The translations under genes and the position numbers were made by a program. 64,000 nucleotides of DNA from Bacilli bacterium (GTDB taxonomy: Bacteria > Bacillota_I > Bacilli_A > RFN20 > DUOF01): NCBI GenBank assembly GCA_045118975.1, contig JBGVCT010000008.1:2300-66299 (forward strand), written 5' to 3'. Positions 1 to 64,000 of the stretch are shown piece after piece. How positions within the stretch are numbered: position 1 is the first letter of the stretch; each line of letters opens with the position of its first letter. Under the pieces are notes generated by a model that worked only from the letters and a program-made list of their open reading frames with translations, ran no database searches and was not told where the DNA came from.

Positions 1-248
1 TCTTTTAAGCTTTCATTTTCTTTATTTTCTTTTTCTAATTGTAAAGATGTTTGAACTTCAGCAAGAAATGCTTTATCTTCATTTACTTCATCTTCATATT
101 TTTTAAAATATTTAGTATCATTTTCAATTGCTTTTTCTACAAATTCTTTGTTGACTGTAACACCTTTAAAATCTTCAACTTTAAAATATTGATTATTATC
201 AATTCCTAATAAATTTAATACACAATAACAAGTAATTACTCTTCCCAT
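1..248 (-). CDS. hypothetical protein (N-terminal part only; the gene runs off the window start)
   Basis: My own minus-strand translation. ATG at 246-248 is preceded by GGAG (ttgataGGAGatgttattATG). The frame is open to position 1 (MGRVITCYCVLNLLGIDNNQYFKVEDFKG...). It is absent from the ORF track because it is edge-truncated. No recognisable motif. Confidence 0.35.
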   Translation of the reverse strand, partial: MGRVITCYCVLNLLGIDNNQYFKVEDFKGVTVNKEFVEKAIENDTKYFKKYEDEVNEDKAFLAEVQTSLQLEKENKENESLK

Positions 249-287
249 AATAACATCTCCTATCAAATTAAAAATCCTTTTATACAT

Positions 288-1595
288 TCATTTTAATCCA
301 ACATTTTCGTTAATGCAATAATTATTTTTAGCCCACTTGACACTAGGGTTATCATAAATTAGAAGGAGTGGTGCTATGAGATCCCCTACTAAATACAAAA
401 ACGAAATACTAAAAGAATACAAAAAAGGTGTTGCCCCCAAGGAAATATGCCAAGTATATAATGTTAAAAAAAGTACTTTATATAATTGGTTGAATGAAGA
501 AAATATACAACTTCAAAAAGAAAATGAACAATTAAAAACAACAAAAGAATATCTTAAATTAGAAAGTATGTATAAAAAGGAATTAAGGAAAAATGAAATT
601 TTAACTAAAACTCTTTGTCTTTTTGATATACCTTTAAAAGAAAAATTATATGTAGCGCAAAAACTCGTTGAAACATATCATCTAAAAGAAGTCGCCAGAA
701 TATTACAACTTCCATATTCTACTTTATATCACCACATACATGATAAAGTACAAATAACGCAGAGAGATATGTATGATGATTTTTTAAAAGAAAAAATCTT
801 AGAATTTTTTGAAAAAAGTGGTCATAGACTAGGAATTAAAAAAATGCATATAAAATTAAGAACAAATAACATCACTTGTACCCATGAAAGAGTTTCTAGA
901 TTAATGAAAGAATTAAACTTAAAAAGTATAAGAACCAAAAGAAAAGTAGCAAAGAAAAAGAATGTCACCATATCTCATCCTTCATTTAATAAACTACAAC
1001 AAAACTTTATTCAAAGTGCACCAAATTTATTCTGGTGTGGAGATGTAACTCAAGTTAATATCAATGATAATAAATTTTATATTTGTGTAATATTAGATTT
1101 ATTTTCAAGAAAAGTAATCGCCTATAGAATATCATCTAGAAATGATGAAGCATTAACCGTAAATACATTTAAAGCTGCTTATGAAGAAAGAGATAATCCA
1201 GAAGGATTAACCTTCCATAGCGATCAAGGTGTTAACTATACTTCTAATCAATATCGAAACTTATTACATTCATTAAAAGTGGAACAATCTTTTTCTAAAA
1301 GAGGAACTCCATATGATAATGCTGTAATCGAAGGTTTCTTTTCAAATATGAAACAAGATGATTTGAATAGTAGAAATTTTGAATACCTAGATGACCTAAA
1401 AAAAGCAGTCGCAGATTATATCGAATACTATAACAATGATAGACCACATAACACCTTAAATAATAAGACTCCAAATGAATATGAAGAAGAATATTACAAT
1501 AATCTACAGTCTAATTTAGAAGATAAAGAAAAAGGCAAGTATTAGTATAATACTTACCTTTTAAAATTAACGAAATTGGACTTGAGCTAAAAATG
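288..1595 (+). mobile_element. IS3-family insertion sequence, copy A (single-ORF transposase)
   Basis: Imperfect terminal inverted repeats flank the transposase ORF: cattttaatccaacattttcgttaat at 288-313 and attaacgaaattggacttgagctaaaaatg at 1566-1595. Exact ends are uncertain by a few bp. Confidence 0.6.
376..1545 (+). CDS. IS3-family transposase (HTH + leucine-zipper-like region + DDE/rve integrase core in one ORF)
   Basis: N-terminal HTH (KEICQVYNVKKSTLYNWL). rve-core signatures: WCGDVTQV, HSDQGVNYTS, YDNAVIEGFF and YNNDRPHNTLNNKTP. RBS GGAGTGGTG lies upstream. Confidence 0.85.
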   Translation: MRSPTKYKNEILKEYKKGVAPKEICQVYNVKKSTLYNWLNEENIQLQKENEQLKTTKEYLKLESMYKKELRKNEILTKTLCLFDIPLKEKLYVAQKLVETYHLKEVARILQLPYSTLYHHIHDKVQITQRDMYDDFLKEKILEFFEKSGHRLGIKKMHIKLRTNNITCTHERVSRLMKELNLKSIRTKRKVAKKKNVTISHPSFNKLQQNFIQSAPNLFWCGDVTQVNINDNKFYICVILDLFSRKVIAYRISSRNDEALTVNTFKAAYEERDNPEGLTFHSDQGVNYTSNQYRNLLHSLKVEQSFSKRGTPYDNAVIEGFFSNMKQDDLNSRNFEYLDDLKKAVADYIEYYNNDRPHNTLNNKTPNEYEEEYYNNLQSNLEDKEKGKY

Positions 1596-1669
1596 TGTCC
1601 GTTTTTCGATTACCTCATGAGGTTACCCCAATTATTTGGACTGTGGGTTGTTAACTCCCACCTTTATAA

Positions 1670-2524
1670 TTATTGTAATTGCTCGTAATATCTTTGTCTA
1701 TATAATGATGGAGAAATAGTTAATCTTGTAACTATTCTTTTTTCATTATAATATTTTATATATTTTTCTATTTCTTTTTTAAGATGACTAAGCGAAGTGA
1801 ATGTATCTTCTTTTCCATAATACATTTCTTCTTTTAATCTTCCAAAGAAATTCTCGGTCGGTGAATTATCTAAACAACTTCCTTTCCTTGACATACTTTG
1901 AATTATATCACGCTCTATTAAAGTCTTTTGATATACTTTCATTTGATATTGATATCCCTGATCTGAATGCAATATTGCACCTTTTATTTTATTTCCATGA
2001 TATTTAAATAAATCATTTAACATATCTCTCACTTGTTTGTAATTTGGATTCTCACTTATACAATAACTTAATACTTCTCTTGTATGAAAATCTATTATCG
2101 GTGATAAATAAAGCTTTCCATATTTAGTTATGAATACAGTTACATCAGTTCCTAGTTTCTCATATGGTCTTATTGTCTTAAAGTTTCTTTTTTCTTTTGT
2201 TTTGCCATTTATTTCTTTTTCTTCAAGTAATTTATTCTTGCATATCTTTCCTATCTCACCTTTATATGAATTATATCGCTTGCTTTGTGGCTTTGCTTTT
2301 AGTTTTAATTCATTCATTATTCTTTCTACTCGCTTTTTATTAATATTATAGCCAATATTTCTTAATTCTAATGTGATTCTTGGTACTCCATATTTACAAT
2401 AATTATTATTAAATATCTCTATTATCTTATTTCTGATTTCTTCATCTTTTCTATATTTATAATCTAGACGACTGGATTTATAAAAATATGTGGATTTAGA
2501 TATTCGTGCTATCTCTAACAACAT
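1670..2524 (-). CDS. IS3-family transposase OrfB (DDE/rve integrase core)
   Basis: HSDQGYQYQ, LDNSPTENFFGRLK and YNEKRIVTRL motifs. In the -1 frame the reading frame stays open upstream to the A7 site at 2611-2617 (IVRPNSKERATKEEQVLIIKELGQKYKLSMLLEIARISKSTY...). The functional product is therefore probably an OrfAB fusion. Confidence 0.85.
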   Translation of the reverse strand: MLLEIARISKSTYFYKSSRLDYKYRKDEEIRNKIIEIFNNNYCKYGVPRITLELRNIGYNINKKRVERIMNELKLKAKPQSKRYNSYKGEIGKICKNKLLEEKEINGKTKEKRNFKTIRPYEKLGTDVTVFITKYGKLYLSPIIDFHTREVLSYCISENPNYKQVRDMLNDLFKYHGNKIKGAILHSDQGYQYQMKVYQKTLIERDIIQSMSRKGSCLDNSPTENFFGRLKEEMYYGKEDTFTSLSHLKKEIEKYIKYYNEKRIVTRLTISPSLYRQRYYEQLQ

Positions 2525-2559
2525 TGAGAGCTTATATTTTTGCCCTAACTCTTTTATAA

Positions 2560-3057
2560 TTAAGACTTGTTCTTCTTTTGTTGCTCTCTCTTTTGAATTA
2601 GGGCGTACGATTTTTTTAGGTATTCATTCTCCGCTTCTAAATATTCGAGTCGCTCTAATAATTTCTTGTTTGCTTCTACTTGCAATCTTTCTTCATGTAT
2701 CAAATAATGGGTTCTACTATGAGTGTCCTTTATTGATTCTTCTCCTTCTCTTTGATATTTTCTAACCCAATCTTCTACTATCTTTGGATCTGTTAACATC
2801 AGACTTAATGCTACTTGTCTTCGGCTTTCTTTTCCATTAAGTACTCTATCTATGGCTTTTAGTTTATCTTCTCTACTATAAGATCTACTAGTCCCATGGT
2901 CTTCAAATGCCTTCTCACCATGCATCTTATAAAGTGCACATTGATATTTTATATTAGTGTAATGATAATTATATTTCTTAGCTAATTCATGCAAAGGTAT
3001 TCCTTCTTCTGCATACTCTTTGACTATTTTTAATTTCTCCTGTATCGAATATTTCAT
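2560..3057 (-). CDS. IS3-family transposase OrfA (HTH)
   Basis: The real start is taken as MKYSIQEKLKIVKEY (ATG 3055-3057, GGGGG SD 9 nt upstream). The ORF-track start at 3177 would read through the tmRNA 3' end. HTH and coiled-coil (LERLEYLEAENEYLKK) are typical of IS3 OrfA. Confidence 0.8.
   Translation of the reverse strand: MKYSIQEKLKIVKEYAEEGIPLHELAKKYNYHYTNIKYQCALYKMHGEKAFEDHGTSRSYSREDKLKAIDRVLNGKESRRQVALSLMLTDPKIVEDWVRKYQREGEESIKDTHSRTHYLIHEERLQVEANKKLLERLEYLEAENEYLKKSYALIQKREQQKKNKS
2611..2617 (-). promoter_or_regulatory. programmed -1 ribosomal frameshift site (A AAA AAA) joining OrfA to OrfB
   Basis: The minus strand reads CTA AAA AAA TCG near the end of orfA. Shifting -1 here gives an uninterrupted frame into OrfB. 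Confidence 0.6.
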
Positions 3058-3066
3058 ATAGTAAAA

Positions 3067-3108
3067 CCCCCATTTCATTGTAACATATTTCAGTCCAAGA
3101 AATGGGGG
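3067..3108 (-). promoter_or_regulatory. 10-bp stem hairpin at the IS end that contains the orfA Shine-Dalgarno in its 3' arm
   Basis: cccccatttc (3067-3076) is the exact reverse complement of gaaatggggg (3099-3108), with a 22-nt loop. On the minus-strand RNA the 3' arm GAAATGGGGG is followed by TTTTACTATATG, the orfA start. Confidence 0.45.
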
Positions 3109-3123
3109 TAATTTCATCACACT

Positions 3124-3489
3124 TGGTGGAGATGGCGGGAATCGAACCCGTGTCCAAATAAACTTGCTCATAGACATCTACAGTTTAGTCTTAGATTATT
3201 TATTCACTATTAAGTAAGGAGTAAGACTCTCCACTTAATAGCTATCCTGTAAATTTTCGTATTTACTATACAGAATTTTAGTAAATCTTATCCTTCATAA
3301 TATGACACCTTGTTAAAACTAAAGGAAAATCTTAACTCAGTGAGCTACTTCTCGCTATTGAGATAAAAGTCTATTGACTAGTAAGCTAATGCGTAATTAT
3401 AGTTGCCATTTATCGGCATTTGATCTTTAAGGGCTATCATCCCACTGCAATCCATGCTCTCCTCTACCTGTCGAAGCCATGTCATCCCC
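3124..3489 (-). ncRNA. ssrA: tmRNA (transfer-messenger RNA, SsrA)
   Basis: The minus strand begins GGGGATGACATGGCTTCGACAGG and ends GGACACGGGTTCGATTCCCGCCATCTCCACCA. This is the tRNA-Ala-like acceptor/T-arm with CCA. An internal tag frame ends ...AAT GGC AAC TAT AAT TAC GCA TTA GCT TAC TAG. Confidence 0.9.
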
Positions 3490-3532
3490 AAATTAGTATT
3501 CGTAGCTTTTGCTACGCTAATTAGTATAAATT

Positions 3533-3560
3533 AAAAGACACCTACTTTTCAATAGGTGTT
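3533..3560 (-). terminator. intrinsic terminator after the ZIP transporter gene
   Basis: Stem ACACCTA/TAGGTGT (3538-3544 / 3553-3559) with T-rich tracts on both sides. It lies 10 nt downstream of the stop at 3570. Confidence 0.6.
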
Positions 3561-3569
3561 TTTCTTTAT

Positions 3570-4352
3570 TTATGCAAGTACCACATCTAATATCATCATT
3601 AATGTAAATCCAATCATTACTCCAATTGTAGCAATATTTGAATGTTTCCCCGTTTGCGACTCAGGAATTAACTCTTCTACTACAACATAAATCATTGCCC
3701 CAGCTGCAAATGAAAGAAAGTAAGGAATAATACTTGTAAGTAGTGCACTAAATAAGATAACTACAAGTGAACCAATAGGTTCTACCACTCCACTTACAAC
3801 ACCATATAAGAATGACTTTTTATTGTTCTCTCCCTTGTTTTTCATATCAAAAGAAACAATCGCTCCCTCAGGAATATTTTGTATGGCAATACCAATTGAA
3901 AGTGCTATTGCTCCAGTTAAAGAAATTCCTACATTGCCCATTAAAAATCCAGCAAACACTACTCCAATTGCCATACCTTCAGGAATATTATGCAAGGTAA
4001 CAGCTAAAAACATCATTGTCTTTTTCTTTATATTACTTTTCTTTACGCCTTCAACCTCTTCGCTATGAATATGTAAATGTGGCAAAAAACTATCAAGTCC
4101 TAATAAAAATAGCATCCCTAAGATAAATCCTACCGAAGCAGGAATAATGCTAAATTTACCCATATTTTCACTCATTTCAATACTTGGGATTATAAGAGAC
4201 CAAATAGAGGCTGCAATCATTACTCCAGAAGCAAACCCAAGCAAAAGTTTTTCCACTTTACTATTAAGTTTATCTTTAGCAAATAAAACTATGCTGCTTC
4301 CTAAAATTGTTCCTACAAGAGGAATAAGTATACCAATTAATATATTCCACAT
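3570..4352 (-). CDS. ZIP-family divalent metal (zinc) transporter, paralog 1
   Basis: Polytopic membrane protein with the HNIPEGMAIG and QNIPEG motifs typical of ZupT/GufA-type ZIP proteins. Start chosen at the ATG 7 nt after GGAGG; the track start is 4358. Confidence 0.8.
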   Translation of the reverse strand: MWNILIGILIPLVGTILGSSIVLFAKDKLNSKVEKLLLGFASGVMIAASIWSLIIPSIEMSENMGKFSIIPASVGFILGMLFLLGLDSFLPHLHIHSEEVEGVKKSNIKKKTMMFLAVTLHNIPEGMAIGVVFAGFLMGNVGISLTGAIALSIGIAIQNIPEGAIVSFDMKNKGENNKKSFLYGVVSGVVEPIGSLVVILFSALLTSIIPYFLSFAAGAMIYVVVEELIPESQTGKHSNIATIGVMIGFTLMMILDVVLA

Positions 4353-4490
4353 AACCAAACCTCCAATTTTTTTATTTGTTCCACCAATAATAAATCATCT
4401 AATAAAATTATTACAAATAATAATTTTTAAAAAAAGATTTTCATTTAAAATATTTATACTATAATGTTATAGAAATGTGAGGTAATCTTT

Positions 4491-5600
4491 ATGTTACTTA
4501 GATCAAAAACAAAAACATTATTCTGTGGTAAGCCTTTAACTAAAGCACAAGAAGAAAATTCAAACTTAAACCTAAAAGAAATCGATGACAATTCTATCAT
4601 TTTAAAGTCATACCCTAGAAGAATAGTTTTAGAGTTAACTAATGCATGTAATTTAAACTGCCTCATGTGTGGAAGAAATGCAGCTAATTTTCAATTAACA
4701 TCATTTAACTTTGAAACATTTAAAAATTTAGAACCACTATTTGATATTGTCGAAGAAGTAACCTTAATGGGCTGGGGTGAGCCAACCATTCACCCACACT
4801 TTTTAGACATGCTAAAGATAATTAATAATCACTCTGCTAGAAAATACTTCTGTAGCAATGGAATGACCCTTGATATCATAAAAGATGCGATATTTGATTA
4901 TAAAGTGGATGTTTTTGCAATAAGTATAGATGGAGCCACTAAAGAGAGTAACAATAAAATAAGACGTGGAAGTGATTTAGATAAAATCACATATAATCTA
5001 AAAGAAATAGTAAAAATCAAAAAAGAAAGAAATCTGAGTTATCCATATATTAATTTTGTTTTTTGTGCAATGAAATCTAATATTGAAGAATTACCAAACG
5101 TTATAAAGTTAGCAAGTGATATAGGTGTTGATGAGGTAAAAGTTGTGTATTTAACTGCATTTAATAATACCCTGGCTAAAGAAACTTTATGGGATGAAAA
5201 AGAGAAAACAAAAAGGATATTTGATGAATCAGAGAAACTAGCAAATGATTTAAATGTCGCTTTAAAGCTCCCTTATATAATTGGACAAGACATATCGAAA
5301 GATAAAAACCATAAAGACTGCTATGTTGCTTGGCGTGATTTTTTTGTGGGTAGTGATGGCTATATTAGGCCATGTATGTCTACAAGTACAAAGTTTTTTC
5401 AATATGATGAAAATTTAAAATTCATGGAAATGTGGAATCATGAATGCTTTCAAGAATATAGAAAAAATGTGAATACAGAAAACATGGATAGCCCTTGTAA
5501 ACATTGCTATCAATCTTCATTTTGCAACTGGAATAAAAAACATTCATTTATTCAATTAAATAATAAATTTTCTCCTGATTGGGGAAATAAAAACAGCTAA
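4491..5600 (+). CDS. radical SAM enzyme with a C-terminal SPASM-type auxiliary cluster domain
   Basis: CxxxCxxC (TNACNLNCLMCGRN). GWGEP glycine-rich SAM motif. C-terminal CYVAWRDFFVGSDGYIRPC ... CKHCYQSSFC matches the SPASM pattern. RBS GAGG. Confidence 0.8.
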   Translation: MLLRSKTKTLFCGKPLTKAQEENSNLNLKEIDDNSIILKSYPRRIVLELTNACNLNCLMCGRNAANFQLTSFNFETFKNLEPLFDIVEEVTLMGWGEPTIHPHFLDMLKIINNHSARKYFCSNGMTLDIIKDAIFDYKVDVFAISIDGATKESNNKIRRGSDLDKITYNLKEIVKIKKERNLSYPYINFVFCAMKSNIEELPNVIKLASDIGVDEVKVVYLTAFNNTLAKETLWDEKEKTKRIFDESEKLANDLNVALKLPYIIGQDISKDKNHKDCYVAWRDFFVGSDGYIRPCMSTSTKFFQYDENLKFMEMWNHECFQEYRKNVNTENMDSPCKHCYQSSFCNWNKKHSFIQLNNKFSPDWGNKNS

Positions 5601-5621
5601 GAACTTATCTTAGCTGTTTTA
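5593..5621. terminator. bidirectional intrinsic terminator shared by the radical SAM gene and dut
   Basis: Perfect 10-bp stem acagctaaga/tcttagctgt (5593-5602 / 5608-5617) flanked by A-run and T-run. It overlaps the TAA of the plus-strand gene. Confidence 0.7.
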
Positions 5622-5625
5622 CATT

Positions 5626-6084
5626 TTAATTACTTTTAACAGTAGATCCAAATCCACCTTTTCTAGTCTCAGTAGGTGCTACCTCATCATCTACAGTCAA
5701 AAACTTAAAGAAGAATATTTGACCAATTTTATCGCCTTTTTTAATGTTATAAGTTTCTTTTCCAATATTATGTAACATAAATCCTATATTACCATCATTA
5801 CTTTCATTATCTGCATAATCACTTTCAATAATACCAATACCATTAGCTAGGATAATTCCCCTTTTACCCATACCACTGGTAGAAGCTAAAATAAACCCTT
5901 CATCATGATTACAATAAGCCTTAACATTTGTAAATATTAAGTTAGTATCTCCAGGTTCTACAACTGTATCAATTGGTGAATAACAATCGTAACAAACTGA
6001 ATGTTTTGTAGCCCTTACAGGCATCTTGATTTCATCATCATTGTACTTTTTAAATTCTTTTCTAACTGGTGCAAATTTTCTCAT
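5626..6084 (-). CDS. dut: dUTP diphosphatase
   Basis: GMGKRGIILANGIGIIESDY, GDKIGQ and the C-terminal RKGGFGST motif. Start moved to MRKFAPV (GGGAGG SD). Confidence 0.85.
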   Translation of the reverse strand: MRKFAPVRKEFKKYNDDEIKMPVRATKHSVCYDCYSPIDTVVEPGDTNLIFTNVKAYCNHDEGFILASTSGMGKRGIILANGIGIIESDYADNESNDGNIGFMLHNIGKETYNIKKGDKIGQIFFFKFLTVDDEVAPTETRKGGFGSTVKSN

Positions 6085-6162
6085 AATATTCCTCCCCATT
6101 TGCTATAAATATTATACTATTTTACGCCCTTTTTTTAAACTATTATTTTACATATTTTAAGA

Positions 6163-6189
6163 CAAAAAAATACTAGGCAACGCCTAGTA
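6163..6189 (-). terminator. intrinsic terminator after smpB
   Basis: Stem TACTAGGC/GCCTAGTA (6171-6178 / 6182-6189), followed on the minus strand by a T7 run. Confidence 0.7.
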
Positions 6190-6198
6190 TTTATTAAC

Positions 6199-6663
6199 TT
6201 ATTTATTAAGTTCTTTTATCATTTTATTAATATTTCTATTAATATCTTTATTCTTTTCTACTTCCCTTTTATCATAGTTGTGTTTACCTTTAGCTAAGGC
6301 TATTTCTAGTTTAGCTAAGCCATTTTTTAAATAAATTTTAGTAGGAACTATAGTAAACCCTTTTTCATTAATTTTAATAGATATTTTGTTTATTTCTATT
6401 TTATTCAAAAGTAATTTTCTAGTTCGTGTAGTACTAGGTAAAAAGAAACTAGATTTTTCATAATTTGCAATGTGCATATTTATAATGAAAGCTTCCCCAT
6501 TTTTTATATGAATATAGCTATCTTTTAAATTCACTCTGCCCTCTCTTATTGATTTAATTTCGCTACCCTCTAAAACTAAACCGGCTTCGTAAGTATCAAA
6601 TAAGAAATAATCATAACCAGCTTTTTTATTTAAAGCTATAACTTTTATTCCTTCACTCTTCAT
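6199..6663 (-). CDS. smpB: SsrA-binding protein SmpB
   Basis: 154 aa. KVIALNKKAGYDYFL..YEAGLVLEGSEIKSIR...IVPTKIYLKNGLAKLEIALAKGKHNYDKRE is the canonical SmpB pattern. It sits directly downstream of rnr. Confidence 0.95.
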   Translation of the reverse strand: MKSEGIKVIALNKKAGYDYFLFDTYEAGLVLEGSEIKSIREGRVNLKDSYIHIKNGEAFIINMHIANYEKSSFFLPSTTRTRKLLLNKIEINKISIKINEKGFTIVPTKIYLKNGLAKLEIALAKGKHNYDKREVEKNKDINRNINKMIKELNK

Positions 6664-6665
6664 AA

Positions 6666-8855
6666 TTATCTTCTTGGTTTCTTCTTTCTGTCATCTGTGC
6701 TACTTTTGGAAGACCCCTTATCTAATCTTCTGATTAATGAGAAATCAATTTGACTTTCAGATTTACTTGCTCTTTTAACACTTACTTGAAGTGGAGTACC
6801 AAGTGTGAATATTTCACCACTTCTTTTTCCAACAGCAACTTTTCTATTGTCATCATATGTAAATGAATCTGTATTAATTGATCTAAATGGAATCATACCT
6901 TCAATTGTATTAGGTAATTGTACAAAGATACCATTCTTAGAGAAACCACTAACTGTTGCAGTATATTCTTCACCAATACGAGTTTGCATATATTCAGCAA
7001 ATTTCATCTTATTTGTATCTCTTTCTAATTGATCTGCTCTTTTTTCTTGTGCAGAAGAAGTTTTACCAACTTCTAATAATCTTTCATACATATCTAAAAT
7101 TTCTTGATAGTTTTCAGGTTCTTTTTCTAATCTAGCAATCTTATGGAAAATATATTCATTTTCTAAGTCAGGTAATCTTCTAATAGGTGAAGTTAATTGA
7201 GCATAGTATTGTAGAGCCAAACCAAAGTGACCTTCTCTATTAGGACCATAATAAGCTTTAGGTAAACATCTTAAGAATGCTTCACTCAATGCATTTTGAA
7301 CAATTGGATCATCAACTTGCTTCATTATTCTTTGATATTCATGAGCAAAGTTTTCATTTTGGAATCTTGGTTGAATCTTAAGAGATTTACATAATGGTAT
7401 GAAGTTTGCTTCTAATTTTTCAATATCAGGATATTCATGATTTCTAAATAAGAATTGAAGTCCCATATCACAAACATGTCTAGCACCTGCTTCATTTGTT
7501 GCAACCATTAAGTCTTCGATTAATCTTTCTGCTGGTCTTTGCTTTCTAACTTTTACTTCAACTAGCTTACCATTTTCATCAACAATTAACTTAGCTTCTC
7601 TAGTATCTAATTTTAATTCTCCATTTTTAGCTTTTCTCATAGATAATCTCTTACTAGCTTCAAATGATAATTCAAATAATTCTAGATATTCTTCATTAGC
7701 AGCTCTTACTTCTTCATCACCATCATAGATAGCTTGAACTTCATTATATGTAAATGCCTTTCTAGACTTGATAACACTTTCATTAACTACAAAGTTACCA
7801 ACGCTTCCATCTTCAAAAATATCAAACTCATAACTCATTGCTAATCTTTCAACATTTGGGTCTAATGAACAAATACCATTACTTAATTGTCTTGGAAGCA
7901 TAGGAATAACTCTATCAGCTAAATAACATGATGTACCTCTCTCTAATGCATCCATATATATAGGACTTCCAAAAGGAACATAATGAGCAACATCAGCAAT
8001 GTGAACTTTTACATGCAATCTGCCATCAGGTAATTTTTTAATTTGATAAGCATCATCTCTATCTTTAGTATCATCACCATCAATAGTAATTACTAACTCT
8101 TCTGTATAATCAACTCTACCTTTTTTATCTTCTTCTGTTACTACATTAGGAGTATTCTCTGCTTGTTGTTCTGCTTCTTGAGAAAAATCAATTGGCACTT
8201 CAGCTTCAATTGCAAGAGAAGTGATATCTACACCAATATCATTTTTATGACCAATAATTCTTTCAAGGTGAGGAACTACACCATTCTTACTAGGTTCTAA
8301 ACTGAACACAACTTTATGACCATCAACTAAATTTTTACACTCTTCTTTATTAAGATGTAGTTTGTATCCAATTCTTTTAGATTGAGGCTTAATATAATAT
8401 TCATATTTTCCCTCTTTATAACCTTCTACAATAATTTCACCAACTAATGTAGGATTACTTGCTTTAATTACTTTTATAACTTCTCCATTGCTACCATTAA
8501 AATCGTATGACTTTATAACAACTTCGCTCTTAGGTAAGATTATCTCATGAGATTTTCTAGTAACTCTAAAGTCATCTGCCATTCCATCTATTTTCACATA
8601 AATGTAATCATCATTAACACCAGTAACTTCTCCTCTAAATACACCACTACTTGGTGCATTTTGAATATTCTTTCTAGATGTCATGATTAAATCATAGTTT
8701 TCCAACATTTCATCAACTGTGTGTGAAACTTCTTCTTTGCCATAGTAACTAGCAAAATGAGCAATTAGTTCTTCTTTTCCACAAGGAGTGAATTTCTTAC
8801 CGCTTGTGTAATTCAATATTGCTTCTCTAATCTCATTCATTGCCTTCTTTTCCAT
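6666..8855 (-). CDS. rnr: ribonuclease R
   Basis: 729 aa. RNB domain motifs (DGDDTKDRDDA, PMLP, HFGL..YAQLTSPIRRLPD), a C-terminal S1 domain and a basic tail. Confidence 0.95.
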   Translation of the reverse strand: MEKKAMNEIREAILNYTSGKKFTPCGKEELIAHFASYYGKEEVSHTVDEMLENYDLIMTSRKNIQNAPSSGVFRGEVTGVNDDYIYVKIDGMADDFRVTRKSHEIILPKSEVVIKSYDFNGSNGEVIKVIKASNPTLVGEIIVEGYKEGKYEYYIKPQSKRIGYKLHLNKEECKNLVDGHKVVFSLEPSKNGVVPHLERIIGHKNDIGVDITSLAIEAEVPIDFSQEAEQQAENTPNVVTEEDKKGRVDYTEELVITIDGDDTKDRDDAYQIKKLPDGRLHVKVHIADVAHYVPFGSPIYMDALERGTSCYLADRVIPMLPRQLSNGICSLDPNVERLAMSYEFDIFEDGSVGNFVVNESVIKSRKAFTYNEVQAIYDGDEEVRAANEEYLELFELSFEASKRLSMRKAKNGELKLDTREAKLIVDENGKLVEVKVRKQRPAERLIEDLMVATNEAGARHVCDMGLQFLFRNHEYPDIEKLEANFIPLCKSLKIQPRFQNENFAHEYQRIMKQVDDPIVQNALSEAFLRCLPKAYYGPNREGHFGLALQYYAQLTSPIRRLPDLENEYIFHKIARLEKEPENYQEILDMYERLLEVGKTSSAQEKRADQLERDTNKMKFAEYMQTRIGEEYTATVSGFSKNGIFVQLPNTIEGMIPFRSINTDSFTYDDNRKVAVGKRSGEIFTLGTPLQVSVKRASKSESQIDFSLIRRLDKGSSKSSTDDRKKKPRR

Positions 8856-8961
8856 AATTGTCCCTCCCTAAGTACATTAAGTTATTACACTTACAATTTT
8901 ATTTTACATTAGTTACATGTATCTTTCAATAATTATTTTGACCTCATATTATATATGAAAG

Positions 8962-8984
8962 AAAAAAATAGCACTGAGTGCTAT
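8962..8984 (-). terminator. intrinsic terminator overlapping the stop of the ankyrin-repeat gene
   Basis: Stem ATAGCAC/GTGCTAT around 8968-8984, followed on the minus strand by a T7 run. Confidence 0.6.
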
Positions 8985-9487
8985 CTTTTAACTCCACTTG
9001 TAATAACCTTATTTTTCACTAAATTCTTATATAGTTCAGGTCTACGAGTTTTAATAATTTCTCCAGCACTTTTATAATTTTGTGTTTTAGAATTAGGAAC
9101 ATAATCCAAAGCTGCTGCTCCACCTTTTTTTACTAAAAACTCAACTAAATCATCACTTATAAAATTAGTATTTTCTGCCGCCCAATAAATAAAGTATGGT
9201 CTAGACTCTGTTAATGACCCTTTATCTCCGTGCTTAAAGTTAATTTCAGCGCCTCTATTTACAAGGTACTTAACAATTGTTTCTCCCTTACTGCCTTTTC
9301 CATTATCACATGCTCTTAGTGCATAAATTAACACTCTAGCATAATTAGCTGCATCCATTGCATTAACATTAGCCCCATATTCTTCAACACATTTAATTAC
9401 AGTGTTTAAATCAGCTCTTTTACAAGCTACTATAAGCATCAAATCAACTTCTTGTTGACTAACTTTTTTACCATCAATATTTATCAT
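8981..9487 (-). CDS. ankyrin-repeat protein (about 3 repeats)
   Basis: Repeats of the type LMLIVACKRADLNTVIKCVEEYGANVNAMD, IYALRAC...IVKYLVNRGAEINFKH and IYWAAEN...LVEFLVKKGG. No signal peptide. AAGGAG RBS. Confidence 0.6.
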   Translation of the reverse strand: MINIDGKKVSQQEVDLMLIVACKRADLNTVIKCVEEYGANVNAMDAANYARVLIYALRACDNGKGSKGETIVKYLVNRGAEINFKHGDKGSLTESRPYFIYWAAENTNFISDDLVEFLVKKGGAAALDYVPNSKTQNYKSAGEIIKTRRPELYKNLVKNKVITSGVKR

Positions 9488-9506
9488 AATAACTACTCCT
9501 TATCTA

Positions 9507-11099
9507 TTATTCAGCCTTAATTGCATCTTTTATTAACTCTGCTGCTTTTAAATACTTTCTAGATTTTTCTGCATCTCTATCAGTACCAATGTTATATTCA
9601 TAACACCATCCCAAGAACTCATTTATTTCATAACTATTTACATCGTATAAAGTCTTTAATAAATCAACACCAACTCTTGCCTTACCAGGTAAGAATAAAC
9701 AAGTTATAGCATAATTAATACCAGCCTCTAATATTTTATGACTTTCATATATTCTTTTGTACATCTTGTTTGCCTTTGAATATGATGCACTTGTTCCATG
9801 GCCATCGAATACCATATCTGCTAAAGCTACTTTAGAAAGTGGGAAAGAAACAGATGATCTAGTATACCAATATTTAGCCTTCTTATAGTCTGTTTCCACA
9901 AAATTAGCATTCTCATAGCATTTACCCAAATAGTATTGAGCCTCACCATAATTTAGCTCAGCAGCTTTAGTTAAAAACTCTAAAGCTTTTGTCTCATCTT
10001 TTTCAACACCCTTACCTAGTGCATAACACATTGATAGGTTATAGCAACTTAATGCCCAATCATTTTTAGCACCAAATTTGAATAATTCAATAGCGCCCTC
10101 TTCATTTAATGCAGTACCTACACCTTGTAACATACAACATGCAATAGCATCATTAGCAAGCTCTATTCCTTGTTCTTTGCAAGCCACAAAATAATTGTAT
10201 GCCTCTCTTTCATTTTTTGTTGTTCCAATTCCATATAGTTTACATATAGCAACTTCATACAATGATTCAAAATCACCTTCGCCTGCTATAATCTTAAATA
10301 ATTTATATGCTAGAGCTTCATTCACTGGACAACCATATCCATTTTGATAGCACTTAGCTAAATAATATGTTGACTTTAAATTACCTCTTTTTGCACTTAC
10401 TTGGAAGCAATCAAACGCTTCATCATAGTCTTTTGAATCAAGGAAATATAAACCTAATCTTCCAATTGCTACATCATTACCTAAGCTAGCACTTGTTTCA
10501 TACCACTTGCTTGCCTTGCTCTCATTCTTTTTAGTACCAATACCAAACTCATAACAATATGCTAAATTATATGCAGCCTCAGCATTTTCATTTTTAGCAG
10601 CATTAAGGAAATGTTTGAAAGCCAACTTTTCATCCTTAGCAACACCATTACCATTTAAGTAACATAGTCCTAATATAAACTCAGCATAATCATTTCCAAG
10701 TTCAATAGCCTTGTTATACCAATAAATTGCTTTTTCATAGTTTTGAACTACTCCCTTACCATTGAAGTAACTATATCCCAAGTTGAAAATACTAGTTTCA
10801 TCATTTTGTTTAGCAGCCTCCACAAACCAATAAATTGCCTTACTATAATCTTGCTCTACTCCAATACCATTTGCATAACATACTCCAACATTACATTGAG
10901 CACTTACAAATCCTTGTTCAGCAGATTTTAAAAACCAATGAAACGCTTTCTTTAAATCATACTCTTCACATCTAGGTGTAGCATAATAAATTCCTAGATA
11001 ATATTGACTTGTAGCATCACCATTTAATGCAGCATCTTGAATTTCTTCAATATTATCAAATATCATTTGTTCGTAATCACTATTATTTATATTTGCCAT
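9507..11099 (-). CDS. Sel1-like (SLR/TPR-type) repeat protein
   Basis: More than 10 tandem ~36-aa repeats of the form A..W..KAAEQG...AQ..LG.CY..G.GV..D. Examples: AFHWFLKSAEQGFVSAQCNVGVCYANGIGVEQDYSKA and AIYWYNKAIELGNDYAEFILGLCYLNGNGVAKDEKLA. Start moved to MANINN (GGTGGTG SD). Confidence 0.85.
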   Translation of the reverse strand: MANINNSDYEQMIFDNIEEIQDAALNGDATSQYYLGIYYATPRCEEYDLKKAFHWFLKSAEQGFVSAQCNVGVCYANGIGVEQDYSKAIYWFVEAAKQNDETSIFNLGYSYFNGKGVVQNYEKAIYWYNKAIELGNDYAEFILGLCYLNGNGVAKDEKLAFKHFLNAAKNENAEAAYNLAYCYEFGIGTKKNESKASKWYETSASLGNDVAIGRLGLYFLDSKDYDEAFDCFQVSAKRGNLKSTYYLAKCYQNGYGCPVNEALAYKLFKIIAGEGDFESLYEVAICKLYGIGTTKNEREAYNYFVACKEQGIELANDAIACCMLQGVGTALNEEGAIELFKFGAKNDWALSCYNLSMCYALGKGVEKDETKALEFLTKAAELNYGEAQYYLGKCYENANFVETDYKKAKYWYTRSSVSFPLSKVALADMVFDGHGTSASYSKANKMYKRIYESHKILEAGINYAITCLFLPGKARVGVDLLKTLYDVNSYEINEFLGWCYEYNIGTDRDAEKSRKYLKAAELIKDAIKAE

Positions 11100-11170
11100 T
11101 AAAGTCACCACCTTTTTAAATTATACAATAAACATCTTACATTCACTTATATTTTTTACAAAAATATTAT

Positions 11171-12379
11171 CTATTTACACTTTTTAACTATATCTTTAAC
11201 TCTTTCTTTGATTGTTACATCTCTTTCTAATCCCTTTAAAGCGCAAACAATAATATCCGCAATAAGTTTAAAATCATATTCTTTTAATCCTCTTGTAGTC
11301 ATATAAGCACTACCAACTCTAATACCAGAAGTAACACTTGGCTTTTCCTTATCAAAAGGTAAAACATTTTTATTTACATAGACTCCCAACTTAGAAAGTA
11401 TAGTTTCACTATCTTTACCAGTTATACCAAAACTAGTTTTAGTATCTATTAATAGTAAATGATTATCGCTGCCTCCACTAACAAGTCTTACACCATATTC
11501 ATTAAATACCTCTTCCATTGCCTTAACATTTTTAATTACTCTTTTTTGGTATTTAACAAAATCTTCACTTCCCGCCTCATAAAAGCATTGACACTTAGCT
11601 GCTATAATATTTTCAATAGGTCCACCTTGAATTCCTGGGAAAACACTAGAATCTATGGCTTTAGCAAATTTTTCTTTACAAAGAATCGCCCCACCCCTAG
11701 GACCTCTTAATGTCTTTTGAGTAGTCATTGTAATAAAATCAGCATATCCAACTGGAGTTGGGTGTAAACCTGCAACAACTAAACCAGCAGTATGAGCAAT
11801 ATCCGCAAGTAAATAAGCACCCACTCTATCTGCTATTTGTCTAAACCTTTTAAAATCAATTGTTCTAGGATAGCTACTAGCTCCACACACAATTAATTTA
11901 GGAGTATATTCCATAGCTAGTTTTTCCACATTATCATAATCAATATAGCCATCTTCATTAACTCCATAACTAATAATCTTGTAATCTTTTCCACTAAAAC
12001 TAACAGGACTACCATGACTTAAATGTCCACCATCATTTAAATTCATCGATAAAATTGTATCTCCTTTTTCTAAGATGGACATATATACTGCCATATTAGC
12101 TTGTGATCCACTATGAGGTTGAACATTTGCGTGATATTTAAGCGCCTTAAATATTTCTTTTAATCGCTCTTGTGCTAGCTTTTCAATTAAATCAATATTC
12201 TCACAACCTGAATAATATCGCTTAGATGGATATCCCTCGGCATACTTATTTGTAAGTATACTCCCAGTAATTTCCATAACCTCTTCACTAACAATATTTT
12301 CTGAAGCAATTAAATTTATAGTAGACTCTTGCCTTTTAGCCTCATCTTTAATTAATCTATATAACATTCTATCTTTCAC
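11171..12379 (-). CDS. glyA: serine hydroxymethyltransferase
   Basis: [24 protein letters not shown], the PLP-lysine region [12 protein letters not shown], and overall length. Confidence 0.95.
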
Positions 12380-12431
12380 AAAAACACCCCATTTATATAA
12401 AAATTCTATAATATTTTTTATTTTTTATAAA

Positions 12432-12455
12432 TAAAAAAGGTGTATAAAATACACC
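12432..12455 (-). terminator. intrinsic terminator after the permease gene
   Basis: Stem GGTGTAT/ATACACC (12439-12445 / 12449-12455), followed on the minus strand by a T6 run. Confidence 0.7.
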
Positions 12456-12458
12456 AAA

Positions 12459-13328
12459 TTAAAACCCAAATATCAAGCAAATCAAAAATCCAAATATTAT
12501 AGAGGAACCAATAAGCGAACATAGTACAATTAAATTATCTTTAAACAAATCTTTTCTTTTAAAAATAATAAGTAATCCCATCCCTGCATTTACAAGTAAT
12601 CCCGACACTAAAGCACCAAAAGATATGGCAGAATTAACATATAAATTAGTAATAATTACTGAGGATGCGCAATTAGGAATAAGACCAATGATGGTAGCAA
12701 ATAATGGAGTCAAATATTTATTCATTTCCAAGAATGCAATGATATTATTTTCTCCAATAAAATAGACAATACCCCCAAATATAATATTCATCACAAGGAC
12801 AAGAGATATTATCTTCAAACTTCTAATAAATGGATACCATAAATGCAAATCAAAAGAAGTTACCTCTTCCTCTTCACTAACACAATAAGCACAATTACAT
12901 TGTATGTCGCTAACAATCTCATCTTTCTTGATGTTTACTTTTTTTTCTTTTTTCTTTTTTAACAATAAATCCAAACTAGCACCAATAACAAAACCAACAA
13001 TCAATTTTAAAATAATTAAAGGGATTGCCATTATCGCCTTATCGCTAGTCAATAAAATTATAATTCCCTCATCACTACACGCTAAAAACAGTGCCACCAA
13101 AGTACCAATACTTAAATAACTTTTAGTATATAAATCTGCAGCTATAACACTAACTCCACATTGTGGAATAAGACCATATAAAGCCCCAAAAAAAGGTGGT
13201 GTTTCATTACCTTTTCTAAGCTTATTAACTAATTTAGATTCAAAAAAGGATAAAATGATGTAAGTTACCCAGATGAACACAAAGATCTTTATAGAATCTT
13301 TAAATGCATCTAGAATAACTTCTACCAT
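12459..13328 (-). CDS. polytopic membrane permease with an internal duplication (possibly the ArsP_2/DUF2899-type putative metal exporter family)
   Basis: Two halves each carry an LIPxC(G/A)xSVI motif (GLIPQCGVSVIAADLY and GLIPNCASSVIITNLY). They are separated by a basic loop containing CNCAYC. The family name is from memory and unverified. Confidence 0.4.
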   Translation of the reverse strand: MVEVILDAFKDSIKIFVFIWVTYIILSFFESKLVNKLRKGNETPPFFGALYGLIPQCGVSVIAADLYTKSYLSIGTLVALFLACSDEGIIILLTSDKAIMAIPLIILKLIVGFVIGASLDLLLKKKKEKKVNIKKDEIVSDIQCNCAYCVSEEEEVTSFDLHLWYPFIRSLKIISLVLVMNIIFGGIVYFIGENNIIAFLEMNKYLTPLFATIIGLIPNCASSVIITNLYVNSAISFGALVSGLLVNAGMGLLIIFKRKDLFKDNLIVLCSLIGSSIIFGFLICLIFGF

Positions 13329-13392
13329 TTTATCCTTCCTTCTTTCTTAAAACATTAAAATAATACTCTTATAAATCAATATTGTAAAGGGT

Positions 13393-14226
13393 TTATTTTA
13401 TATATACTCTAATTAAAAAACTTATCTCTGTTTCGAGTTTATCTAATTGGTTTAGCTTATCTATCGCAGACAAACTAGTTTTGTAATAATATGGTGTCAT
13501 TTTAAATAAATTCATTATATCACTATTTGTTTCTAGCACCATATTATCACTAATCTCAACTTCCTCCATCAATGTTAGTCCCTCAATAGTTTCACTCTTT
13601 TTCTCATTTAAATACGCATTCTCATAAAGTATATTTTTTAGTCCTAGCAAATGATTCTTGCCTGGTAATACCCTAATATATACTCCCTCACTATCCAAAA
13701 CCCTATAGAACTCACTCTCATCTATTGGAGCAAAGCAATTTAACATTAAACTCAAAGAATTATCAATAAACGGCAGCTTAGATAAATTAGCGATAAAATA
13801 CTCTATATTTTCTAAATTTTCCATTCTTTTTTTCTTATTTGCCTCATGTATAGCAAATTTAGAAATATCAATACCAAAGCTTTTAACTTGATAAATCTTA
13901 GACATAGTTCTGTGTAAAAAATTAGTATAATATCCCTCACCACACGCTATATCTAAGAAGTTCATTTTTTCTTTTTTATGATACTTTCTAACTAACTCTA
14001 ATAATTTTTCTTTTAAGCAATGATATTTATCTAAATCAAAAAAATCTTTTCTAGCTAAAATCATTTCCTTATCATCACCACTTGAATCACTAAAGCTTTG
14101 ATTAGCAAGCATTAAATTAGTATATCCCTTACTTGATATATCAAAAGAATGATTATTCATACATTTATATGTTTTTTCGTATTTAAATAAGGTTTTATCA
14201 CAAACCGGACATTTTACAATAGACAT
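13393..14226 (-). CDS. rlmA: 23S rRNA (guanine-N1)-methyltransferase, RlmA family
   Basis: N-terminal zinc ribbon CPVCDKTL...YKCMNNHSFDISSKGYTNLM followed by the class I SAM motif LDIACGEGYY. Start moved to MSIVKC (AGAGGTG SD). Confidence 0.75.
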   Translation of the reverse strand: MSIVKCPVCDKTLFKYEKTYKCMNNHSFDISSKGYTNLMLANQSFSDSSGDDKEMILARKDFFDLDKYHCLKEKLLELVRKYHKKEKMNFLDIACGEGYYTNFLHRTMSKIYQVKSFGIDISKFAIHEANKKKRMENLENIEYFIANLSKLPFIDNSLSLMLNCFAPIDESEFYRVLDSEGVYIRVLPGKNHLLGLKNILYENAYLNEKKSETIEGLTLMEEVEISDNMVLETNSDIMNLFKMTPYYYKTSLSAIDKLNQLDKLETEISFLIRVYIK

Positions 14227-14291
14227 AATATCACCTCTAATATTTAAGCAAATAACTAATAAAAAAGGCAAGAATATTTCTTGCCTAAATC

Positions 14292-15683
14292 TTATTTGTT
14301 TTGAATGTATTCATGAATACTTGCAGCAGCAGTTTTTCCAGCTCCCATCGCAAGAATTACAGTTGCAGCACCAGTAACTGCATCTCCTCCAGCATATACG
14401 CCTTTAACTGAAGTTGCTCCTTGTTCATTAACAATTATACCACCCCAAGATTCAGTGTCTAATCCCTCGGTAGTAGCCTTAATTAATGGGTTTGGATTTG
14501 TACCTAAAGACATGATTACACAATCAACATCTAAAGTGAATTCGCTATTAGCTTTAACAACTGGTCTTCTTCTTCCACTCGCATCAGGTTCACCAAGTTC
14601 CATTTCTACACACTTCATTGCTTTAACAGTTCCTGTTTCATCACCAATTAACTCTATTGGATTAGTTAAAATTCTAAATTCTATACCTTCTTCAATAGCG
14701 TGCTCTACTTCTTCTTTTCTAGCAGGTAATTCTTCCATACCTCTTCTGTATACAATATATACTTTTTCAGCACCTAGACGCAATGCACTTCTTGCTGCAT
14801 CCATAGCAACATTTCCTCCACCAACTACAGCAACGCTCCTACTCTCTTTTACAGGAGTTGAAGAATCTTTTTCATAAGCTTTCATTAAATTTACTCTAGT
14901 TAAAATTTCATTAGCACTAAATACTCCCTTTAAATTTTCTCCAGGAATATTCATAAATTTAGGAAGTCCAGCACCACTTCCAATAAATACTGCCTCATAA
15001 CCATATTCACTCATCAACTCATCGATAGAAATTACTCTACCAATAACCATGTTAGTTTCCACTTTAACTCCCATAGCTTTTAATCCATCAATTTCTTTTT
15101 GGACAATTCTCTTAGGAAGTCTAAATTCAGGAATACCATAAACCAATACTCCACCAGCTAAATGAAGCGCCTCATAAATTGTCACTTCATACCCTAATCT
15201 AGCTAAATCCCCAGCACAAGTTAATCCACTAGGACCACTTCCAACAACAGCAACCTTATGACCATTGCTTAAAGGTTTTTCAACACTTCCATCACTATGT
15301 GCGTTATGATAATCCGCAACAAATCTTTCAAGACGACCTATAGCAACAGGTTCTCCTTTAATTCCTCTTATACATTCCCCTTCACATTGACTTTCTTGAG
15401 GACATACTCTACCACACACTGCAGGTAATGAAGACGATTCATTAATAACCTTATACGCTTCTTCAAATTTACCTTCAGCTACTAGTGATATAAACTCAGG
15501 AATTCTAATACGCACAGGACAACCTCCCATACACTTAGGATTTCTACAATTAAGACATCTTTTTGCCTCATCAATAGCCATTTCTTCACTATATCCTAAA
15601 GCTACTTCTTCAAAATTCTTTCCTCTTTCTTTAGGATCTTGAACTGGCATTGGATTCTTTACATTAGACATATTAAAAGCCAT
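14292..15683 (-). CDS. nfnB: GltD-like NADPH-dependent oxidoreductase, probable NfnB (large subunit of NADH-dependent reduced ferredoxin:NADP+ oxidoreductase)
   Basis: N-terminal Fe-S cysteines (CLNCRNPKCMGGCP, CGRVCPQESQCEGEC). Two dinucleotide-binding motifs (VVGSGPSGL, VVGGGNVAMD). Start moved to MAFNMSN (AAAGGAGG SD). Paired with a PyrK-like subunit immediately upstream. Confidence 0.8.
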   Translation of the reverse strand: MAFNMSNVKNPMPVQDPKERGKNFEEVALGYSEEMAIDEAKRCLNCRNPKCMGGCPVRIRIPEFISLVAEGKFEEAYKVINESSSLPAVCGRVCPQESQCEGECIRGIKGEPVAIGRLERFVADYHNAHSDGSVEKPLSNGHKVAVVGSGPSGLTCAGDLARLGYEVTIYEALHLAGGVLVYGIPEFRLPKRIVQKEIDGLKAMGVKVETNMVIGRVISIDELMSEYGYEAVFIGSGAGLPKFMNIPGENLKGVFSANEILTRVNLMKAYEKDSSTPVKESRSVAVVGGGNVAMDAARSALRLGAEKVYIVYRRGMEELPARKEEVEHAIEEGIEFRILTNPIELIGDETGTVKAMKCVEMELGEPDASGRRRPVVKANSEFTLDVDCVIMSLGTNPNPLIKATTEGLDTESWGGIIVNEQGATSVKGVYAGGDAVTGAATVILAMGAGKTAAASIHEYIQNK

Positions 15684-15684
15684 C

Positions 15685-16527
15685 TTAGTTTTCCTCCTTT
15701 TTAAATAATTTACAAGCTTTTTCTCTAGCTCTAGCCTCAAATTCAGGATAACTTCTAGATCTGGAAATAGCTTCATCAAAATCAACTTCAAATCCATCAA
15801 AATCAGGACCATCTACGCAAGCAAATTTAGTTTTACCACCAACTGTAAGTCTACATCCTCCACACATACCAGTACCATCAATCATAATTGGATTCATAGA
15901 TACCATTGTTTTAATATTATGAGGTTTAGTTGTAGCTACTACAAACTTCATCATAACAAGTGGCCCAATAGCAATAACTTCATCATATTGCTCGCCATCT
16001 TCAATTAATTTAGCAAGTGGAGCAGTTACTACACCCTTTTCTCCAGCACTTCCATCATCAGTCATAAGAAAACATTTATCGCTAACAGCTCTAAATTCAT
16101 CTTCTAAAATAACTAAATCTTTATTTCTAAATCCAATAATTGAATGAACTTCACATCCTAAAGAGTGTAATTTTTTAGCAACAGGATAAGCAATAGCACA
16201 TCCAACTCCACCACCAACTACAGCAACCTTCTTTAAACCTTCAGTATGAGTAGGAACTCCAAGAGGACCAACAAAGTCAGTAATATATTCTCCTTCATTC
16301 AAACTATCAAGTTCCATAGTAGTACCACCAACTATTTGATAAATAATAGTAATAGTTCCTTTTTCTCTATTATAATCAGCAACAGTAAGAGGAATTCTCT
16401 CACTATTATCAAATGGACGCAAAATAATAAATTGCCCTGGTTCTGCCTTCTTTGCTACAAATGGAGCCTCTACCTCCATTAATGTAACTGTAGGATTTAA
16501 TCTTTCTTTTCTAACTATTTTATACAT
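15685..16527 (-). CDS. nfnA: PyrK-like FAD/NAD-binding iron-sulfur protein, probable NfnA
   Basis: 280 aa. Ferredoxin-reductase-type fold (GQFIILR, GPLG, VVGGGVGCA). C-terminal 2Fe-2S motif MCGGCRLTVGGKTKFACVDGPDF. Its stop is 1 nt from the nfnB start. Confidence 0.8.
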   Translation of the reverse strand: MYKIVRKERLNPTVTLMEVEAPFVAKKAEPGQFIILRPFDNSERIPLTVADYNREKGTITIIYQIVGGTTMELDSLNEGEYITDFVGPLGVPTHTEGLKKVAVVGGGVGCAIAYPVAKKLHSLGCEVHSIIGFRNKDLVILEDEFRAVSDKCFLMTDDGSAGEKGVVTAPLAKLIEDGEQYDEVIAIGPLVMMKFVVATTKPHNIKTMVSMNPIMIDGTGMCGGCRLTVGGKTKFACVDGPDFDGFEVDFDEAISRSRSYPEFEARAREKACKLFKKEEN

Positions 16528-16528
16528 T

Positions 16529-17404
16529 CTATTTTTCTCCTTTCTTATCTATAGATGCAACTGCTTTATAAACAGATGTATATAGTGAATCATTTTTATT
16601 AAATCTTATCATCTTCAATGTTGAATTAGATTTTCTCACTTTTATTTCATCAAATGGTGAAACAAAGTATTTAAAACAACCATCAACACTTACTATAACC
16701 TCATTATCCATAACATTAACTTTGTTTGTCATTGATAAACTAACTTCATCTTCCTCGCTAACAACAAGAGGAGTAAAACTTTTAGATTGTGGACATATTG
16801 GAGTAATAACATATGACTTAGATCCATATGAAAGCAATGGTCCACCAGCACTCGCATTATAGGCACTACTACCAACTGGGGTAGCAACAATAACTCCATC
16901 CGCGTAAAATAAATCTTTATCACTTTCATTTACACCAATTAATATTGGAAGAAGTTTAAGTGATAAACCCCTATGAAAAATAATATCGTTGTAGCTAGTA
17001 AAGCTTACAACCTTACCATCTCTATATACTATCTCTCCATCAAGTCCTAATTGATGTACCACTTCATATTCTCCATTAATAATCTTATCTAAGTACCTCT
17101 TATAATTATCCAACTCCAAAATAGTAAGTGCACCGACTCTTCCCATATTTACACCAACATAAGGAAAATGATATTTACCATACTTACTAGCATACTTTAA
17201 TACAGTTCCATCCCCACCCAAAACAAGAGCAAAGTCAATTGTAGAAGCCATGCTATCTTCAAAATTATAAAGTTCTAATAACTCAGCAAATTCACTATCA
17301 TCACAATAAATATTTACACTTTTATTTTTTAAATAACTTGCTATCTCTTTAGATATACTATGATCTTTGTCTTTATTGTTATTTACAACAAATAATACAT
17401 TCAT
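16529..17404 (-). CDS. nadK: NAD kinase
   Basis: GGDGT motif (LVLGGDGTVL), NDIIFHR, and GVIVATPVGSSAYNASAGGP. Start moved to MNVLFVV. Confidence 0.9.
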   Translation of the reverse strand: MNVLFVVNNNKDKDHSISKEIASYLKNKSVNIYCDDSEFAELLELYNFEDSMASTIDFALVLGGDGTVLKYASKYGKYHFPYVGVNMGRVGALTILELDNYKRYLDKIINGEYEVVHQLGLDGEIVYRDGKVVSFTSYNDIIFHRGLSLKLLPILIGVNESDKDLFYADGVIVATPVGSSAYNASAGGPLLSYGSKSYVITPICPQSKSFTPLVVSEEDEVSLSMTNKVNVMDNEVIVSVDGCFKYFVSPFDEIKVRKSNSTLKMIRFNKNDSLYTSVYKAVASIDKKGEK

Positions 17405-17482
17405 CCATATCGCCTCTTTTATAATACACAAACAAAATTATACATTTTTGTAAAAAATGTGTAAATAAACCTATATCAAAAT

Positions 17483-17508
17483 AAAAAAAGATAGGCATTA
17501 ATCCTATC
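17483..17508 (-). terminator. intrinsic terminator after the SDR gene
   Basis: Stem GATAGG/CCTATC (17490-17508), followed on the minus strand by a T-run. Confidence 0.65.
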
Positions 17509-17531
17509 TTAATTCATCTTTTTGACACTTA

Positions 17532-18332
17532 TTAAGGTCTTTGACCAAGTCCACCTTCAAGAGTTAATGTTTCTCCAGTCATATACTTGAAGTCAGGATT
17601 AGCAAGTTGAACACATACTCTACCAATTTCTTTTTCAGCATCACCAAAGTGACCCATTGGAGGCATATGAACATTCTTATCAAATGCTTCTGGATATGCA
17701 TTCTTAAATTGTTCTAATTGGCTAGTCCAAGCAAGAGGACATACAACGTTAACATTGATTCCATCTTTACCCCATTCAGTAGCAGCAACTCTACTTAATC
17801 CTCTAATTCCTTCTTTTGCAGCAGCATAAGCGCATTGTCCATAGTTACCAAATAAACCAGCACCACTAGCAAAGTTAATAACACTACCCTTAGTTTCCTT
17901 TAAATAAGGATAACAAGCTTTCATATAATAGAAAGTTGCATATAATCCACTATACATAGCTAAATTAAATTGCTCAGTTGTATGGTCAGCTAAAGTAACA
18001 CCACTAGCACTAGCTTGAGCATTATTAATTAATACATCAATTCTACCGAATTCTTTAATTGTTTCTTCAACAACTTTATTAACAACAGCCTCATTATCAG
18101 CACCATCATTAACATCAGCAGCAAGAATTAATACTTTAATTCCATATAATCTTTCTAATTCTTCCTTTGCATCCTCTAGTTTTTTTACATTTCTTCCTGT
18201 AATAACTAGATTAGCACCTTCTTTTGCATAAGCAGTAGCAATACCATAACCAATAGATCCACATCCACCATCGCTAAGTACAGCTCTACCAGCTCCTGTA
18301 ATAATTGCAGTTTTTCCTTCTAAAAATCCCAT
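17532..18332 (-). CDS. short-chain dehydrogenase/reductase (SDR) family oxidoreductase
   Basis: TGxxxxxG-type cofactor motif (IITGAGRAV...GIG), NNAQ, and catalytic YAAAK. AAAGGAG RBS. Confidence 0.8.
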   Translation of the reverse strand: MGFLEGKTAIITGAGRAVLSDGGCGSIGYGIATAYAKEGANLVITGRNVKKLEDAKEELERLYGIKVLILAADVNDGADNEAVVNKVVEETIKEFGRIDVLINNAQASASGVTLADHTTEQFNLAMYSGLYATFYYMKACYPYLKETKGSVINFASGAGLFGNYGQCAYAAAKEGIRGLSRVAATEWGKDGINVNVVCPLAWTSQLEQFKNAYPEAFDKNVHMPPMGHFGDAEKEIGRVCVQLANPDFKYMTGETLTLEGGLGQRP

Positions 18333-18393
18333 ATTTTTATCTCCTTTAACTTTTTCTATCTTACCATTTTATCTTTATAGTTCAAACATTTGG

Positions 18394-19542
18394 CTATCTT
18401 TTAAAGAATATTCTTCCAATTAATGGTCTTTTTGACTTTTGAATAGCATTAACTGGACACACTTCTTGGCAACACCAACATCTAATACATGTTTTCTTTT
18501 TAACTGTAGGGACACTTTTATCCTCCATACATATTGCCCCAGGTGGACAAATTTTTTTACATTCTCCACATTTAATACATTTGGTTTTATCAAACACAGG
18601 ATGTTCTAAAACCATATTCTTAATAACCTTGTGGTCATTTAATAGTTTTAAAGATCTAATACTAACTTCTTCGCTCTTTGCCGGTTCAAACTTAACATCG
18701 CTAAATAAAGATAAATCATCCCCTACAACCTCTATCTTATTTAAATCAAACTCTCCTAGTCCTCTACCGCTTGATAAAATAGAAATAAAACTCTTAGTGT
18801 AATCAAGCTTCACTATTTCCATAGCCACTCTATCAAGTGCAATTGCATCTTTAGACCCCAGTAGCACATTAGCTTTTTTCTTACTTCCTCCAGTAGCAGG
18901 GCCTTCTCCTTCAAGTCCTTCAATTCCATCCATTATATTGATAAATACTTTATCTTTAAGTTCCTCTTTTATAGCACTATACAAATCTGACATAGCTTCA
19001 CCAAACTCAAGTGGAGATGAACTTTTCACATGCCATTGAGCCTTTTCCAAACCATATATAGTGCCAAATAAATTCTTTTGTGCTCCTGTAAAATAAGCAA
19101 GTCCATGAGTTTTTAATTTAGGAACATTAATCAAGATATCACTCTCTACAATTTGCCTAGAAACATTGAAATCTTTATATCTTTTATATTCTTTGGCACT
19201 AATAACTTTCAAATCTTTATTATTAGCTAACTCAACTCCAGTTTCATTAATAACTTCCATGGTACCATTAACCCTATAAACCGTTGTCATCTCTTTTGTT
19301 GCAGGATTATCACCAACAATTATTCTAAGATTATACTTTTTCAAGTATTCAATGATTGCTTTAACTACATATGGATGAGTTGTAATTGCTCTCTCCTTTG
19401 GATGAGGAGATAAAGCGTTAGTTTTAATAAAAACACTCATACCTTCTTTTAAGTTTATTCCCTCTAATAATTGATCTAATAAATAATTGATTTGCTCAGT
19501 TATATTGTCATAATTATTTGCATATTTAACATACACTTTCAT
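18394..19542 (-). CDS. DUF362-domain protein with a C-terminal 2x[4Fe-4S] ferredoxin domain
   Basis: C-terminal CIKCGECKKICP ... CIRCWCCQEVCP. The N-terminal ~300 aa resembles the DUF362 family (IKTNALSPHP...THGL). Start moved to MKVYVKY. Confidence 0.6.
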   Translation of the reverse strand: MKVYVKYANNYDNITEQINYLLDQLLEGINLKEGMSVFIKTNALSPHPKERAITTHPYVVKAIIEYLKKYNLRIIVGDNPATKEMTTVYRVNGTMEVINETGVELANNKDLKVISAKEYKRYKDFNVSRQIVESDILINVPKLKTHGLAYFTGAQKNLFGTIYGLEKAQWHVKSSSPLEFGEAMSDLYSAIKEELKDKVFINIMDGIEGLEGEGPATGGSKKKANVLLGSKDAIALDRVAMEIVKLDYTKSFISILSSGRGLGEFDLNKIEVVGDDLSLFSDVKFEPAKSEEVSIRSLKLLNDHKVIKNMVLEHPVFDKTKCIKCGECKKICPPGAICMEDKSVPTVKKKTCIRCWCCQEVCPVNAIQKSKRPLIGRIFFKR

Positions 19543-19574
19543 TTTTATCACCACGTATATCATTATATAAAAAA

Positions 19575-19599
19575 AGAGAATTTTTTTTAGTTATTCTCT
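19575..19599. terminator. hairpin with flanking T/A runs downstream of ZIP paralog 2
   Basis: Stem AGAGAAT/ATTCTCT (19575-19581 / 19593-19599) with an 11-nt loop and T-runs on both strands. Confidence 0.45.
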
Positions 19600-19677
19600 T
19601 CATTTTTTTCTATATTATGTACAACAACTTTGGTTGTATTTTCCATATCATATTCACATTAATATAAAGTCATTATC

Positions 19678-20466
19678 TTATCCTAATGCGACATCCAAAA
19701 TCATCATAATTATAAACCCCATTATCACTCCTAAACTGGCATGATTTTTATTTTCCTTAGTTGCCTCAGGAATAAGTTCTCTAGACACAACACATATCAT
19801 ACACCCAGCTGCAAATGACAGCAAAAAAGGTAATATTGATCGAGCAAAATTCACAAGTACAACACCAAGTAACCCAGCTATTGGTTCTACCATTCCACTA
19901 GCTTGACCATACCCAAAACTTTTAAGGCAAGAATACCCCTCTCTTCTTAAGGGAAGAGAAACTCCTGCACCTTCTGGAAAGTTTTGCACACCTATTCCCA
20001 ATGCTAATAAAGAGGCTGCAATAATGCTTGTCCCTGAAACACCTAAAGATGCAGAAGCAAAAGCAACACCTATTGCTAAACCTTCAGGAATATTGTGAAG
20101 CGTAATTGCTCCAATAAGCAAGATACTTCTTTTCTTACTTTCATTTACATTTTTTACGCCCAATAATTTATCTAGCAATATATCAGAAACAATAACAAAT
20201 GCTCCCCCACATAAAAAGCCAACGGCAGGAGCAAGCCATATTATATTTCCACTTTCCCCACTTAATTCAATAGCTGGATTTAATAAAGACCAAAAAGAAG
20301 CTGCAATCATAACACCCGAAGCAAAACCTAGAAGTAAATTTAATACTTTATAATTGATTTTTTTGAATAAAAACACACTAGAAGCCCCCAGTGCTGTAAC
20401 AAACCATGTAAATAAAGTTGCGATTAATGCTTGTGTTTCTGCTCTAAGTCCCATAAAAAATTCCAT
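19678..20466 (-). CDS. ZIP-family divalent metal (zinc) transporter, paralog 2
   Basis: Same length (262 aa) and motifs as 3570-4352 (HNIPEGLAIG, QNFPEG, ELIPE). Confidence 0.8.
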   Translation of the reverse strand: MEFFMGLRAETQALIATLFTWFVTALGASSVFLFKKINYKVLNLLLGFASGVMIAASFWSLLNPAIELSGESGNIIWLAPAVGFLCGGAFVIVSDILLDKLLGVKNVNESKKRSILLIGAITLHNIPEGLAIGVAFASASLGVSGTSIIAASLLALGIGVQNFPEGAGVSLPLRREGYSCLKSFGYGQASGMVEPIAGLLGVVLVNFARSILPFLLSFAAGCMICVVSRELIPEATKENKNHASLGVIMGFIIMMILDVALG

Positions 20467-20670
20467 TTTTATTCCCCTAATTAAAATATGAAAATTATCT
20501 CATCCAATCTAGGCTATCACATGTTTTTCGATCCAATAATATTAAAAATATTATTTTAAATCTAATAATTCTTTTTTAATATCTAGCAATATAGCACCTC
20601 TTTTGTTATAATCATAAACAGTATTTAAGTAAATTAATATTAATATAATTAATATTGGAGGTAACATATT

Positions 20671-21519
20671 ATGAAAAACAGAGTTATAACAGCAATTATT
20701 TTATTAGCACTAATAATACCGCCTATTTTCATTGGTGGTATTGCATATTTGATAGTGGCAACACTAATACTAGCATTATCAACACATGAACTATTATCAG
20801 TAAATAAATCTCCTTTTTGGGTTCAAATAATCGCCATTGCTATGGTTATTGGCGCAAGTATCTATTCTTATTTAACTGTAGATAATAGATTCCTTGGTAT
20901 CAATGCATTGTTTATTGTTTTACCTTTCTTTACTTTCTTTACTATCGCTATATTCGATAAAAAAAGAACATTGTTAGATGCGGTTTATAATTCTTCAATG
21001 ACTACTCTTGTCTCAATATTTGCACTTGCATTAATGGAGCTTAGACTTACTTTTGATAATGTAAACTTATTCCTATATGTTTTATTAACAAACACTGCCG
21101 TAGATACATGTGCTTTATTTGTTGGTTGTAAATTCGGTAAGCATAAATTAAATCCTAGAATTTCACCTAAAAAATCTATAGAGGGAGCAATAGGTGGAAT
21201 TGTTGGTGGTCTACTAATTGGTACTTTATTTGGAATCCTATTCCCTATTGCAACTAACGCAAATAGTGATTTTATTAATATTGCTTTTGAACCAAATTTC
21301 TCAGCAATTAACATTTTAAACATTGCAGGATTAACTGCCATCTTAACTATTATTGGTCAAATTGGTGATCTTGCATTTAGTATGATTAAAAGACACTTTG
21401 AAGTTAAAGACTTTTCAAATATTCTTCCAGGACATGGAGGATTTGGAGATAGAATTGATAGCACATGTTTCAATGCAATTACAGTTGCCACTGTGCTTTC
21501 TATATTCATGATTTTATAA
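20671..21519 (+). CDS. cdsA: phosphatidate cytidylyltransferase
   Basis: CTP-transferase signature SMIKRHFEVKDFSNILPGHGGFGDRIDS. Multi-TM. GGAGG RBS. Confidence 0.9.
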   Translation: MKNRVITAIILLALIIPPIFIGGIAYLIVATLILALSTHELLSVNKSPFWVQIIAIAMVIGASIYSYLTVDNRFLGINALFIVLPFFTFFTIAIFDKKRTLLDAVYNSSMTTLVSIFALALMELRLTFDNVNLFLYVLLTNTAVDTCALFVGCKFGKHKLNPRISPKKSIEGAIGGIVGGLLIGTLFGILFPIATNANSDFINIAFEPNFSAINILNIAGLTAILTIIGQIGDLAFSMIKRHFEVKDFSNILPGHGGFGDRIDSTCFNAITVATVLSIFMIL

Positions 21520-21528
21520 GGAGGAAAT

Positions 21529-22698
21529 ATGCAGACTATATTTAATATAATATTATTTGTACTAGGTTTATCCCTACTTATTTTTATTCACGAATTTGGT
21601 CATTTTATATTTGCCAAAACATTCAAGGTATATTGTCTTGAATTTTCCATTGGTATGGGGCCATCTATTGTAAGCAAAAAATTCAAAAAAGACGAAGAAA
21701 CAACTTATTCAATCAGAGCACTTCCTATTGGCGGATATGTTTCTATGGCGGGTGAAACTTTGGACAATGCCGAAAATGAAAAAGAATTAGAGATTCCATA
21801 TCAAAGAACTATTAATGGCATTAACCCTTGGAAAAGAGCGCTTATAACGGTTGCAGGTGTTGCATTTAACTTTATATTTGCCTTGATTTTACTAACTGTA
21901 TTTATATTTGTAAATGGTGTAGGTAGTGATGAGAGCACTGTAGTTATTGTTAAAGATTCTATTGCTAAGGAATATGGTCTATCAACTGGCGATAAAATTC
22001 TATATGTTAAGAATATTGTTGTAAAAGCTGATGGTGAAGAGATATATAGTGATTGCACAGAAACTGATGATAAATGTGAAGTTGTCTACTTTAGCACATT
22101 TAAAACTTATCTAGATCACCCTGGATTAATTGAGCAAGTTAAAGATTATCACAAAGAAAATCCTGAGGCAGAAATAATTCAAGAAATAACAATAATTTAT
22201 TCTCACAAAGGAACTGAAGGAGAACGAGCCGCTCCAATGTATAGAACATTCAACAATGAAACTGATTCCTTTGAACTTTTAGGAATCAATCAAACTAGAA
22301 AAATACCAAATGTCTTTGAGGGAATAAAATTAGTTTTTGTCACATTTGGAGAAATTGTTGTTGCCATGTGTAAAGCCTTGGCAAGTTTATTTAGTCCTGA
22401 AGGGTTTAATAATTTAGGTGGAGTTGTATCTATGTACCAAACATCTACTGCTATGGCTAGTGAAGGTGTTTTATCATATATACTATTCTTAGCGTTTATA
22501 TCTATTAACTTAGGATTCTTTAACTTATTACCTATTCCTGCCTTAGATGGATCTAGATTCTATATTTCTATAGCAGAGGGTATTACAGGTAAAAAATTCA
22601 ACCCAAAAATCGAAGGCTATTTAAACCTGGTTGGTATGATATTATTATTTGGTCTTATGATTGTTGTAACAGTCAAAGATATATTTATGTTCTTTTAG
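21529..22698 (+). CDS. rseP: RIP (site-2) zinc metalloprotease RseP/RasP
   Basis: HEFGHF in TM1, an internal PDZ-like region, and the C-terminal NLLPIPALDG motif. AGGAGG RBS. Confidence 0.9.
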   Translation: MQTIFNIILFVLGLSLLIFIHEFGHFIFAKTFKVYCLEFSIGMGPSIVSKKFKKDEETTYSIRALPIGGYVSMAGETLDNAENEKELEIPYQRTINGINPWKRALITVAGVAFNFIFALILLTVFIFVNGVGSDESTVVIVKDSIAKEYGLSTGDKILYVKNIVVKADGEEIYSDCTETDDKCEVVYFSTFKTYLDHPGLIEQVKDYHKENPEAEIIQEITIIYSHKGTEGERAAPMYRTFNNETDSFELLGINQTRKIPNVFEGIKLVFVTFGEIVVAMCKALASLFSPEGFNNLGGVVSMYQTSTAMASEGVLSYILFLAFISINLGFFNLLPIPALDGSRFYISIAEGITGKKFNPKIEGYLNLVGMILLFGLMIVVTVKDIFMFF

Positions 22699-22707
22699 GT
22701 GATGTTT

Positions 22708-25700
22708 ATGGATAGAAGTTTATATGAGTTTTTACAAAAATTAAATATGGAAGAGCATTGGTATGAATTACTTAAAAATGGTTCTTTAAAAGCTACTGAG
22801 TATAATCCTAGTAGCAAAACTTTTACTATACATTTACACTTTAATCAACAAATAAAACCAAGTATATTTTTTGCAATAATGGAGATTAAAAATAAATTAA
22901 AATATAATTCTACATTTAAAGTTACTTATGAAAATCAAAATTTTGATTTGGAATATTTAAAAGGCATATTAAAAGATGTAATCCTTGTTAGATATGAAGG
23001 CTTAGCTATGGCTCAAGCATTATTGAATGTCAATCTTACTATGGATGAAAACAATTTTTATTTTTATTTTGACTCACCAATACAAGTAGAAAAATTCGAA
23101 AAATTCAAGCAAGAAATCGAAAGTATTTATAAGTTTTTGGGAGTAAATAAAACTCTAGTTTATAAAACCAAAGAGCTAGACCTTTCAAAAGCACAAGAAG
23201 AAATAAATCAACTTAAAACATTTGAAGCGCCTACCACAAGCAAACCTAAAACAGAATTTGTAAGAAAAAATGATAACATTTATGAAATTGAAGAATTGGT
23301 TAGTAGTGAAAATTATGTGACTACTAGAGGAAAAATATTCTTAGTGGAGGCCGTTGAAAGAAAGAAACTTATAGTAACCTATTATATAACAAACTACAAG
23401 GATTCAATCTCTGTTAAATGTTTTGAAAGTCAAAGACTAACAAAAGAAGTTTTAATGTCATTTAAAGAAGGTATGTGGGTTGAAGTTGGCGGAAGAGTAG
23501 GATTTGATACTTTTGCAAAAGATGAAGTATTTACTGCCAACACAATAAAGGAAATTGAACCGCTTGAAGAAAAAAGAGTAGATGAGGAAGAAGAAAAAAG
23601 AGTAGAACTACATGTACACACAAAAATGTCTAATATGGATGCTGTATGTGATGCTGGCGACTATATTAAAAAAGCGGCTAGTTGGGGACACTCTGCAATT
23701 GCCATCACAGATCATGGCGTTGTTCAAGCATATCCTGATGCTGTAAAAGGTAGCAAGGGAAAAGATATTAAAGTCATATATGGTATAGAATTTTATATGG
23801 TAGATGAATATGATAACCATATATTTAATCCTAATGATACTAATCTTGAAGACGCTACATATGTAAGTTTCGACCTTGAAACCACAGGACTATCTTCAAG
23901 GGCTGATGAAATAATAGAAATCGGTGCGGTTAAACACAAAAATGGAATGATTATTGATAGATTTCAAACCTTTGTTAATCCACATAAAAAGCTTAGTGCT
24001 TTCACAACCAATTTAACTAGTATTACTAATGAGATGGTTGAAAGTGGGTTGGAGTTAGAGGTAGCTATACCTAAATTTTTAGAGTTTTGTAAAGATTGTG
24101 TATTAGTTGCCCATAACGCAGTATTCGATTATTCATTTATTAAAAATGCCGTTTATAAATTAGGATTACCAGAAATTACTAATCCAATAATTGATACACT
24201 TCCTATTTCTAGGCATATGTATAGCGAATATAGAAGTCACACTCTTGGAAGCATAGCAAGAAGATATAATATTGATTATGATGAAGAAGTAGCTCACCGC
24301 GCTGACTATGATGCTCAAATATTATCTGAAGTTTTTGAAGTTATGTTAAATGACATAGTAAATAAAAAGGGAATTTCAATCCATAAAGATATTGCAACAA
24401 TGCAAGATCCTACTAACTTTGCTAGAAAAAGACCGATTCATGTAATTGCGCTAGCAAAAAATCAAGAAGGTGTAAAAGACTTATATGGTTTAGTTAGTAA
24501 ATCACACATAGAGTTTTATAATGAGGTTCCAGTAATTCCTAGGGGTACACTTGCTGCTAATAGACAAAATTTGCTTCTAGGAAGTTCATGTTTAAATGGC
24601 GAAGTCTTTGATACTGCTATGACTAAAAACTATGAGGATCTTAAAAATGTTGCTAGTTTCTATGATTATTTAGAAGTTCAACCTTTATCTAATTACAAAC
24701 ATTTAGTAGATACTTGCAGCGTAGAAAACATAGATAGAATTAAATTAATCATAAACTATATAATTGAGGCTGGAAAAGAACTTAATATTCCCGTTGTAGC
24801 AACAAGTGATGCTCACTATGTAGACCCTAATCAAAAGTTATTTAGAGATGTCTACATTAGTGCACAAGCTATTGGTGGTAAGCATCATCCTCTATATGAT
24901 TTCAAACATAGAATAAAAGACAATCCAGATCAACATCTTAGAACAACAAAAGAAATGCTAGATGAATTCTCTTTCCTTGCTCCTGAGCTTGCAAAAGAAA
25001 TAGTTGTAACAAATACTAATTTAATTTCTAATATGATTGAGAAAGTTGCTCCTCTTAAAGATGGAACTTACTCCCCTAGAATTGAAAATGATAAGGAAGA
25101 ATTGACTAGAATTTGTTGGGAAACAGCTCATAAGCTTTATGGAGAAGAGTTACCTGAAATAGTTAAGGCAAGAGTAGATAAAGAACTGGCCAGTATTATT
25201 GGTAATGGATTCGCAGTTATGTACTATATTGCTCACAAACTAGTAAAGAAATCAAATGATGATGGTTATATTGTAGGATCAAGAGGTTCTGTTGGTTCTT
25301 CACTAGTTGCCCACTTTACTGGAATAACTGAAGTTAACGCACTTCCTCCTCACTATATTTGTAGAGAGTGTAAATATTTCGAACTTGCTGATCCTAAAGT
25401 ATATAGAAGTGGTTATGACCTACCTGAAAAAGTTTGTCCAAAATGTGGTAAACCATTACATGGAGAAGGACAAGACATCCCGTTTGAAACATTCCTTGGA
25501 TTTAAAGGAGACAAGGTACCAGATATAGACTTAAACTTCTCTGGAGAATATCAACCAACTGCTCATGATTTCACTAAAGTAATGTTTGGTGAATACAACG
25601 TATATAGAGCAGGAACTATCGGTACTGTTGCTCAAAAAACCGCCTATGGTTATGTTAAGGGATATTTTGAAGATAAAGGTACATTAGACAATATAAGAAA

Positions 25701-26976
25701 AGCAGAAATTCAAAGAATTGCTATGGGTTGTGAAGGAGTTAAAAGAACTACTGGTCAACACCCAGGTGGTATTATAGTTATTCCAAATTATATGGATGTT
25801 CATGATTTTACTCCTGTTCAATATCCAGCAGATGATATGGATGCATCTTGGCGTACAACACACTTTGACTTCCATGCTATTCACGATAATGTATTAAAAC
25901 TAGATATCTTAGGTCACGTTGACCCAACTGCCTTAAGAATGTTAAAAGATCTTACTGGAATTGAACCAAAAGATATTCCATGTAATGATAAGGATGTATT
26001 CTCTCTTTTCACAAGTTGTGAAGCTATGGGAGTAACTAAAGAAGATATTTTAAATGAAAATGGTGTTGTAGGTATTCCTGAATTTGGTACTAACTTTGTT
26101 AGAAAAATGGTACTAGAAGCTCATCCTACTACATTTGCAGACTTAGTACAAATTTCTGGACTTAGCCATGGTACTGATGTATGGAATGGAAACGCACAAA
26201 CACTTATTCAAAATGGTACATGTAAATTAAATGAAGTTATTGGATGTCGTGATGATATTATGATAGTTCTAATTCAATATGGATTAGAGCCTTCTCTTGC
26301 CTTCAAAATAATGGAATCAGTTAGAAAAGGTAAAGGTCTAACTCCAGAATTTGAACAAGAAATGATCGCTCACAATGTTCCTGATTGGTATTTAGATTCA
26401 TGTAAAAAAATCAAGTACATGTTCCCTAAAGCCCACGCTGTAGCCTATGTTACAATGGCTATTCGTATTGCATGGTTTAAGGTTCACATGCCTCTTGAAT
26501 ATTATGCAACATATTTTTCTACTAGATGTGATGCTTTTGATGTAGAAACATTTGTAAAAGGACATGCTGCAATAAAAGAAAAATTCTTATCTATTCAAAA
26601 TAGACTAGCAAACTTTGAAACTGCTAAAGATGTTTCTAATAAAGAGCAAAGTTTATTAACAACTTTAGAGAGTGCAATCGAAATGACAGCAAGAGGATAC
26701 ACATTCTCTAATATAGATTTATATAAAAGTGATGCAGTTAAGTTTGTTGTAGACAAAGAAAATAAACAATTAATTCCACCATTTGTAGCACTTGATGGAC
26801 TTGGAGCAAACGTTGCAATGTCAGTAATTGAGGCTAGGAAAAATGGCGAATTCCTATCTATTGAAGACTTAGCTAGTAGAACTCAACTTAATGGTACTAT
26901 CATTAAGAATTTACAAGCACTTGGAGTCATAAAACTTCAAGAAAAGAATCAATTATCTTTAGACTTATTTGGATAA
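22708..26976 (+). CDS. polC: DNA polymerase III PolC-type (Gram-positive replicative polymerase with inserted 3'-5' exonuclease)
   Basis: About 1420 aa. PHP region HVHTKMS. DEDD exonuclease (FDLETTGL, HNAVFDYSF, HRADYDA). Zinc module CRECKY...CPKCG. Polymerase core GQHPGGIIV. Start set at the ATG after AGGTGA; the track start is 22699. Confidence 0.95.
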   Translation: MDRSLYEFLQKLNMEEHWYELLKNGSLKATEYNPSSKTFTIHLHFNQQIKPSIFFAIMEIKNKLKYNSTFKVTYENQNFDLEYLKGILKDVILVRYEGLAMAQALLNVNLTMDENNFYFYFDSPIQVEKFEKFKQEIESIYKFLGVNKTLVYKTKELDLSKAQEEINQLKTFEAPTTSKPKTEFVRKNDNIYEIEELVSSENYVTTRGKIFLVEAVERKKLIVTYYITNYKDSISVKCFESQRLTKEVLMSFKEGMWVEVGGRVGFDTFAKDEVFTANTIKEIEPLEEKRVDEEEEKRVELHVHTKMSNMDAVCDAGDYIKKAASWGHSAIAITDHGVVQAYPDAVKGSKGKDIKVIYGIEFYMVDEYDNHIFNPNDTNLEDATYVSFDLETTGLSSRADEIIEIGAVKHKNGMIIDRFQTFVNPHKKLSAFTTNLTSITNEMVESGLELEVAIPKFLEFCKDCVLVAHNAVFDYSFIKNAVYKLGLPEITNPIIDTLPISRHMYSEYRSHTLGSIARRYNIDYDEEVAHRADYDAQILSEVFEVMLNDIVNKKGISIHKDIATMQDPTNFARKRPIHVIALAKNQEGVKDLYGLVSKSHIEFYNEVPVIPRGTLAANRQNLLLGSSCLNGEVFDTAMTKNYEDLKNVASFYDYLEVQPLSNYKHLVDTCSVENIDRIKLIINYIIEAGKELNIPVVATSDAHYVDPNQKLFRDVYISAQAIGGKHHPLYDFKHRIKDNPDQHLRTTKEMLDEFSFLAPELAKEIVVTNTNLISNMIEKVAPLKDGTYSPRIENDKEELTRICWETAHKLYGEELPEIVKARVDKELASIIGNGFAVMYYIAHKLVKKSNDDGYIVGSRGSVGSSLVAHFTGITEVNALPPHYICRECKYFELADPKVYRSGYDLPEKVCPKCGKPLHGEGQDIPFETFLGFKGDKVPDIDLNFSGEYQPTAHDFTKVMFGEYNVYRAGTIGTVAQKTAYGYVKGYFEDKGTLDNIRKAEIQRIAMGCEGVKRTTGQHPGGIIVIPNYMDVHDFTPVQYPADDMDASWRTTHFDFHAIHDNVLKLDILGHVDPTALRMLKDLTGIEPKDIPCNDKDVFSLFTSCEAMGVTKEDILNENGVVGIPEFGTNFVRKMVLEAHPTTFADLVQISGLSHGTDVWNGNAQTLIQNGTCKLNEVIGCRDDIMIVLIQYGLEPSLAFKIMESVRKGKGLTPEFEQEMIAHNVPDWYLDSCKKIKYMFPKAHAVAYVTMAIRIAWFKVHMPLEYYATYFSTRCDAFDVETFVKGHAAIKEKFLSIQNRLANFETAKDVSNKEQSLLTTLESAIEMTARGYTFSNIDLYKSDAVKFVVDKENKQLIPPFVALDGLGANVAMSVIEARKNGEFLSIEDLASRTQLNGTIIKNLQALGVIKLQEKNQLSLDLFG

Positions 26977-26982
26977 AATAAA

Positions 26983-27019
26983 AACAATGGATTACTTTAA
27001 ATCATCCATTGTTTTTTTA
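26983..27019 (+). terminator. intrinsic terminator of polC, embedded in the 3' end of the convergent rpe gene
   Basis: 10-bp stem AACAATGGAT/ATCCATTGTT (26983-26992 / 27004-27013) followed by T7. Confidence 0.7.
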
Positions 27020-27630
27020 TTTAAATTATTAGCAAGATATGTGCCTACTATAATTACATCTACCCCAGCCTGTTTAACTAATTTTGAAGTTTCTGCATTT
27101 ATACCACCATCTATAGAAATAAGATAATGATAATTATTTTGTCTCTCTCTTAAGTATTTAACCTTGTCTAAACTACTTTCTATAAATTTTTGTCCACCCT
27201 TACCAGGTTCAACACTCATTATTAATATATTATCTAAATATGGAAGATATTCTTCTAAAACTTCAACATTAGTTCCTGGTTTGATACTTATACCAACTTT
27301 AACCTCGTATGTTCTAATCTCATTTATAAGTAACATTATTTCTTCTTTTTTTACAGCCTCATAATGGAATGTTATGCTTTGAGCACCAGCTTTAGCATAT
27401 TGCTTTATTTCTTCAAGAGGATTTTTACACATCAAATGAACATCGCTATATAGTTTATTATAAGTATTAATCTCTTTTACTAACTCTGCTCCAAATGTTG
27501 TATTAGTAACAAATTCACCATCCATTACATCAAAATGAACCCAGTCTCTATTAGTTAAAGTGTTATATTCCATTATGGCCTCTTTATAATTTTCATTAAG
27601 CAAACTTAAAAAAGAAAATGCAATTATCAT
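26992..27630 (-). CDS. rpe: ribulose-phosphate 3-epimerase
   Basis: HFDVMDGEFVTN, HLM, the MSVEPGKGGQKF motif and DGGIN. Confidence 0.9.
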   Translation of the reverse strand: MIIAFSFLSLLNENYKEAIMEYNTLTNRDWVHFDVMDGEFVTNTTFGAELVKEINTYNKLYSDVHLMCKNPLEEIKQYAKAGAQSITFHYEAVKKEEIMLLINEIRTYEVKVGISIKPGTNVEVLEEYLPYLDNILIMSVEPGKGGQKFIESSLDKVKYLRERQNNYHYLISIDGGINAETSKLVKQAGVDVIIVGTYLANNLNKKTMDDLK

Positions 27631-28490
27631 ATCTTTTTCCCTCCACTTATATCTTTTAATAATCTCAAATAATTCTCATAAGATTCTTTTAAAATTATTC
27701 CATCATTAACTTCTTCTTTTATTTTACAACCAATTTCTCTATCATGCTTGCACCCTCTAAATTTACACTCTCCAAAATTTTTGAATCCAGGATAGATACA
27801 CGCAAGCCTAATAGAATCAACATCTAATTTTAACGAAGAAAATCCAGGAGTGTCAGCAACTAAGCCTCCACATATTTCCATAAATTCTACTTCCCTAGTA
27901 GTATGCTTTCCTCTTCCTAAACTATAAGAAATATCACCAGTTTTAAGATTCAAACTAGAATCTAAAGAGTTAAGTAAAGTTGACTTCCCCGCACCACTTT
28001 GACCAGTTAAAATGGTTTTTTTACCATTAAAAATTTCTTCAAGAACTTTTTTATTTTCTAAAGCCAAACTATTCCCATAATAGCACTCTATACCAATGGA
28101 TTTATAATAGTCTATGTACTTGATAAAGTCATTTATATTAACTTTATCGGCTTTAGAAAAATAAATAATTGGAGTTATCTCATTATCTAATATTTGAACT
28201 AATAACTTATCTAATAAATATGAAGAAAAGTCAGGATCTTTTAAAGAGGTGACAATTAGTGCTTGATCTATATTACTAACTGCAGGTCTAATAAGCGAAT
28301 TCTTTCTTTTTTCAACACCCTTTATATATCCTTTATCTCCTTCTAGTTCTTCATAAATTACTCTATCCCCTGGAACAGGTATAACTTTATAATCTCTTAA
28401 TTTACCAGAAGCATGACAAACAATTATTTTATTGCCTTCTTTTACATAGAAGTTTCCACCATTTACTTTTATTAAATCTCCACTAGGCAT
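27627..28490 (-). CDS. rsgA: ribosome small-subunit biogenesis GTPase RsgA (YloQ/CpgA)
   Basis: Circularly permuted GTPase (FSKADK ... GQSGAGKSTLLN ... DTPGF). C-terminal zinc knuckle CKFRGCKHDREIGC. Start moved to MPSGDLIKV. Confidence 0.9.
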   Translation of the reverse strand: MPSGDLIKVNGGNFYVKEGNKIIVCHASGKLRDYKVIPVPGDRVIYEELEGDKGYIKGVEKRKNSLIRPAVSNIDQALIVTSLKDPDFSSYLLDKLLVQILDNEITPIIYFSKADKVNINDFIKYIDYYKSIGIECYYGNSLALENKKVLEEIFNGKKTILTGQSGAGKSTLLNSLDSSLNLKTGDISYSLGRGKHTTREVEFMEICGGLVADTPGFSSLKLDVDSIRLACIYPGFKNFGECKFRGCKHDREIGCKIKEEVNDGIILKESYENYLRLLKDISGGKKI

Positions 28491-29361
28491 CTTTCTTACT
28501 CCACTTAAATAATTTAGAAAAGAATGTATCCTTTTGATTATTATCTCCTCCAAGATTCAAATCTTTTCTTAAATCCGCCATTGAGGCATATCTACTTCTA
28601 GGATCTTTACTACATGCTTTATTTATAATCCTATCAATTTTCTTATCTACTTCTACGCTATACTTTTTAACACTTGGAAATTGCTCACTAATATGTTTCA
28701 TGGCAATATTTACAGCACTATTATCAGTAAAAGGAAGCTTACCTGTTAATAGTTCAAAAAAGGTAACACCTAAAGAATAAACATCACTTTGTACAGTAGC
28801 ACTCTTACCCTCAGCAATTTCTGGGGCCATATAATGAACACTACCAATAACAATATCTTTTTGAGTTAAATGTGGTGCATCATTAACAAGGGCAATACCA
28901 AAATCACCAAGTTTAATACTACCATCATTTTTAATCATAACATTTTGAGGCTTTATATCACGATGAATAACACCATGTTCATGAGCATGCAAAAGCGCAT
29001 CAGATAATTGGTTAATGATATCAATTGCCTCAGCTTGCCTAAAACTACCTCTAGTTTTTAGTACATCTTTCAAACTTCTACCATTTACATATTCCATAAC
29101 CATATATGGCTTTCCTTGATATTCATCTACATCATATATTTCTATGATGTTTTTATGCTTCAAAGCAGCACTAGCTCTAGCTTCTCTTTGAAATCTTGCG
29201 ATATTAAGCGGATCCATTGATGTAGAATCTTTAATGATTTTTATCGCAACCTCTCTTTTTGTATAAACATCATTAGCCACATAAACTTGGGCCATACCGC
29301 CTTCTCCTAAAAAGGAAATAATATAATATCTATTCTTTAAACTCTTACCTATCAAATTCAT
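28483..29361 (-). CDS. Hanks-type Ser/Thr protein kinase, catalytic domain only (no TM segment, no PASTA repeats)
   Basis: GEGGMAQV...AIK, HRDIKPQN, DFGIA and YMAPE. The ORF ends about 20 aa after the kinase domain. Confidence 0.85.
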   Translation of the reverse strand: MNLIGKSLKNRYYIISFLGEGGMAQVYVANDVYTKREVAIKIIKDSTSMDPLNIARFQREARASAALKHKNIIEIYDVDEYQGKPYMVMEYVNGRSLKDVLKTRGSFRQAEAIDIINQLSDALLHAHEHGVIHRDIKPQNVMIKNDGSIKLGDFGIALVNDAPHLTQKDIVIGSVHYMAPEIAEGKSATVQSDVYSLGVTFFELLTGKLPFTDNSAVNIAMKHISEQFPSVKKYSVEVDKKIDRIINKACSKDPRSRYASMADLRKDLNLGGDNNQKDTFFSKLFKWSKKDA

Positions 29362-30086
29362 CTAATATCCTCCACTAAGATAACACTGATGTTATCTTTT
29401 CCGCCATTAATATTAGCTAAATCTATAAGTTCCATTGCCTTATTACTAGTAGTTCCAGGAGAACTAACAATTTTACAAATTTCTTTATCATCTATCATGT
29501 TATATAAACCATCACTACAAACAAGAAAATTATATTCTCCCTCAATCTCCTTTACTTGAACATCTAACTCACTTGGATCTGTAGAGCCAACTGCGCATAA
29601 AAGCATATTCTTTTTAGGGTGTATTTCCGCTTCTTTTTCATTTATATAACCTGCTTTTAATAGGGCATTTGTGAATGTTTGATCGTAACTGAATTGGGTA
29701 AATTCCTTGTGATTATAGCCATAAATTCTACTATCACCAACACTAGCATACAATTTGTAATCATTAGCAATCATAAGTCCAACAAATGTTGTCCCCATTC
29801 CCTCAAGCGACAAATCTTTTTTTGCTAATTCATTAATTTTATTGTTTGCATTAACAATAGCTTCATATATCCAATTTTTAGCGTCTTCTAAAGTAGTGAA
29901 TTTACTCTTTCTAAATTCACCTCTCATATATTTAACACATTCCATAGAGGCAATAGCGCCACCTTTGTGGCCTCCCATGCCATCACATAAAATATAAAGC
30001 CTTGTTCCATCAACTCTAGTTTCAACTGCAATACTATCTTGATTTTCTTCTCTGTTACCCTTATCAGTTTTTAAAGCCTCACTCAC
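29358..30086 (-). CDS. stp: PP2C-family Ser/Thr protein phosphatase (Stp/PrpC)
   Basis: NQDS, DGMGGHKGG, GDSR, SDGL and GGKDNISV motifs. Overlaps the kinase start by 4 nt. Confidence 0.9.
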   Translation of the reverse strand: MSEALKTDKGNREENQDSIAVETRVDGTRLYILCDGMGGHKGGAIASMECVKYMRGEFRKSKFTTLEDAKNWIYEAIVNANNKINELAKKDLSLEGMGTTFVGLMIANDYKLYASVGDSRIYGYNHKEFTQFSYDQTFTNALLKAGYINEKEAEIHPKKNMLLCAVGSTDPSELDVQVKEIEGEYNFLVCSDGLYNMIDDKEICKIVSSPGTTSNKAMELIDLANINGGKDNISVILVEDIR

Positions 30087-31137
30087 TAATTACACCCTCT
30101 TTTTTCGCTCTTAGTTGTCCACATGCAGCATCTATATCAGTACCAAACTCTTTACGGATAGTAACATTAACTCCCTTGCTCTTTAATCTTTCATAAAAAG
30201 CTCTTACATCCTTTTTCTCACTTCTTTTAAATTCATTTTCTTTTACTTCATTATACGGTATCAAATTAACATAAGCAAAAGTTCCCTTTAATAATTCAAC
30301 AAGTTCATCAGCATTAGTCAAAGAGTCATTTATACCCTTTAACAAGATATACTCAATAGTAACTCTCCTGTCAGCATTTTTAGAATATTCTCTAATTGCA
30401 TTAAATAGCTTATCAAGTGGATATGCCTTGTTTATTGGCATTATCTTATTTCTTGTTTCATCATTTGATGCATGCAATGAAATAGCAAGATTTACTTGTA
30501 AGCCCTCTTTTGAATAATCAATAATTTTTGTAGCAAGCCCAGAAGTTGACACAGTTATATGTCTAGCCCCAATTGCAAGCCCTTTTTGATCATTACAAAT
30601 TCTTATAAATCTCATAACATTATCATAGTTGTCAAAAGGTTCTCCACTACCCATAATAACAATATGGCTAACTCTTTCTCCTTTTCCCTCGTTATCAAGA
30701 TATTCTTGCATCTTCATAACTTGGCCAACCATCTCGTAAGCTTTTAAATCTCTTTGTTTCTTTAATAATCCCGAAGCACAAAACTTGCACCCCATATTAC
30801 ATCCAACTTGACTTGAAACACAAATAGCATTTCCATAATCATATCTCATCAAAACAGTTTCAACACTTTGCTTATCATCTAATTCAAGCAACATCTTAAC
30901 AGTGCCATCATAACTAACTTGTTCTTTTATAATAGAGGGAAGAGTTAAATTATATTTTTCTTTTAATACTTCTCTAAATCCAATAGAAACATCACTCATG
31001 TCCATAACATCTCTAACTCTTTTTTGATAAACCCACGAGAAAACTTGATTTCCCCTAAAACTCTTCTGCCCCAAGGAAATCATCTCATCTTGTAATTCTT
31101 TTAAAGTAAAATCATATAAACTCTTCATCTCTACCAT
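30079..31137 (-). CDS. rlmN: 23S rRNA/tRNA (adenine-C2)-methyltransferase RlmN (radical SAM)
   Basis: FRGNQVFSWVY, CNMGCKFCASG, GSGEP and the C-terminal DIDAACGQL. The alternative start MKSLYDF at 31128 has the better SD spacing. Confidence 0.9.
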   Translation of the reverse strand: MVEMKSLYDFTLKELQDEMISLGQKSFRGNQVFSWVYQKRVRDVMDMSDVSIGFREVLKEKYNLTLPSIIKEQVSYDGTVKMLLELDDKQSVETVLMRYDYGNAICVSSQVGCNMGCKFCASGLLKKQRDLKAYEMVGQVMKMQEYLDNEGKGERVSHIVIMGSGEPFDNYDNVMRFIRICNDQKGLAIGARHITVSTSGLATKIIDYSKEGLQVNLAISLHASNDETRNKIMPINKAYPLDKLFNAIREYSKNADRRVTIEYILLKGINDSLTNADELVELLKGTFAYVNLIPYNEVKENEFKRSEKKDVRAFYERLKSKGVNVTIRKEFGTDIDAACGQLRAKKEGVISE

Positions 31138-31141
31138 CCTT

Positions 31142-32575
31142 TTATTTTTTTCTTGGTAATTTTTTTAATTTTTCTATCTCTTCTAAAGTGTATTTTTTAA
31201 CATCTTTTTTATCACAATTCATAATTCTAGAAACGGACTTAGCAATCTTATCTAGAGGCAATATTTTATTTGCTTGAGCTATATTCATCGTAGAACTCAA
31301 ATGAACTTTAGATAACTCTTTTTTATATCTAGATAAAACAAAATTCATATATTCTAAAGTATGATCATAAACATTTGTTGAATCTCTTTCCTTTGCTGGC
31401 TCAATTATATTTCCAACCTTAGAAACAACCAGTTCTTTAACCTGTTTAGAAACAGCATTAACATACGCCTCTTCTAAATCTAAATACGCCTTATTATCAT
31501 TATAATATAAGCCTCTTTTACCAATAGCTTCGTTTATTCCCCCAAGATAATGAATAATCTCATGTACACAAGTATCGTTAAACTCAGTTGTATACAACAT
31601 CTCATTATTATTGAAAACAACATAACTTTCTAGACCATTGTTGCCCTCTATTTGAAAATTAACTCCATACACATTAGGATTATTGAATAAATAGGCAATG
31701 TTTGTAGGATCCACAACATAGCCTTTTGATTTTAAATCATCATATATATCAAAGATATTAGTATATCCTCTTAGTCCACTCTTACATTCTTTAACAAATG
31801 CATTATTATATTCTTTTTCAATAGAAAGAGCAGTGTTTTTGTCTAAATAAATCCCTCTTCTTTTTGCAACAGCTTCAAGTTCTTCTAAAGTGTCACCCTT
31901 TAACCCCGCAAATATATAAAATTTCTTTCTTAAATCATAGATATGATCCTTATACTCTTCACTACAATCCTTTAAGTCTTCTTCATCAAGAGTAAATGCA
32001 GATAGAGTGTCCCAACACCAAGAAAGATTATATGTATCTCTAATATTAATATTAAAATTATCTCTTAGTATATCTGCTTTAATTTTATTAGCTATATTAA
32101 TAACTTCACTTCTATAAATTTGACCTCTATTAATGTTATCTAAAACAGCCTTTACTTCGTAATCCCTTAAAAAATTCTTTATAGCACCTTTTACACTATT
32201 AAAAGCCGCTTTAGTAGCGTTTTTAAATTCAGGTTGACTAGAAACATATTCTTCAATTATTGGATTGATTACTTCATCAGATAAATCATAACTAGATAAA
32301 ATTAATCGTGACAAACTATCAGTTAATTCTTTTTCTCTTTTATCACTAATATATAAATCTTCAAACACATCACTAGCATATGCTCTAGCAACTGTATCCA
32401 AATCCACATTTACAAGTCTCTCTTTTTGATTATAGTAATCTTCATAAACATATAAATTTAAAAGAGAGATTCTATGCAATATAGGATTTGCACTCATATT
32501 AAGAAAAGATGCTATAGAGCTTCCTATAACTATTAACTTATCTTTTATTTGCTCTTCAACTACTTTAGCATCCAT
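31142..32575 (-). CDS. hypothetical cytoplasmic protein with an HExxH motif (possible gluzincin-type metallopeptidase)
   Basis: 477 aa with no signal peptide or TM segment. VHEIIHYLGG at aa 337-346, with acidic LDLEEA about 26 aa downstream. I recognise no other family signature. Confidence 0.35.
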   Translation of the reverse strand: MDAKVVEEQIKDKLIVIGSSIASFLNMSANPILHRISLLNLYVYEDYYNQKERLVNVDLDTVARAYASDVFEDLYISDKREKELTDSLSRLILSSYDLSDEVINPIIEEYVSSQPEFKNATKAAFNSVKGAIKNFLRDYEVKAVLDNINRGQIYRSEVINIANKIKADILRDNFNINIRDTYNLSWCWDTLSAFTLDEEDLKDCSEEYKDHIYDLRKKFYIFAGLKGDTLEELEAVAKRRGIYLDKNTALSIEKEYNNAFVKECKSGLRGYTNIFDIYDDLKSKGYVVDPTNIAYLFNNPNVYGVNFQIEGNNGLESYVVFNNNEMLYTTEFNDTCVHEIIHYLGGINEAIGKRGLYYNDNKAYLDLEEAYVNAVSKQVKELVVSKVGNIIEPAKERDSTNVYDHTLEYMNFVLSRYKKELSKVHLSSTMNIAQANKILPLDKIAKSVSRIMNCDKKDVKKYTLEEIEKLKKLPRKK

Positions 32576-32591
32576 CTTACTTCACTCCTAA

Positions 32592-33098
32592 CTACTTATC
32601 TTTGTTTTCTTTATCCTTTGAATGACAAGTGCAATTATCTCCACACTTACACTCTTCTCCATCATGACAATGACACTCATCATCTTCACAATGACAACCA
32701 TCATGGCAATGACATTCATCATCTTCGCAATGGCAACCATCATGATCATGACAATGACATCCCTTACTTGGTGCCCCTTCAACTTTATAAGCAAAAATTA
32801 AATTAGTATCTACTATTTCATATCTAATTGTAAATTCACTTACAAAACCACTTAAGTACTTAGCTAAAATATTAGCTATCTCTTCCATACTTCCAATATA
32901 TTCATTACTAATTGTAATTAATGCTTCTACTTTAGTGTTAAAATCCACATCACCAAAAGCAAAATAATCTACAACTGCTGATTCATAAACAATATCCTTT
33001 TCATCTATCTCTAAAAGTGGAGCAATTTCCTTACTAGAATAATAAGAAATATACCCTGCTATATCACTTCTATTACCATTAATACTTATCTTAATCAT
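32592..33098 (-). CDS. hypothetical protein with an extremely Cys/His-rich C-terminal tail (probable metal-binding, metallothionein-like)
   Basis: 168 aa. An unrecognised ~110-aa N-terminal domain, then GCHCHDHDGCHCEDDECHCHDGCHCEDDECHCHDGEECKCGDNCTCH (14 Cys and 10 His in 46 residues). AAGGGGG RBS. Confidence 0.5.
   Translation of the reverse strand: MIKISINGNRSDIAGYISYYSSKEIAPLLEIDEKDIVYESAVVDYFAFGDVDFNTKVEALITISNEYIGSMEEIANILAKYLSGFVSEFTIRYEIVDTNLIFAYKVEGAPSKGCHCHDHDGCHCEDDECHCHDGCHCEDDECHCHDGEECKCGDNCTCHSKDKENKDK
32661..32763. repeat. 39-bp tandem repeat (about 2.6 copies) encoding the Cys/His repeat unit
   Basis: 32661-32699 atcatgacaatgacactcatcatcttcacaatgacaacc versus 32700-32738 atcatggcaatgacattcatcatcttcgcaatggcaacc (4 mismatches), then a partial third copy. 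Confidence 0.85.
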
Positions 33099-33154
33099 TA
33101 CATTTCCCCCTTATAATCAATCTTAGTATATCACACTTTATATTTAATTACCAA

Positions 33155-35326
33155 TTAAATATCATTGCTAGGATTCACTATTATTGTAATTTTAACTCTA
33201 TTATTTTTTAAGTTTCTTTCTTTGAGTTCTTTAAATATTTCTATACTTCTTTTTGAATCCCTGTATTTAACCATCAGTTTTAATCTATATACATTATTTA
33301 TTTTTGAAATATATGGCACGCTAGGGCCTAAAACAGTGAAATTCTTTTCCCCTAAATTTTCTAAATATAACTTACTTTCTTTGGCAAATTTATATAAATC
33401 ACTATACTCTTTTCCCATGAACACAAGATAGGCAATATTTCTAAATGGAGGATATTCCATTCTCTTTCTATAAGCTAATTCCTTACTACAAAACAGTTCA
33501 TAGTTATAAGTACTTGCCTCATTTAATAATTCATTATCTTTATTGTGAGTTTGAATTAAAGCAATGCCTTCTTTTTCACTTCTTCCTGCTCTTCCCAAGA
33601 CTTGTACAAGCAATTGATATGCCCTCTCTTTTGCTCTATAATCGCTTGCATTTAAACTGGAATCAATGTTCAAAACTGCAACTAAGGTAACATTTGGAAA
33701 ATCTAATCCCTTAGCCACCATTTGAGTTCCCACAACAATATCAACTTCATTATTTCTTATCATATCCACATACTTTAAATGACTATCTTTATTTTTTGTA
33801 GTATCTAGATCCATTCTTAGAACTCTTGCATCCTTATATAATTCTTTAACTAATTCCTCTATTCTTTGACTACCAACACCACTTTTATCAAAGAAACTAC
33901 TACCGCATTCAGGACACTTGTTCAAAGTCTCTTCCTTTCCACAATAGTGGCATTTAAGCTTATTGTCTACCTTATGATAGTTTTCACTCACATCACAATT
34001 ACTACATTTAAAAATATACCCACATTTTTTACATCTAACATATGGCGCATATCCTCTACGATTAATTAGAATAATTGTTTGTTCTTTTTTAGTTAATCTA
34101 TCTTGAATTAAATCTTTTAACTCCTTAGAAAAGAGTTCATCTTCTTCCTTATTCATATCCACTATTTTTACTAATGGTAGCTTTTTATTATTAACTCTAT
34201 TTTTTAAATATATTTGATTGTACTCTCCCTTTAAAGCCCTAATTTTAGATTCAAGGGAAGGAGTAGCACTTCCAAGCACTACTTTTGCATTATTATAATT
34301 AGCTCTATAAAGTGCTATATCTAGAGTATCATAACATGGAGTAGATTCTTGTTTATATGACTCACTATGTTCTTCATCTATTACTATTAATCCCAAATTT
34401 GAAACTGGAGCAAAAATAGCACTTCTAGTACCAATCACTACTCTTACATCACCTTTTTTAATTCTTCGGTATTCATCATATTTTTCCCCTTCAGATAATG
34501 AGGAATGAAGTAAAGCTAATTCATCTTTAAAATAGCTTTTAAATCTAGCTGCTATTTGGCTTGTTAATATAATTTCAGGAACAAGGAGAATGATATTTTC
34601 CCCCTTGTTATAATAGTGCTTAGCTAAAGTGAAATACACTTCACTCTTACCACTTCCAGTAACCCCCTCAACAAGATTACATCTTTTATCATCATTTATG
34701 ATTTTATCAACAGCCTCTTGTTGTTCATTATTTAAAACAAGTTCCCTAGAATAATCTTTATTCTCACTAATATTAGCCTTTCTAAACTGCTCAATATTAA
34801 TTTTTTCAATACACCCTTTATTAACCAAAGCATTCGCTATAGCCACATTAACATCCTTAGATAACACTTCTTTTTGAGCCTTAATATATTCTAGTAATTC
34901 TTTTTGCTTTAAGGTTAATCCCTCAACTTCCATTTTATATTTATACCCAAGCAAATACTTTATAGAACTTCTTTTTACACTCTTAGGTTTTAATGTCTTT
35001 GGTAGCATAACCTGAAGGCAAGAAATAAGTGGAGAAACATACTTATATGACATATAAGAGGCAACATCCAATAATTCTTCATTTACTAAAGCCTCATCAT
35101 CAATAACACTGCTTATATAATTCAGTTTAAACCCATATTCTTCTTCTAATTCTTCCTTACTAGCACTACTAAAAGAGGTATCAAGAACATACCCCACCAC
35201 ATCACGATGATTAAAATTAACATTTACCCTTTTGCCAATAATAGAGTCTTCTCCACTATATAAATAATCAAATGTTTTATCTAATTTATCATCGCTATAT
35301 TCAATTACCACACTAGCAATCTGCAT
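33155..35326 (-). CDS. priA: primosomal protein N' (replication restart helicase PriA)
   Basis: Walker A GVTGSGKSEVY, DEEH box, zinc-binding region CKKCGYIFKCSNCD...CHYCG...CPECG, and the helicase C-terminal motifs. Confidence 0.95.
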   Translation of the reverse strand: MQIASVVIEYSDDKLDKTFDYLYSGEDSIIGKRVNVNFNHRDVVGYVLDTSFSSASKEELEEEYGFKLNYISSVIDDEALVNEELLDVASYMSYKYVSPLISCLQVMLPKTLKPKSVKRSSIKYLLGYKYKMEVEGLTLKQKELLEYIKAQKEVLSKDVNVAIANALVNKGCIEKINIEQFRKANISENKDYSRELVLNNEQQEAVDKIINDDKRCNLVEGVTGSGKSEVYFTLAKHYYNKGENIILLVPEIILTSQIAARFKSYFKDELALLHSSLSEGEKYDEYRRIKKGDVRVVIGTRSAIFAPVSNLGLIVIDEEHSESYKQESTPCYDTLDIALYRANYNNAKVVLGSATPSLESKIRALKGEYNQIYLKNRVNNKKLPLVKIVDMNKEEDELFSKELKDLIQDRLTKKEQTIILINRRGYAPYVRCKKCGYIFKCSNCDVSENYHKVDNKLKCHYCGKEETLNKCPECGSSFFDKSGVGSQRIEELVKELYKDARVLRMDLDTTKNKDSHLKYVDMIRNNEVDIVVGTQMVAKGLDFPNVTLVAVLNIDSSLNASDYRAKERAYQLLVQVLGRAGRSEKEGIALIQTHNKDNELLNEASTYNYELFCSKELAYRKRMEYPPFRNIAYLVFMGKEYSDLYKFAKESKLYLENLGEKNFTVLGPSVPYISKINNVYRLKLMVKYRDSKRSIEIFKELKERNLKNNRVKITIIVNPSNDI

Positions 35327-36263
35327 TATTACTCCTATGCATTTTTTGAATTATTTTTGGTCTATAATTATATATAAAACCATTCATATTTTCCCAATCT
35401 AAAATATCCTGTTCACTAATAGATAGTGACTTTTTAGCAATTTTACCATCTTCATTTATGTCATCTTCACTCATAACAATTCGAGGATTAAATAACCTAA
35501 TTTTAGCAAGATTATACGCTACAACTCTATTATGACCATCTTTAATAAATAGCGTATCATGAATTCTTATAAGTTCAACTTGTTCAAGTGACTCATGTCT
35601 ATATATCTTATCTAAATACCCATCTACCTTTTCTTTATTAATACGATCAATAGACATTGTAGGAAATACAAATTCTGGAGAAATCCACAGTTTTTCATAT
35701 GGTTGATTAAGTGTCTTTTTCTTATAACACTCCATAATAATTTCAACAGCCTCTAAAGGATTAATATAACTTGTATCGATTACTAAATCATAGTTAGTTA
35801 AATCCTCACAATTTATACCATATATTTCCTTATATCTTTTATTTTCTAAAACTCTTCTTTCAACAAGTGCATCAATTGCCTCTTCTAAAGTATCATAACT
35901 TTCATCAGCACTCTTTCTAGTAAGATATGTTCTAGTTGCAGCTTGATAGGGAGATACCACTATAAATATGTTGAAAGTCTTTTCCAAAAAATGCCATGCT
36001 AATCTAGAATCAAAAATAACATTCTCATCTTCTCTTACATTGTGAAATTCTTCAACCATTTTTTGATCTATAAGTCTATCAACTTCATTTTCACCTTGAG
36101 CAGTAAGTTCTTTTGTCATATCCAAAACACTTATATTTTTTTCTTTACCAAGTTGTCTAAATATTCCACCCGCATGAACTCTTCTAAAGTTATATTCTCT
36201 TTGTAAAATTTCACAAATAGTAGTTTTCCCACTACCCATATAACCAGTTATAGTAAAAATCAT
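35313..36263 (-). CDS. fusion protein: archaeal-type cytidylate-kinase-like P-loop domain + C-terminal ParB/sulfiredoxin-like domain
   Basis: aa 1-180 MIFTITGYMGSGKTTICEIL...HAGGIFRQLGKEK...VIFDSRLAWHF...RRVLENKRYKEIYGINCEDLTNYDLVIDTS follows the archaeal-type CMP kinase pattern. aa ~190-265 ISPEFVFPTMSIDRI...VELIRIHDTLFIKDGHNRVVAY carries the DGHxR ParB/Srx signature. Confidence 0.6.
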   Translation of the reverse strand: MIFTITGYMGSGKTTICEILQREYNFRRVHAGGIFRQLGKEKNISVLDMTKELTAQGENEVDRLIDQKMVEEFHNVREDENVIFDSRLAWHFLEKTFNIFIVVSPYQAATRTYLTRKSADESYDTLEEAIDALVERRVLENKRYKEIYGINCEDLTNYDLVIDTSYINPLEAVEIIMECYKKKTLNQPYEKLWISPEFVFPTMSIDRINKEKVDGYLDKIYRHESLEQVELIRIHDTLFIKDGHNRVVAYNLAKIRLFNPRIVMSEDDINEDGKIAKKSLSISEQDILDWENMNGFIYNYRPKIIQKMHRSNNADC

Positions 36264-37018
36264 TATTTTTCCCCCTTTATATAATACATAGCAATACTAC
36301 CTGCAACAGAAACATTAAGAGAATCAATTTTACTAGACATATGTATTTTCACAATCTCATCTGCAACTTCTTTACTTATTTCACTAACACCATTTCCCTC
36401 ATTCCCTAAAACAAGAGCACATTTTTTATGCGGCTTCAATTCTTCTAAATAAAGACTATTATCAGTTAATGCTGTAGCATATATTTTAAACTTTTCTTCC
36501 TTTAAAAAATGAAATATATGCTCTAAACTATCTCTTTTAATATTGATTTTAAAAATCGCTCCTTGGCTTGCTCTAATAACTTTATCATTATAGATATCCA
36601 CACTATTATCACTAATAAACACTTGATTATAATTAAAAGCTAAAGCACTCCTTAAAAGTGTCCCAACATTGCCTGGATCTTGAAGATTATCAAGGACAAG
36701 TACTTTAGAAAGCCCTTGAACATATACTTCTCTTTTTCTTACAACACCAATTATTCCTTGTGGAGATTTAGTATAAGATAACTTATTAACAATTGCTTCA
36801 TTTACAATTATAGTATTATCTTCATTAATAATATCTAAATATTTTTCTAAAGCATCCTCATCTACTAAGATTGTTTCTAGATTACCCGCTTCTTGAGCCA
36901 TCCTCACAAGATGCTCTCCTTCAATTATAAAAAGGGATGTCATATCTCTATATTTCTTTTCTTTTAACTTCGCTATATCTTTTATAGATTGATTTTGAAT
37001 TGATTTAATAATTCTCAT
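36263..37018 (-). CDS. TrmH/SpoU-family RNA 2'-O-methyltransferase
   Basis: SPOUT motifs DNLQDPGNVGTLLRSA, LVLGNEGNGVS and SLNVSVAGSIAMY. Start moved to MRIIKS. Confidence 0.85.
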   Translation of the reverse strand: MRIIKSIQNQSIKDIAKLKEKKYRDMTSLFIIEGEHLVRMAQEAGNLETILVDEDALEKYLDIINEDNTIIVNEAIVNKLSYTKSPQGIIGVVRKREVYVQGLSKVLVLDNLQDPGNVGTLLRSALAFNYNQVFISDNSVDIYNDKVIRASQGAIFKINIKRDSLEHIFHFLKEEKFKIYATALTDNSLYLEELKPHKKCALVLGNEGNGVSEISKEVADEIVKIHMSSKIDSLNVSVAGSIAMYYIKGEK

Positions 37019-37613
37019 AATACACAAACTCCTTTTTACACTTATTTCTCATCAGAGTATAATTTGGAAAATACTTTTTAACTTCCATCCAAAACTCTTT
37101 TTGATGGTTCATATAACGTATATGACATAGTTCATGAACAATAACATATTCCACACATTCCATGTCCAAATGACCTATAAGAATATTTAAATTTATTGAA
37201 TGTGTCTTTTTATTATACTCCCCTAAATAACCTTTTACTCTTTTAAATCTAACTACAGGAATATTTAATATTCCCATATTTTTGCAAATATCTACATATC
37301 TTTCCTTTATATATTCTTTCAACTTCAAAGTAAGAAAATAGTTGATATCATCTATACTTGATACATCATAGCTAATACCTAAAACTTTAATTTTTCCATC
37401 TTTTACTATTGTCTTATCTTTTCTTTTTTCCATTTTCTTTTGTAATTTAAAATATGATTCACTCACAAAGTTTTCTATAACTCTTTTACTAACTAGATAA
37501 GGTGCTGTAACAATTATATTCCCTGACTTATCCATTCTAGCATAGAGATTTTTATTTCGTTTTTTAATAACTTCATAATATATAGTAACACCATTGCTTT
37601 CTATACTATTCAT
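37005..37613 (-). CDS. YgjP/DUF45-like (M48-related, SprT-like) metal-dependent hydrolase
   Basis: VIVHELCHIRYMNHQKEFW motif near the C-terminus. The size and layout are typical of the DUF45 family. Confidence 0.7.
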   Translation of the reverse strand: MNSIESNGVTIYYEVIKKRNKNLYARMDKSGNIIVTAPYLVSKRVIENFVSESYFKLQKKMEKRKDKTIVKDGKIKVLGISYDVSSIDDINYFLTLKLKEYIKERYVDICKNMGILNIPVVRFKRVKGYLGEYNKKTHSINLNILIGHLDMECVEYVIVHELCHIRYMNHQKEFWMEVKKYFPNYTLMRNKCKKEFVYYENY

Positions 37614-37681
37614 TACATCACCTTCTACCTATTTAATATTATTATAGAATAAATAATATTAAAAATAGATGGAAGATCCAC

Positions 37682-38764
37682 CTATTTTTTGAAATTTTTA
37701 AGTTCTTGCAACACATTTGCATCTACTCTAGAAACAAATTCAGTTAATAAATCAATACAAGCATTATAATCATTTAAGTTTACAATAGAGGTATGTGAAT
37801 GGAAATATCTACAAGGTAAAGATAAAGTTACATTTATAACTCCTTCTCTAGTCTTATTTATTTCTCCACTATCAGTTCCACCAGCAGTCAAATTATCATA
37901 TACAAAAGGTATATTCTTTTCATTACAAATATCTCTTAATAATTTAATTAATCCTTTATGCCCAATAACACTAGCATCCATAATTGATAGGGCAACACCT
38001 TTACCTAATTTACTTTCACCTTTACTAGAACCAGGAACATCATGAGACATTGTAACATCTATTGCTATAGCAATATCAGGATTAATTTTATAAGCTGCAG
38101 TTCTAGCTCCTCTTAATCCAACTTCCTCTTGAACACTACCAACACCATACAAAGTAGAGTTTAATTTTTTATCTTTTAAGTTTCTCATTACCTCTACAAT
38201 AGCAGCTGCCCCAATCCTATCATCAAACGCTTTAGAACAAACATAATTTTCATTATTCATAACCATAAACTCTGTATAGGGAATAACACTATCACCAGGA
38301 TTAATACCAAGTTCTAAAACCTCTTTTTTACTTTCTACACCTAAATCAATATATAGATCTTTTAACTCCATTACCTTATTTCTAACTTCTGGTTTCATTC
38401 CATGAGGAGGAATAGATCCAATAACTCCCATATACATTTTTCCATCCATTGTCTTAATGGTAACTTTTTGGCTTGGTAAGACATGTGGCCACCAACCACC
38501 AACTTGAGAAATTCTTAAAAATCCTTCCTCTTCAATATATGAAACAATAAATCCTACTTCATCAATGTGTCCACTAAGCATAACTTTAACATCATCATTA
38601 CCATGTTTAATTGCAATTAAAGACCCTAAATTATCATAATCAAATTCATCTACATAACCTTCTAAATACTTCTTCATAACTCTAGAAGCATCTTTTTCAT
38701 CACCACTTATACCATTAACCTCGCTGAATTCCTTTAAAAAAGCTAATTGTTCTTTTCTTTCCAT
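37682..38764 (-). CDS. M42-family aminopeptidase (glutamyl aminopeptidase / YsdC-FrvX type)
   Basis: GISGDE, SGHIDEVGF, AFDDRIG, QEEVGLRGA and D.T motifs in canonical order. Confidence 0.85.
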   Translation of the reverse strand: MERKEQLAFLKEFSEVNGISGDEKDASRVMKKYLEGYVDEFDYDNLGSLIAIKHGNDDVKVMLSGHIDEVGFIVSYIEEEGFLRISQVGGWWPHVLPSQKVTIKTMDGKMYMGVIGSIPPHGMKPEVRNKVMELKDLYIDLGVESKKEVLELGINPGDSVIPYTEFMVMNNENYVCSKAFDDRIGAAAIVEVMRNLKDKKLNSTLYGVGSVQEEVGLRGARTAAYKINPDIAIAIDVTMSHDVPGSSKGESKLGKGVALSIMDASVIGHKGLIKLLRDICNEKNIPFVYDNLTAGGTDSGEINKTREGVINVTLSLPCRYFHSHTSIVNLNDYNACIDLLTEFVSRVDANVLQELKNFKK

Positions 38765-38812
38765 TATTTAATTCCCCCTTTATTAATTATTGATATACTT
38801 TTGAGTTTTAAA

Positions 38813-40282
38813 CTAAATATCTCTCATTCTTTTATAAACTAAAACTTGATTAGGTTTAACATGCATTTGCATAGCTAATGTCTTACCATGTATCTTTTTA
38901 TTTCTTGTCATATATAAATCATCGCTTATCTTATCTGATTTAGAATCTAATAATAATCTATAATATCCATAATAAGGCATACCAAGATCAAATTTTTCAT
39001 CTTCCAAATCACTAAAATTTATCATCATAATTATATATTCATTTCTATGAGCTATTTGATAGGCAAAATAGTTATTCTTCTTACCATTTAATAAAATATC
39101 TAAAGTATTAGAATTATGAAGAGATTTACTAGACGCATACACTTCTCCTAGCACCTTTAAACACCTTAAATATTCTTCATTCTTGCTATATTTAGTCACA
39201 CAATTATGATTAGAAATATAAGTTAGAGTTAATAATATTTTAGCTATATCATTTTTATAAGATTGATTTCCCTCTATCTTTTCTAAACACGACTCATAAT
39301 CAAAATAAAGATAAGAATTCTTCTCTATTTCTTTATAATAATCAACAAATTTATTGTGATCAAACTTACCATTTAAATTATCAATTATTTTATTTATATA
39401 CTCATCAGATAAACATTGACTCTTATTTTTATCAGATTCAAAAACCACTAATTTGTCATTAAGTGTACTTGCAAGCTCTTTATTAAAATCGCTTTCATTT
39501 AAACAAACACCATCACCATGAAAATTATTCAAGTAATAATTAATAACAGAAAGCATATACGATTTAGTACTATTTTTAGAATAATCAAAGTACATCTTTC
39601 CTGGTTCTTTTATTTTGTCCTCTTCCAAATTATAAATTGACTCACCATCAAAATCATTTAAACCATATTCATAGTCACAAAAACATTCAGTGTCAAACTT
39701 GAACATAACACCAATATTTGCTCCATGTAAGTTATTTATAAAATGTTTCAAACTAGTTTCATTACTAAAAACATCATTTACCACAAACCAATGTTTGAAA
39801 TTATATGGAGTTAAAACAACATAATTGTAGTTATATTCTTTTAAATACTCCACAAAATATCTTTGTTCATCAATATTGAAACCTTCATCAATGTAACAAG
39901 CATTATAGATGTTATCATTTTTAGTTTTATTCATCCACTTGTCATCATCAAAAACATATCCATCAGCCTCTAGTAAAACAACGTTTTTGTCATGTAAATA
40001 TCTAGCATATGGATCATCTTTTCTTATCCAAACATCTTGATTAGTTAATACTTTAAAATAATATGCATCAAACTCATTAACGCCTGGAACCCTAACTTCA
40101 AATACTCCCCTGAAATCAATTTTATTCATTTTGTATGAATTGCCTAAAACCACAACCTCTACTTCTTTTGCATGGGGTGCATATACTTTAAAACTAGCAC
40201 CATCACTAACCTTGAAAGCACCAAATTCTAAATAAGCCTCACTACTATTACCGGCGATAAATTTATCTACTTGACTACTCAT
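38813..40282 (-). CDS. 1,4-alpha-glucan branching enzyme-like protein (GH13/CBM48-like N-terminus) with apparently degenerate catalytic motifs
   Basis: The N-terminal EFGAFKVSDGASFKVYAPHAKEVEVVVLGNSYKM...GVFEVRVPG...YYFKV...KDDPYARY matches the GlgB N-terminal module. Positions expected for DWVPGH and GxRVDAV read FKFDTECF and GDGVCLNES. Confidence 0.5.
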   Translation of the reverse strand: MSSQVDKFIAGNSSEAYLEFGAFKVSDGASFKVYAPHAKEVEVVVLGNSYKMNKIDFRGVFEVRVPGVNEFDAYYFKVLTNQDVWIRKDDPYARYLHDKNVVLLEADGYVFDDDKWMNKTKNDNIYNACYIDEGFNIDEQRYFVEYLKEYNYNYVVLTPYNFKHWFVVNDVFSNETSLKHFINNLHGANIGVMFKFDTECFCDYEYGLNDFDGESIYNLEEDKIKEPGKMYFDYSKNSTKSYMLSVINYYLNNFHGDGVCLNESDFNKELASTLNDKLVVFESDKNKSQCLSDEYINKIIDNLNGKFDHNKFVDYYKEIEKNSYLYFDYESCLEKIEGNQSYKNDIAKILLTLTYISNHNCVTKYSKNEEYLRCLKVLGEVYASSKSLHNSNTLDILLNGKKNNYFAYQIAHRNEYIIMMINFSDLEDEKFDLGMPYYGYYRLLLDSKSDKISDDLYMTRNKKIHGKTLAMQMHVKPNQVLVYKRMRDI

Positions 40283-40469
40283 CTTTACCTCTTGTTAATT
40301 CTGTATTACAAACAGGACAGAAATTTTTAAATAAAGTCCCCTCAAGTGCTTTTTGTCTTAAAACAGGATCATTTTGTAACATATATGAATTTGTAGACAA
40401 AACCACAGGCACCTCATATTCCTTTTTACAATTTTTACAATATAATTTTTCTCTTATTATCTTAGTCAT
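40275..40469 (-). CDS. small zinc-ribbon protein (CpXC-like)
   Basis: 64 aa with CKNC...(36 aa)...CPVC. AGAGGTG RBS. Its 3' end overlaps the start of the branching-enzyme-like gene by 8 nt. Confidence 0.5.
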   Translation of the reverse strand: MTKIIREKLYCKNCKKEYEVPVVLSTNSYMLQNDPVLRQKALEGTLFKNFCPVCNTELTRGKDE

Positions 40470-40570
40470 ATTAACACCTCTTTTATATTATAAAAGATTT
40501 TCTAGTAATCTACTATATTTCATTGTTAAATCTTAGATTTCATAATACAATTTACTAGGGAGGAATATAT

Positions 40571-41137
40571 ATGAATATTCAAAAAGATTTTAAAAACACA
40601 TTGAACAAAAAAGATTACATAATTTATTTATTAACAACTAACAATATACTTCTAATTTCACCACTTATTATTATTTGCTTACTCATAGCAATTATCTATT
40701 CGATAACAAAAGTTGGATTCAAATTTGAAACAGTTATTTATATGTTGCCAATTATATTATTTATTCTAAGTTACATCAAAATGTATAAAGTAATACGTAA
40801 TACACTTAAATCTCAAAAAGATATATATGAATTAAACATAACATTAACAGATAATGAATACAAAGACATTACAAATGGTGAACACAACTCATTTGCATAT
40901 TCAAAAGCTTATTGTTATAAAGAGACAAAAAACTATTTCTATTTACACATAGATAAAAGTAATGCACTTATTATTCCAAAAAGAAAATTTGAAAATGAAG
41001 AAATAAATAAAATAAGAACTACATTTTCCTCTAAAATGAGAAAAGAAAATATTATTACAATAACTTCGATAATTACAACAATGGTATTTCTTATTCTTGT
41101 ATCACTAATAACAATATCTTTATTTACTATAAAATAA
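40571..41137 (+). CDS. membrane protein, YcxB-like (two TM helices + soluble domain + C-terminal TM)
   Basis: Hydrophobic segments LISPLIIICLLIAIIY / VIYMLPIILFILSYI and a C-terminal ITTMVFLILVSLITISLF. GGGAGG RBS. The family call is tentative. Confidence 0.35.
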   Translation: MNIQKDFKNTLNKKDYIIYLLTTNNILLISPLIIICLLIAIIYSITKVGFKFETVIYMLPIILFILSYIKMYKVIRNTLKSQKDIYELNITLTDNEYKDITNGEHNSFAYSKAYCYKETKNYFYLHIDKSNALIIPKRKFENEEINKIRTTFSSKMRKENIITITSIITTMVFLILVSLITISLFTIK

Positions 41138-41165
41138 AAAAGGTTCAAATCGAACCTTTTTATTT
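41137..41165. terminator. bidirectional intrinsic terminator between the YcxB-like gene and cdaA
   Basis: Stem AAAAGGTTC/GAACCTTTT with a 5-nt loop, flanked by A-run and T-run. Confidence 0.7.
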
Positions 41166-41921
41166 TTCCATTTCTCTTTTAAATATTTGCATGAAACTTT
41201 CTCTTGTAACAGCTTGTAGTTCACCATCAATAGCAAGAGAGATTCTTCCAGTTTCTTCACTTACTACAACAGTTACAGCATCGCATACTTCACTAATTCC
41301 TAAACTTGCTCTATGTCTAGCACCATATTTACCATTCATTGGTTTTACAGTTGGAATATAATATACAGAAGCCGCTACTATTGTATTTCCACGAATAATA
41401 ACCGCTCCATCATGTAATGTTGTACCATCATAGAAAATAGTAGTTAATAATTCTTGGCATACAGGAGCATTAATTTTAACTCCTTTATTTATATACTCAT
41501 CTAGTGAGTTGTGTTTTTCAAATGTCATAATAGCACCAGTTTTAGATGTCGATAACGCTGCCACTGTACTATTAATAATCTTATATAATTGACGTCTCTC
41601 TTCTGTAGTAGTTGCATTCTCTTTAGCAGTCTTTTTTCTTTTTAGAAGCTTATTCATCTTTTGATCATTTGAAACAATTACTGCAGTAAATAAAGCTATA
41701 CTTATCGCAATACATAGATGTGATACCAAATCCATTCCTAATAAGTTAACAATTATATTTGCAATAGTAACCAGAATTAGAGGCAATCCTATATTTGATC
41801 TAACAAAAACCTTCTTTACAATTAAGTAGGCAATGATCACTAATGCTAGATAAATTAAACTATCAGTCAATGTTACTATCCAATTAAATTCTTCTGGTAT
41901 AAACATAAACATCATCTCCAC
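41160..41921 (-). CDS. cdaA: diadenylate cyclase CdaA (c-di-AMP synthase)
   Basis: Three N-terminal TM helices, then DisA_N motifs DGAVIIRGN, GARHRASLGISE and VVVSEETGRISLA. Confidence 0.9.
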   Translation of the reverse strand: MEMMFMFIPEEFNWIVTLTDSLIYLALVIIAYLIVKKVFVRSNIGLPLILVTIANIIVNLLGMDLVSHLCIAISIALFTAVIVSNDQKMNKLLKRKKTAKENATTTEERRQLYKIINSTVAALSTSKTGAIMTFEKHNSLDEYINKGVKINAPVCQELLTTIFYDGTTLHDGAVIIRGNTIVAASVYYIPTVKPMNGKYGARHRASLGISEVCDAVTVVVSEETGRISLAIDGELQAVTRESFMQIFKREMEK

Positions 41922-41985
41922 ATTTTCATTATATCTAGATTTACATATTTATAGGATAAATTAGTCCTTTTTTTTAATTATTAGA

Positions 41986-42012
41986 TTAAAAAAGCCCTCT
42001 TTTCGAGGGCTT
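41986..42012 (-). terminator. intrinsic terminator after cvpA
   Basis: Stem AGCCCTC/GAGGGCT (41993-42011), followed on the minus strand by a T6 run. Confidence 0.75.
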
Positions 42013-42035
42013 TAATTAATTTATAAGTACTTTCT

Positions 42036-43028
42036 TTAGATTACAAATAAACTAGCAAATTTTTCAGCTACAGCTACGCCATACAATTTTTCAAGTTTCA
42101 AAATTACATTAAATGCATTTTCAACACCTTCAAAATCTTCTGCCTCACCATGCAATGTAACCATTTGTGATATTGCTTTATTTAATGCATCTGCAGTTAA
42201 TTCTTTCATTTCTTCAAATCCTGCAAGTGGATTTCCATTTTCATCCATAAATATAGCTTGTTGTGCATTTAAAATGTACTCTATTTGATTTGCTGCTAAT
42301 CTAGCATCTTCTTCATCAAATTCATCACCTTTTGGAGCTAATGAAGAATTACCTAACACATCTGCCATTCCAATAAAGTTTTGAATGTCTTCATCTTTTA
42401 CTTTAGCTAGCACATTACCTTTTAATGCTAATATAGTTATGTTTGCTTCAATCTTTTCTGAATCTCCACCAAATGCATCTATTAGCATATTATCTGCTCT
42501 TACTATGTATTGACTAACATATGAGTTATCATAAGTCTTATCAACACCAACAAGAGGATTATCAGCTAAAGATAATAAGAAGATAAGCATTACTCCATGA
42601 ATTAAGAAACCAAAAATACCACCAAATACTCTACTAACAGGAGATAATTGTATTCTTCCAATACCATAATTTCTTCTATATAGTTTTACAATTAAAAGTT
42701 TAATAAGTCTTATAATGATATAAACTAATATTGTAAATATCATAGTAGCCATAAACATGTAGAGCATAGACATAGAAATCTTTGCTTCTGCAGAATATGA
42801 AACATTAGAGCCTATTTTAATTATGCTTCCTAGCAATCCTGCAAGATATGCCTTAATAACATTAGTAAACGGCATGAAGCCAATCACTAATGCCACAATT
42901 AATAATCCAATATTTATAAGTGTGTGTTTAACTCCCTTGAAAACACCTAGAGTAGCAAGGCCCAATAGAGCCACTACTAGTATTACATCAAGGACTATCG
43001 CATTGAATTGAGGTATCATTCCAATCAC
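42036..43028 (-). CDS. CvpA-family membrane protein with an extended soluble C-terminal region
   Basis: Four N-terminal TM helices in a CvpA-like arrangement (MIPQFNAIVLDVILVV...). The C-terminal ~170 aa is unrecognised. Confidence 0.45.
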   Translation of the reverse strand: MIGMIPQFNAIVLDVILVVALLGLATLGVFKGVKHTLINIGLLIVALVIGFMPFTNVIKAYLAGLLGSIIKIGSNVSYSAEAKISMSMLYMFMATMIFTILVYIIIRLIKLLIVKLYRRNYGIGRIQLSPVSRVFGGIFGFLIHGVMLIFLLSLADNPLVGVDKTYDNSYVSQYIVRADNMLIDAFGGDSEKIEANITILALKGNVLAKVKDEDIQNFIGMADVLGNSSLAPKGDEFDEEDARLAANQIEYILNAQQAIFMDENGNPLAGFEEMKELTADALNKAISQMVTLHGEAEDFEGVENAFNVILKLEKLYGVAVAEKFASLFVI

Positions 43029-43223
43029 ACCCTTTCTTACTAATGATTATATCATTACAGTGTATGTTTTACATCGATTTCTTCTCAATAATCTAAAAAA
43101 TGTTTATAATATTACTGGAAATATCCTCAAAATAATTCCAAATATCTGATTTTTCAGAGTCTAAACAATAAAATTAAGCAATAATTCATTTTGTTTCAAT
43201 GCAGATCAAATGATTCTTTTTTG

Positions 43224-43252
43224 ATTGCAACATTATTATAAAAAGTGTAGAA
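43224..43252 (+). promoter_or_regulatory. sigma-A-type promoter candidate for the U32 gene pair
   Basis: TTGCAA (43224-43229), 17 nt, TAGAAT (43247-43252), about 85 nt upstream of the ATG at 43339. Confidence 0.45.
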
Positions 43253-43338
43253 TTAATCGCATATTTAAAGAAATTGAGGATGAATAGATATTATATGTTT
43301 TCAAAAACATAAAACTTAAAAAAGAGAGGACGAAGAAG

Positions 43339-44229
43339 ATGGAGTTAGTATTGAATATCAATCAATATGGTTACAGTGTATTTTTAGATGCAAACGTTAG
43401 TGCTTTCACACTAGGACTTAAAGATTTTTGTGCTGGTTATGAGATGTCTTATGAAATAGAGGAAATCTCTAGAATAGAAAAATACATTCATGAAAAAGGC
43501 AAAAAACTATACATAGCCATAAATAAGTTAATGAACGAAAATACCGCATTAGAATTAGAAAAACAAATGCCATTTATTAAAGAATTAGATGTAGATGGTT
43601 TTGTAATTAGCGATTTTGGAGTTTTGCAAATTTTTATAGAAAATGAGATGAAAGAAAAGGTTATCTTTAACCCTATTACCACAATAACAAACAAGTATAG
43701 TGCAAAATCAATTAATGACCTTGGAATTGATCACGTTTGTATAGCAAATGAATTAAACATTAAAGATATCCTAGAAATTTCTGATTATACAAGTGGAAAT
43801 ATCGAAATATTAGCACAAGGATACTATCAAATTGGCGCATCTAAAAGACCACTTTTGACTTACTTTTTAGACCAATATAAAAAACGTGGAGCAAAAGAAA
43901 CATCTCACTATTTCATCCAAGAAGAAAATAGAGACTATGCTTATCCAATCGCAGAAATAGATAACGAATTATTCATCTATATAGATAAGCAAAGATGTGT
44001 CTTGCCTTATCTAAAGGAGTTATTAAAGCATAAGGTTAATTATTTTAGAATTGATACAATATTTTTAGAAATTGATCAAATAAATTCAATTATTCAAGCA
44101 TATAGTAGTGCTCTAGAGGATATAGAAAACATTGAATCCTCTCTAGATTTACTAAGCAAAAATACAAATTCTAATTACAAATGCCTAGACAATATAAGCA
44201 TAGTTAAAAAGGAGAAAGAAAATGAATAA
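43339..44229 (+). CDS. peptidase U32-family protein, small subunit type (YrrN/TrhP1-like)
   Basis: TIM-barrel-like U32 N-terminal pattern. It lacks the Cys cluster of its partner. It overlaps the next gene by 8 nt, as in the Bacillus yrrN-yrrO pair. Confidence 0.6.
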   Translation: MELVLNINQYGYSVFLDANVSAFTLGLKDFCAGYEMSYEIEEISRIEKYIHEKGKKLYIAINKLMNENTALELEKQMPFIKELDVDGFVISDFGVLQIFIENEMKEKVIFNPITTITNKYSAKSINDLGIDHVCIANELNIKDILEISDYTSGNIEILAQGYYQIGASKRPLLTYFLDQYKKRGAKETSHYFIQEENRDYAYPIAEIDNELFIYIDKQRCVLPYLKELLKHKVNYFRIDTIFLEIDQINSIIQAYSSALEDIENIESSLDLLSKNTNSNYKCLDNISIVKKEKENE

Positions 44230-45421
44230 GATAGAATTACTTGCTCCTGCTGGAGATTTAAATAGATTAAAAGTCGCATTTGCCTATGGTGCTGATGCTG
44301 TATTCTTTGGAGGGAAAAAATATTCTTTAAGAAGCAGAGCTAGTAACTTTAGTATTGAAGATATTAAAGAAGCTTGTAAAATAGCCAAAGAATATAATGG
44401 TAAAACATATGTCACTTGTAACATCTTTGCACTAAATGAAGATTTACTTGATTTAAAAGATTTACAAGACTATCTAAAAGAGTTAGAAAACGCTGGAGTA
44501 GATGCGATCATTACAAGTGATTTTGCAATTATTGATACATGTAAAAAAGTGTGCAAAAAGATGGGGATTCACATTTCCACACAACTATCTTCATATAATA
44601 GCAAGTCATTAAAATTCTTCGAAAACGCCGGTGCTTCTAGAGTGGTATTAGCAAGAGAAACAACACTAGAGGAAATGCGTCAAATCGCTCAAAACTCTAA
44701 TATTGAAATTGAAGCCTTCATACATGGGGCAATGTGTATGTCTATGTCAGGTAAATGTACACTATCTAATCACATGACAAATAGAGACGCAAATCGCGGA
44801 GGTTGTGCTCAATCTTGTAGATGGTTTTATTCTCTAACTAATGAAAATGGAGAAGCAATGTCAGATAAATTATTCACATTATCTAGTAAAGATTTAAGAA
44901 TCATAAAGCAAATCAAAACACTGATTGATATTGGTGTTTCAAGCCTTAAAATTGAAGGTAGAATGAAAAGCGAATACTATATCGCTACCATTATATCTAC
45001 ATATAGAAAAATAATTGATGATATATATGCTAAGAAGTTAAAGGGAGAAAGAAAATACATTAAAGAATTAAATAAGGCAGCATCAAGACCAGCATCAATC
45101 GGTTTCTATAATGGGGTAGTTACTCCTAAAGAGCAAATATATGACAAAAGTGCAGAAATACCACTTCAAAACTTTGTTGCCCGTGTAGTTAGCTATGATA
45201 AAGAAAATAAAATTGTGACTATCGAGCAAAGAAATAATTTCACTATTAAAAAGCCAATAGAAATATTTGGCCCTAATGGCAAATTAATTAAATATAAAAT
45301 CAAAGCATTATATAATAAAAATGAAGAACAAGTAGAAGTTGCAAATCACGCTCAAGAAATATTACATTTCTATATAGAGCACGAACTAACAAATATGGAT
45401 ATGATACGACAAAAGAAGTAG
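44222..45421 (+). CDS. peptidase U32-family Fe-S protein (YrrO/TrhP2-like; family includes tRNA/rRNA hydroxylases TrhP and RlhA, and UbiU/UbiV)
   Basis: ELLAPAG, FIHGAMCMSMSGKCTLSNHMTNRDANRGGCAQSCRW (C-x6-C-x15-C-x3-C) and LKIEGRMKS. Confidence 0.7.
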   Translation: MNKIELLAPAGDLNRLKVAFAYGADAVFFGGKKYSLRSRASNFSIEDIKEACKIAKEYNGKTYVTCNIFALNEDLLDLKDLQDYLKELENAGVDAIITSDFAIIDTCKKVCKKMGIHISTQLSSYNSKSLKFFENAGASRVVLARETTLEEMRQIAQNSNIEIEAFIHGAMCMSMSGKCTLSNHMTNRDANRGGCAQSCRWFYSLTNENGEAMSDKLFTLSSKDLRIIKQIKTLIDIGVSSLKIEGRMKSEYYIATIISTYRKIIDDIYAKKLKGERKYIKELNKAASRPASIGFYNGVVTPKEQIYDKSAEIPLQNFVARVVSYDKENKIVTIEQRNNFTIKKPIEIFGPNGKLIKYKIKALYNKNEEQVEVANHAQEILHFYIEHELTNMDMIRQKK

Positions 45422-45442
45422 AAATACTTCTTTTTTTATAAA

Positions 45443-45465
45443 TAAAAAAAGGGCTTTTGCCCTTA
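45443..45465 (-). terminator. intrinsic terminator after rplT
   Basis: Stem AAGGGC/GCCCTT (about 45450-45464), followed on the minus strand by a T7 run. Confidence 0.75.
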
Positions 45466-45477
45466 ATTTATTTTTAA

Positions 45478-45834
45478 TTACTTAGCTGTTGCTTTTTTAG
45501 CAGTTTCAACTAAACTCTTGAATGTTGCTTCATCATGAATTGCAATTTCAGATAACATTTTTCTGTTGATGTCGATGTTAGCAACTTTTAAACCATGGAT
45601 TAATTTGCTATAGCTGATACCATTGTTGTTAGCAGCAGCATTAATTCTTGTGATCCATAATTTTCTGAAATCTCTTTTCTTATTCTTTCTATCTCTGTAA
45701 GCATATCTTAATGAATGCATTACTTGCTCATGAGCTGTTTTGTAAAGAATATGTTTACTTCCATAATATCCTTTAGCTAATTTTAATATTTTCTTACGTC
45801 TATTTTTTGCAACGTTTCCGCCTTTAACTCTCAT
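45478..45834 (-). CDS. rplT: 50S ribosomal protein L20
   Basis: [27 protein letters not shown]...[23 protein letters not shown] is the canonical L20 sequence. Confidence 0.97.
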
Positions 45835-45855
45835 CTTTCTTTACCTCCTTAATTA

Positions 45856-46053
45856 TTAACCTTGAATTAATTGTGAAATTCTCTTTTGGTCAGTAGAATT
45901 TACATATGCAGCCTTAGCTAATTGTCTTCTTTGTTTTACAGATCTACCCCAAGCCTTGTGGTTCTTTCCACATTGCTTTCTCTTTAGGTGACCATTTGCA
46001 GTCATTTTAAATCTCTTAGTAACAGCTTTCTTTGTTTTCATTTTGTTTTTCAT
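45856..46053 (-). CDS. rpmI: 50S ribosomal protein L35
   Basis: MKNKMKTKKAVTKRFKMTANGHLKRKQ... The real start is after AAAGGAGG; the track ORF is over-extended to 46164. Confidence 0.9.
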   Translation of the reverse strand: MKNKMKTKKAVTKRFKMTANGHLKRKQCGKNHKAWGRSVKQRRQLAKAAYVNSTDQKRISQLIQG

Positions 46054-46073
46054 TAACTTTTCCTCCTTTAAAA

Positions 46074-46628
46074 CTATTTCTTTTGCGATTTTGGTGTAAT
46101 GAAGCCCATAATCAATTTTCCATCTAATGTTGGTGCCTTTTCTATTGAAGAAATATCTCCACACATATTGATAAATGAATTAACCATATCAATTCCCTTA
46201 TCAGCAAATGCAAGTTGTCTTCCTTTTAAACGTAAAGAAATCTTAACTTTATCTCCTGATTCAAGAAACTTTCTAGCAGCTTTAAGCTTTGTTTCAAAGT
46301 CATGTTGACCAATGTTAACAGATAATTGTACTTCTTTAACATCCATAACTTTCATGTTTTTCTTAGCTTCTTTAGCTTTCTTTTGTTGTTCGAAACGATA
46401 CTTACCATAGTTTACAATTTTGCAAACTGCAGGTTTAGCACCAGGAGCAACACATAGTAAATCCAATCCTCTACCTTTTGCAATAGCAAGCGCCTCTACT
46501 CTTGATTTAATTCCTAATGATTCACCATTTTCATCAATAAGTAATACTTCTGGAAAACGGATAAACTCATTAACTAAATCTCCATCTTTGTTTGTAGCAA
46601 ATCTATCATTGTGTTCAGCCAAATAAAT
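46074..46628 (-). CDS. infC: translation initiation factor IF-3, with a non-AUG start
   Basis: LVNEFIRFPEVLLIDENGESLGI...DLLCVAPGAKPAVCKIVNYGKYRFEQQKK. There is no in-frame ATG near the conserved N-terminus. GGAGGTG is followed by in-frame ATT (46626-46628) and TTG (46620-46622), so the exact start is ambiguous. Confidence 0.9.
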   Translation of the reverse strand: MYLAEHNDRFATNKDGDLVNEFIRFPEVLLIDENGESLGIKSRVEALAIAKGRGLDLLCVAPGAKPAVCKIVNYGKYRFEQQKKAKEAKKNMKVMDVKEVQLSVNIGQHDFETKLKAARKFLESGDKVKISLRLKGRQLAFADKGIDMVNSFINMCGDISSIEKAPTLDGKLIMGFITPKSQKK

Positions 46629-46773
46629 ACACCTCCATATGTAATAAAAAAACGGGCCTCGCACCCGTTCAAAATACATTCTAAAAATACGTTTAGTAAT
46701 GTGACCTTTTACCCAAATCTATTTAGAAATCAGGTGAGAAGCGGGTGCCTCTACTTTTCACAACTTTTTGTTG
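46629..46773 (-). promoter_or_regulatory. infC-rpmI-rplT leader with a terminator/antiterminator (L20-leader-like attenuator)
   Basis: The minus-strand leader contains GAACGGGTGCGAGGCCCGTTTTTTTT (stem AACGGG/CCCGTT + T8; plus-strand 46645-46669) just before the infC SD. An upstream GGCACCCGC can pair with the 5' terminator arm CGGGTGC. Confidence 0.55.
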
Positions 46774-46780
46774 CGGTAAT

Positions 46781-46809
46781 ATATTACCATCACTTTAGCC
46801 ACTTGTCAA
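46781..46809 (-). promoter_or_regulatory. sigma-A-type promoter of the infC operon
   Basis: The minus strand reads TTGACA (46804-46809), 17 nt, TAATAT (46781-46786). Confidence 0.65.
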
Positions 46810-48003
46810 CTAGATATAGCTAAGTTTCTTCTTCTTTAAATGATTTTTATATACAATGAAACCTAATATAGAAAATGTTGTAGCAAGTACAAGTGCACTA
46901 ACAAGTAATGCAACAAGTGTGCTATTATCTTTTACAACAATTTCAACCTTTACTTTTACTACTACGCTACTTGTATTTCCTAGTCTATCAGTAGCACTAT
47001 ATGTAATAAGTTGATACTTGCTATTAGTATAATCTATTCTAACAATATCTAAATCATTACTAATTTCACAAGGATCCTCACCAAATGTTGAATCCTTACA
47101 TGTTCCAGTTTGAGCACTGTATTTGCTACCAGCAGGAACAAATACCCATTGTCCACCTTTCAAACTAATCTTAGGACCAACTGTATCTAAAATAATAGTT
47201 TTGGCAATTAATGTACTATTTGAATCAGTGAAATTATCACCTGCAATAATGTTTCCTAATTTTACCAAATAGAAACGAAGTGTTTTTTCTCCATCACCAT
47301 ATGATTCAACATAGTAATTGATAGGTTCGTCTGTTATTGTATATTTTACACATCTATTATTCTTTTCTTGATAATATTCACAAACAAATACTTCTCCAGT
47401 ATAAGTTGCATATTCATCAGGGAAAAGGTCAATATTCACTCTATTATTTCTAGCAGCAGTATATTGAATATTATCAAAACTATAAGTAGGTTTTCCATCA
47501 TCATCTGCATTAATAACTATTCTTTGATTAAGGGTAGATAACTTATACACTCCATATGCATATACATTAGTACCAGTTGATAATGAACCAGAACCATCTA
47601 AACATTGAATTAATAAATATATGTTTCCATCACTTGCTGTTTGGAATACATAATTTATTGTAACATCAGCACCAGCAGTACCTGGAGGTATAGCAGTTAT
47701 AACTTCATCTCCTACAACTTTCATAAAAGTGTTGGTGTGATCAACTGTGTCATTTTTTGCTCTTTCATATTTTTGACAACTATCTATCTCTTCATCACTA
47801 CAAACAGCTAATTCAGTAATCTTTATTGATCTTGCATATCCATCATATCTTGAAACAGTAATATCTACAATTCTATTGTCATATTGATCAGCAATTTTAA
47901 CTTCAAATGCCATTGGATTTTCTATGGCCTTTGCGACATCTGAAACAGTGCATAAGAAAAAGAAACTAAATATAGAAATTAATATAAAAAAATACTTTTT
48001 CAT
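46810..48003 (-). CDS. secreted, C-terminally membrane-anchored surface protein with an Ig-like (DUF5011/HYR-like) module
   Basis: Signal peptide MKKYFFILISIFSFFFLCTVSDVAKA. C-terminal TM + basic tail LVALLVSALVLATTFSILGFIVYKNHLKKKK. The module TVGPKISLKGG...YQLITYSATDRLGNTSSVVVKVKV resembles bacterial Ig-like DUF5011 domains. Confidence 0.5.
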   Translation of the reverse strand: MKKYFFILISIFSFFFLCTVSDVAKAIENPMAFEVKIADQYDNRIVDITVSRYDGYARSIKITELAVCSDEEIDSCQKYERAKNDTVDHTNTFMKVVGDEVITAIPPGTAGADVTINYVFQTASDGNIYLLIQCLDGSGSLSTGTNVYAYGVYKLSTLNQRIVINADDDGKPTYSFDNIQYTAARNNRVNIDLFPDEYATYTGEVFVCEYYQEKNNRCVKYTITDEPINYYVESYGDGEKTLRFYLVKLGNIIAGDNFTDSNSTLIAKTIILDTVGPKISLKGGQWVFVPAGSKYSAQTGTCKDSTFGEDPCEISNDLDIVRIDYTNSKYQLITYSATDRLGNTSSVVVKVKVEIVVKDNSTLVALLVSALVLATTFSILGFIVYKNHLKKKKLSYI

Positions 48004-48057
48004 TGTTTCAACCCCTTACTCAAATTTTACTTTATCTAAACTTATAATTTCAAGCAT

Positions 48058-48843
48058 TCACCCATTATCTTTAAACATTAAGTGACTAACACCGATTAAA
48101 GTGTTTTCTTTATGATTATTTATAGCGTGACATTTAATGTTTTTCCCAATTTTTAGGTAATCTTTAAAATCATCGTAATATGCACCTAAATATCCAGAAA
48201 AAGCAATGTCATTTACCTTTAATACTTTTGTTAATCTACTAATTTCTTCACTAACTAATTTACACCAATTATATATAACCTCTTTTGATGATTCATTATT
48301 ACTAAAAAAATAAGCACAAACAAACTCATCATCTAAACCTCGCTTAACACATTCTTTTCTAATATAAGACCTAACTAGTTTATCGCTATTTATAGACTTT
48401 TTAATGTTGATATCATCTTCTAAAGCTACAATTTCATTATCTATTATGAAGCTATTTGAAACCTTGCTATCAAAAATAAGATATAGTAATGATCTTGACT
48501 CTTCTTTGTAAGAGAGAGTAAGACCAGCAAGACTTGCATCATCTAATACATAAACATCTTTTTTAAATAGTTTATTTAAGGCTGTTACAACATTATATCT
48601 ACCAGCCCCTTGTAAATCATAGATAACCTCGCCATTAAACTCTATATTATTAGCAATACCAATACCTATATACGAAACTTTATAGTCTTTGAATTCCTTG
48701 CTATATGCAGCAAAGATACTACTAGCAACATCTGTATGCTTATTGTATTCACATACTCTTTTTTTTACTATATTGTGCTTCTCAGACACAATTGCCAAAT
48801 CAAAATTTGACTTATTCAATAACACAGATAGACAATACTTCAT
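48058..48843 (-). CDS. ROK/ASKHA-like protein with a degenerate ATP-binding motif (not a confident kinase)
   Basis: IGIGIANNIEFNGEVIYDLQG...VYVLDDASLAGLTLSY aligns by eye to the ROK core GIGxPGxVD...V.VENDANAAALAE. The N-terminal DxGGT is replaced by LLNKSN and there is no CxCGxxGC zinc motif. The ATG overlaps the pyk stop region. Confidence 0.3.
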   Translation of the reverse strand: MKYCLSVLLNKSNFDLAIVSEKHNIVKKRVCEYNKHTDVASSIFAAYSKEFKDYKVSYIGIGIANNIEFNGEVIYDLQGAGRYNVVTALNKLFKKDVYVLDDASLAGLTLSYKEESRSLLYLIFDSKVSNSFIIDNEIVALEDDINIKKSINSDKLVRSYIRKECVKRGLDDEFVCAYFFSNNESSKEVIYNWCKLVSEEISRLTKVLKVNDIAFSGYLGAYYDDFKDYLKIGKNIKCHAINNHKENTLIGVSHLMFKDNG

Positions 48844-48844
48844 A

Positions 48845-50254
48845 TTATTTAACTTGCATAATCTTCATTGTGTCAGCTTTATTTGTTTCTTCGTTAACAC
48901 CAACAAGGATTATAGTCTCTCCTTTTTTCACTCCATATTGTTTAGCTATTTTATTTGCATACTCTTCTTTATTGCTAACCTTTCTATTCAAATAGATTGG
49001 ATTTATTCCATAATAAAGTCCATTTAAAATGCTTACATTTTCTTTTTTATTTACAAACGCCACAATTGGCGCCTTTATTTTAAACTTAGAAAGTTTTCTA
49101 ACTGCACTAAATTCATTTGAAAACATTATAATTAGTTTAGCATCTAACATTAGTGCGCTTTTAGAAACGCTTATGCCAATAGCATCACCTTGAGACTTAT
49201 TACTAGCCTCATAGAAATCATTAGCGAACTTTTCATAATCCAATATTTCTTCTGCTTTTCTTGCTATCTCATTTTGCGTTTTAACAGACTCTTTTGGATA
49301 CTTACCCATAGCACTCTCTCCTGATAGCATAACTGCATCCGCCCCATCAAGTATAGCATTAAAGACATCGCTTACCTCTGCTCTAGTTGGTCGAGGATTT
49401 GATTGCATAGATTCTAACATATGGGTAGCAACAATAACCGGTTTTCCTGCCAAATTACACTTATGAATAAGTTGTTTTTGAATATTAGGAACTTCAGTTA
49501 AATCAACCTCAACCCCTAAATCTCCTCTTGCAACCATAACAGCATTACTAACCTCTAAAATATCATCAATATTTTCTACACCTTCAGGTGATTCAATTTT
49601 AGCAACAACCTTTATATCATCTCTACCATACTTTGCTAACAACTTTCTTATTTCAAGAACATCTTCTTTTCTTCTAACAAAACTAGCAGCAACAAAGTTA
49701 ACATCTTCTTTACATAATAATTCAATATCATTCTTATCTTTTTCAGACATATACTCATTCATTAGTTTTATATATGGAGCATTCAATCCTTTTCTATTCT
49801 TTAAATAGTGATTATTTAACACCTCACATACAAGAGTATCGTTTTCTTCTTTAGATAATAATTTAAATCCAAGTAAACCATCATCAAAAGTAAATACATC
49901 ATTGATACTCAAATCATCATATAGCCCCTTATATGAAACAGAAAATCTTTCCTTATTTCCCACTACATCCTCTTTAACAATTCTAATGATATCTCCCTTT
50001 TTTAGATCAATACCATCATTTTCAAAAGTCCCACATCTTATTTTAGGCCCTTTTAAATCCATCATAATTCCAAGCAAATATCCATCACTTCTAAGCTTAT
50101 TTATAACATCAATCTTTGCTTTATGCTCTTCCCATTTGCCATGAGACATATTAATTCTAGCTAAATCTAATCCTGCATCTATTAGCTCTTTTATAGTTTC
50201 ATAATTATCACTACTAGGTCCAAGTGTTGCTACTATTTTAGTTTTTATATCCAT
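48845..50254 (-). CDS. pyk: pyruvate kinase
   Basis: KTKIVATLGPSS, RINMSHG, DLKGPKIR, MVARGDLGVE and ATHMLESM motifs. Start moved to MDIKTKIV. Confidence 0.95.
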   Translation of the reverse strand: MDIKTKIVATLGPSSDNYETIKELIDAGLDLARINMSHGKWEEHKAKIDVINKLRSDGYLLGIMMDLKGPKIRCGTFENDGIDLKKGDIIRIVKEDVVGNKERFSVSYKGLYDDLSINDVFTFDDGLLGFKLLSKEENDTLVCEVLNNHYLKNRKGLNAPYIKLMNEYMSEKDKNDIELLCKEDVNFVAASFVRRKEDVLEIRKLLAKYGRDDIKVVAKIESPEGVENIDDILEVSNAVMVARGDLGVEVDLTEVPNIQKQLIHKCNLAGKPVIVATHMLESMQSNPRPTRAEVSDVFNAILDGADAVMLSGESAMGKYPKESVKTQNEIARKAEEILDYEKFANDFYEASNKSQGDAIGISVSKSALMLDAKLIIMFSNEFSAVRKLSKFKIKAPIVAFVNKKENVSILNGLYYGINPIYLNRKVSNKEEYANKIAKQYGVKKGETIILVGVNEETNKADTMKIMQVK

Positions 50255-50267
50255 CTTGTTCACCACA

Positions 50268-51224
50268 CTATCCTATAATTTCATTTATCTTATATAAATC
50301 CATATAATTAATTTCTCTAGGCTTTACAACTTCTCCAAGCGGTTTAGTATAAACATGATTATCTAAAAAATACACCATCTTACCTGACTCTTTATTAGTT
50401 AAAAGTTCAATTGCCTTATACCCTAAAATACTACCAGTAACTCTATCCATAGCACTAGGAACTCCACCTCTTTGAAGGTGCCCTAATATTGTGGCTCTAC
50501 TTTCAAATCCAGTAGCTTTTTCTACATTTTTAGCAAATTCATGTACATCTAAAATATTTTCACTAACAACAATGATTACATGTTTTCTACCCTCATGTTT
50601 CATTCTTTTAACATCTTCTACAATTTTATCAAAGTCAAATCCTGTATTTGCATCAATCAAAATATCTGCTCCACAAGCTAATGATGCATATAAAGCAAGA
50701 TCCCCACAATGTCTACCCATAACCTCAACAATACTACATCTTGTATGACTTGATGAAGTAACTCTAATTTTATCAATGCAATCAACAATAGTATTAAGGG
50801 CACTATCAAATCCAATAGTATATCCAGAACAATTAATATCATTATCAATAGTTCCACATATTCCAATAACATTAAGTCCCATATTCTCTAAATCAATGGC
50901 ACCTCTAAAAGAACCATCTCCACCAATAACAACTAAATCATTGATCCCTAATGATTTCAAATTAGATACGGCTTTTTCTCTTACTTCGAATTCTGTGAAT
51001 TCAGGTAGTCTAGCAGTACCAATAATTGTTCCACCCCTATTTAATATTTCTGAAACAAATCTTCTATGTACTTGTAAAATTTTCCCCTCAACAAGTCCTT
51101 TATAACCATCATAAACAACAAATGGTTCAATACCATTATTTAAACACCCTCTAACAACTGCTCTTAAGCAGGCATTCATTCCAGGAGCGTCTCCTCCACT
51201 TGTAATAATTGCTAATCTTTTCAT
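50268..51224 (-). CDS. pfkA: ATP-dependent 6-phosphofructokinase
   Basis: MKRLAIITSGGDAPGMNA, IGGDGS, GTIDNDI, MGRHCGDLAL and LGHLQRGG. Start moved to MKRLAI (GAAGGTG SD). Confidence 0.95.
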   Translation of the reverse strand: MKRLAIITSGGDAPGMNACLRAVVRGCLNNGIEPFVVYDGYKGLVEGKILQVHRRFVSEILNRGGTIIGTARLPEFTEFEVREKAVSNLKSLGINDLVVIGGDGSFRGAIDLENMGLNVIGICGTIDNDINCSGYTIGFDSALNTIVDCIDKIRVTSSSHTRCSIVEVMGRHCGDLALYASLACGADILIDANTGFDFDKIVEDVKRMKHEGRKHVIIVVSENILDVHEFAKNVEKATGFESRATILGHLQRGGVPSAMDRVTGSILGYKAIELLTNKESGKMVYFLDNHVYTKPLGEVVKPREINYMDLYKINEIIG

Positions 51225-51307
51225 TATATTCACCTTCAAGTCAATCATATCATTTATAATTACATTCACTCAATAAAACAGATAAATAAAAAAGATAAGT
51301 AATATAA

Positions 51308-52198
51308 TTACTTACCTTCGATAACTATTTGTTTTGGACAAACGCTTAATATTCTTTCAACAAACTTGTTTGCTTTAATTCTACCAACATCACTAGCACC
51401 AGTTTTACTAACATTATACAAAGAAACTAATTCTTCGATTGTATAGCTACTTGTAATATAAGTTAATAATTGATTTTTAGATCTATAATCTAATATTCCA
51501 GAAAGAATATCATCTCTTACCCATTCACTAATTTTCTCATCACCTAAATTATCCAAAACCAAAACATCAGTTTCTTTAACCTTTGACATTAGAGCACTAT
51601 ATTGTTCCCTATTATCAAGAGTAGACTTTAAATCCTCAAAAAAGTTTCTCACCTCAACAAAGGCACAAGTCTTTCCACCCCTTACAAACTCATTACACAA
51701 AGCAATAAGAGGATATGATTTACCACTACTTCCAGGACCTGTTATAAATAAACCTATATTAGAACCATCAACATCTGTTTTCATAAGTTCTTTCTCATAT
51801 GGAAATCTACCTTTTTTATTATCTATATCATCTAATACAATTCCTAAGTATGCATCTGGAAAATCTCTTAGTAAATACTTTTTAGCAACAAGTCTTTCTA
51901 ACTCTCTTGGAGGGCACAAAGAAAAACTTCTTTCAATACCATATTCACTACGATATAAATCCATTGCAATACCCTCAAATTGCTTAGAACACTTCTTAGG
52001 ATTCTTACATTTACTACACATCATTTTATCTTCTAAGTATGTTTGAAAATATCCTAAGTAGGTATCAAACTCTTCATCGCTAACATTTAATTCTTTCATT
52101 TTTTTGATAATAAAAGGATTGTCTATTAACTCTTCTTTAACTCTTTTTTTGCTCTCCTTTATCTTATCTGTATTAATATTAATCTTCCTTATTTCCAT
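51308..52198 (-). CDS. dnaI: primosomal helicase loader DnaI
   Basis: N-terminal zinc-binding region (CSKCKNPKKC), an AAA+ core with Walker A GPGSSGKSY and Walker B VLVLDNLGDE. It sits directly downstream of B. subtilis-type dnaB. Confidence 0.8.
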   Translation of the reverse strand: MEIRKININTDKIKESKKRVKEELIDNPFIIKKMKELNVSDEEFDTYLGYFQTYLEDKMMCSKCKNPKKCSKQFEGIAMDLYRSEYGIERSFSLCPPRELERLVAKKYLLRDFPDAYLGIVLDDIDNKKGRFPYEKELMKTDVDGSNIGLFITGPGSSGKSYPLIALCNEFVRGGKTCAFVEVRNFFEDLKSTLDNREQYSALMSKVKETDVLVLDNLGDEKISEWVRDDILSGILDYRSKNQLLTYITSSYTIEELVSLYNVSKTGASDVGRIKANKFVERILSVCPKQIVIEGK

Positions 52199-53525
52199 CT
52201 TTATTCTTCCTCTTTCTTCTTTCAGCCTTTAATAATTCTAATTCCATAGCCTCATCAACATTAGATTCTTGAAGTTCACTAACAGAAATAGGCTTCTTTA
52301 CTGGTTGAGCAACAGGTTGAGTAATTGTAGCGACTTGAGGAGCCACACTAACACTATTAGCAGTTACATTACTAGAAGTAGAACTAGCTCTATTAGTCAC
52401 ATTAGAAAAATAGCTCATAGCCTCCTCAGCAGTTCTTATACCTTGCATTGATAAAGATGAAGCAATCTTCATAACATAATTGTATGGCAATCTACCATTT
52501 TGTTTAATTAAGACATAATCAATAAGAACATTAATAACTTCATTTGGTAGTTTAGAAATGATTGATAAATCCTCTAATAACTTAATGTTTTGATATGATG
52601 GTTCTTCATTATTTTGTCTAATTTTTAAATATTCAAATGGATCTACGCCTTTAAGTAATTCAACTTTTTTAGCCATACCAATTCTTTTATCTGTATATCT
52701 TTTTGTTTCTTTTGTATCCATTGTAGGTATCTTCTTATATGAATAACATTTACTTCTAAACGTATCAAAGTTAATATTTGCTTTACTTCCAACACCCTCA
52801 ATTGAAGTACTAAGAATCTCACATAGTTCAGATTCATCTAGCTTATATAAACTAGCCATAGACTTAACGAGTTCAACAAAACTAGTAGTAATTAAATTTT
52901 TCTTAATTTTCTTTTCATTTAAAGCAACTAAAAATAATGATAAAGAAAAGTTACTCTCAATTTCACTACTTCTTTTGTTTGCTAAATTTTCTCCACCTCT
53001 AATAACCTCTTGAAGAGTAGAAACATCATTAAAATCAATATCGTATACATCATTAAACTTATGAGTTATATCTGTATAATTATCATAATCAAGTGCCTCC
53101 ACCTCAAATGAGGCTTTTATTTTTTCATAACTTCTTTTAGGCATCACTTGTTTATAAAGTGTCCCATAAATCTCATGAGTAAAGAAATCTTTTGGAGTAA
53201 GTGGAGCATATAATTCATATTTATAAACTCTTAATTCTTCATTTAAATATGTCTTTAATAAACCAATACCCTCTAATTTGTTTTTATATTCTTCTAAATC
53301 CTCTAAATTACAATTCATCATCTTAGTTAGAAACTCAAATTGAAATGCACTATTTTTCTTATAGTGTTCTGCTTGAGCCCATAAATTGAAATATAAAGAA
53401 ATCGCTTCATATCCACACAAAGGTTGATATAAAAGAAGCAAACTAGTTCTATCAGCTCCACCTAATATAGACATTAAGTTTACAATGTATGAATCTTCAC
53501 TTTGCATAGTCTCTAAATTAGACAT
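52179..53525 (-). CDS. dnaB: replication initiation and membrane attachment protein (B. subtilis-type DnaB, not the helicase)
   Basis: 448 aa with a DnaB_2/DnaD-like repeated region (LLYQPLCGYEAISLYFNLW...). Position immediately upstream of and overlapping dnaI, as in Bacillota. Confidence 0.7.
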   Translation of the reverse strand: MSNLETMQSEDSYIVNLMSILGGADRTSLLLLYQPLCGYEAISLYFNLWAQAEHYKKNSAFQFEFLTKMMNCNLEDLEEYKNKLEGIGLLKTYLNEELRVYKYELYAPLTPKDFFTHEIYGTLYKQVMPKRSYEKIKASFEVEALDYDNYTDITHKFNDVYDIDFNDVSTLQEVIRGGENLANKRSSEIESNFSLSLFLVALNEKKIKKNLITTSFVELVKSMASLYKLDESELCEILSTSIEGVGSKANINFDTFRSKCYSYKKIPTMDTKETKRYTDKRIGMAKKVELLKGVDPFEYLKIRQNNEEPSYQNIKLLEDLSIISKLPNEVINVLIDYVLIKQNGRLPYNYVMKIASSLSMQGIRTAEEAMSYFSNVTNRASSTSSNVTANSVSVAPQVATITQPVAQPVKKPISVSELQESNVDEAMELELLKAERRKRKNKDGNKED

Positions 53526-53538
53526 ACCTTCACTCCCC

Positions 53539-54363
53539 CTACTTTTGGCAATTACGGCAATAATAGGTTCCCCTTCCTGCTACTACCATCTTTTCTATTT
53601 TACCCTGACACCTTAGACAATTACAGCCTTTTTTTCCATAAACTTTGTGTTCATTTTGAAAGTTACCTGTTTCATTGTTATTAAAGTGATATGTTGCAAT
53701 TGTACTTCCCTTAAGTTCAATCGCTCTATTTAAAATCTTAATACTACTATCTATAATGATTTGACATTCTTTTTTAGTAATCTTTTTTGAATTTCTTGTT
53801 GGAAATATTTTCGCATCAAACAAGACTTCATCTACATAAATATTTCCAAGTCCTGCCATTATTGTTTGATCTAACAAACATTGCTTAATAGATTTATTAA
53901 GATTGTGTAACCTATTATACAATTCTATAGGACTTATATCAAATGGTTCCTTACCTAATTTAGCAATACTTTCATCAGACATATAAGTTTCTTTATTTAC
54001 AAGTTTCATTTTTCCAAACTTTCTTACATCATGATATATTAGATATCCCCCATCTAAAACAAAAGTAATAACTTTATGCTTTCTTATATACTCATCTTCA
54101 TCATCTAAACTCTCAAGATAAAAATATTTTCCTTCCATTCTAAGGTGAGAAATAAGTGCATATTTATCTAGAATAAAAAACAAATACTTTCCATATCTAG
54201 AGACATCATTAATTCTTTGATTAATGATAGCATGCTTAAAATCTTCAAAATCAATATTCTCTAAAACATTTTTATAATGAATTATAACATCTTTTATAAT
54301 TTTATCTTTACTCCATTCAACAAGAGTTTTTCTAACCGTTTCCACCTCAGGTAATTCAGGCAT
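53539..54363 (-). CDS. mutM: formamidopyrimidine-DNA glycosylase
   Basis: MPELPEVETV N-terminus, H2TH region, and C-terminal zinc finger CLRCQGKI...YYCRNCQ. Confidence 0.95.
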   Translation of the reverse strand: MPELPEVETVRKTLVEWSKDKIIKDVIIHYKNVLENIDFEDFKHAIINQRINDVSRYGKYLFFILDKYALISHLRMEGKYFYLESLDDEDEYIRKHKVITFVLDGGYLIYHDVRKFGKMKLVNKETYMSDESIAKLGKEPFDISPIELYNRLHNLNKSIKQCLLDQTIMAGLGNIYVDEVLFDAKIFPTRNSKKITKKECQIIIDSSIKILNRAIELKGSTIATYHFNNNETGNFQNEHKVYGKKGCNCLRCQGKIEKMVVAGRGTYYCRNCQK

Positions 54364-54384
54364 ATTTTCACCTCCTTATTTAGA

Positions 54385-56925
54385 TTATTTAGCTTCGTAC
54401 CAATCTTTTCCAACACTACTTGAAGCAAGTAATCTAACTCTTAAATGACTAGCTTCTTCCATAATGTTTTTGAACACATCCACAAGATATAATTCCTCTG
54501 GATGAAGATCAAATACAAGTTCATCATGTATTTGAATTATAAGCTTACTTTTAACTTTATTATCTTCCATATATTTATGAATATTTAACATTGCAATCTT
54601 TATAATATCTGCACTTGTTCCTTGAATTGGAGTATTCATAGCAACACGCTTACCAAATTCTCTTTCGTTATAAACACTTGAATTGATTTTTCCAACTTCT
54701 CTTCTTCTTTTATATAAAGTTGTAACATATCCATTTTCTTTACAAGAAGAAACCACTTCCTCCAAATAGTTTTTAATTCCAGGAAAAGTTAAAAAATATC
54801 TTTCAATGAATAATTTAGCTTCTTTTGGAGTAATCTTAACTTGCTCTGCTAGTCCCCAATCTGAAATGCCATATACAATACCAAAATTAATAGCTTTAGC
54901 CTTTCTTCTTAAATCATCACTAATCATCTCTTTTGGAAGTCCAAAGATACTTGAAGCGGTAAGAGTATGAACATCATCTCCATCTTCAAAAATCTTAATC
55001 ATATTCTCATCATTTGACAAAGAAGCAAGAACTCTAAGTTCAACTTGAGAGTAATCTATTGAAAGAATAGAACCTCCTTCAAATCTAGAAGGAAATGCTT
55101 TTCTAATATATTTGCTTTCTTCATCTCTAACGCTAATATTTTGCATATTAGGCTCGCTTGAAGATAATCTTCCTGTTTGGGTTTGAGTTTGATTAAATTG
55201 AGGATGAATATATCCATCCTCATAAATATATCCACTAAGTCCCTCGATATAAGTAGATAGTAATTTAGCATACTTTCTATAACTTAAAATAAGCGATACA
55301 ACCTTATGCTCATGTATTAATTTTTCAAGTTCAGCTTCATTAGTGCTTCTTTTTTTATTTTCTGTTAAGCCAAGCTTATCAAATAAAACTTCTGCTACTT
55401 GTTTAGGAGAGGCAACATTAAATTCTACTCCTGCCTCTTTATAAATTTCATTTTCTAAATTATTTAGTTTGAATCTATACTCTACTCCTAAAATATCTAG
55501 TTGTTCCTTATTTATAGCAACACCATTATCTTCCATTCTAGTTAAAACATCCACTAAAGGTAGTTCAAGATTAAAATACAAATCCTTTAAATCATATTCA
55601 TTTATCTTATCTAAGACCGTTTTAAAAACTTTACTTATTGCATAACTAACATAAGCGCCATGCTTAACCTTATCCTCTTTAACACTTGGTAAAATATAAC
55701 CATAACTATTAAATATAGAATCTATGTCTTCTTTAAGATTACAATTAACTAAATTCGCAGCTATTTTAAAATCTAATCCTTTTACCCAATCATATCCTAA
55801 TTTAATAAGTGCTATTCTTAACGCTTTAAGATCATATATTATTTTTCTAGAATCGCTTGTTAAATATCTAATAGCACTACTATTAAACACATCTTCTTTA
55901 CTTAAATAATAAGTTTTTTCTCCATCACTAAATGCAACTCCCTCTAAATCAGCTTTATGATAATTAGCCTCACTAAAAACAGGATAAACGCTTAATTCCT
56001 TACTTAAAAAGTCATCATCAAGTTTACTAATAATTTCATATTCAAATTTATTTTCCTCTTTAACATTAACCCTTTTCATCAAAGAAAACATTTCATATCT
56101 TTGATAAAAATCAACAAGTTCTTGCCCAGGAGGAGTAATCAAGCAATCATCAATTCCAAAATCTAAAGGTACACTTGTATAAATAGTAGCTAGCTTTTTA
56201 CTGTTTAAAGCATCTTCTCTACCCTCGATTAATTTCTCTTTTAACTTTCCTTTTATTGAATCAATATTTTCATAAATACCTTCAATGCTCCCATAATCTT
56301 GTAGTAATTTAATCGCAGTTTTTTCTCCAACTCCAGCGATACCCTTTATATTATCACTATCATCTCCACGTAGTCCCTTATAGTCAGTAATTTGACTCTC
56401 ACTAACACCATAAAATTCCACAATATTACTAGGAGTTATAATATTAATGTCACTAATTCCCTTAACTGTTATATTAAGAGATATGTTTGAATTTACAAGT
56501 TGAAGTAAATCTCTATCTGAAGAAAAAATATCTACTTTATATCCCTTATCACTTGCCTCTTTAGCTAAAGTTCCAACAATATCATCAGCCTCATAACCAA
56601 CAATCTCAAACCACTTATATCCCATCTTTTCAATCATTTCTCTAGCAAGTGGGAATTGCATAACTAATTCTGCTGGAGCAGGTTTTCTTCCTTCTTTATA
56701 TTCTTTATATTCCTCATGTCTAAAAGTTTTTCCCTTAGCATCAAAAGCCACTAAAGCATAATCAGGAGTAGTAATCTCATACACCTTATTTAACATATTT
56801 GATAAAGCAAATATTGCATTAGTATATACTCCATCTTTAGTGTGCATAATATTTCCACTATAAGCAGTAGCGTAATATGCCCTAAAAAGAAGAGAATTAC
56901 CATCAATCAATAACACTTTTTTCAT
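54385..56925 (-). CDS. polA: DNA polymerase I
   Basis: 5'-nuclease domain (LLIDGNSLLFRAYYA, GIAGVGEKTA). Family A polymerase motifs: DYSQVELRVLA, RRKAKAINFGIVYG and QIHDELVF. Confidence 0.95.
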   Translation of the reverse strand: MKKVLLIDGNSLLFRAYYATAYSGNIMHTKDGVYTNAIFALSNMLNKVYEITTPDYALVAFDAKGKTFRHEEYKEYKEGRKPAPAELVMQFPLAREMIEKMGYKWFEIVGYEADDIVGTLAKEASDKGYKVDIFSSDRDLLQLVNSNISLNITVKGISDINIITPSNIVEFYGVSESQITDYKGLRGDDSDNIKGIAGVGEKTAIKLLQDYGSIEGIYENIDSIKGKLKEKLIEGREDALNSKKLATIYTSVPLDFGIDDCLITPPGQELVDFYQRYEMFSLMKRVNVKEENKFEYEIISKLDDDFLSKELSVYPVFSEANYHKADLEGVAFSDGEKTYYLSKEDVFNSSAIRYLTSDSRKIIYDLKALRIALIKLGYDWVKGLDFKIAANLVNCNLKEDIDSIFNSYGYILPSVKEDKVKHGAYVSYAISKVFKTVLDKINEYDLKDLYFNLELPLVDVLTRMEDNGVAINKEQLDILGVEYRFKLNNLENEIYKEAGVEFNVASPKQVAEVLFDKLGLTENKKRSTNEAELEKLIHEHKVVSLILSYRKYAKLLSTYIEGLSGYIYEDGYIHPQFNQTQTQTGRLSSSEPNMQNISVRDEESKYIRKAFPSRFEGGSILSIDYSQVELRVLASLSNDENMIKIFEDGDDVHTLTASSIFGLPKEMISDDLRRKAKAINFGIVYGISDWGLAEQVKITPKEAKLFIERYFLTFPGIKNYLEEVVSSCKENGYVTTLYKRRREVGKINSSVYNEREFGKRVAMNTPIQGTSADIIKIAMLNIHKYMEDNKVKSKLIIQIHDELVFDLHPEELYLVDVFKNIMEEASHLRVRLLASSSVGKDWYEAK

Positions 56926-56929
56926 TTAC

Positions 56930-59900
56930 TCACTCCCCAATTTTGTATTCTTTAAGTTCATTTGCAATTAAACTTATAGACTCTTTTACTTCTATTTTTC
57001 CATCAATAAGATAATATTTTCCAAAACTCATAATCTTACTAACTTCTTTATATACTCTTGGAAAAACAATCACACTAACTTCACCTATTTCATCAATAAA
57101 TGAAGTAATCGCCATTAACTCCCCGTTTTTTGTTTTAATGACTTTACTAGTTTTAAGCATACCTACCCATTTAATGTTCTTTCCATCTAATTTAGAGAAA
57201 TCCTTGCTACTAACACATCCTTGTTTTCTAAGTTTTTCCCTTTCTTTTTCAAGCGGGAATTCACTTACATAATAGCCCAACACTTCTTTCTCTAAATCAA
57301 GTTTTGCTATATCTTCACTAACTTCTATAATCTTTGGCTTATCCATAATTTCAAAATCAAAACTAACTTGGCCATCCTCTACATACCCAAACATTGAAGC
57401 ATATTTTAATAACTTATCTAAGTTAGCCTTATATGTAGCCCTATTCAATCCAAACTCATCTAAAGCACCCGCATCAATTAAAGCTATATATTGTGATTCA
57501 CTAAGTTTGTGATTACTCATTCTCAATATAAAATCACTATAATCACTAAATTGCTTTTTACTTGCCTCTTCTATAATTGCCTTACTCGAAACACTATTTA
57601 ATCCCTTAATATGAGCAAGACCATATAGAATTTCATCTTCCTTATTACTTTTGAAAACTAACTCACTATGATTAACACTAGGAAGAAGCAATTTAATACC
57701 ATTCTCTTTTGCCTCAGTTGCATACTCATTAAATTTATTTGAGAAAGTAAATGACTCCATAGCACAAGCATAGAAAACAGATGGATAATATTTTTTCAAA
57801 TAAGTCATGTACATACTAATAATGGTATAAGAGACACTATGGGCTTTATTAAATCCATAGCTTGCAAACTTACTGACTAATTCATACACCTCATTAGCCT
57901 TTTTCTCACTATGTCCATTATTTAAACAAGAAGCAATAAACTCTTCTTTAACCTCTTTCATCTTTTCATGATCTTTTTTAGACATAGCTCTTCTTAAAAT
58001 GTCTGCCTTAGCTAATGATAATCCAGCAAACTTATATGCTATTTGTAATATTTGTTCTTGGTAGACAATGATACCATATGTAGACCTTAAAATATCCTTT
58101 AAAGAATCATCAATATAATCAACTTTTTTACCATGTCTTCTTTCGTTAAATTCACCTATAAATTCTCTAGGACCTGGTCTATATAAAGCCAAAACATTAC
58201 ACACATCAATAAAACTTTCTGGTCTAATTGTCTTAAGCGTTTTTCTCATTCCTTCGCTTTCAAATTGAAATATTCCACTAGTCTTAGCATTAGCTAATAA
58301 CTCATATAGTTTTTTATCATCTAAATCAATCTTGTTTAAATCAATCGTTACTCCATAAACTCTTTTAATTTCTTTTAAACAATCATCAATAATCGTTAGA
58401 TTCCTAAGACCTAACAAGTCCATTTTAAGTAACCCTAAACTTTCAACATAATTCATGTCATATTGGATTATTAAATCTTTGTTATTGTTAGAAAAAGTTG
58501 GAACTACATCTTCTAAATCATATTCACTTAAAACAACACCAGCTGCATGAATAGATGTTTGTCTTGGTAAATCCTCTATAACTAAAGCACTTTTATAAAC
58601 ATCCAAATATTTATCATCGCTGTGAATAAACTCATTAAATTCCTCACTCAATTTAGTCATATCTTCTAATGATGCATCATATGGACACTTATGAGCCTTC
58701 TTAGATATAGCTTCCACATCTGCTCTTGATAAACCTAAAACTTTTGCACAATCTCTTAAGGCTTGCTTACTAGAAAGAGTTGAAAAAGTAACAATATTAG
58801 CAACTTTTTTATACCCATATTTTTCCTTTAAATAATTAACAACATCTTCTCTTTTATTATCTTGAAAGTCAATATCAATATCCGGCATGGTTTTTCTTTC
58901 TTTATTCAAAAATCTCTCAAATAACAAATCATATTCCATTGGATTAACACTTGTTATACCAAGGCAATAAGAAACCAAACTTGAAGCTGCACTACCTCTA
59001 CCTGGTCCCACTAAAATCCCATGTTCTTTTGCAAACTTAACATAATCATAAACAACCAAGAAATAATCAGCAAATCCCATATCAAAAATAACAGACAACT
59101 CTTCATTAACTCTGTCTACATACTCTTTGTTTTTAATGTATTGCTTATTTCTTTTTTCAAGTCCTTTGTAAACCAAATTCTTCAAGTACTCTTTTGAATC
59201 TATCTTAAGAGGATTTTCATACTTTGCTAATTTCAACTCTTCTTTTTTGAATTCAAAGTTACATTCACCTGCTATTTTAAATACATTATCTATTTCATTA
59301 TCACTAAATGAACATTCACTCTCAAAAGAAGCATACTCAAATTCTCTCTTTCTTGCATATCCCAAAATTGTATTTGTTCCAATAGCATTTAATAGTTCTA
59401 TATATTCAAGTTCATCATCATTTCTTGAAACAATATTATTGAAAGCAACCATTTCAAATCCTAATGTATCAACATATGAATTTAATAAATAGCATGCTTC
59501 AATATTATATAGTTCCTTACCAACATAAAAACCATCAACATATAATTTATTTAACTCTTCTAAAAGAGGCAGTATCTTTTCTTTGTTCATTGATTTAAAT
59601 GCTCTATAAGAAGGAACTACACATATTAAATCCTCACTGTATGTTTTTAATTTATCAATAGTCAAAAATGCATCTTTTGAAGAATTTTTGTAACTAGTTA
59701 ACTTAACTAAATTCTTATAACCAATTTCACCCTTTGCAAGTAAACATACGATGAAATCTTCAACATCAAATTCAACACCAATGATAGGTTTAATATTGTT
59801 TGATTTACACCCATCATAAAATGTTTTAACACCAAACATCACATTTTTATCAACAAGGGCAAGAGAGGTAAATTTATTTTCCTTAGCATAAGAGAGTAAT

Positions 59901-59965
59901 TTATCTATCCTTAAAGTACTAGATAAAAAACTATATCCACTTTTTACACACAATTCACATTTCAT
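56930..59965 (-). CDS. dnaE: DNA polymerase III alpha subunit, DnaE type
   Basis: 1011 aa. PHP N-terminus, GPGRGSAASSLVSYCLGIT, PDIDIDF, HAAGVV and a C-terminal OB-fold region. Confidence 0.95.
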   Translation of the reverse strand: MKCELCVKSGYSFLSSTLRIDKLLSYAKENKFTSLALVDKNVMFGVKTFYDGCKSNNIKPIIGVEFDVEDFIVCLLAKGEIGYKNLVKLTSYKNSSKDAFLTIDKLKTYSEDLICVVPSYRAFKSMNKEKILPLLEELNKLYVDGFYVGKELYNIEACYLLNSYVDTLGFEMVAFNNIVSRNDDELEYIELLNAIGTNTILGYARKREFEYASFESECSFSDNEIDNVFKIAGECNFEFKKEELKLAKYENPLKIDSKEYLKNLVYKGLEKRNKQYIKNKEYVDRVNEELSVIFDMGFADYFLVVYDYVKFAKEHGILVGPGRGSAASSLVSYCLGITSVNPMEYDLLFERFLNKERKTMPDIDIDFQDNKREDVVNYLKEKYGYKKVANIVTFSTLSSKQALRDCAKVLGLSRADVEAISKKAHKCPYDASLEDMTKLSEEFNEFIHSDDKYLDVYKSALVIEDLPRQTSIHAAGVVLSEYDLEDVVPTFSNNNKDLIIQYDMNYVESLGLLKMDLLGLRNLTIIDDCLKEIKRVYGVTIDLNKIDLDDKKLYELLANAKTSGIFQFESEGMRKTLKTIRPESFIDVCNVLALYRPGPREFIGEFNERRHGKKVDYIDDSLKDILRSTYGIIVYQEQILQIAYKFAGLSLAKADILRRAMSKKDHEKMKEVKEEFIASCLNNGHSEKKANEVYELVSKFASYGFNKAHSVSYTIISMYMTYLKKYYPSVFYACAMESFTFSNKFNEYATEAKENGIKLLLPSVNHSELVFKSNKEDEILYGLAHIKGLNSVSSKAIIEEASKKQFSDYSDFILRMSNHKLSESQYIALIDAGALDEFGLNRATYKANLDKLLKYASMFGYVEDGQVSFDFEIMDKPKIIEVSEDIAKLDLEKEVLGYYVSEFPLEKEREKLRKQGCVSSKDFSKLDGKNIKWVGMLKTSKVIKTKNGELMAITSFIDEIGEVSVIVFPRVYKEVSKIMSFGKYYLIDGKIEVKESISLIANELKEYKIGE

Positions 59966-59989
59966 CTAGTACACCCCTTTTCTTATATA

Positions 59990-60856
59990 TTATCTTTTCT
60001 TTATAAATCCATTTTGTTTCATGCTTGCTTCATAAGCCACAATTGTAGTAGCTATAGCAACATTAAGCGAATCACATTGCCCAAGCATCGGTATTGAAAG
60101 CATATTATATTTACCTTCATACCATGGTTTTGTAATACCATATCTTTCGCTTCCCATAATGATAGCCACTCTACCAGCATAGTCATATTCAAAGTAATGC
60201 TTTTCTGCCCTAGTATCAGCTAAATATATTTCAAAATTCTTTTTTCTTAGCCAATCTCTACACTCTTCAACTGTAGGGAATTCTACAACAGGGATAGTAA
60301 ACGCAGCACCCATACTACCTTTTATAATCTTAGGATGAGTAATTCTAGCCCTTCTATTACAAATAAATACCCCATCGATTTTAGCACCATCACAAGTTCT
60401 TAAAATTGTACCAACATTTCCTGGAATCTCAAGACCATCCAAAACAATGATAATATTGTCCTTTTTAAGAGGAATATCATCTAATGAAGCTAGAGGAAAC
60501 TTACAAATAGAAATCATTCCTTTTGGATCATCTTTTTCACATATCTTCATAAATGTTTTTAATGATACACAATAAGTTTTCTTAGCAAGTTTGAAAAATT
60601 CCTCAACTAAATTCATGCCCTCGTGACTAGTGATAATTTCTTCACAAAAAATAAATGAATCAACTTCCAATCCATTATTAAGGGCTTTTTGATGCGCCCA
60701 AATACCATCAATTACAAATAAATGATTTTTATTAGGCTTTGTATTATTAATCAAAGCAACAACTTCTTTTATCTTCCCATTTTGTGCTCCTATAAACTCA
60801 ATATCATGTTTATGAGCTTCCATAAAATCTCTTAATCTGTTTTCTACACTTTCCAT
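59990..60856 (-). CDS. TrmH/SpoU-family RNA methyltransferase with an N-terminal extension
   Basis: SPOUT motifs LEIPGNVGTILRTCDG, IIMGSERYGI and SLNVAIATTIVAYE. Confidence 0.8.
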   Translation of the reverse strand: MESVENRLRDFMEAHKHDIEFIGAQNGKIKEVVALINNTKPNKNHLFVIDGIWAHQKALNNGLEVDSFIFCEEIITSHEGMNLVEEFFKLAKKTYCVSLKTFMKICEKDDPKGMISICKFPLASLDDIPLKKDNIIIVLDGLEIPGNVGTILRTCDGAKIDGVFICNRRARITHPKIIKGSMGAAFTIPVVEFPTVEECRDWLRKKNFEIYLADTRAEKHYFEYDYAGRVAIIMGSERYGITKPWYEGKYNMLSIPMLGQCDSLNVAIATTIVAYEASMKQNGFIKKR

Positions 60857-60926
60857 TAAATTTCACCACGATTTTATTGTATAACAATAAACTATATTTT
60901 TCCACACATAATCACCATTAAGACAA

Positions 60927-60956
60927 TAAAAAAACTCAGCTTTTTTTAGCTGAGTC
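60927..60956 (-). terminator. intrinsic terminator ending the deaminase-fusion operon
   Basis: Stem ACTCAGC/GCTGAGT (60934-60940 / 60949-60955), followed on the minus strand by a T7 run. It lies 6 nt after the stop at 60962. Confidence 0.75.
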
Positions 60957-60961
60957 AAAAA

Positions 60962-61522
60962 CTATCTTTTGTTTGACGTTTTTAAATCAAACTTTTTTAC
61001 AGCTTCTTCTACTCTTCCTGCCATAAAACCTTTAAATTCATCATATCTTGAGTGATATCTTGTATAATCCGCAAAATATATATGTTTAAAATCATTATTT
61101 ATAAGAGAAATCACAGGAAGTGAACCTGCTCCAACCTTACATGTTGGCTTACACAGAACCTTTTTATCATCCACACTTAAAATATATACTCCTGGTTTTA
61201 ATAACGATGGAGCATCATCTAAAGGTTCATCTTTAGGTTTAGCCACATATACTGTACTTCCTTCTAATTTAACTTGAACAAGTTCATAATTTTCATCATT
61301 CAAGTACTGCATGAAAGCACTATTGAAAACCTCTGAATCTACAGTAAGGGCAGACTCTAATTCGCTTTTAAGAGAATCTAGTTCTTCTTTTTTTTCTTCC
61401 AACTCTTTTCCATATCTACTAGCAGCATAATCACTATCATAGACATGTTGCGTTAAAGAATTAACCTCATAAACCAAATCCTTAATTCTCTTTAATGTAT
61501 CCATATATTGTTTTTGTTTCAT
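60962..61522 (-). CDS. hypothetical protein: N-terminal coiled coil + beta-rich C-terminal domain (partner of the deaminase fusion)
   Basis: Start taken at the ATG after GAGGTG (MKQKQYMDTL...). Heptad-like acidic region GKELEEKKEELDSLKSELESAL. No recognised motif. It begins 11 nt or less after the upstream stop. Confidence 0.5.
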   Translation of the reverse strand: MKQKQYMDTLKRIKDLVYEVNSLTQHVYDSDYAASRYGKELEEKKEELDSLKSELESALTVDSEVFNSAFMQYLNDENYELVQVKLEGSTVYVAKPKDEPLDDAPSLLKPGVYILSVDDKKVLCKPTCKVGAGSLPVISLINNDFKHIYFADYTRYHSRYDEFKGFMAGRVEEAVKKFDLKTSNKR

Positions 61523-61533
61523 AAATCTCACCT

Positions 61534-63726
61534 CTACCTTCTTGATCCCGATGTACCTTGAGTCTTTGGAACTCCCGATGAACTACGGAATACTTTTTCT
61601 GTAATTTTCTTCATATCTATTATTGGTTTAACCTCGCTATTTTTCATCGCAGAGTGTTCTTGACTTGCTCCAGTTATTTGATGATCCGTTTTCCATCTAA
61701 CACCATTATTATGACAATTAACAATTAAATCAGAAGCGAATGCTCCACCACCTAAAACAACAACTTCACCATTATTCTTGCCATAGAACTTACCTACACT
61801 TCTTGATACCTCAAACTTATCAATTCCATACGCTCTTTCTCCCTCTCTAACAGGGACAGACTCTAGTTTTACAACATTAACCCCAACCTTAGCACATACA
61901 GCATCTATTAGTCCATTAATATAGGAACCATCATTGTAAATACAAACTCTTTTATTCTCTCTTTTTGCCCTCATAACAACTTTGACAACATCTTCTTTGA
62001 GTTTTTTATCTAATTCAGGATCATCTAGTTTCTTTTCACATCCACATATAAAAATAGGCATATCCTTTTCAAGATTCTCATTAATCTCATTTGTATTATA
62101 TTGAACCTCTACTCTTTTAATTCCTGGAAGATCCACCGATTCAGGAATATAATCAATATAATCATGCATATCATCTCTAGATCTTTGATTTGCTTCAGTT
62201 ACTTTATCATGTATGTACCCTTGTTCAAATTCAATCATTTCTTTTAACTCTTCTACACTTATACCTAGTTGTTGAGCTATTAAAGCTTCTTGTCTTGCAT
62301 TTGTTCCATACAAACCAGCACCATCGCTGCCTAAAACAACCCTTACTCCAGCATCTAAATATCTCCTTATAGGTATTTGTTTAAGTTCACTTATATTATT
62401 TAAAGACATATTACTAGATGCATTTATTTCTATAATTGCACCAGTTTTCTTTATAAGAGCTAACGTTTCATCATCTAATCCGCCATGTAATCCATGGCCT
62501 ATACGAATATCTGGATAAAAATCTGGATCCTTTATAACTCCATCTCTTTTTAATTGATCAATTTCAGTTGTAACTGACTTTAAGAAATCCTTAATATTAT
62601 CTCTATGTTCATCGCTTTCTCCAGCATGTGATCTAATAGTAAAATGTTTCCACCCGTTTTTAGCACACATATTAGCAGCAGCAGCAAATATGTAGGCATA
62701 GTCTTTGTTTGAAGTTTTCTCATGTCCCAATAAATCTATACCCGCAACAAATGGCACATTAGCCTCGTTGATAAAACTCCTTGTAAACCACATAAGAGAA
62801 TTATCGTCCCTTTTCACTCTTGGAGTCGCAAGCAAAAATGATACAGTAACACCATACTTTTTCTTTGCCTCTTTTATTGCATCAGCAAATGCCCTATGTC
62901 TTTCTTCTCCATCTTTTTGATTATTTCCTTGAAACATCCATGTACATGTAGATAATTCACAATATTCAACACCATTTTTAGCATAGTTTTCTGCTATTTT
63001 TAAAATATAACTTCTAATCAAAGCAGGATTATTGCTATCAAAAAATGGACTACGGCTAGAATAAAGTTCATCCATATCAATAAATGTTATTTGATCTTGT
63101 ATGTTAACCTCCATCAAGTCTAGCATTTTGTCTCTAAATCCAGGAACTTCTTTGTGCAATACATCTAATGTAGCAGTTTCGCCATATTTATGATCCTCAG
63201 GCAAGATACCACTTTTTACTAGTCTAGATGTATCAAAAACTATTGTTTTAGGAGCAACACTAAGAGCAATATCATACACCTCATTAGCAGGCAATTGCCC
63301 AGTATAGTGCGTATGCAAATCCGTTTTAGAAGAAGGTGGAATTTCTGAAGAAGCAAATACTCTATCATATCCCTCATTTGCCTTTCCCAAAGACAACATT
63401 TTAATTTCTAAAGTAGTAAGTGGAGCATTAGATTCAAATTTCCCCTTTTTAATAGTTCCAAGCGTTCTTTCCACAGTCCTAGATTCTTTATCTTTACCAA
63501 TTATATTCAATGATAAAACACCATTAACTTCTTTAATGCTCATTAATGATTTTAAATTTTCTTTTAATGTTTTTAATTGTTCATTGTCAATGTCATGATG
63601 AATAAGAGGTTCAATCTCCCACTTGCCATTAACAAGTGATATTTGAATCTCAATAAGTGGGCCCTTACTGTCTTGGCCAATATATATAGGACTTTTCAAC
63701 TTCAAAACCTTAGCCATAACTGTCAC
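61534..63726 (-). CDS. three-domain protein: unknown N-terminal domain + adenosine/AMP-deaminase-family amidohydrolase domain + C-terminal LOG/SLOG-like Rossmann domain
   Basis: Deaminase signature in canonical order: DLHTH (aa 136-140), SHAGE (366-370), RIGHG (408-412) and LGSDGAG (465-471). C-terminal aa ~556-680 has PIFICG, VCIYNDGSYINGLIDAV and VVVLGGGAFASDLI (Gly-rich loops after beta-strands). An alternative start ATG lies at 63717. Confidence 0.65.
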   Translation of the reverse strand: MTVMAKVLKLKSPIYIGQDSKGPLIEIQISLVNGKWEIEPLIHHDIDNEQLKTLKENLKSLMSIKEVNGVLSLNIIGKDKESRTVERTLGTIKKGKFESNAPLTTLEIKMLSLGKANEGYDRVFASSEIPPSSKTDLHTHYTGQLPANEVYDIALSVAPKTIVFDTSRLVKSGILPEDHKYGETATLDVLHKEVPGFRDKMLDLMEVNIQDQITFIDMDELYSSRSPFFDSNNPALIRSYILKIAENYAKNGVEYCELSTCTWMFQGNNQKDGEERHRAFADAIKEAKKKYGVTVSFLLATPRVKRDDNSLMWFTRSFINEANVPFVAGIDLLGHEKTSNKDYAYIFAAAANMCAKNGWKHFTIRSHAGESDEHRDNIKDFLKSVTTEIDQLKRDGVIKDPDFYPDIRIGHGLHGGLDDETLALIKKTGAIIEINASSNMSLNNISELKQIPIRRYLDAGVRVVLGSDGAGLYGTNARQEALIAQQLGISVEELKEMIEFEQGYIHDKVTEANQRSRDDMHDYIDYIPESVDLPGIKRVEVQYNTNEINENLEKDMPIFICGCEKKLDDPELDKKLKEDVVKVVMRAKRENKRVCIYNDGSYINGLIDAVCAKVGVNVVKLESVPVREGERAYGIDKFEVSRSVGKFYGKNNGEVVVLGGGAFASDLIVNCHNNGVRWKTDHQITGASQEHSAMKNSEVKPIIDMKKITEKVFRSSSGVPKTQGTSGSRR

Positions 63727-63740
63727 CCATCCTTAAATAG

Positions 63741-63769
63741 ATTATATCAAATCTAGTGGTTCACTTCAA
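63741..63769 (-). promoter_or_regulatory. sigma-A-type promoter of the deaminase-fusion operon
   Basis: The minus strand reads TTGAAG (63764-63769), 17 nt, TATAAT (63741-63746), about 20 nt upstream of the start region. Confidence 0.6.
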
Positions 63770-63793
63770 TTTTCTTATGCATTTATAAACATT

Positions 63794-63817
63794 TAAAAAA
63801 GAGGCATATAGCCTCTA
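63794..63817 (-). terminator. intrinsic terminator after the cold-shock gene
   Basis: Stem AGAGGC/GCCTCT (63800-63816), followed on the minus strand by a T6 run. Confidence 0.75.
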
Positions 63818-63825
63818 AAATTTCA

Positions 63826-64000
63826 TTATTCAACTACAACAATATTAACAGCTCTTAATCCTTTTTCAGTTTCAATTAGTTCAAACTCAACAGTTTTGTT
63901 AGCCTCAACAGTTTTAAAACCTTCCATTTTAAGTTCGCTATAATGGAAGAATACATCTTTACCTTCTTCAGTTTTGATAAATCCGTATCCTTTTTCTTTG
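63826..64000 (-). CDS. cold-shock protein, CspA family (C-terminal part; the start lies beyond the window end)
   Basis: My own translation of the minus strand: KEKGYGFIKTEEGKDVFFHYSELKMEGFKTVEANKTVEFELIETEKGLRAVNIVVVE-stop. It contains the RNP-1/RNP-2-like KGYGFI and VFFHY motifs. Confidence 0.9.
   Translation of the reverse strand, partial: KEKGYGFIKTEEGKDVFFHYSELKMEGFKTVEANKTVEFELIETEKGLRAVNIVVVE

Follow-up and report, generated by a model that had tools for sequence, protein, structure and literature searches.

The window, a 64,000-nucleotide stretch of DNA from an uncultured gut bacterium, contains a two-gene cassette on the minus strand, flanked by csp on one side and by a SpoU-methyltransferase/dnaE block on the other. 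Read along this strand, an extended -10 promoter is followed by the ORF of a large deaminase, the ORF of a small partner protein and an intrinsic terminator, which confirms the view of the initial annotation that a two-gene unit with its own promoter and terminator lies between csp and the methyltransferase/dnaE genes. The promoter (63741..63769, minus strand; TTGAAG-17-TATAAT, with TG before the -10 hexamer and 10/12 matches) is located just downstream of the separate csp terminator (63816..63800) and is the best among 12 promoter-like sites. Shuffled sequences give 14.9 such sites, so the count of 12 is no higher than chance and weight is placed only on the position and quality of the cassette promoter; a similar element is carried by L001, one of the loci compared. 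The cassette terminator (60933..60956, minus strand) comprises a 9-bp stem, GACTCAGCT-loop-AGCTGAGTT, and then a T-run, and the conserved SpoU promoter region comes after it. Terminator-like sites number 5, against 1.0 expected.

The deaminase-SLOG CDS (61534..63726, minus strand) encodes 730 aa from a GTG and 727 aa from the ATG at 63717, and the partner CDS (60962..61522, minus strand) encodes 186 aa from its ATG and 189 aa from a GTG at 61531. Translation most likely begins at ATG codons, 63717 (MAKVLKL) for the deaminase and 61522 (MKQKQY) for the partner, since homologues of the two proteins have lengths of 727 and 186 aa, including a 98% identical deaminase of 727 aa (P0001), and since the Shine-Dalgarno spacing fits these starts. 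The ORFs are then separated by 11 nt, in agreement with the gap of 11 nt or less first reported, while the 189 aa first given to the partner are probably 186. The partner is probably translationally coupled to the deaminase.

Domain organisation of the two proteins

The AF2 model of the large protein (pLDDT 88.5, pTM 0.87) falls into three parts, an N-terminal domain, an ADA barrel and a C-terminal Rossmannoid domain, and its pTM implies that the predicted packing between them is fixed and tight. The N-terminal domain (63337..63717, minus strand; approximately aa 4-130) is beta-rich in the model, with strands at 14-99 and a helix at 105-113; a conserved helix, LTTLEIKMLSLG, closes the domain, and L103, E107 and L111 are nearly invariant in the homologue alignment. 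This region of about 130 aa had been left unassigned, and the Pfam search likewise returned no match to it in any homologue.

The middle domain (62182..63330, minus strand; approximately aa 133-515) is predicted to be a (beta/alpha)8 domain of the ADA/AMP-deaminase family. It matches Pfam A_deaminase (PF00962, amidohydrolase superfamily) over aa 238-497 with an E-value of 3.5e-18 and 66.2 bits, the cut-off being 27, and Foldseek searches with the AF2 model retrieve ADAL (8qch, 1e-13), Plasmodium ADA, ADA1 and Cad1 with E-values from 1e-13 to 1e-8 and target-normalised TM scores of 0.6-0.75. The family assignment made from the motifs is upheld, with Pfam, Foldseek and the PDB profile search all pointing to ADA. 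The motifs themselves are where they were described (H138/H140, H367-A-G-E370, G410-H411-G412 and S467-D468-G469), and alignments of 11 and 47 homologues show H138, H140, H367, E370, H411 and D468 to be either invariant or conserved in at least 90% of the sequences. By its metal and catalytic residues, the domain belongs to the ADA family with its active site intact. An insertion had been suspected from the approximately 230 aa between HxH and HAGE; the spacing is indeed close to this, at 227 aa, but exceeds that of canonical ADA by no more than about 30-45 aa. The Gly in place of the second Asp in (S/T)DD proves to be a family trait, as D468-G469-x-G471 is invariant family-wide at the position where Plasmodium ADA aligns SDDPG. 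The Asp that contacts the purine in canonical ADA is removed by this substitution, so the substrate may not even be adenine.

By sequence, the best scores are those of housekeeping bacterial Add, which reaches 69 bits with the family profile against the PDB, above the 42 bits of Cad1. With the NCBIfam Add equivalogs (TIGR01430 / PRK09358), the large protein scores at best 62.9 bits against a cut-off of 426 and 61 against 216.55, and since every equivalog cut-off for adenosine deaminase (216-549) is far above these scores, an orthologue of housekeeping Add is ruled out. The intact active site and the sequence kinship with Add favour a metabolic role, in which a regulated AMP/adenosine (or deoxyadenosine) deaminase would interconvert purines or control adenylate charge in bacteria that depend on salvage. 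Eukaryotic AMP deaminase is a large enzyme under allosteric control; the SLOG domain would serve as an allosteric nucleotide site comparable to the regulatory regions of that enzyme, and the partner as a regulatory or scaffold subunit. Such a role is the chief rival of the conflict-module reading given below, though the less probable of the two. The low equivalog scores speak against it. The window protein shares its fold and catalytic machinery with Add and AMP deaminase but differs from them in its 727 aa, its two extra domains, its orphan partner and its accessory distribution, as well as in the Gly that replaces the second Asp across its family.

The C-terminal domain (61627..62094, minus strand; approximately aa 545-700, from the AF2 model and hhalign) is very probably Rossmannoid and SLOG-type. 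For aa 558-695 the model predicts five beta-alpha units, and Gly is conserved where the strands end. The hits listed for the whole-model Foldseek search comprise only ADA structures and none for this domain, and the profile search with the window protein itself gives no SLOG match; the assignment draws on homology to relatives that show repeated weak LSDAT/LOG matches. The window domain aligns with the C-terminal domain of distant relatives in hhalign (97.9%, E 3.3e-13). Among 26 family members, sub-threshold matches were obtained to LSDAT_prok (9), LSDAT_euk (5), YAcAr (2) and LDcluster4 (2), with a best LSDAT_prok E-value of 0.0011, and a Chlamydiales member comes to 24.3 bits at best against a SLOG cut-off of 25.4. 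TRPM2-like SLOG and LOG proteins are among the top matches of the PDB profile searches. The LOG/SLOG likeness proposed in the initial annotation is very probable in view of the predicted Rossmannoid units and the weak matches of the relatives, although no curated threshold of the SLOG family models is reached by the window protein or by any relative searched.

The window's C-terminal domain retains the PIFICG, LGGGAFASD and GAS motifs, and LGGGAFASD provides the GGG...D/E loop after strand 4, in which G659 and G660 are invariant. The Gly-rich loop after strand 2 (GGxxxG / TGGTxxGVE) is lost. In classical relatives the loop reads TGGTNxGVEK and can be aligned with TGGTNTGVMK in the TRPM2-like structure 6co7, whereas the domain of the window clade lacks this loop and is approximately 35 residues shorter. 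IYNDGSYINGL, first read as a Gly-loop, does lie where SLOG domains carry their Gly-rich loop but has lost the TGGTxxGVE signature. These features bear on the idea of a bifunctional enzyme, whose ADA domain would deaminate an adenine nucleotide and whose LOG-like domain would then break the N-glycosidic bond (from AMP through IMP to hypoxanthine and ribose-5-phosphate), and on a version in which the ADA domain would destroy an ADPR/cADPR-type signal bound by the SLOG domain. SLOG domains of the LOG clade are N-glycosidases, and a role in processing derivatives of ADPR has been proposed for SLOG domains (PMC9503650). The window domain keeps the GGGxxxxD/E motif that follows strand 4, the weak profile matches include LOG structures, and the NUDIX fusions of relatives would suit the processing of an ADPR-like molecule. 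However, the matches lean to the LSDAT/TRPM sensor clade over LOG, the LOG family models give no useful score, and the window clade has lost the TGGTxxG loop with some 35 residues. The combination of deamination and N-glycosidic cleavage, as first suggested, has no specific support, and both versions are very improbable. An anti-defence role in signal degradation is disfavoured as well, because neither gene was found in the viral contigs searched.

The partner had been described simply as a coiled coil. Its model (pLDDT 84, pTM 0.76) instead combines a hairpin of helices with a small beta-sheet and a long helix at the C-terminus, followed by a basic ...NKR tail, and the fold search returned nothing at E <= 0.001. 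The partner family consists of 11 clusters at E < 1e-10 among 1.84e9 representative proteins. The partner shows no ATPase family match or motif and no PADLOC match. Its invariant residues are aromatic, Pro or Lys, none of them of a catalytic type; it looks non-enzymatic, and an orphan of this kind would be atypical for a salvage enzyme.

Distribution and inheritance

The large-protein family amounts to 46 clusters among 5.8e9 proteins and was seen in only a handful of the 185,579 species genomes searched; since that search was pattern-based, the number is a lower bound. Its hosts are patchily spread over Bacilli, Eubacteriales, Saccharibacteria, Alphaproteobacteria, Myxococcota/Bradymonadia, Chlamydiales and Legionella, and are largely reduced-genome or host-associated/host-dependent bacteria. 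The deaminase-partner pair occurs in at least seven unrelated housekeeping contexts. In the relative L036 the site is empty, with csp directly adjoining SpoU in the order csp, terminator, SpoU promoter. Compared with L001 and L018, identity is 71-73% for the ADA protein and 58-63% for the partner, against 77-98% for five flanking housekeeping genes. The deaminase gene is disrupted in three lineages, by two in-frame TAA codons in L016, by a TAA at the invariant Y255 in L038 and L039 (two independent samples) and by a frameshift at a poly-A run in L037; the flanks are intact in each and the small gene remains intact. On account of this rarity, patchiness, diversity of contexts, empty site, fast evolution and gene disruption, the cassette is accessory and variably present, and not the universally conserved core gene that had been envisaged as the contrary outcome.

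The same observations weigh against the metabolic role, for which extreme rarity, absence from the site in a close relative, a divergence that outpaces all neighbours (the partner most) and three independent disruptions of the deaminase are unexpected. The modules that accompany the enzyme also vary by clade around a constant ADA-SLOG core; they are the 186-aa partner, a PGDYG-like protein that is either fused or encoded separately, a NUDIX domain at the C-terminus, and a nucleoside hydrolase encoded next to the enzyme. The link to the partner gene holds within the partner-associated clade, where the pair is conserved, but most members of the large-protein family are without a partner homologue. 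On the other hand, several features are what a metabolic enzyme would lead one to expect. Most family members stand alone among ordinary genes and have no neighbour that would generate a signal, which suggests a common metabolite as the SLOG ligand. In the Chlamydiales locus an inosine-uridine nucleoside hydrolase lies immediately upstream, and the two enzymes together could convert adenosine to inosine and hypoxanthine. The NUDIX fusions are compatible with nucleotide catabolism, the hosts are mostly of the reduced-genome or host-associated kind, and the promoter looks constitutive. Within the genus the pair is syntenic and its composition is ameliorated (GC 0.33 vs 0.29-0.31), both of which indicate stable inheritance.

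The relation between the two genes has also been considered as toxin/immunity or type II-like toxin-antitoxin, with the deaminase as a constitutive purine-pool toxin and the partner as its stoichiometric inhibitor; in predatory or parasitic hosts, the partner could confer immunity to an effector delivered into other cells. The short gap between the genes is compatible with translational coupling, the partner diverges faster than the enzyme, its invariant residues are not of a catalytic type, and Saccharibacteria, Chlamydiales, Legionella and Bradymonadia live on other cells. The repeated inactivation of the enzyme gene beside an intact small gene would point the same way, but with only three disruptions and a partner gene that is four-fold shorter, the intactness of the latter is statistically meaningless. 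Domain searches detect no secretion/trafficking domain and no signal peptide, a T6SS/T7SS or Rhs context was not found, and the partner homologue is missing in most family members. Moreover, a three-domain protein of 727 aa with a sensor-type domain is unlike the toxins of simple toxin-antitoxin pairs, and this arrangement is considered improbable.

Comparison with immune systems that target nucleotides

The cassette looks like an undescribed relative of bacterial nucleotide-poisoning immune enzymes. The reading preferred here, at a probability of roughly 0.45, is that of an accessory, horizontally acquired conflict module of an anti-phage, abortive-infection or toxin-antitoxin-like type, whose effector would be a regulated adenine-nucleotide deaminase. 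At rest, the partner or the domains that flank the deaminase would keep it inactive. The trigger could be a change that accompanies infection and is sensed by the partner, or the binding of a nucleotide-derived ligand to the SLOG domain, possibly ADP-ribose-like in the wider family. In the window clade, where the SLOG ligand loop is degenerate, some of the regulation may for this reason have passed to the partner. The activated enzyme would convert ATP/dATP (or AMP) to ITP/dITP (IMP), and the corrupted purine pool would lead to growth arrest, an outcome established for Cad1 and the RdrB protein of RADAR. Support for this conflict module comes from the intact active site, the sensor-like C-terminal domain, the accessory nature and fast divergence of the cassette, the repeated inactivation of the deaminase and the varied modules around its core, and by analogy from the architectures of Cad1, RdrB and ThsA, which parallel that of the cassette.

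In Cad1, ligand binding by a Rossmannoid sensor fused to an ADA domain results in the conversion of ATP to ITP and in growth arrest (PMC11645235). The window protein likewise joins an ADA effector and a putative Rossmannoid sensor in one polypeptide, Foldseek aligns approximately 420 columns of Cad1 (E ~1e-9), and the sole PADLOC model that the enzyme matches is CARF_ADA, a generic ADA-containing model (E 1.5e-12) whose alignment begins at profile position 163, past its CARF part. The differences are as clear. The sensor of Cad1 is an N-terminal CARF domain, whereas here the SLOG-like domain is C-terminal and the N-terminal domain is beta-rich and without a CARF match; this additional beta domain and the dedicated 186-aa partner have no counterpart in Cad1, the ADA sequence is no closer to Cad1 than to Add, and D-G stands in place of DD. 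No CRISPR-Cas or cyclic-oligoadenylate source is located nearby. Without an N-terminal CARF, and with no cas genes in the loci examined, the protein falls outside Cad1/CAAD.

RdrB of RADAR is an ADA that deaminates ATP/dATP and works with a partner protein (PMC9994260), and the cassette resembles it in combining a large ADA-family protein with a partner. RdrA, however, is an AAA+ ATPase, in contrast to a 186-aa partner that has neither ATPase motifs nor a known fold. PADLOC yields no match to RdrA or RdrB, and RdrB is absent among the sequence and fold matches listed; with no adjacent RdrA and no RdrB-type match, the cassette is not assigned to RADAR. The absence of an RdrA ATPase, a CARF domain and a CRISPR context, already remarked in the initial annotation, is borne out by PADLOC and the neighbourhood survey.

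ThsA of Thoeris offers another fusion of an effector to a SLOG-type domain, which binds cADPR isomers (PMC11204291, PMC9503650), and TRPM2 pairs SLOG with NUDT9H (PMC13143021), a pairing repeated by the relatives with a C-terminal NUDIX domain. The best weak matches of the family's C-terminal domain are LSDAT (SLOG in TRPM) models and a TRPM2-like structure. The effector is here an ADA domain, as opposed to SIR2, a TM domain or a channel, and, unlike Thoeris and LSDAT proteins, the window clade is without the Gly-rich TGGTxxG loop, all SLOG models remaining below threshold. No TIR (ThsB) gene is present in any neighbourhood examined, and the cassette is not assigned to Thoeris. In Kongming, the adenosine deaminase KomA makes a dITP immune signal, and KomB (ITPase-like), KomC (SIR2) and a phage kinase are required (10.1101/2024.12.20.629578; PMC13454610). 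KomA, compared by description only, shares with the large protein its ADA-family nature, but none of KomB, KomC and the kinase is encoded at the window cassette.

Several observations count against a conflict module. No recognisable defence island, no enrichment beside known defence genes and no TIR, cyclase, CRISPR/cas, AAA+ or RdrA neighbour is seen at the loci examined; of the points raised for the neighbourhood survey, variable presence is shown by the empty site and the many contexts, and location in defence islands is not seen. PADLOC returns just the generic CARF_ADA model for the enzyme and nothing for the partner, and the D-G motif may mean a substrate other than adenine. The ADA domain is nearer to Add than to Cad1 by sequence, the pair is syntenic, ameliorated and hence stably inherited in its genus, and host-dependent reduced genomes also show patchy salvage enzymes and frequent gene decay. 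In the partner-associated clade the neighbours are housekeeping genes at all loci, and L008-L010 alone adjoin a variable region with recombinases.

Cassette layout and variable presence

By analogy with known deaminase-based systems, the cassette may be a conflict module: its effector would deaminate adenine nucleotides when freed from inhibition, a reading that is given a probability of roughly 0.45. Its basis is an intact adenosine deaminase (ADA) site in a rigid three-domain protein, a sensor-type Rossmannoid domain, an obligatory and probably co-translated partner that does not look enzymatic, and genes that are accessory, fast-evolving and repeatedly inactivated.

Both genes lie on the minus strand, the enzyme ORF at 61534..63726 (730 aa counted from a GTG) and the partner ORF at 60962..61531 (189 aa, also from a GTG). 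ATG codons at 63717 and 61522 (minus strand), properly spaced from AGGA and GAGGTGA Shine-Dalgarno sequences, are candidates for the true starts. Given this spacing and the lengths of close homologues (727 and 186 aa), the window proteins are most likely 727 and 186 aa long, with 11 nt between the genes; the enzyme stop codon overlaps the partner ribosome-binding site. A TTGAAG-17-TATAAT promoter with a TG extension (63769..63741, minus strand) is found just past the csp terminator (63816..63800), and a terminator with a 9-bp stem follows the partner gene (60956..60933). Promoter-like sites are no commoner in the region than in shuffled sequence, so this promoter counts by position and quality only; terminator-like sites are in excess, at 5 against an expected 1.0. 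The cassette is flanked by csp on one side and by the SpoU-methyltransferase gene, dnaE, polA, fpg and dnaB/dnaI on the other. The window sequence confirmed the initial annotation in describing a two-gene cassette with its own promoter and terminator between csp and a methyltransferase/dnaE block. No insertion scars, flanking repeats, Rfam families or RNA elements were found in the cassette region, and its GC content is only slightly above that of the flanks, with no marked anomaly.

A metagenome scan with the SpoU protein yielded one short contig, L036, from a relative whose SpoU is 90% identical. There, csp and its terminator run straight into the conserved promoter region of SpoU, and L036 is an empty site that lacks exactly the promoter-to-terminator cassette. 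On the contig (L036:1-1791), two csp genes point in divergent directions, and the SpoU methyltransferase gene comes immediately after them; also absent is a 1448-aa Big-domain surface protein, which stands between these csp genes at L001, a close relative, and at the homologue locus L004.

The enzyme family comprises only 46 clusters among 5.8e9 proteins. Scanning by pattern across 185,579 species genomes, which sets a lower bound on the number of loci, gave at least 11 with the three-domain or a larger format, in uncultured gut Bacilli (3), Saccharibacteria (3), and one each in Eubacteriales, an Alphaproteobacterium, Bradymonadia, Chlamydiales and Legionella; Myxococcota were added by protein search. 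The window organism belongs to the low-GC uncultured gut Bacilli, its nearest genome being a sheep-rectum MAG with 73% identity and shared synteny. The enzyme and partner pair is limited to a Bacilli/Firmicute clade of 700-760-aa enzymes, in which the partner always follows. It is found in at least seven housekeeping contexts: between csp and SpoU-dnaE; between ABC transporter/lactamase_B and Sel1-RNase R genes; adjoining yqfD-ybeY-era-recO; at hisS-aspS; between ldh and DEAD helicase-secA; at mutSL-miaA; and between comEC-holA-gpr and fmt-uvrD. The features of homologue neighbourhoods raised initially were found in part: the genes are variably present and, within the 700-760-aa clade, constantly paired, but no locus examined lies in a recognisable defence island. 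A viral origin of the pair was also considered and rejected: neither protein was found in IMG/VR viral contigs, and PHROGs gave nothing useful for the partner (best E 0.011) and a single family of unknown function for the enzyme (phrog_34694, E 1e-5, on the ADA domain).

The three-domain enzyme

The adenosine-deaminase-family domain proposed from the sequence is borne out by a Pfam A_deaminase score above the cut-off (66.2 bits, cut-off 27), by the retention of the motif residues and by fold matches in the PDB. An AlphaFold2 model built from 47 homologues has a pLDDT of 88.5 and a pTM of 0.87, the latter implying that the three predicted domains are packed rigidly in a fixed arrangement. Foldseek matched this model to ADAL, Plasmodium ADA, ADA1, adenine deaminase, AMP deaminase and Cad1 in the PDB, with E-values from 1e-13 to 1e-8. 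Among the homologues, H138, H140, H367, E370, H411 and D468 show little or no variation, so the catalytic machinery is intact. The second Asp of the (S/T)DD motif is an invariant Gly (D468-G469-x-G471), which sets the family apart from ordinary ADAs; the enzyme is an ADA family member with an atypical D-G motif. In nucleoside-specific ADAs, an Asp two residues past HxH touches the 5'-OH, and nucleotide-specific relatives are not known to have this residue. The HxH region of the enzyme family reads H-T-H-Y-T-G, which is compatible with a nucleotide substrate and proves nothing. A beta-rich domain makes up the N-terminal ~130 residues, and a conserved helix (LTTLEIKMLSLG) comes after it; no homologue gave a family match for this domain.

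With regard to relationships, every score against the NCBIfam equivalogs for housekeeping 'adenosine deaminase' is far under the cut-off (62.9 versus 426), a second trait that separates the family from ordinary ADAs. The family's own profile scores highest against bacterial Add (69 bits) and lower against Cad1 (42 bits), so the ADA domain is an independent ADA clade and no offshoot of Cad1. This closeness to Add also favours the main rival explanation, an allosterically regulated metabolic AMP or adenosine deaminase, as do the solitary position of the genes among ordinary neighbours, a nucleoside hydrolase neighbour and the salvage dependence of the hosts; such a metabolic role is somewhat unlikely.

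The model shows five beta-alpha units at residues 558-695, and conserved Gly residues mark the strand ends (PIFICG, LGGGAFASD, GAS). SLOG models gave no match to the window enzyme. Its C-terminal domain is nevertheless homologous to that of more distant, 800-aa-class relatives (hhalign 97.9%, E 3.3e-13, 158 columns), which carry the motifs PIxITGAS, TGGTNxGVEKxxHE, GGGxIVxDMIQRAHN and GAS. These relatives show weak matches to SLOG families (LSDAT_prok in 9 of 26, LSDAT_euk in 5, YAcAr in 2 and LDcluster4 in 2), and the best PDB profile matches are a TRPM2-like channel, at the TGGTNTGV motif, and LOG enzymes. The LOG/SLOG-like Rossmannoid domain of the initial annotation is upheld by this homology, but no member of the family reaches a curated threshold (best, a Chlamydiales protein, 24.3 bits versus 25.4), so that assignment to the LSDAT clade of the SLOG superfamily is probable, not proven. 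The clade of the window enzyme has lost ~35 residues, and its TGGTxxG loop has decayed to IYNDGSYINGL, for which reason the ancestral ligand site is probably altered. A bifunctional deaminase/N-glycosidase, or a signal-degrading enzyme, is very improbable, less likely than either the conflict module or the metabolic deaminase. Two other approaches to the identity of this domain were set aside: in a fold search of the whole 730-aa model, the 50 listed matches all fell on the ADA domain, and PADLOC gave two weak and uninformative 'SIR2' model matches, both from one member.

The partner and other clades of the family

The partner has no Pfam, NCBIfam or PADLOC match and no sequence relative in the PDB. 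A profile search of 5.8e9 proteins found 24 partner clusters, and an exhaustive HMMER search of 1.84e9 representatives found 11 with E < 1e-10; the remaining weak matches (E 6e-7 to 8e-4), to multi-repeat proteins that share a 'G.ELWVARY' hairpin motif, were dismissed as spurious, and four of five scanned against Pfam consist of SBBP beta-propeller repeats. In the confident AlphaFold2 model (pLDDT 84, pTM 0.76), residues 2-58 make a helical hairpin, 60-136 a small beta-sheet and 150-177 a long helix, after which comes a disordered, basic tail whose last residue is an invariant Arg; Foldseek against the PDB and BFVD returned no fold relative at E <= 0.001. Because its invariant residues (Met, Lys, Tyr, Phe and Pro) include none of a catalytic type, a binding or regulatory role seems to suit the partner better than an enzymatic one.

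Compared with congeners, the window shows 96-98% identity for SpoU, 90% for PolA, 84% for DnaB-like, 82% for DnaE and 77-80% for Fpg, and only 71-73% for the deaminase and 58-63% for the partner. Furthermore, the deaminase gene is disrupted in three lineages in which the partner and flanking genes are intact. In one copy (L016:5844-7949), in-frame TAA codons interrupt the gene twice, at a Lys position and at the conserved Q212; another, seen in two independent samples (L038:5251-7344 and L039:105-2198), has a TAA at the invariant Y255; and in the third (L037:6001-8092) a frameshift lies in a poly-A run between the ADA and SLOG parts, where slippage or an assembly error could be the cause. Given the gene lengths, the intactness of the partner has no significance in itself. 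A simple toxin/immunity pair is an improbable account of the two genes, less likely than the conflict module or the metabolic deaminase.

Across the family, the core of N-domain, ADA and SLOG is constant and the accessory parts vary by clade. In Saccharibacteria and an Alphaproteobacterium, the ADA-SLOG gene is closely preceded by one for a PGDYG-like protein of ~170-230 aa (L024:7304-7978, L025:8863-9546, L008:7414-7929), and in one Saccharibacterium (L023:8822-12052) the PGDYG-like part is fused to the enzyme N-terminus in a 1076-aa protein, a Rosetta-stone link. Saccharibacteria also encode a paralogous ~202-aa protein further upstream. Myxococcota and Bradymonadia members bear a C-terminal NUDIX domain after the SLOG domain (P0031-P0034, P0037, P0040; L026:691-3279; L040:8001-10502). 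The same pairing, of melastatin/SLOG with NUDT9H, is found in the animal TRPM2 channels (PMC13143021), and by this analogy the SLOG and NUDIX combination hints at an ADP-ribose-like ligand.

In Chlamydiales (L027:2674-8852), what looks like an operon encodes an inosine-uridine-preferring nucleoside hydrolase (485 aa) and a weakly methyltransferase-like 658-aa protein upstream of a 910-aa ADA-SLOG protein with the family's best SLOG score (LSDAT_prok, 24.3 bits). In a Legionella MAG (L028:9569-14611), the protein is a giant of 1680 aa. Its ADA part, of the same clade, lies near the N-terminus; the other ~1200 residues match nothing in Pfam and could be part of a secreted effector. In Eubacteriales (L021:10579-11214), a 211-aa protein is encoded 13 nt downstream of an 807-aa ADA-SLOG gene. 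Its predicted layout recalls the partner (N-terminal helices, ...YL..NY..., a beta hairpin, ...IDKKF); by hmmsearch and hhalign the similarity is not significant (E 0.15), the alignment being topologically suggestive.

Additionally, gut Bacilli, Acholeplasmatales and Erysipelotrichaceae carry short ADA genes (375-540 aa) of the same D-G type (DG-type), with neither N-domain nor SLOG (L029-L034, e.g. L031:9992-11959 and L034:9380-11515). Behind each come genes for two small helical proteins (~147 and ~128 aa), the start of one gene overlapping the stop of the one before; these proteins have no Pfam or PADLOC family and no significant similarity to the partner (hmmsearch, hhalign). One such operon, L031, shares a MAG with the window's closest genomic relative (L018). 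The idea that a canonical add in the same genome makes the enzyme redundant was rejected, because this second ADA belongs to the DG-type relatives too and has small partner genes of its own.

No TIR, cyclase, cas or AAA+ genes were found at the wider-family loci examined, and only one group (L008-L010) adjoins a variable, recombinase-rich region. Downstream of the alphaproteobacterial ADA-SLOG gene (~11000-17500), serine recombinase, DUF4357, DUF5655 and HxsD/radical-SAM genes vary between otherwise identical contigs, which makes this region a variable integration hotspot.

Proposed regulation and known systems

In the conflict module proposed here, the enzyme would be held inhibited and, on release, would deaminate adenine nucleotides. 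The pattern is Cad1, in which a ligand on the fused sensor turns on ATP-to-ITP conversion and growth arrest (PMC11645235), with RdrB as a second (PMC9994260). In the ancestral form, the ligand of the SLOG domain would be an ADPR-like nucleotide; the window's clade has lost the loop, and control there would probably come from the partner, as inhibitor or sensor.

A more far-reaching version is doubtful. It would make the family a third independent immune gating of a purine-nucleotide deaminase, after CARF-ADA (Cad1) and RdrA/RdrB, by SLOG and clade-specific trans-acting sensors. In the wider family the ADA-SLOG core would answer an ADP-ribose-like ligand, the trans-acting sensors being the orphan-fold 186-aa partner here and the PGDYG-like proteins in Saccharibacteria, and upon infection the enzyme would turn ATP/dATP into ITP/dITP. 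The bacterial members that combine SLOG with NUDIX would then have their counterpart in the ligand-sensing pair of TRPM2, and the short DG-type operons would extend an unrecognised defence superfamily built on deaminases.

That immunity can work by deaminating the ATP/dATP pool has been recognised only recently, with RADAR, Cad1 and Kongming as the examples known so far; the SLOG family supplies the sensors of Thoeris ThsA and of the TRPM2 channels of animals. The enzyme most resembles Cad1 and ThsA, as a fusion of a sensor Rossmannoid and an effector, and the cassette resembles RADAR in pairing an ADA effector with a partner. Nevertheless, it has no CARF or CRISPR, unlike Cad1, no RdrA, unlike RADAR, and no TIR or SIR2, unlike ThsA/Thoeris. 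Full-text literature searches gave no description of an ADA-SLOG fusion (ADA+SLOG, LSDAT+deaminase), of the partner family or of the PGDYG proteins, and PADLOC 2023 has no model for the cassette. The architecture is new and the family very rare; the case for a defence role is circumstantial.

If the cassette works like these deaminase systems, an ADA effector would also be wired to a SLOG-type sensor, joining two hitherto separate signalling worlds, and an orphan-fold regulator would gain a function. If the role is metabolic instead, no bacterial ADA before this one would be known to have an AMPD-like allosteric module, and the finding would bear on the purine economy of reduced-genome gut and episymbiotic bacteria. 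General importance is limited by the family's extreme rarity; its natural variants (partner, PGDYG-like protein, NUDIX, presence or loss of the Gly loop) could serve to dissect the off-state and switching of such enzymes.

Both cassette proteins end in basic K/R-R residues, ...SGSRR in the enzyme (61537-61545) and ...SNKR in the partner (60962-60970), as do their homologues; in the partner the last Arg never varies. Proteins of the short-ADA operons likewise end in ...RR, ...MLR, ...RVR or ...RRK. These tails could be a docking or degron element, or reflect mere composition.
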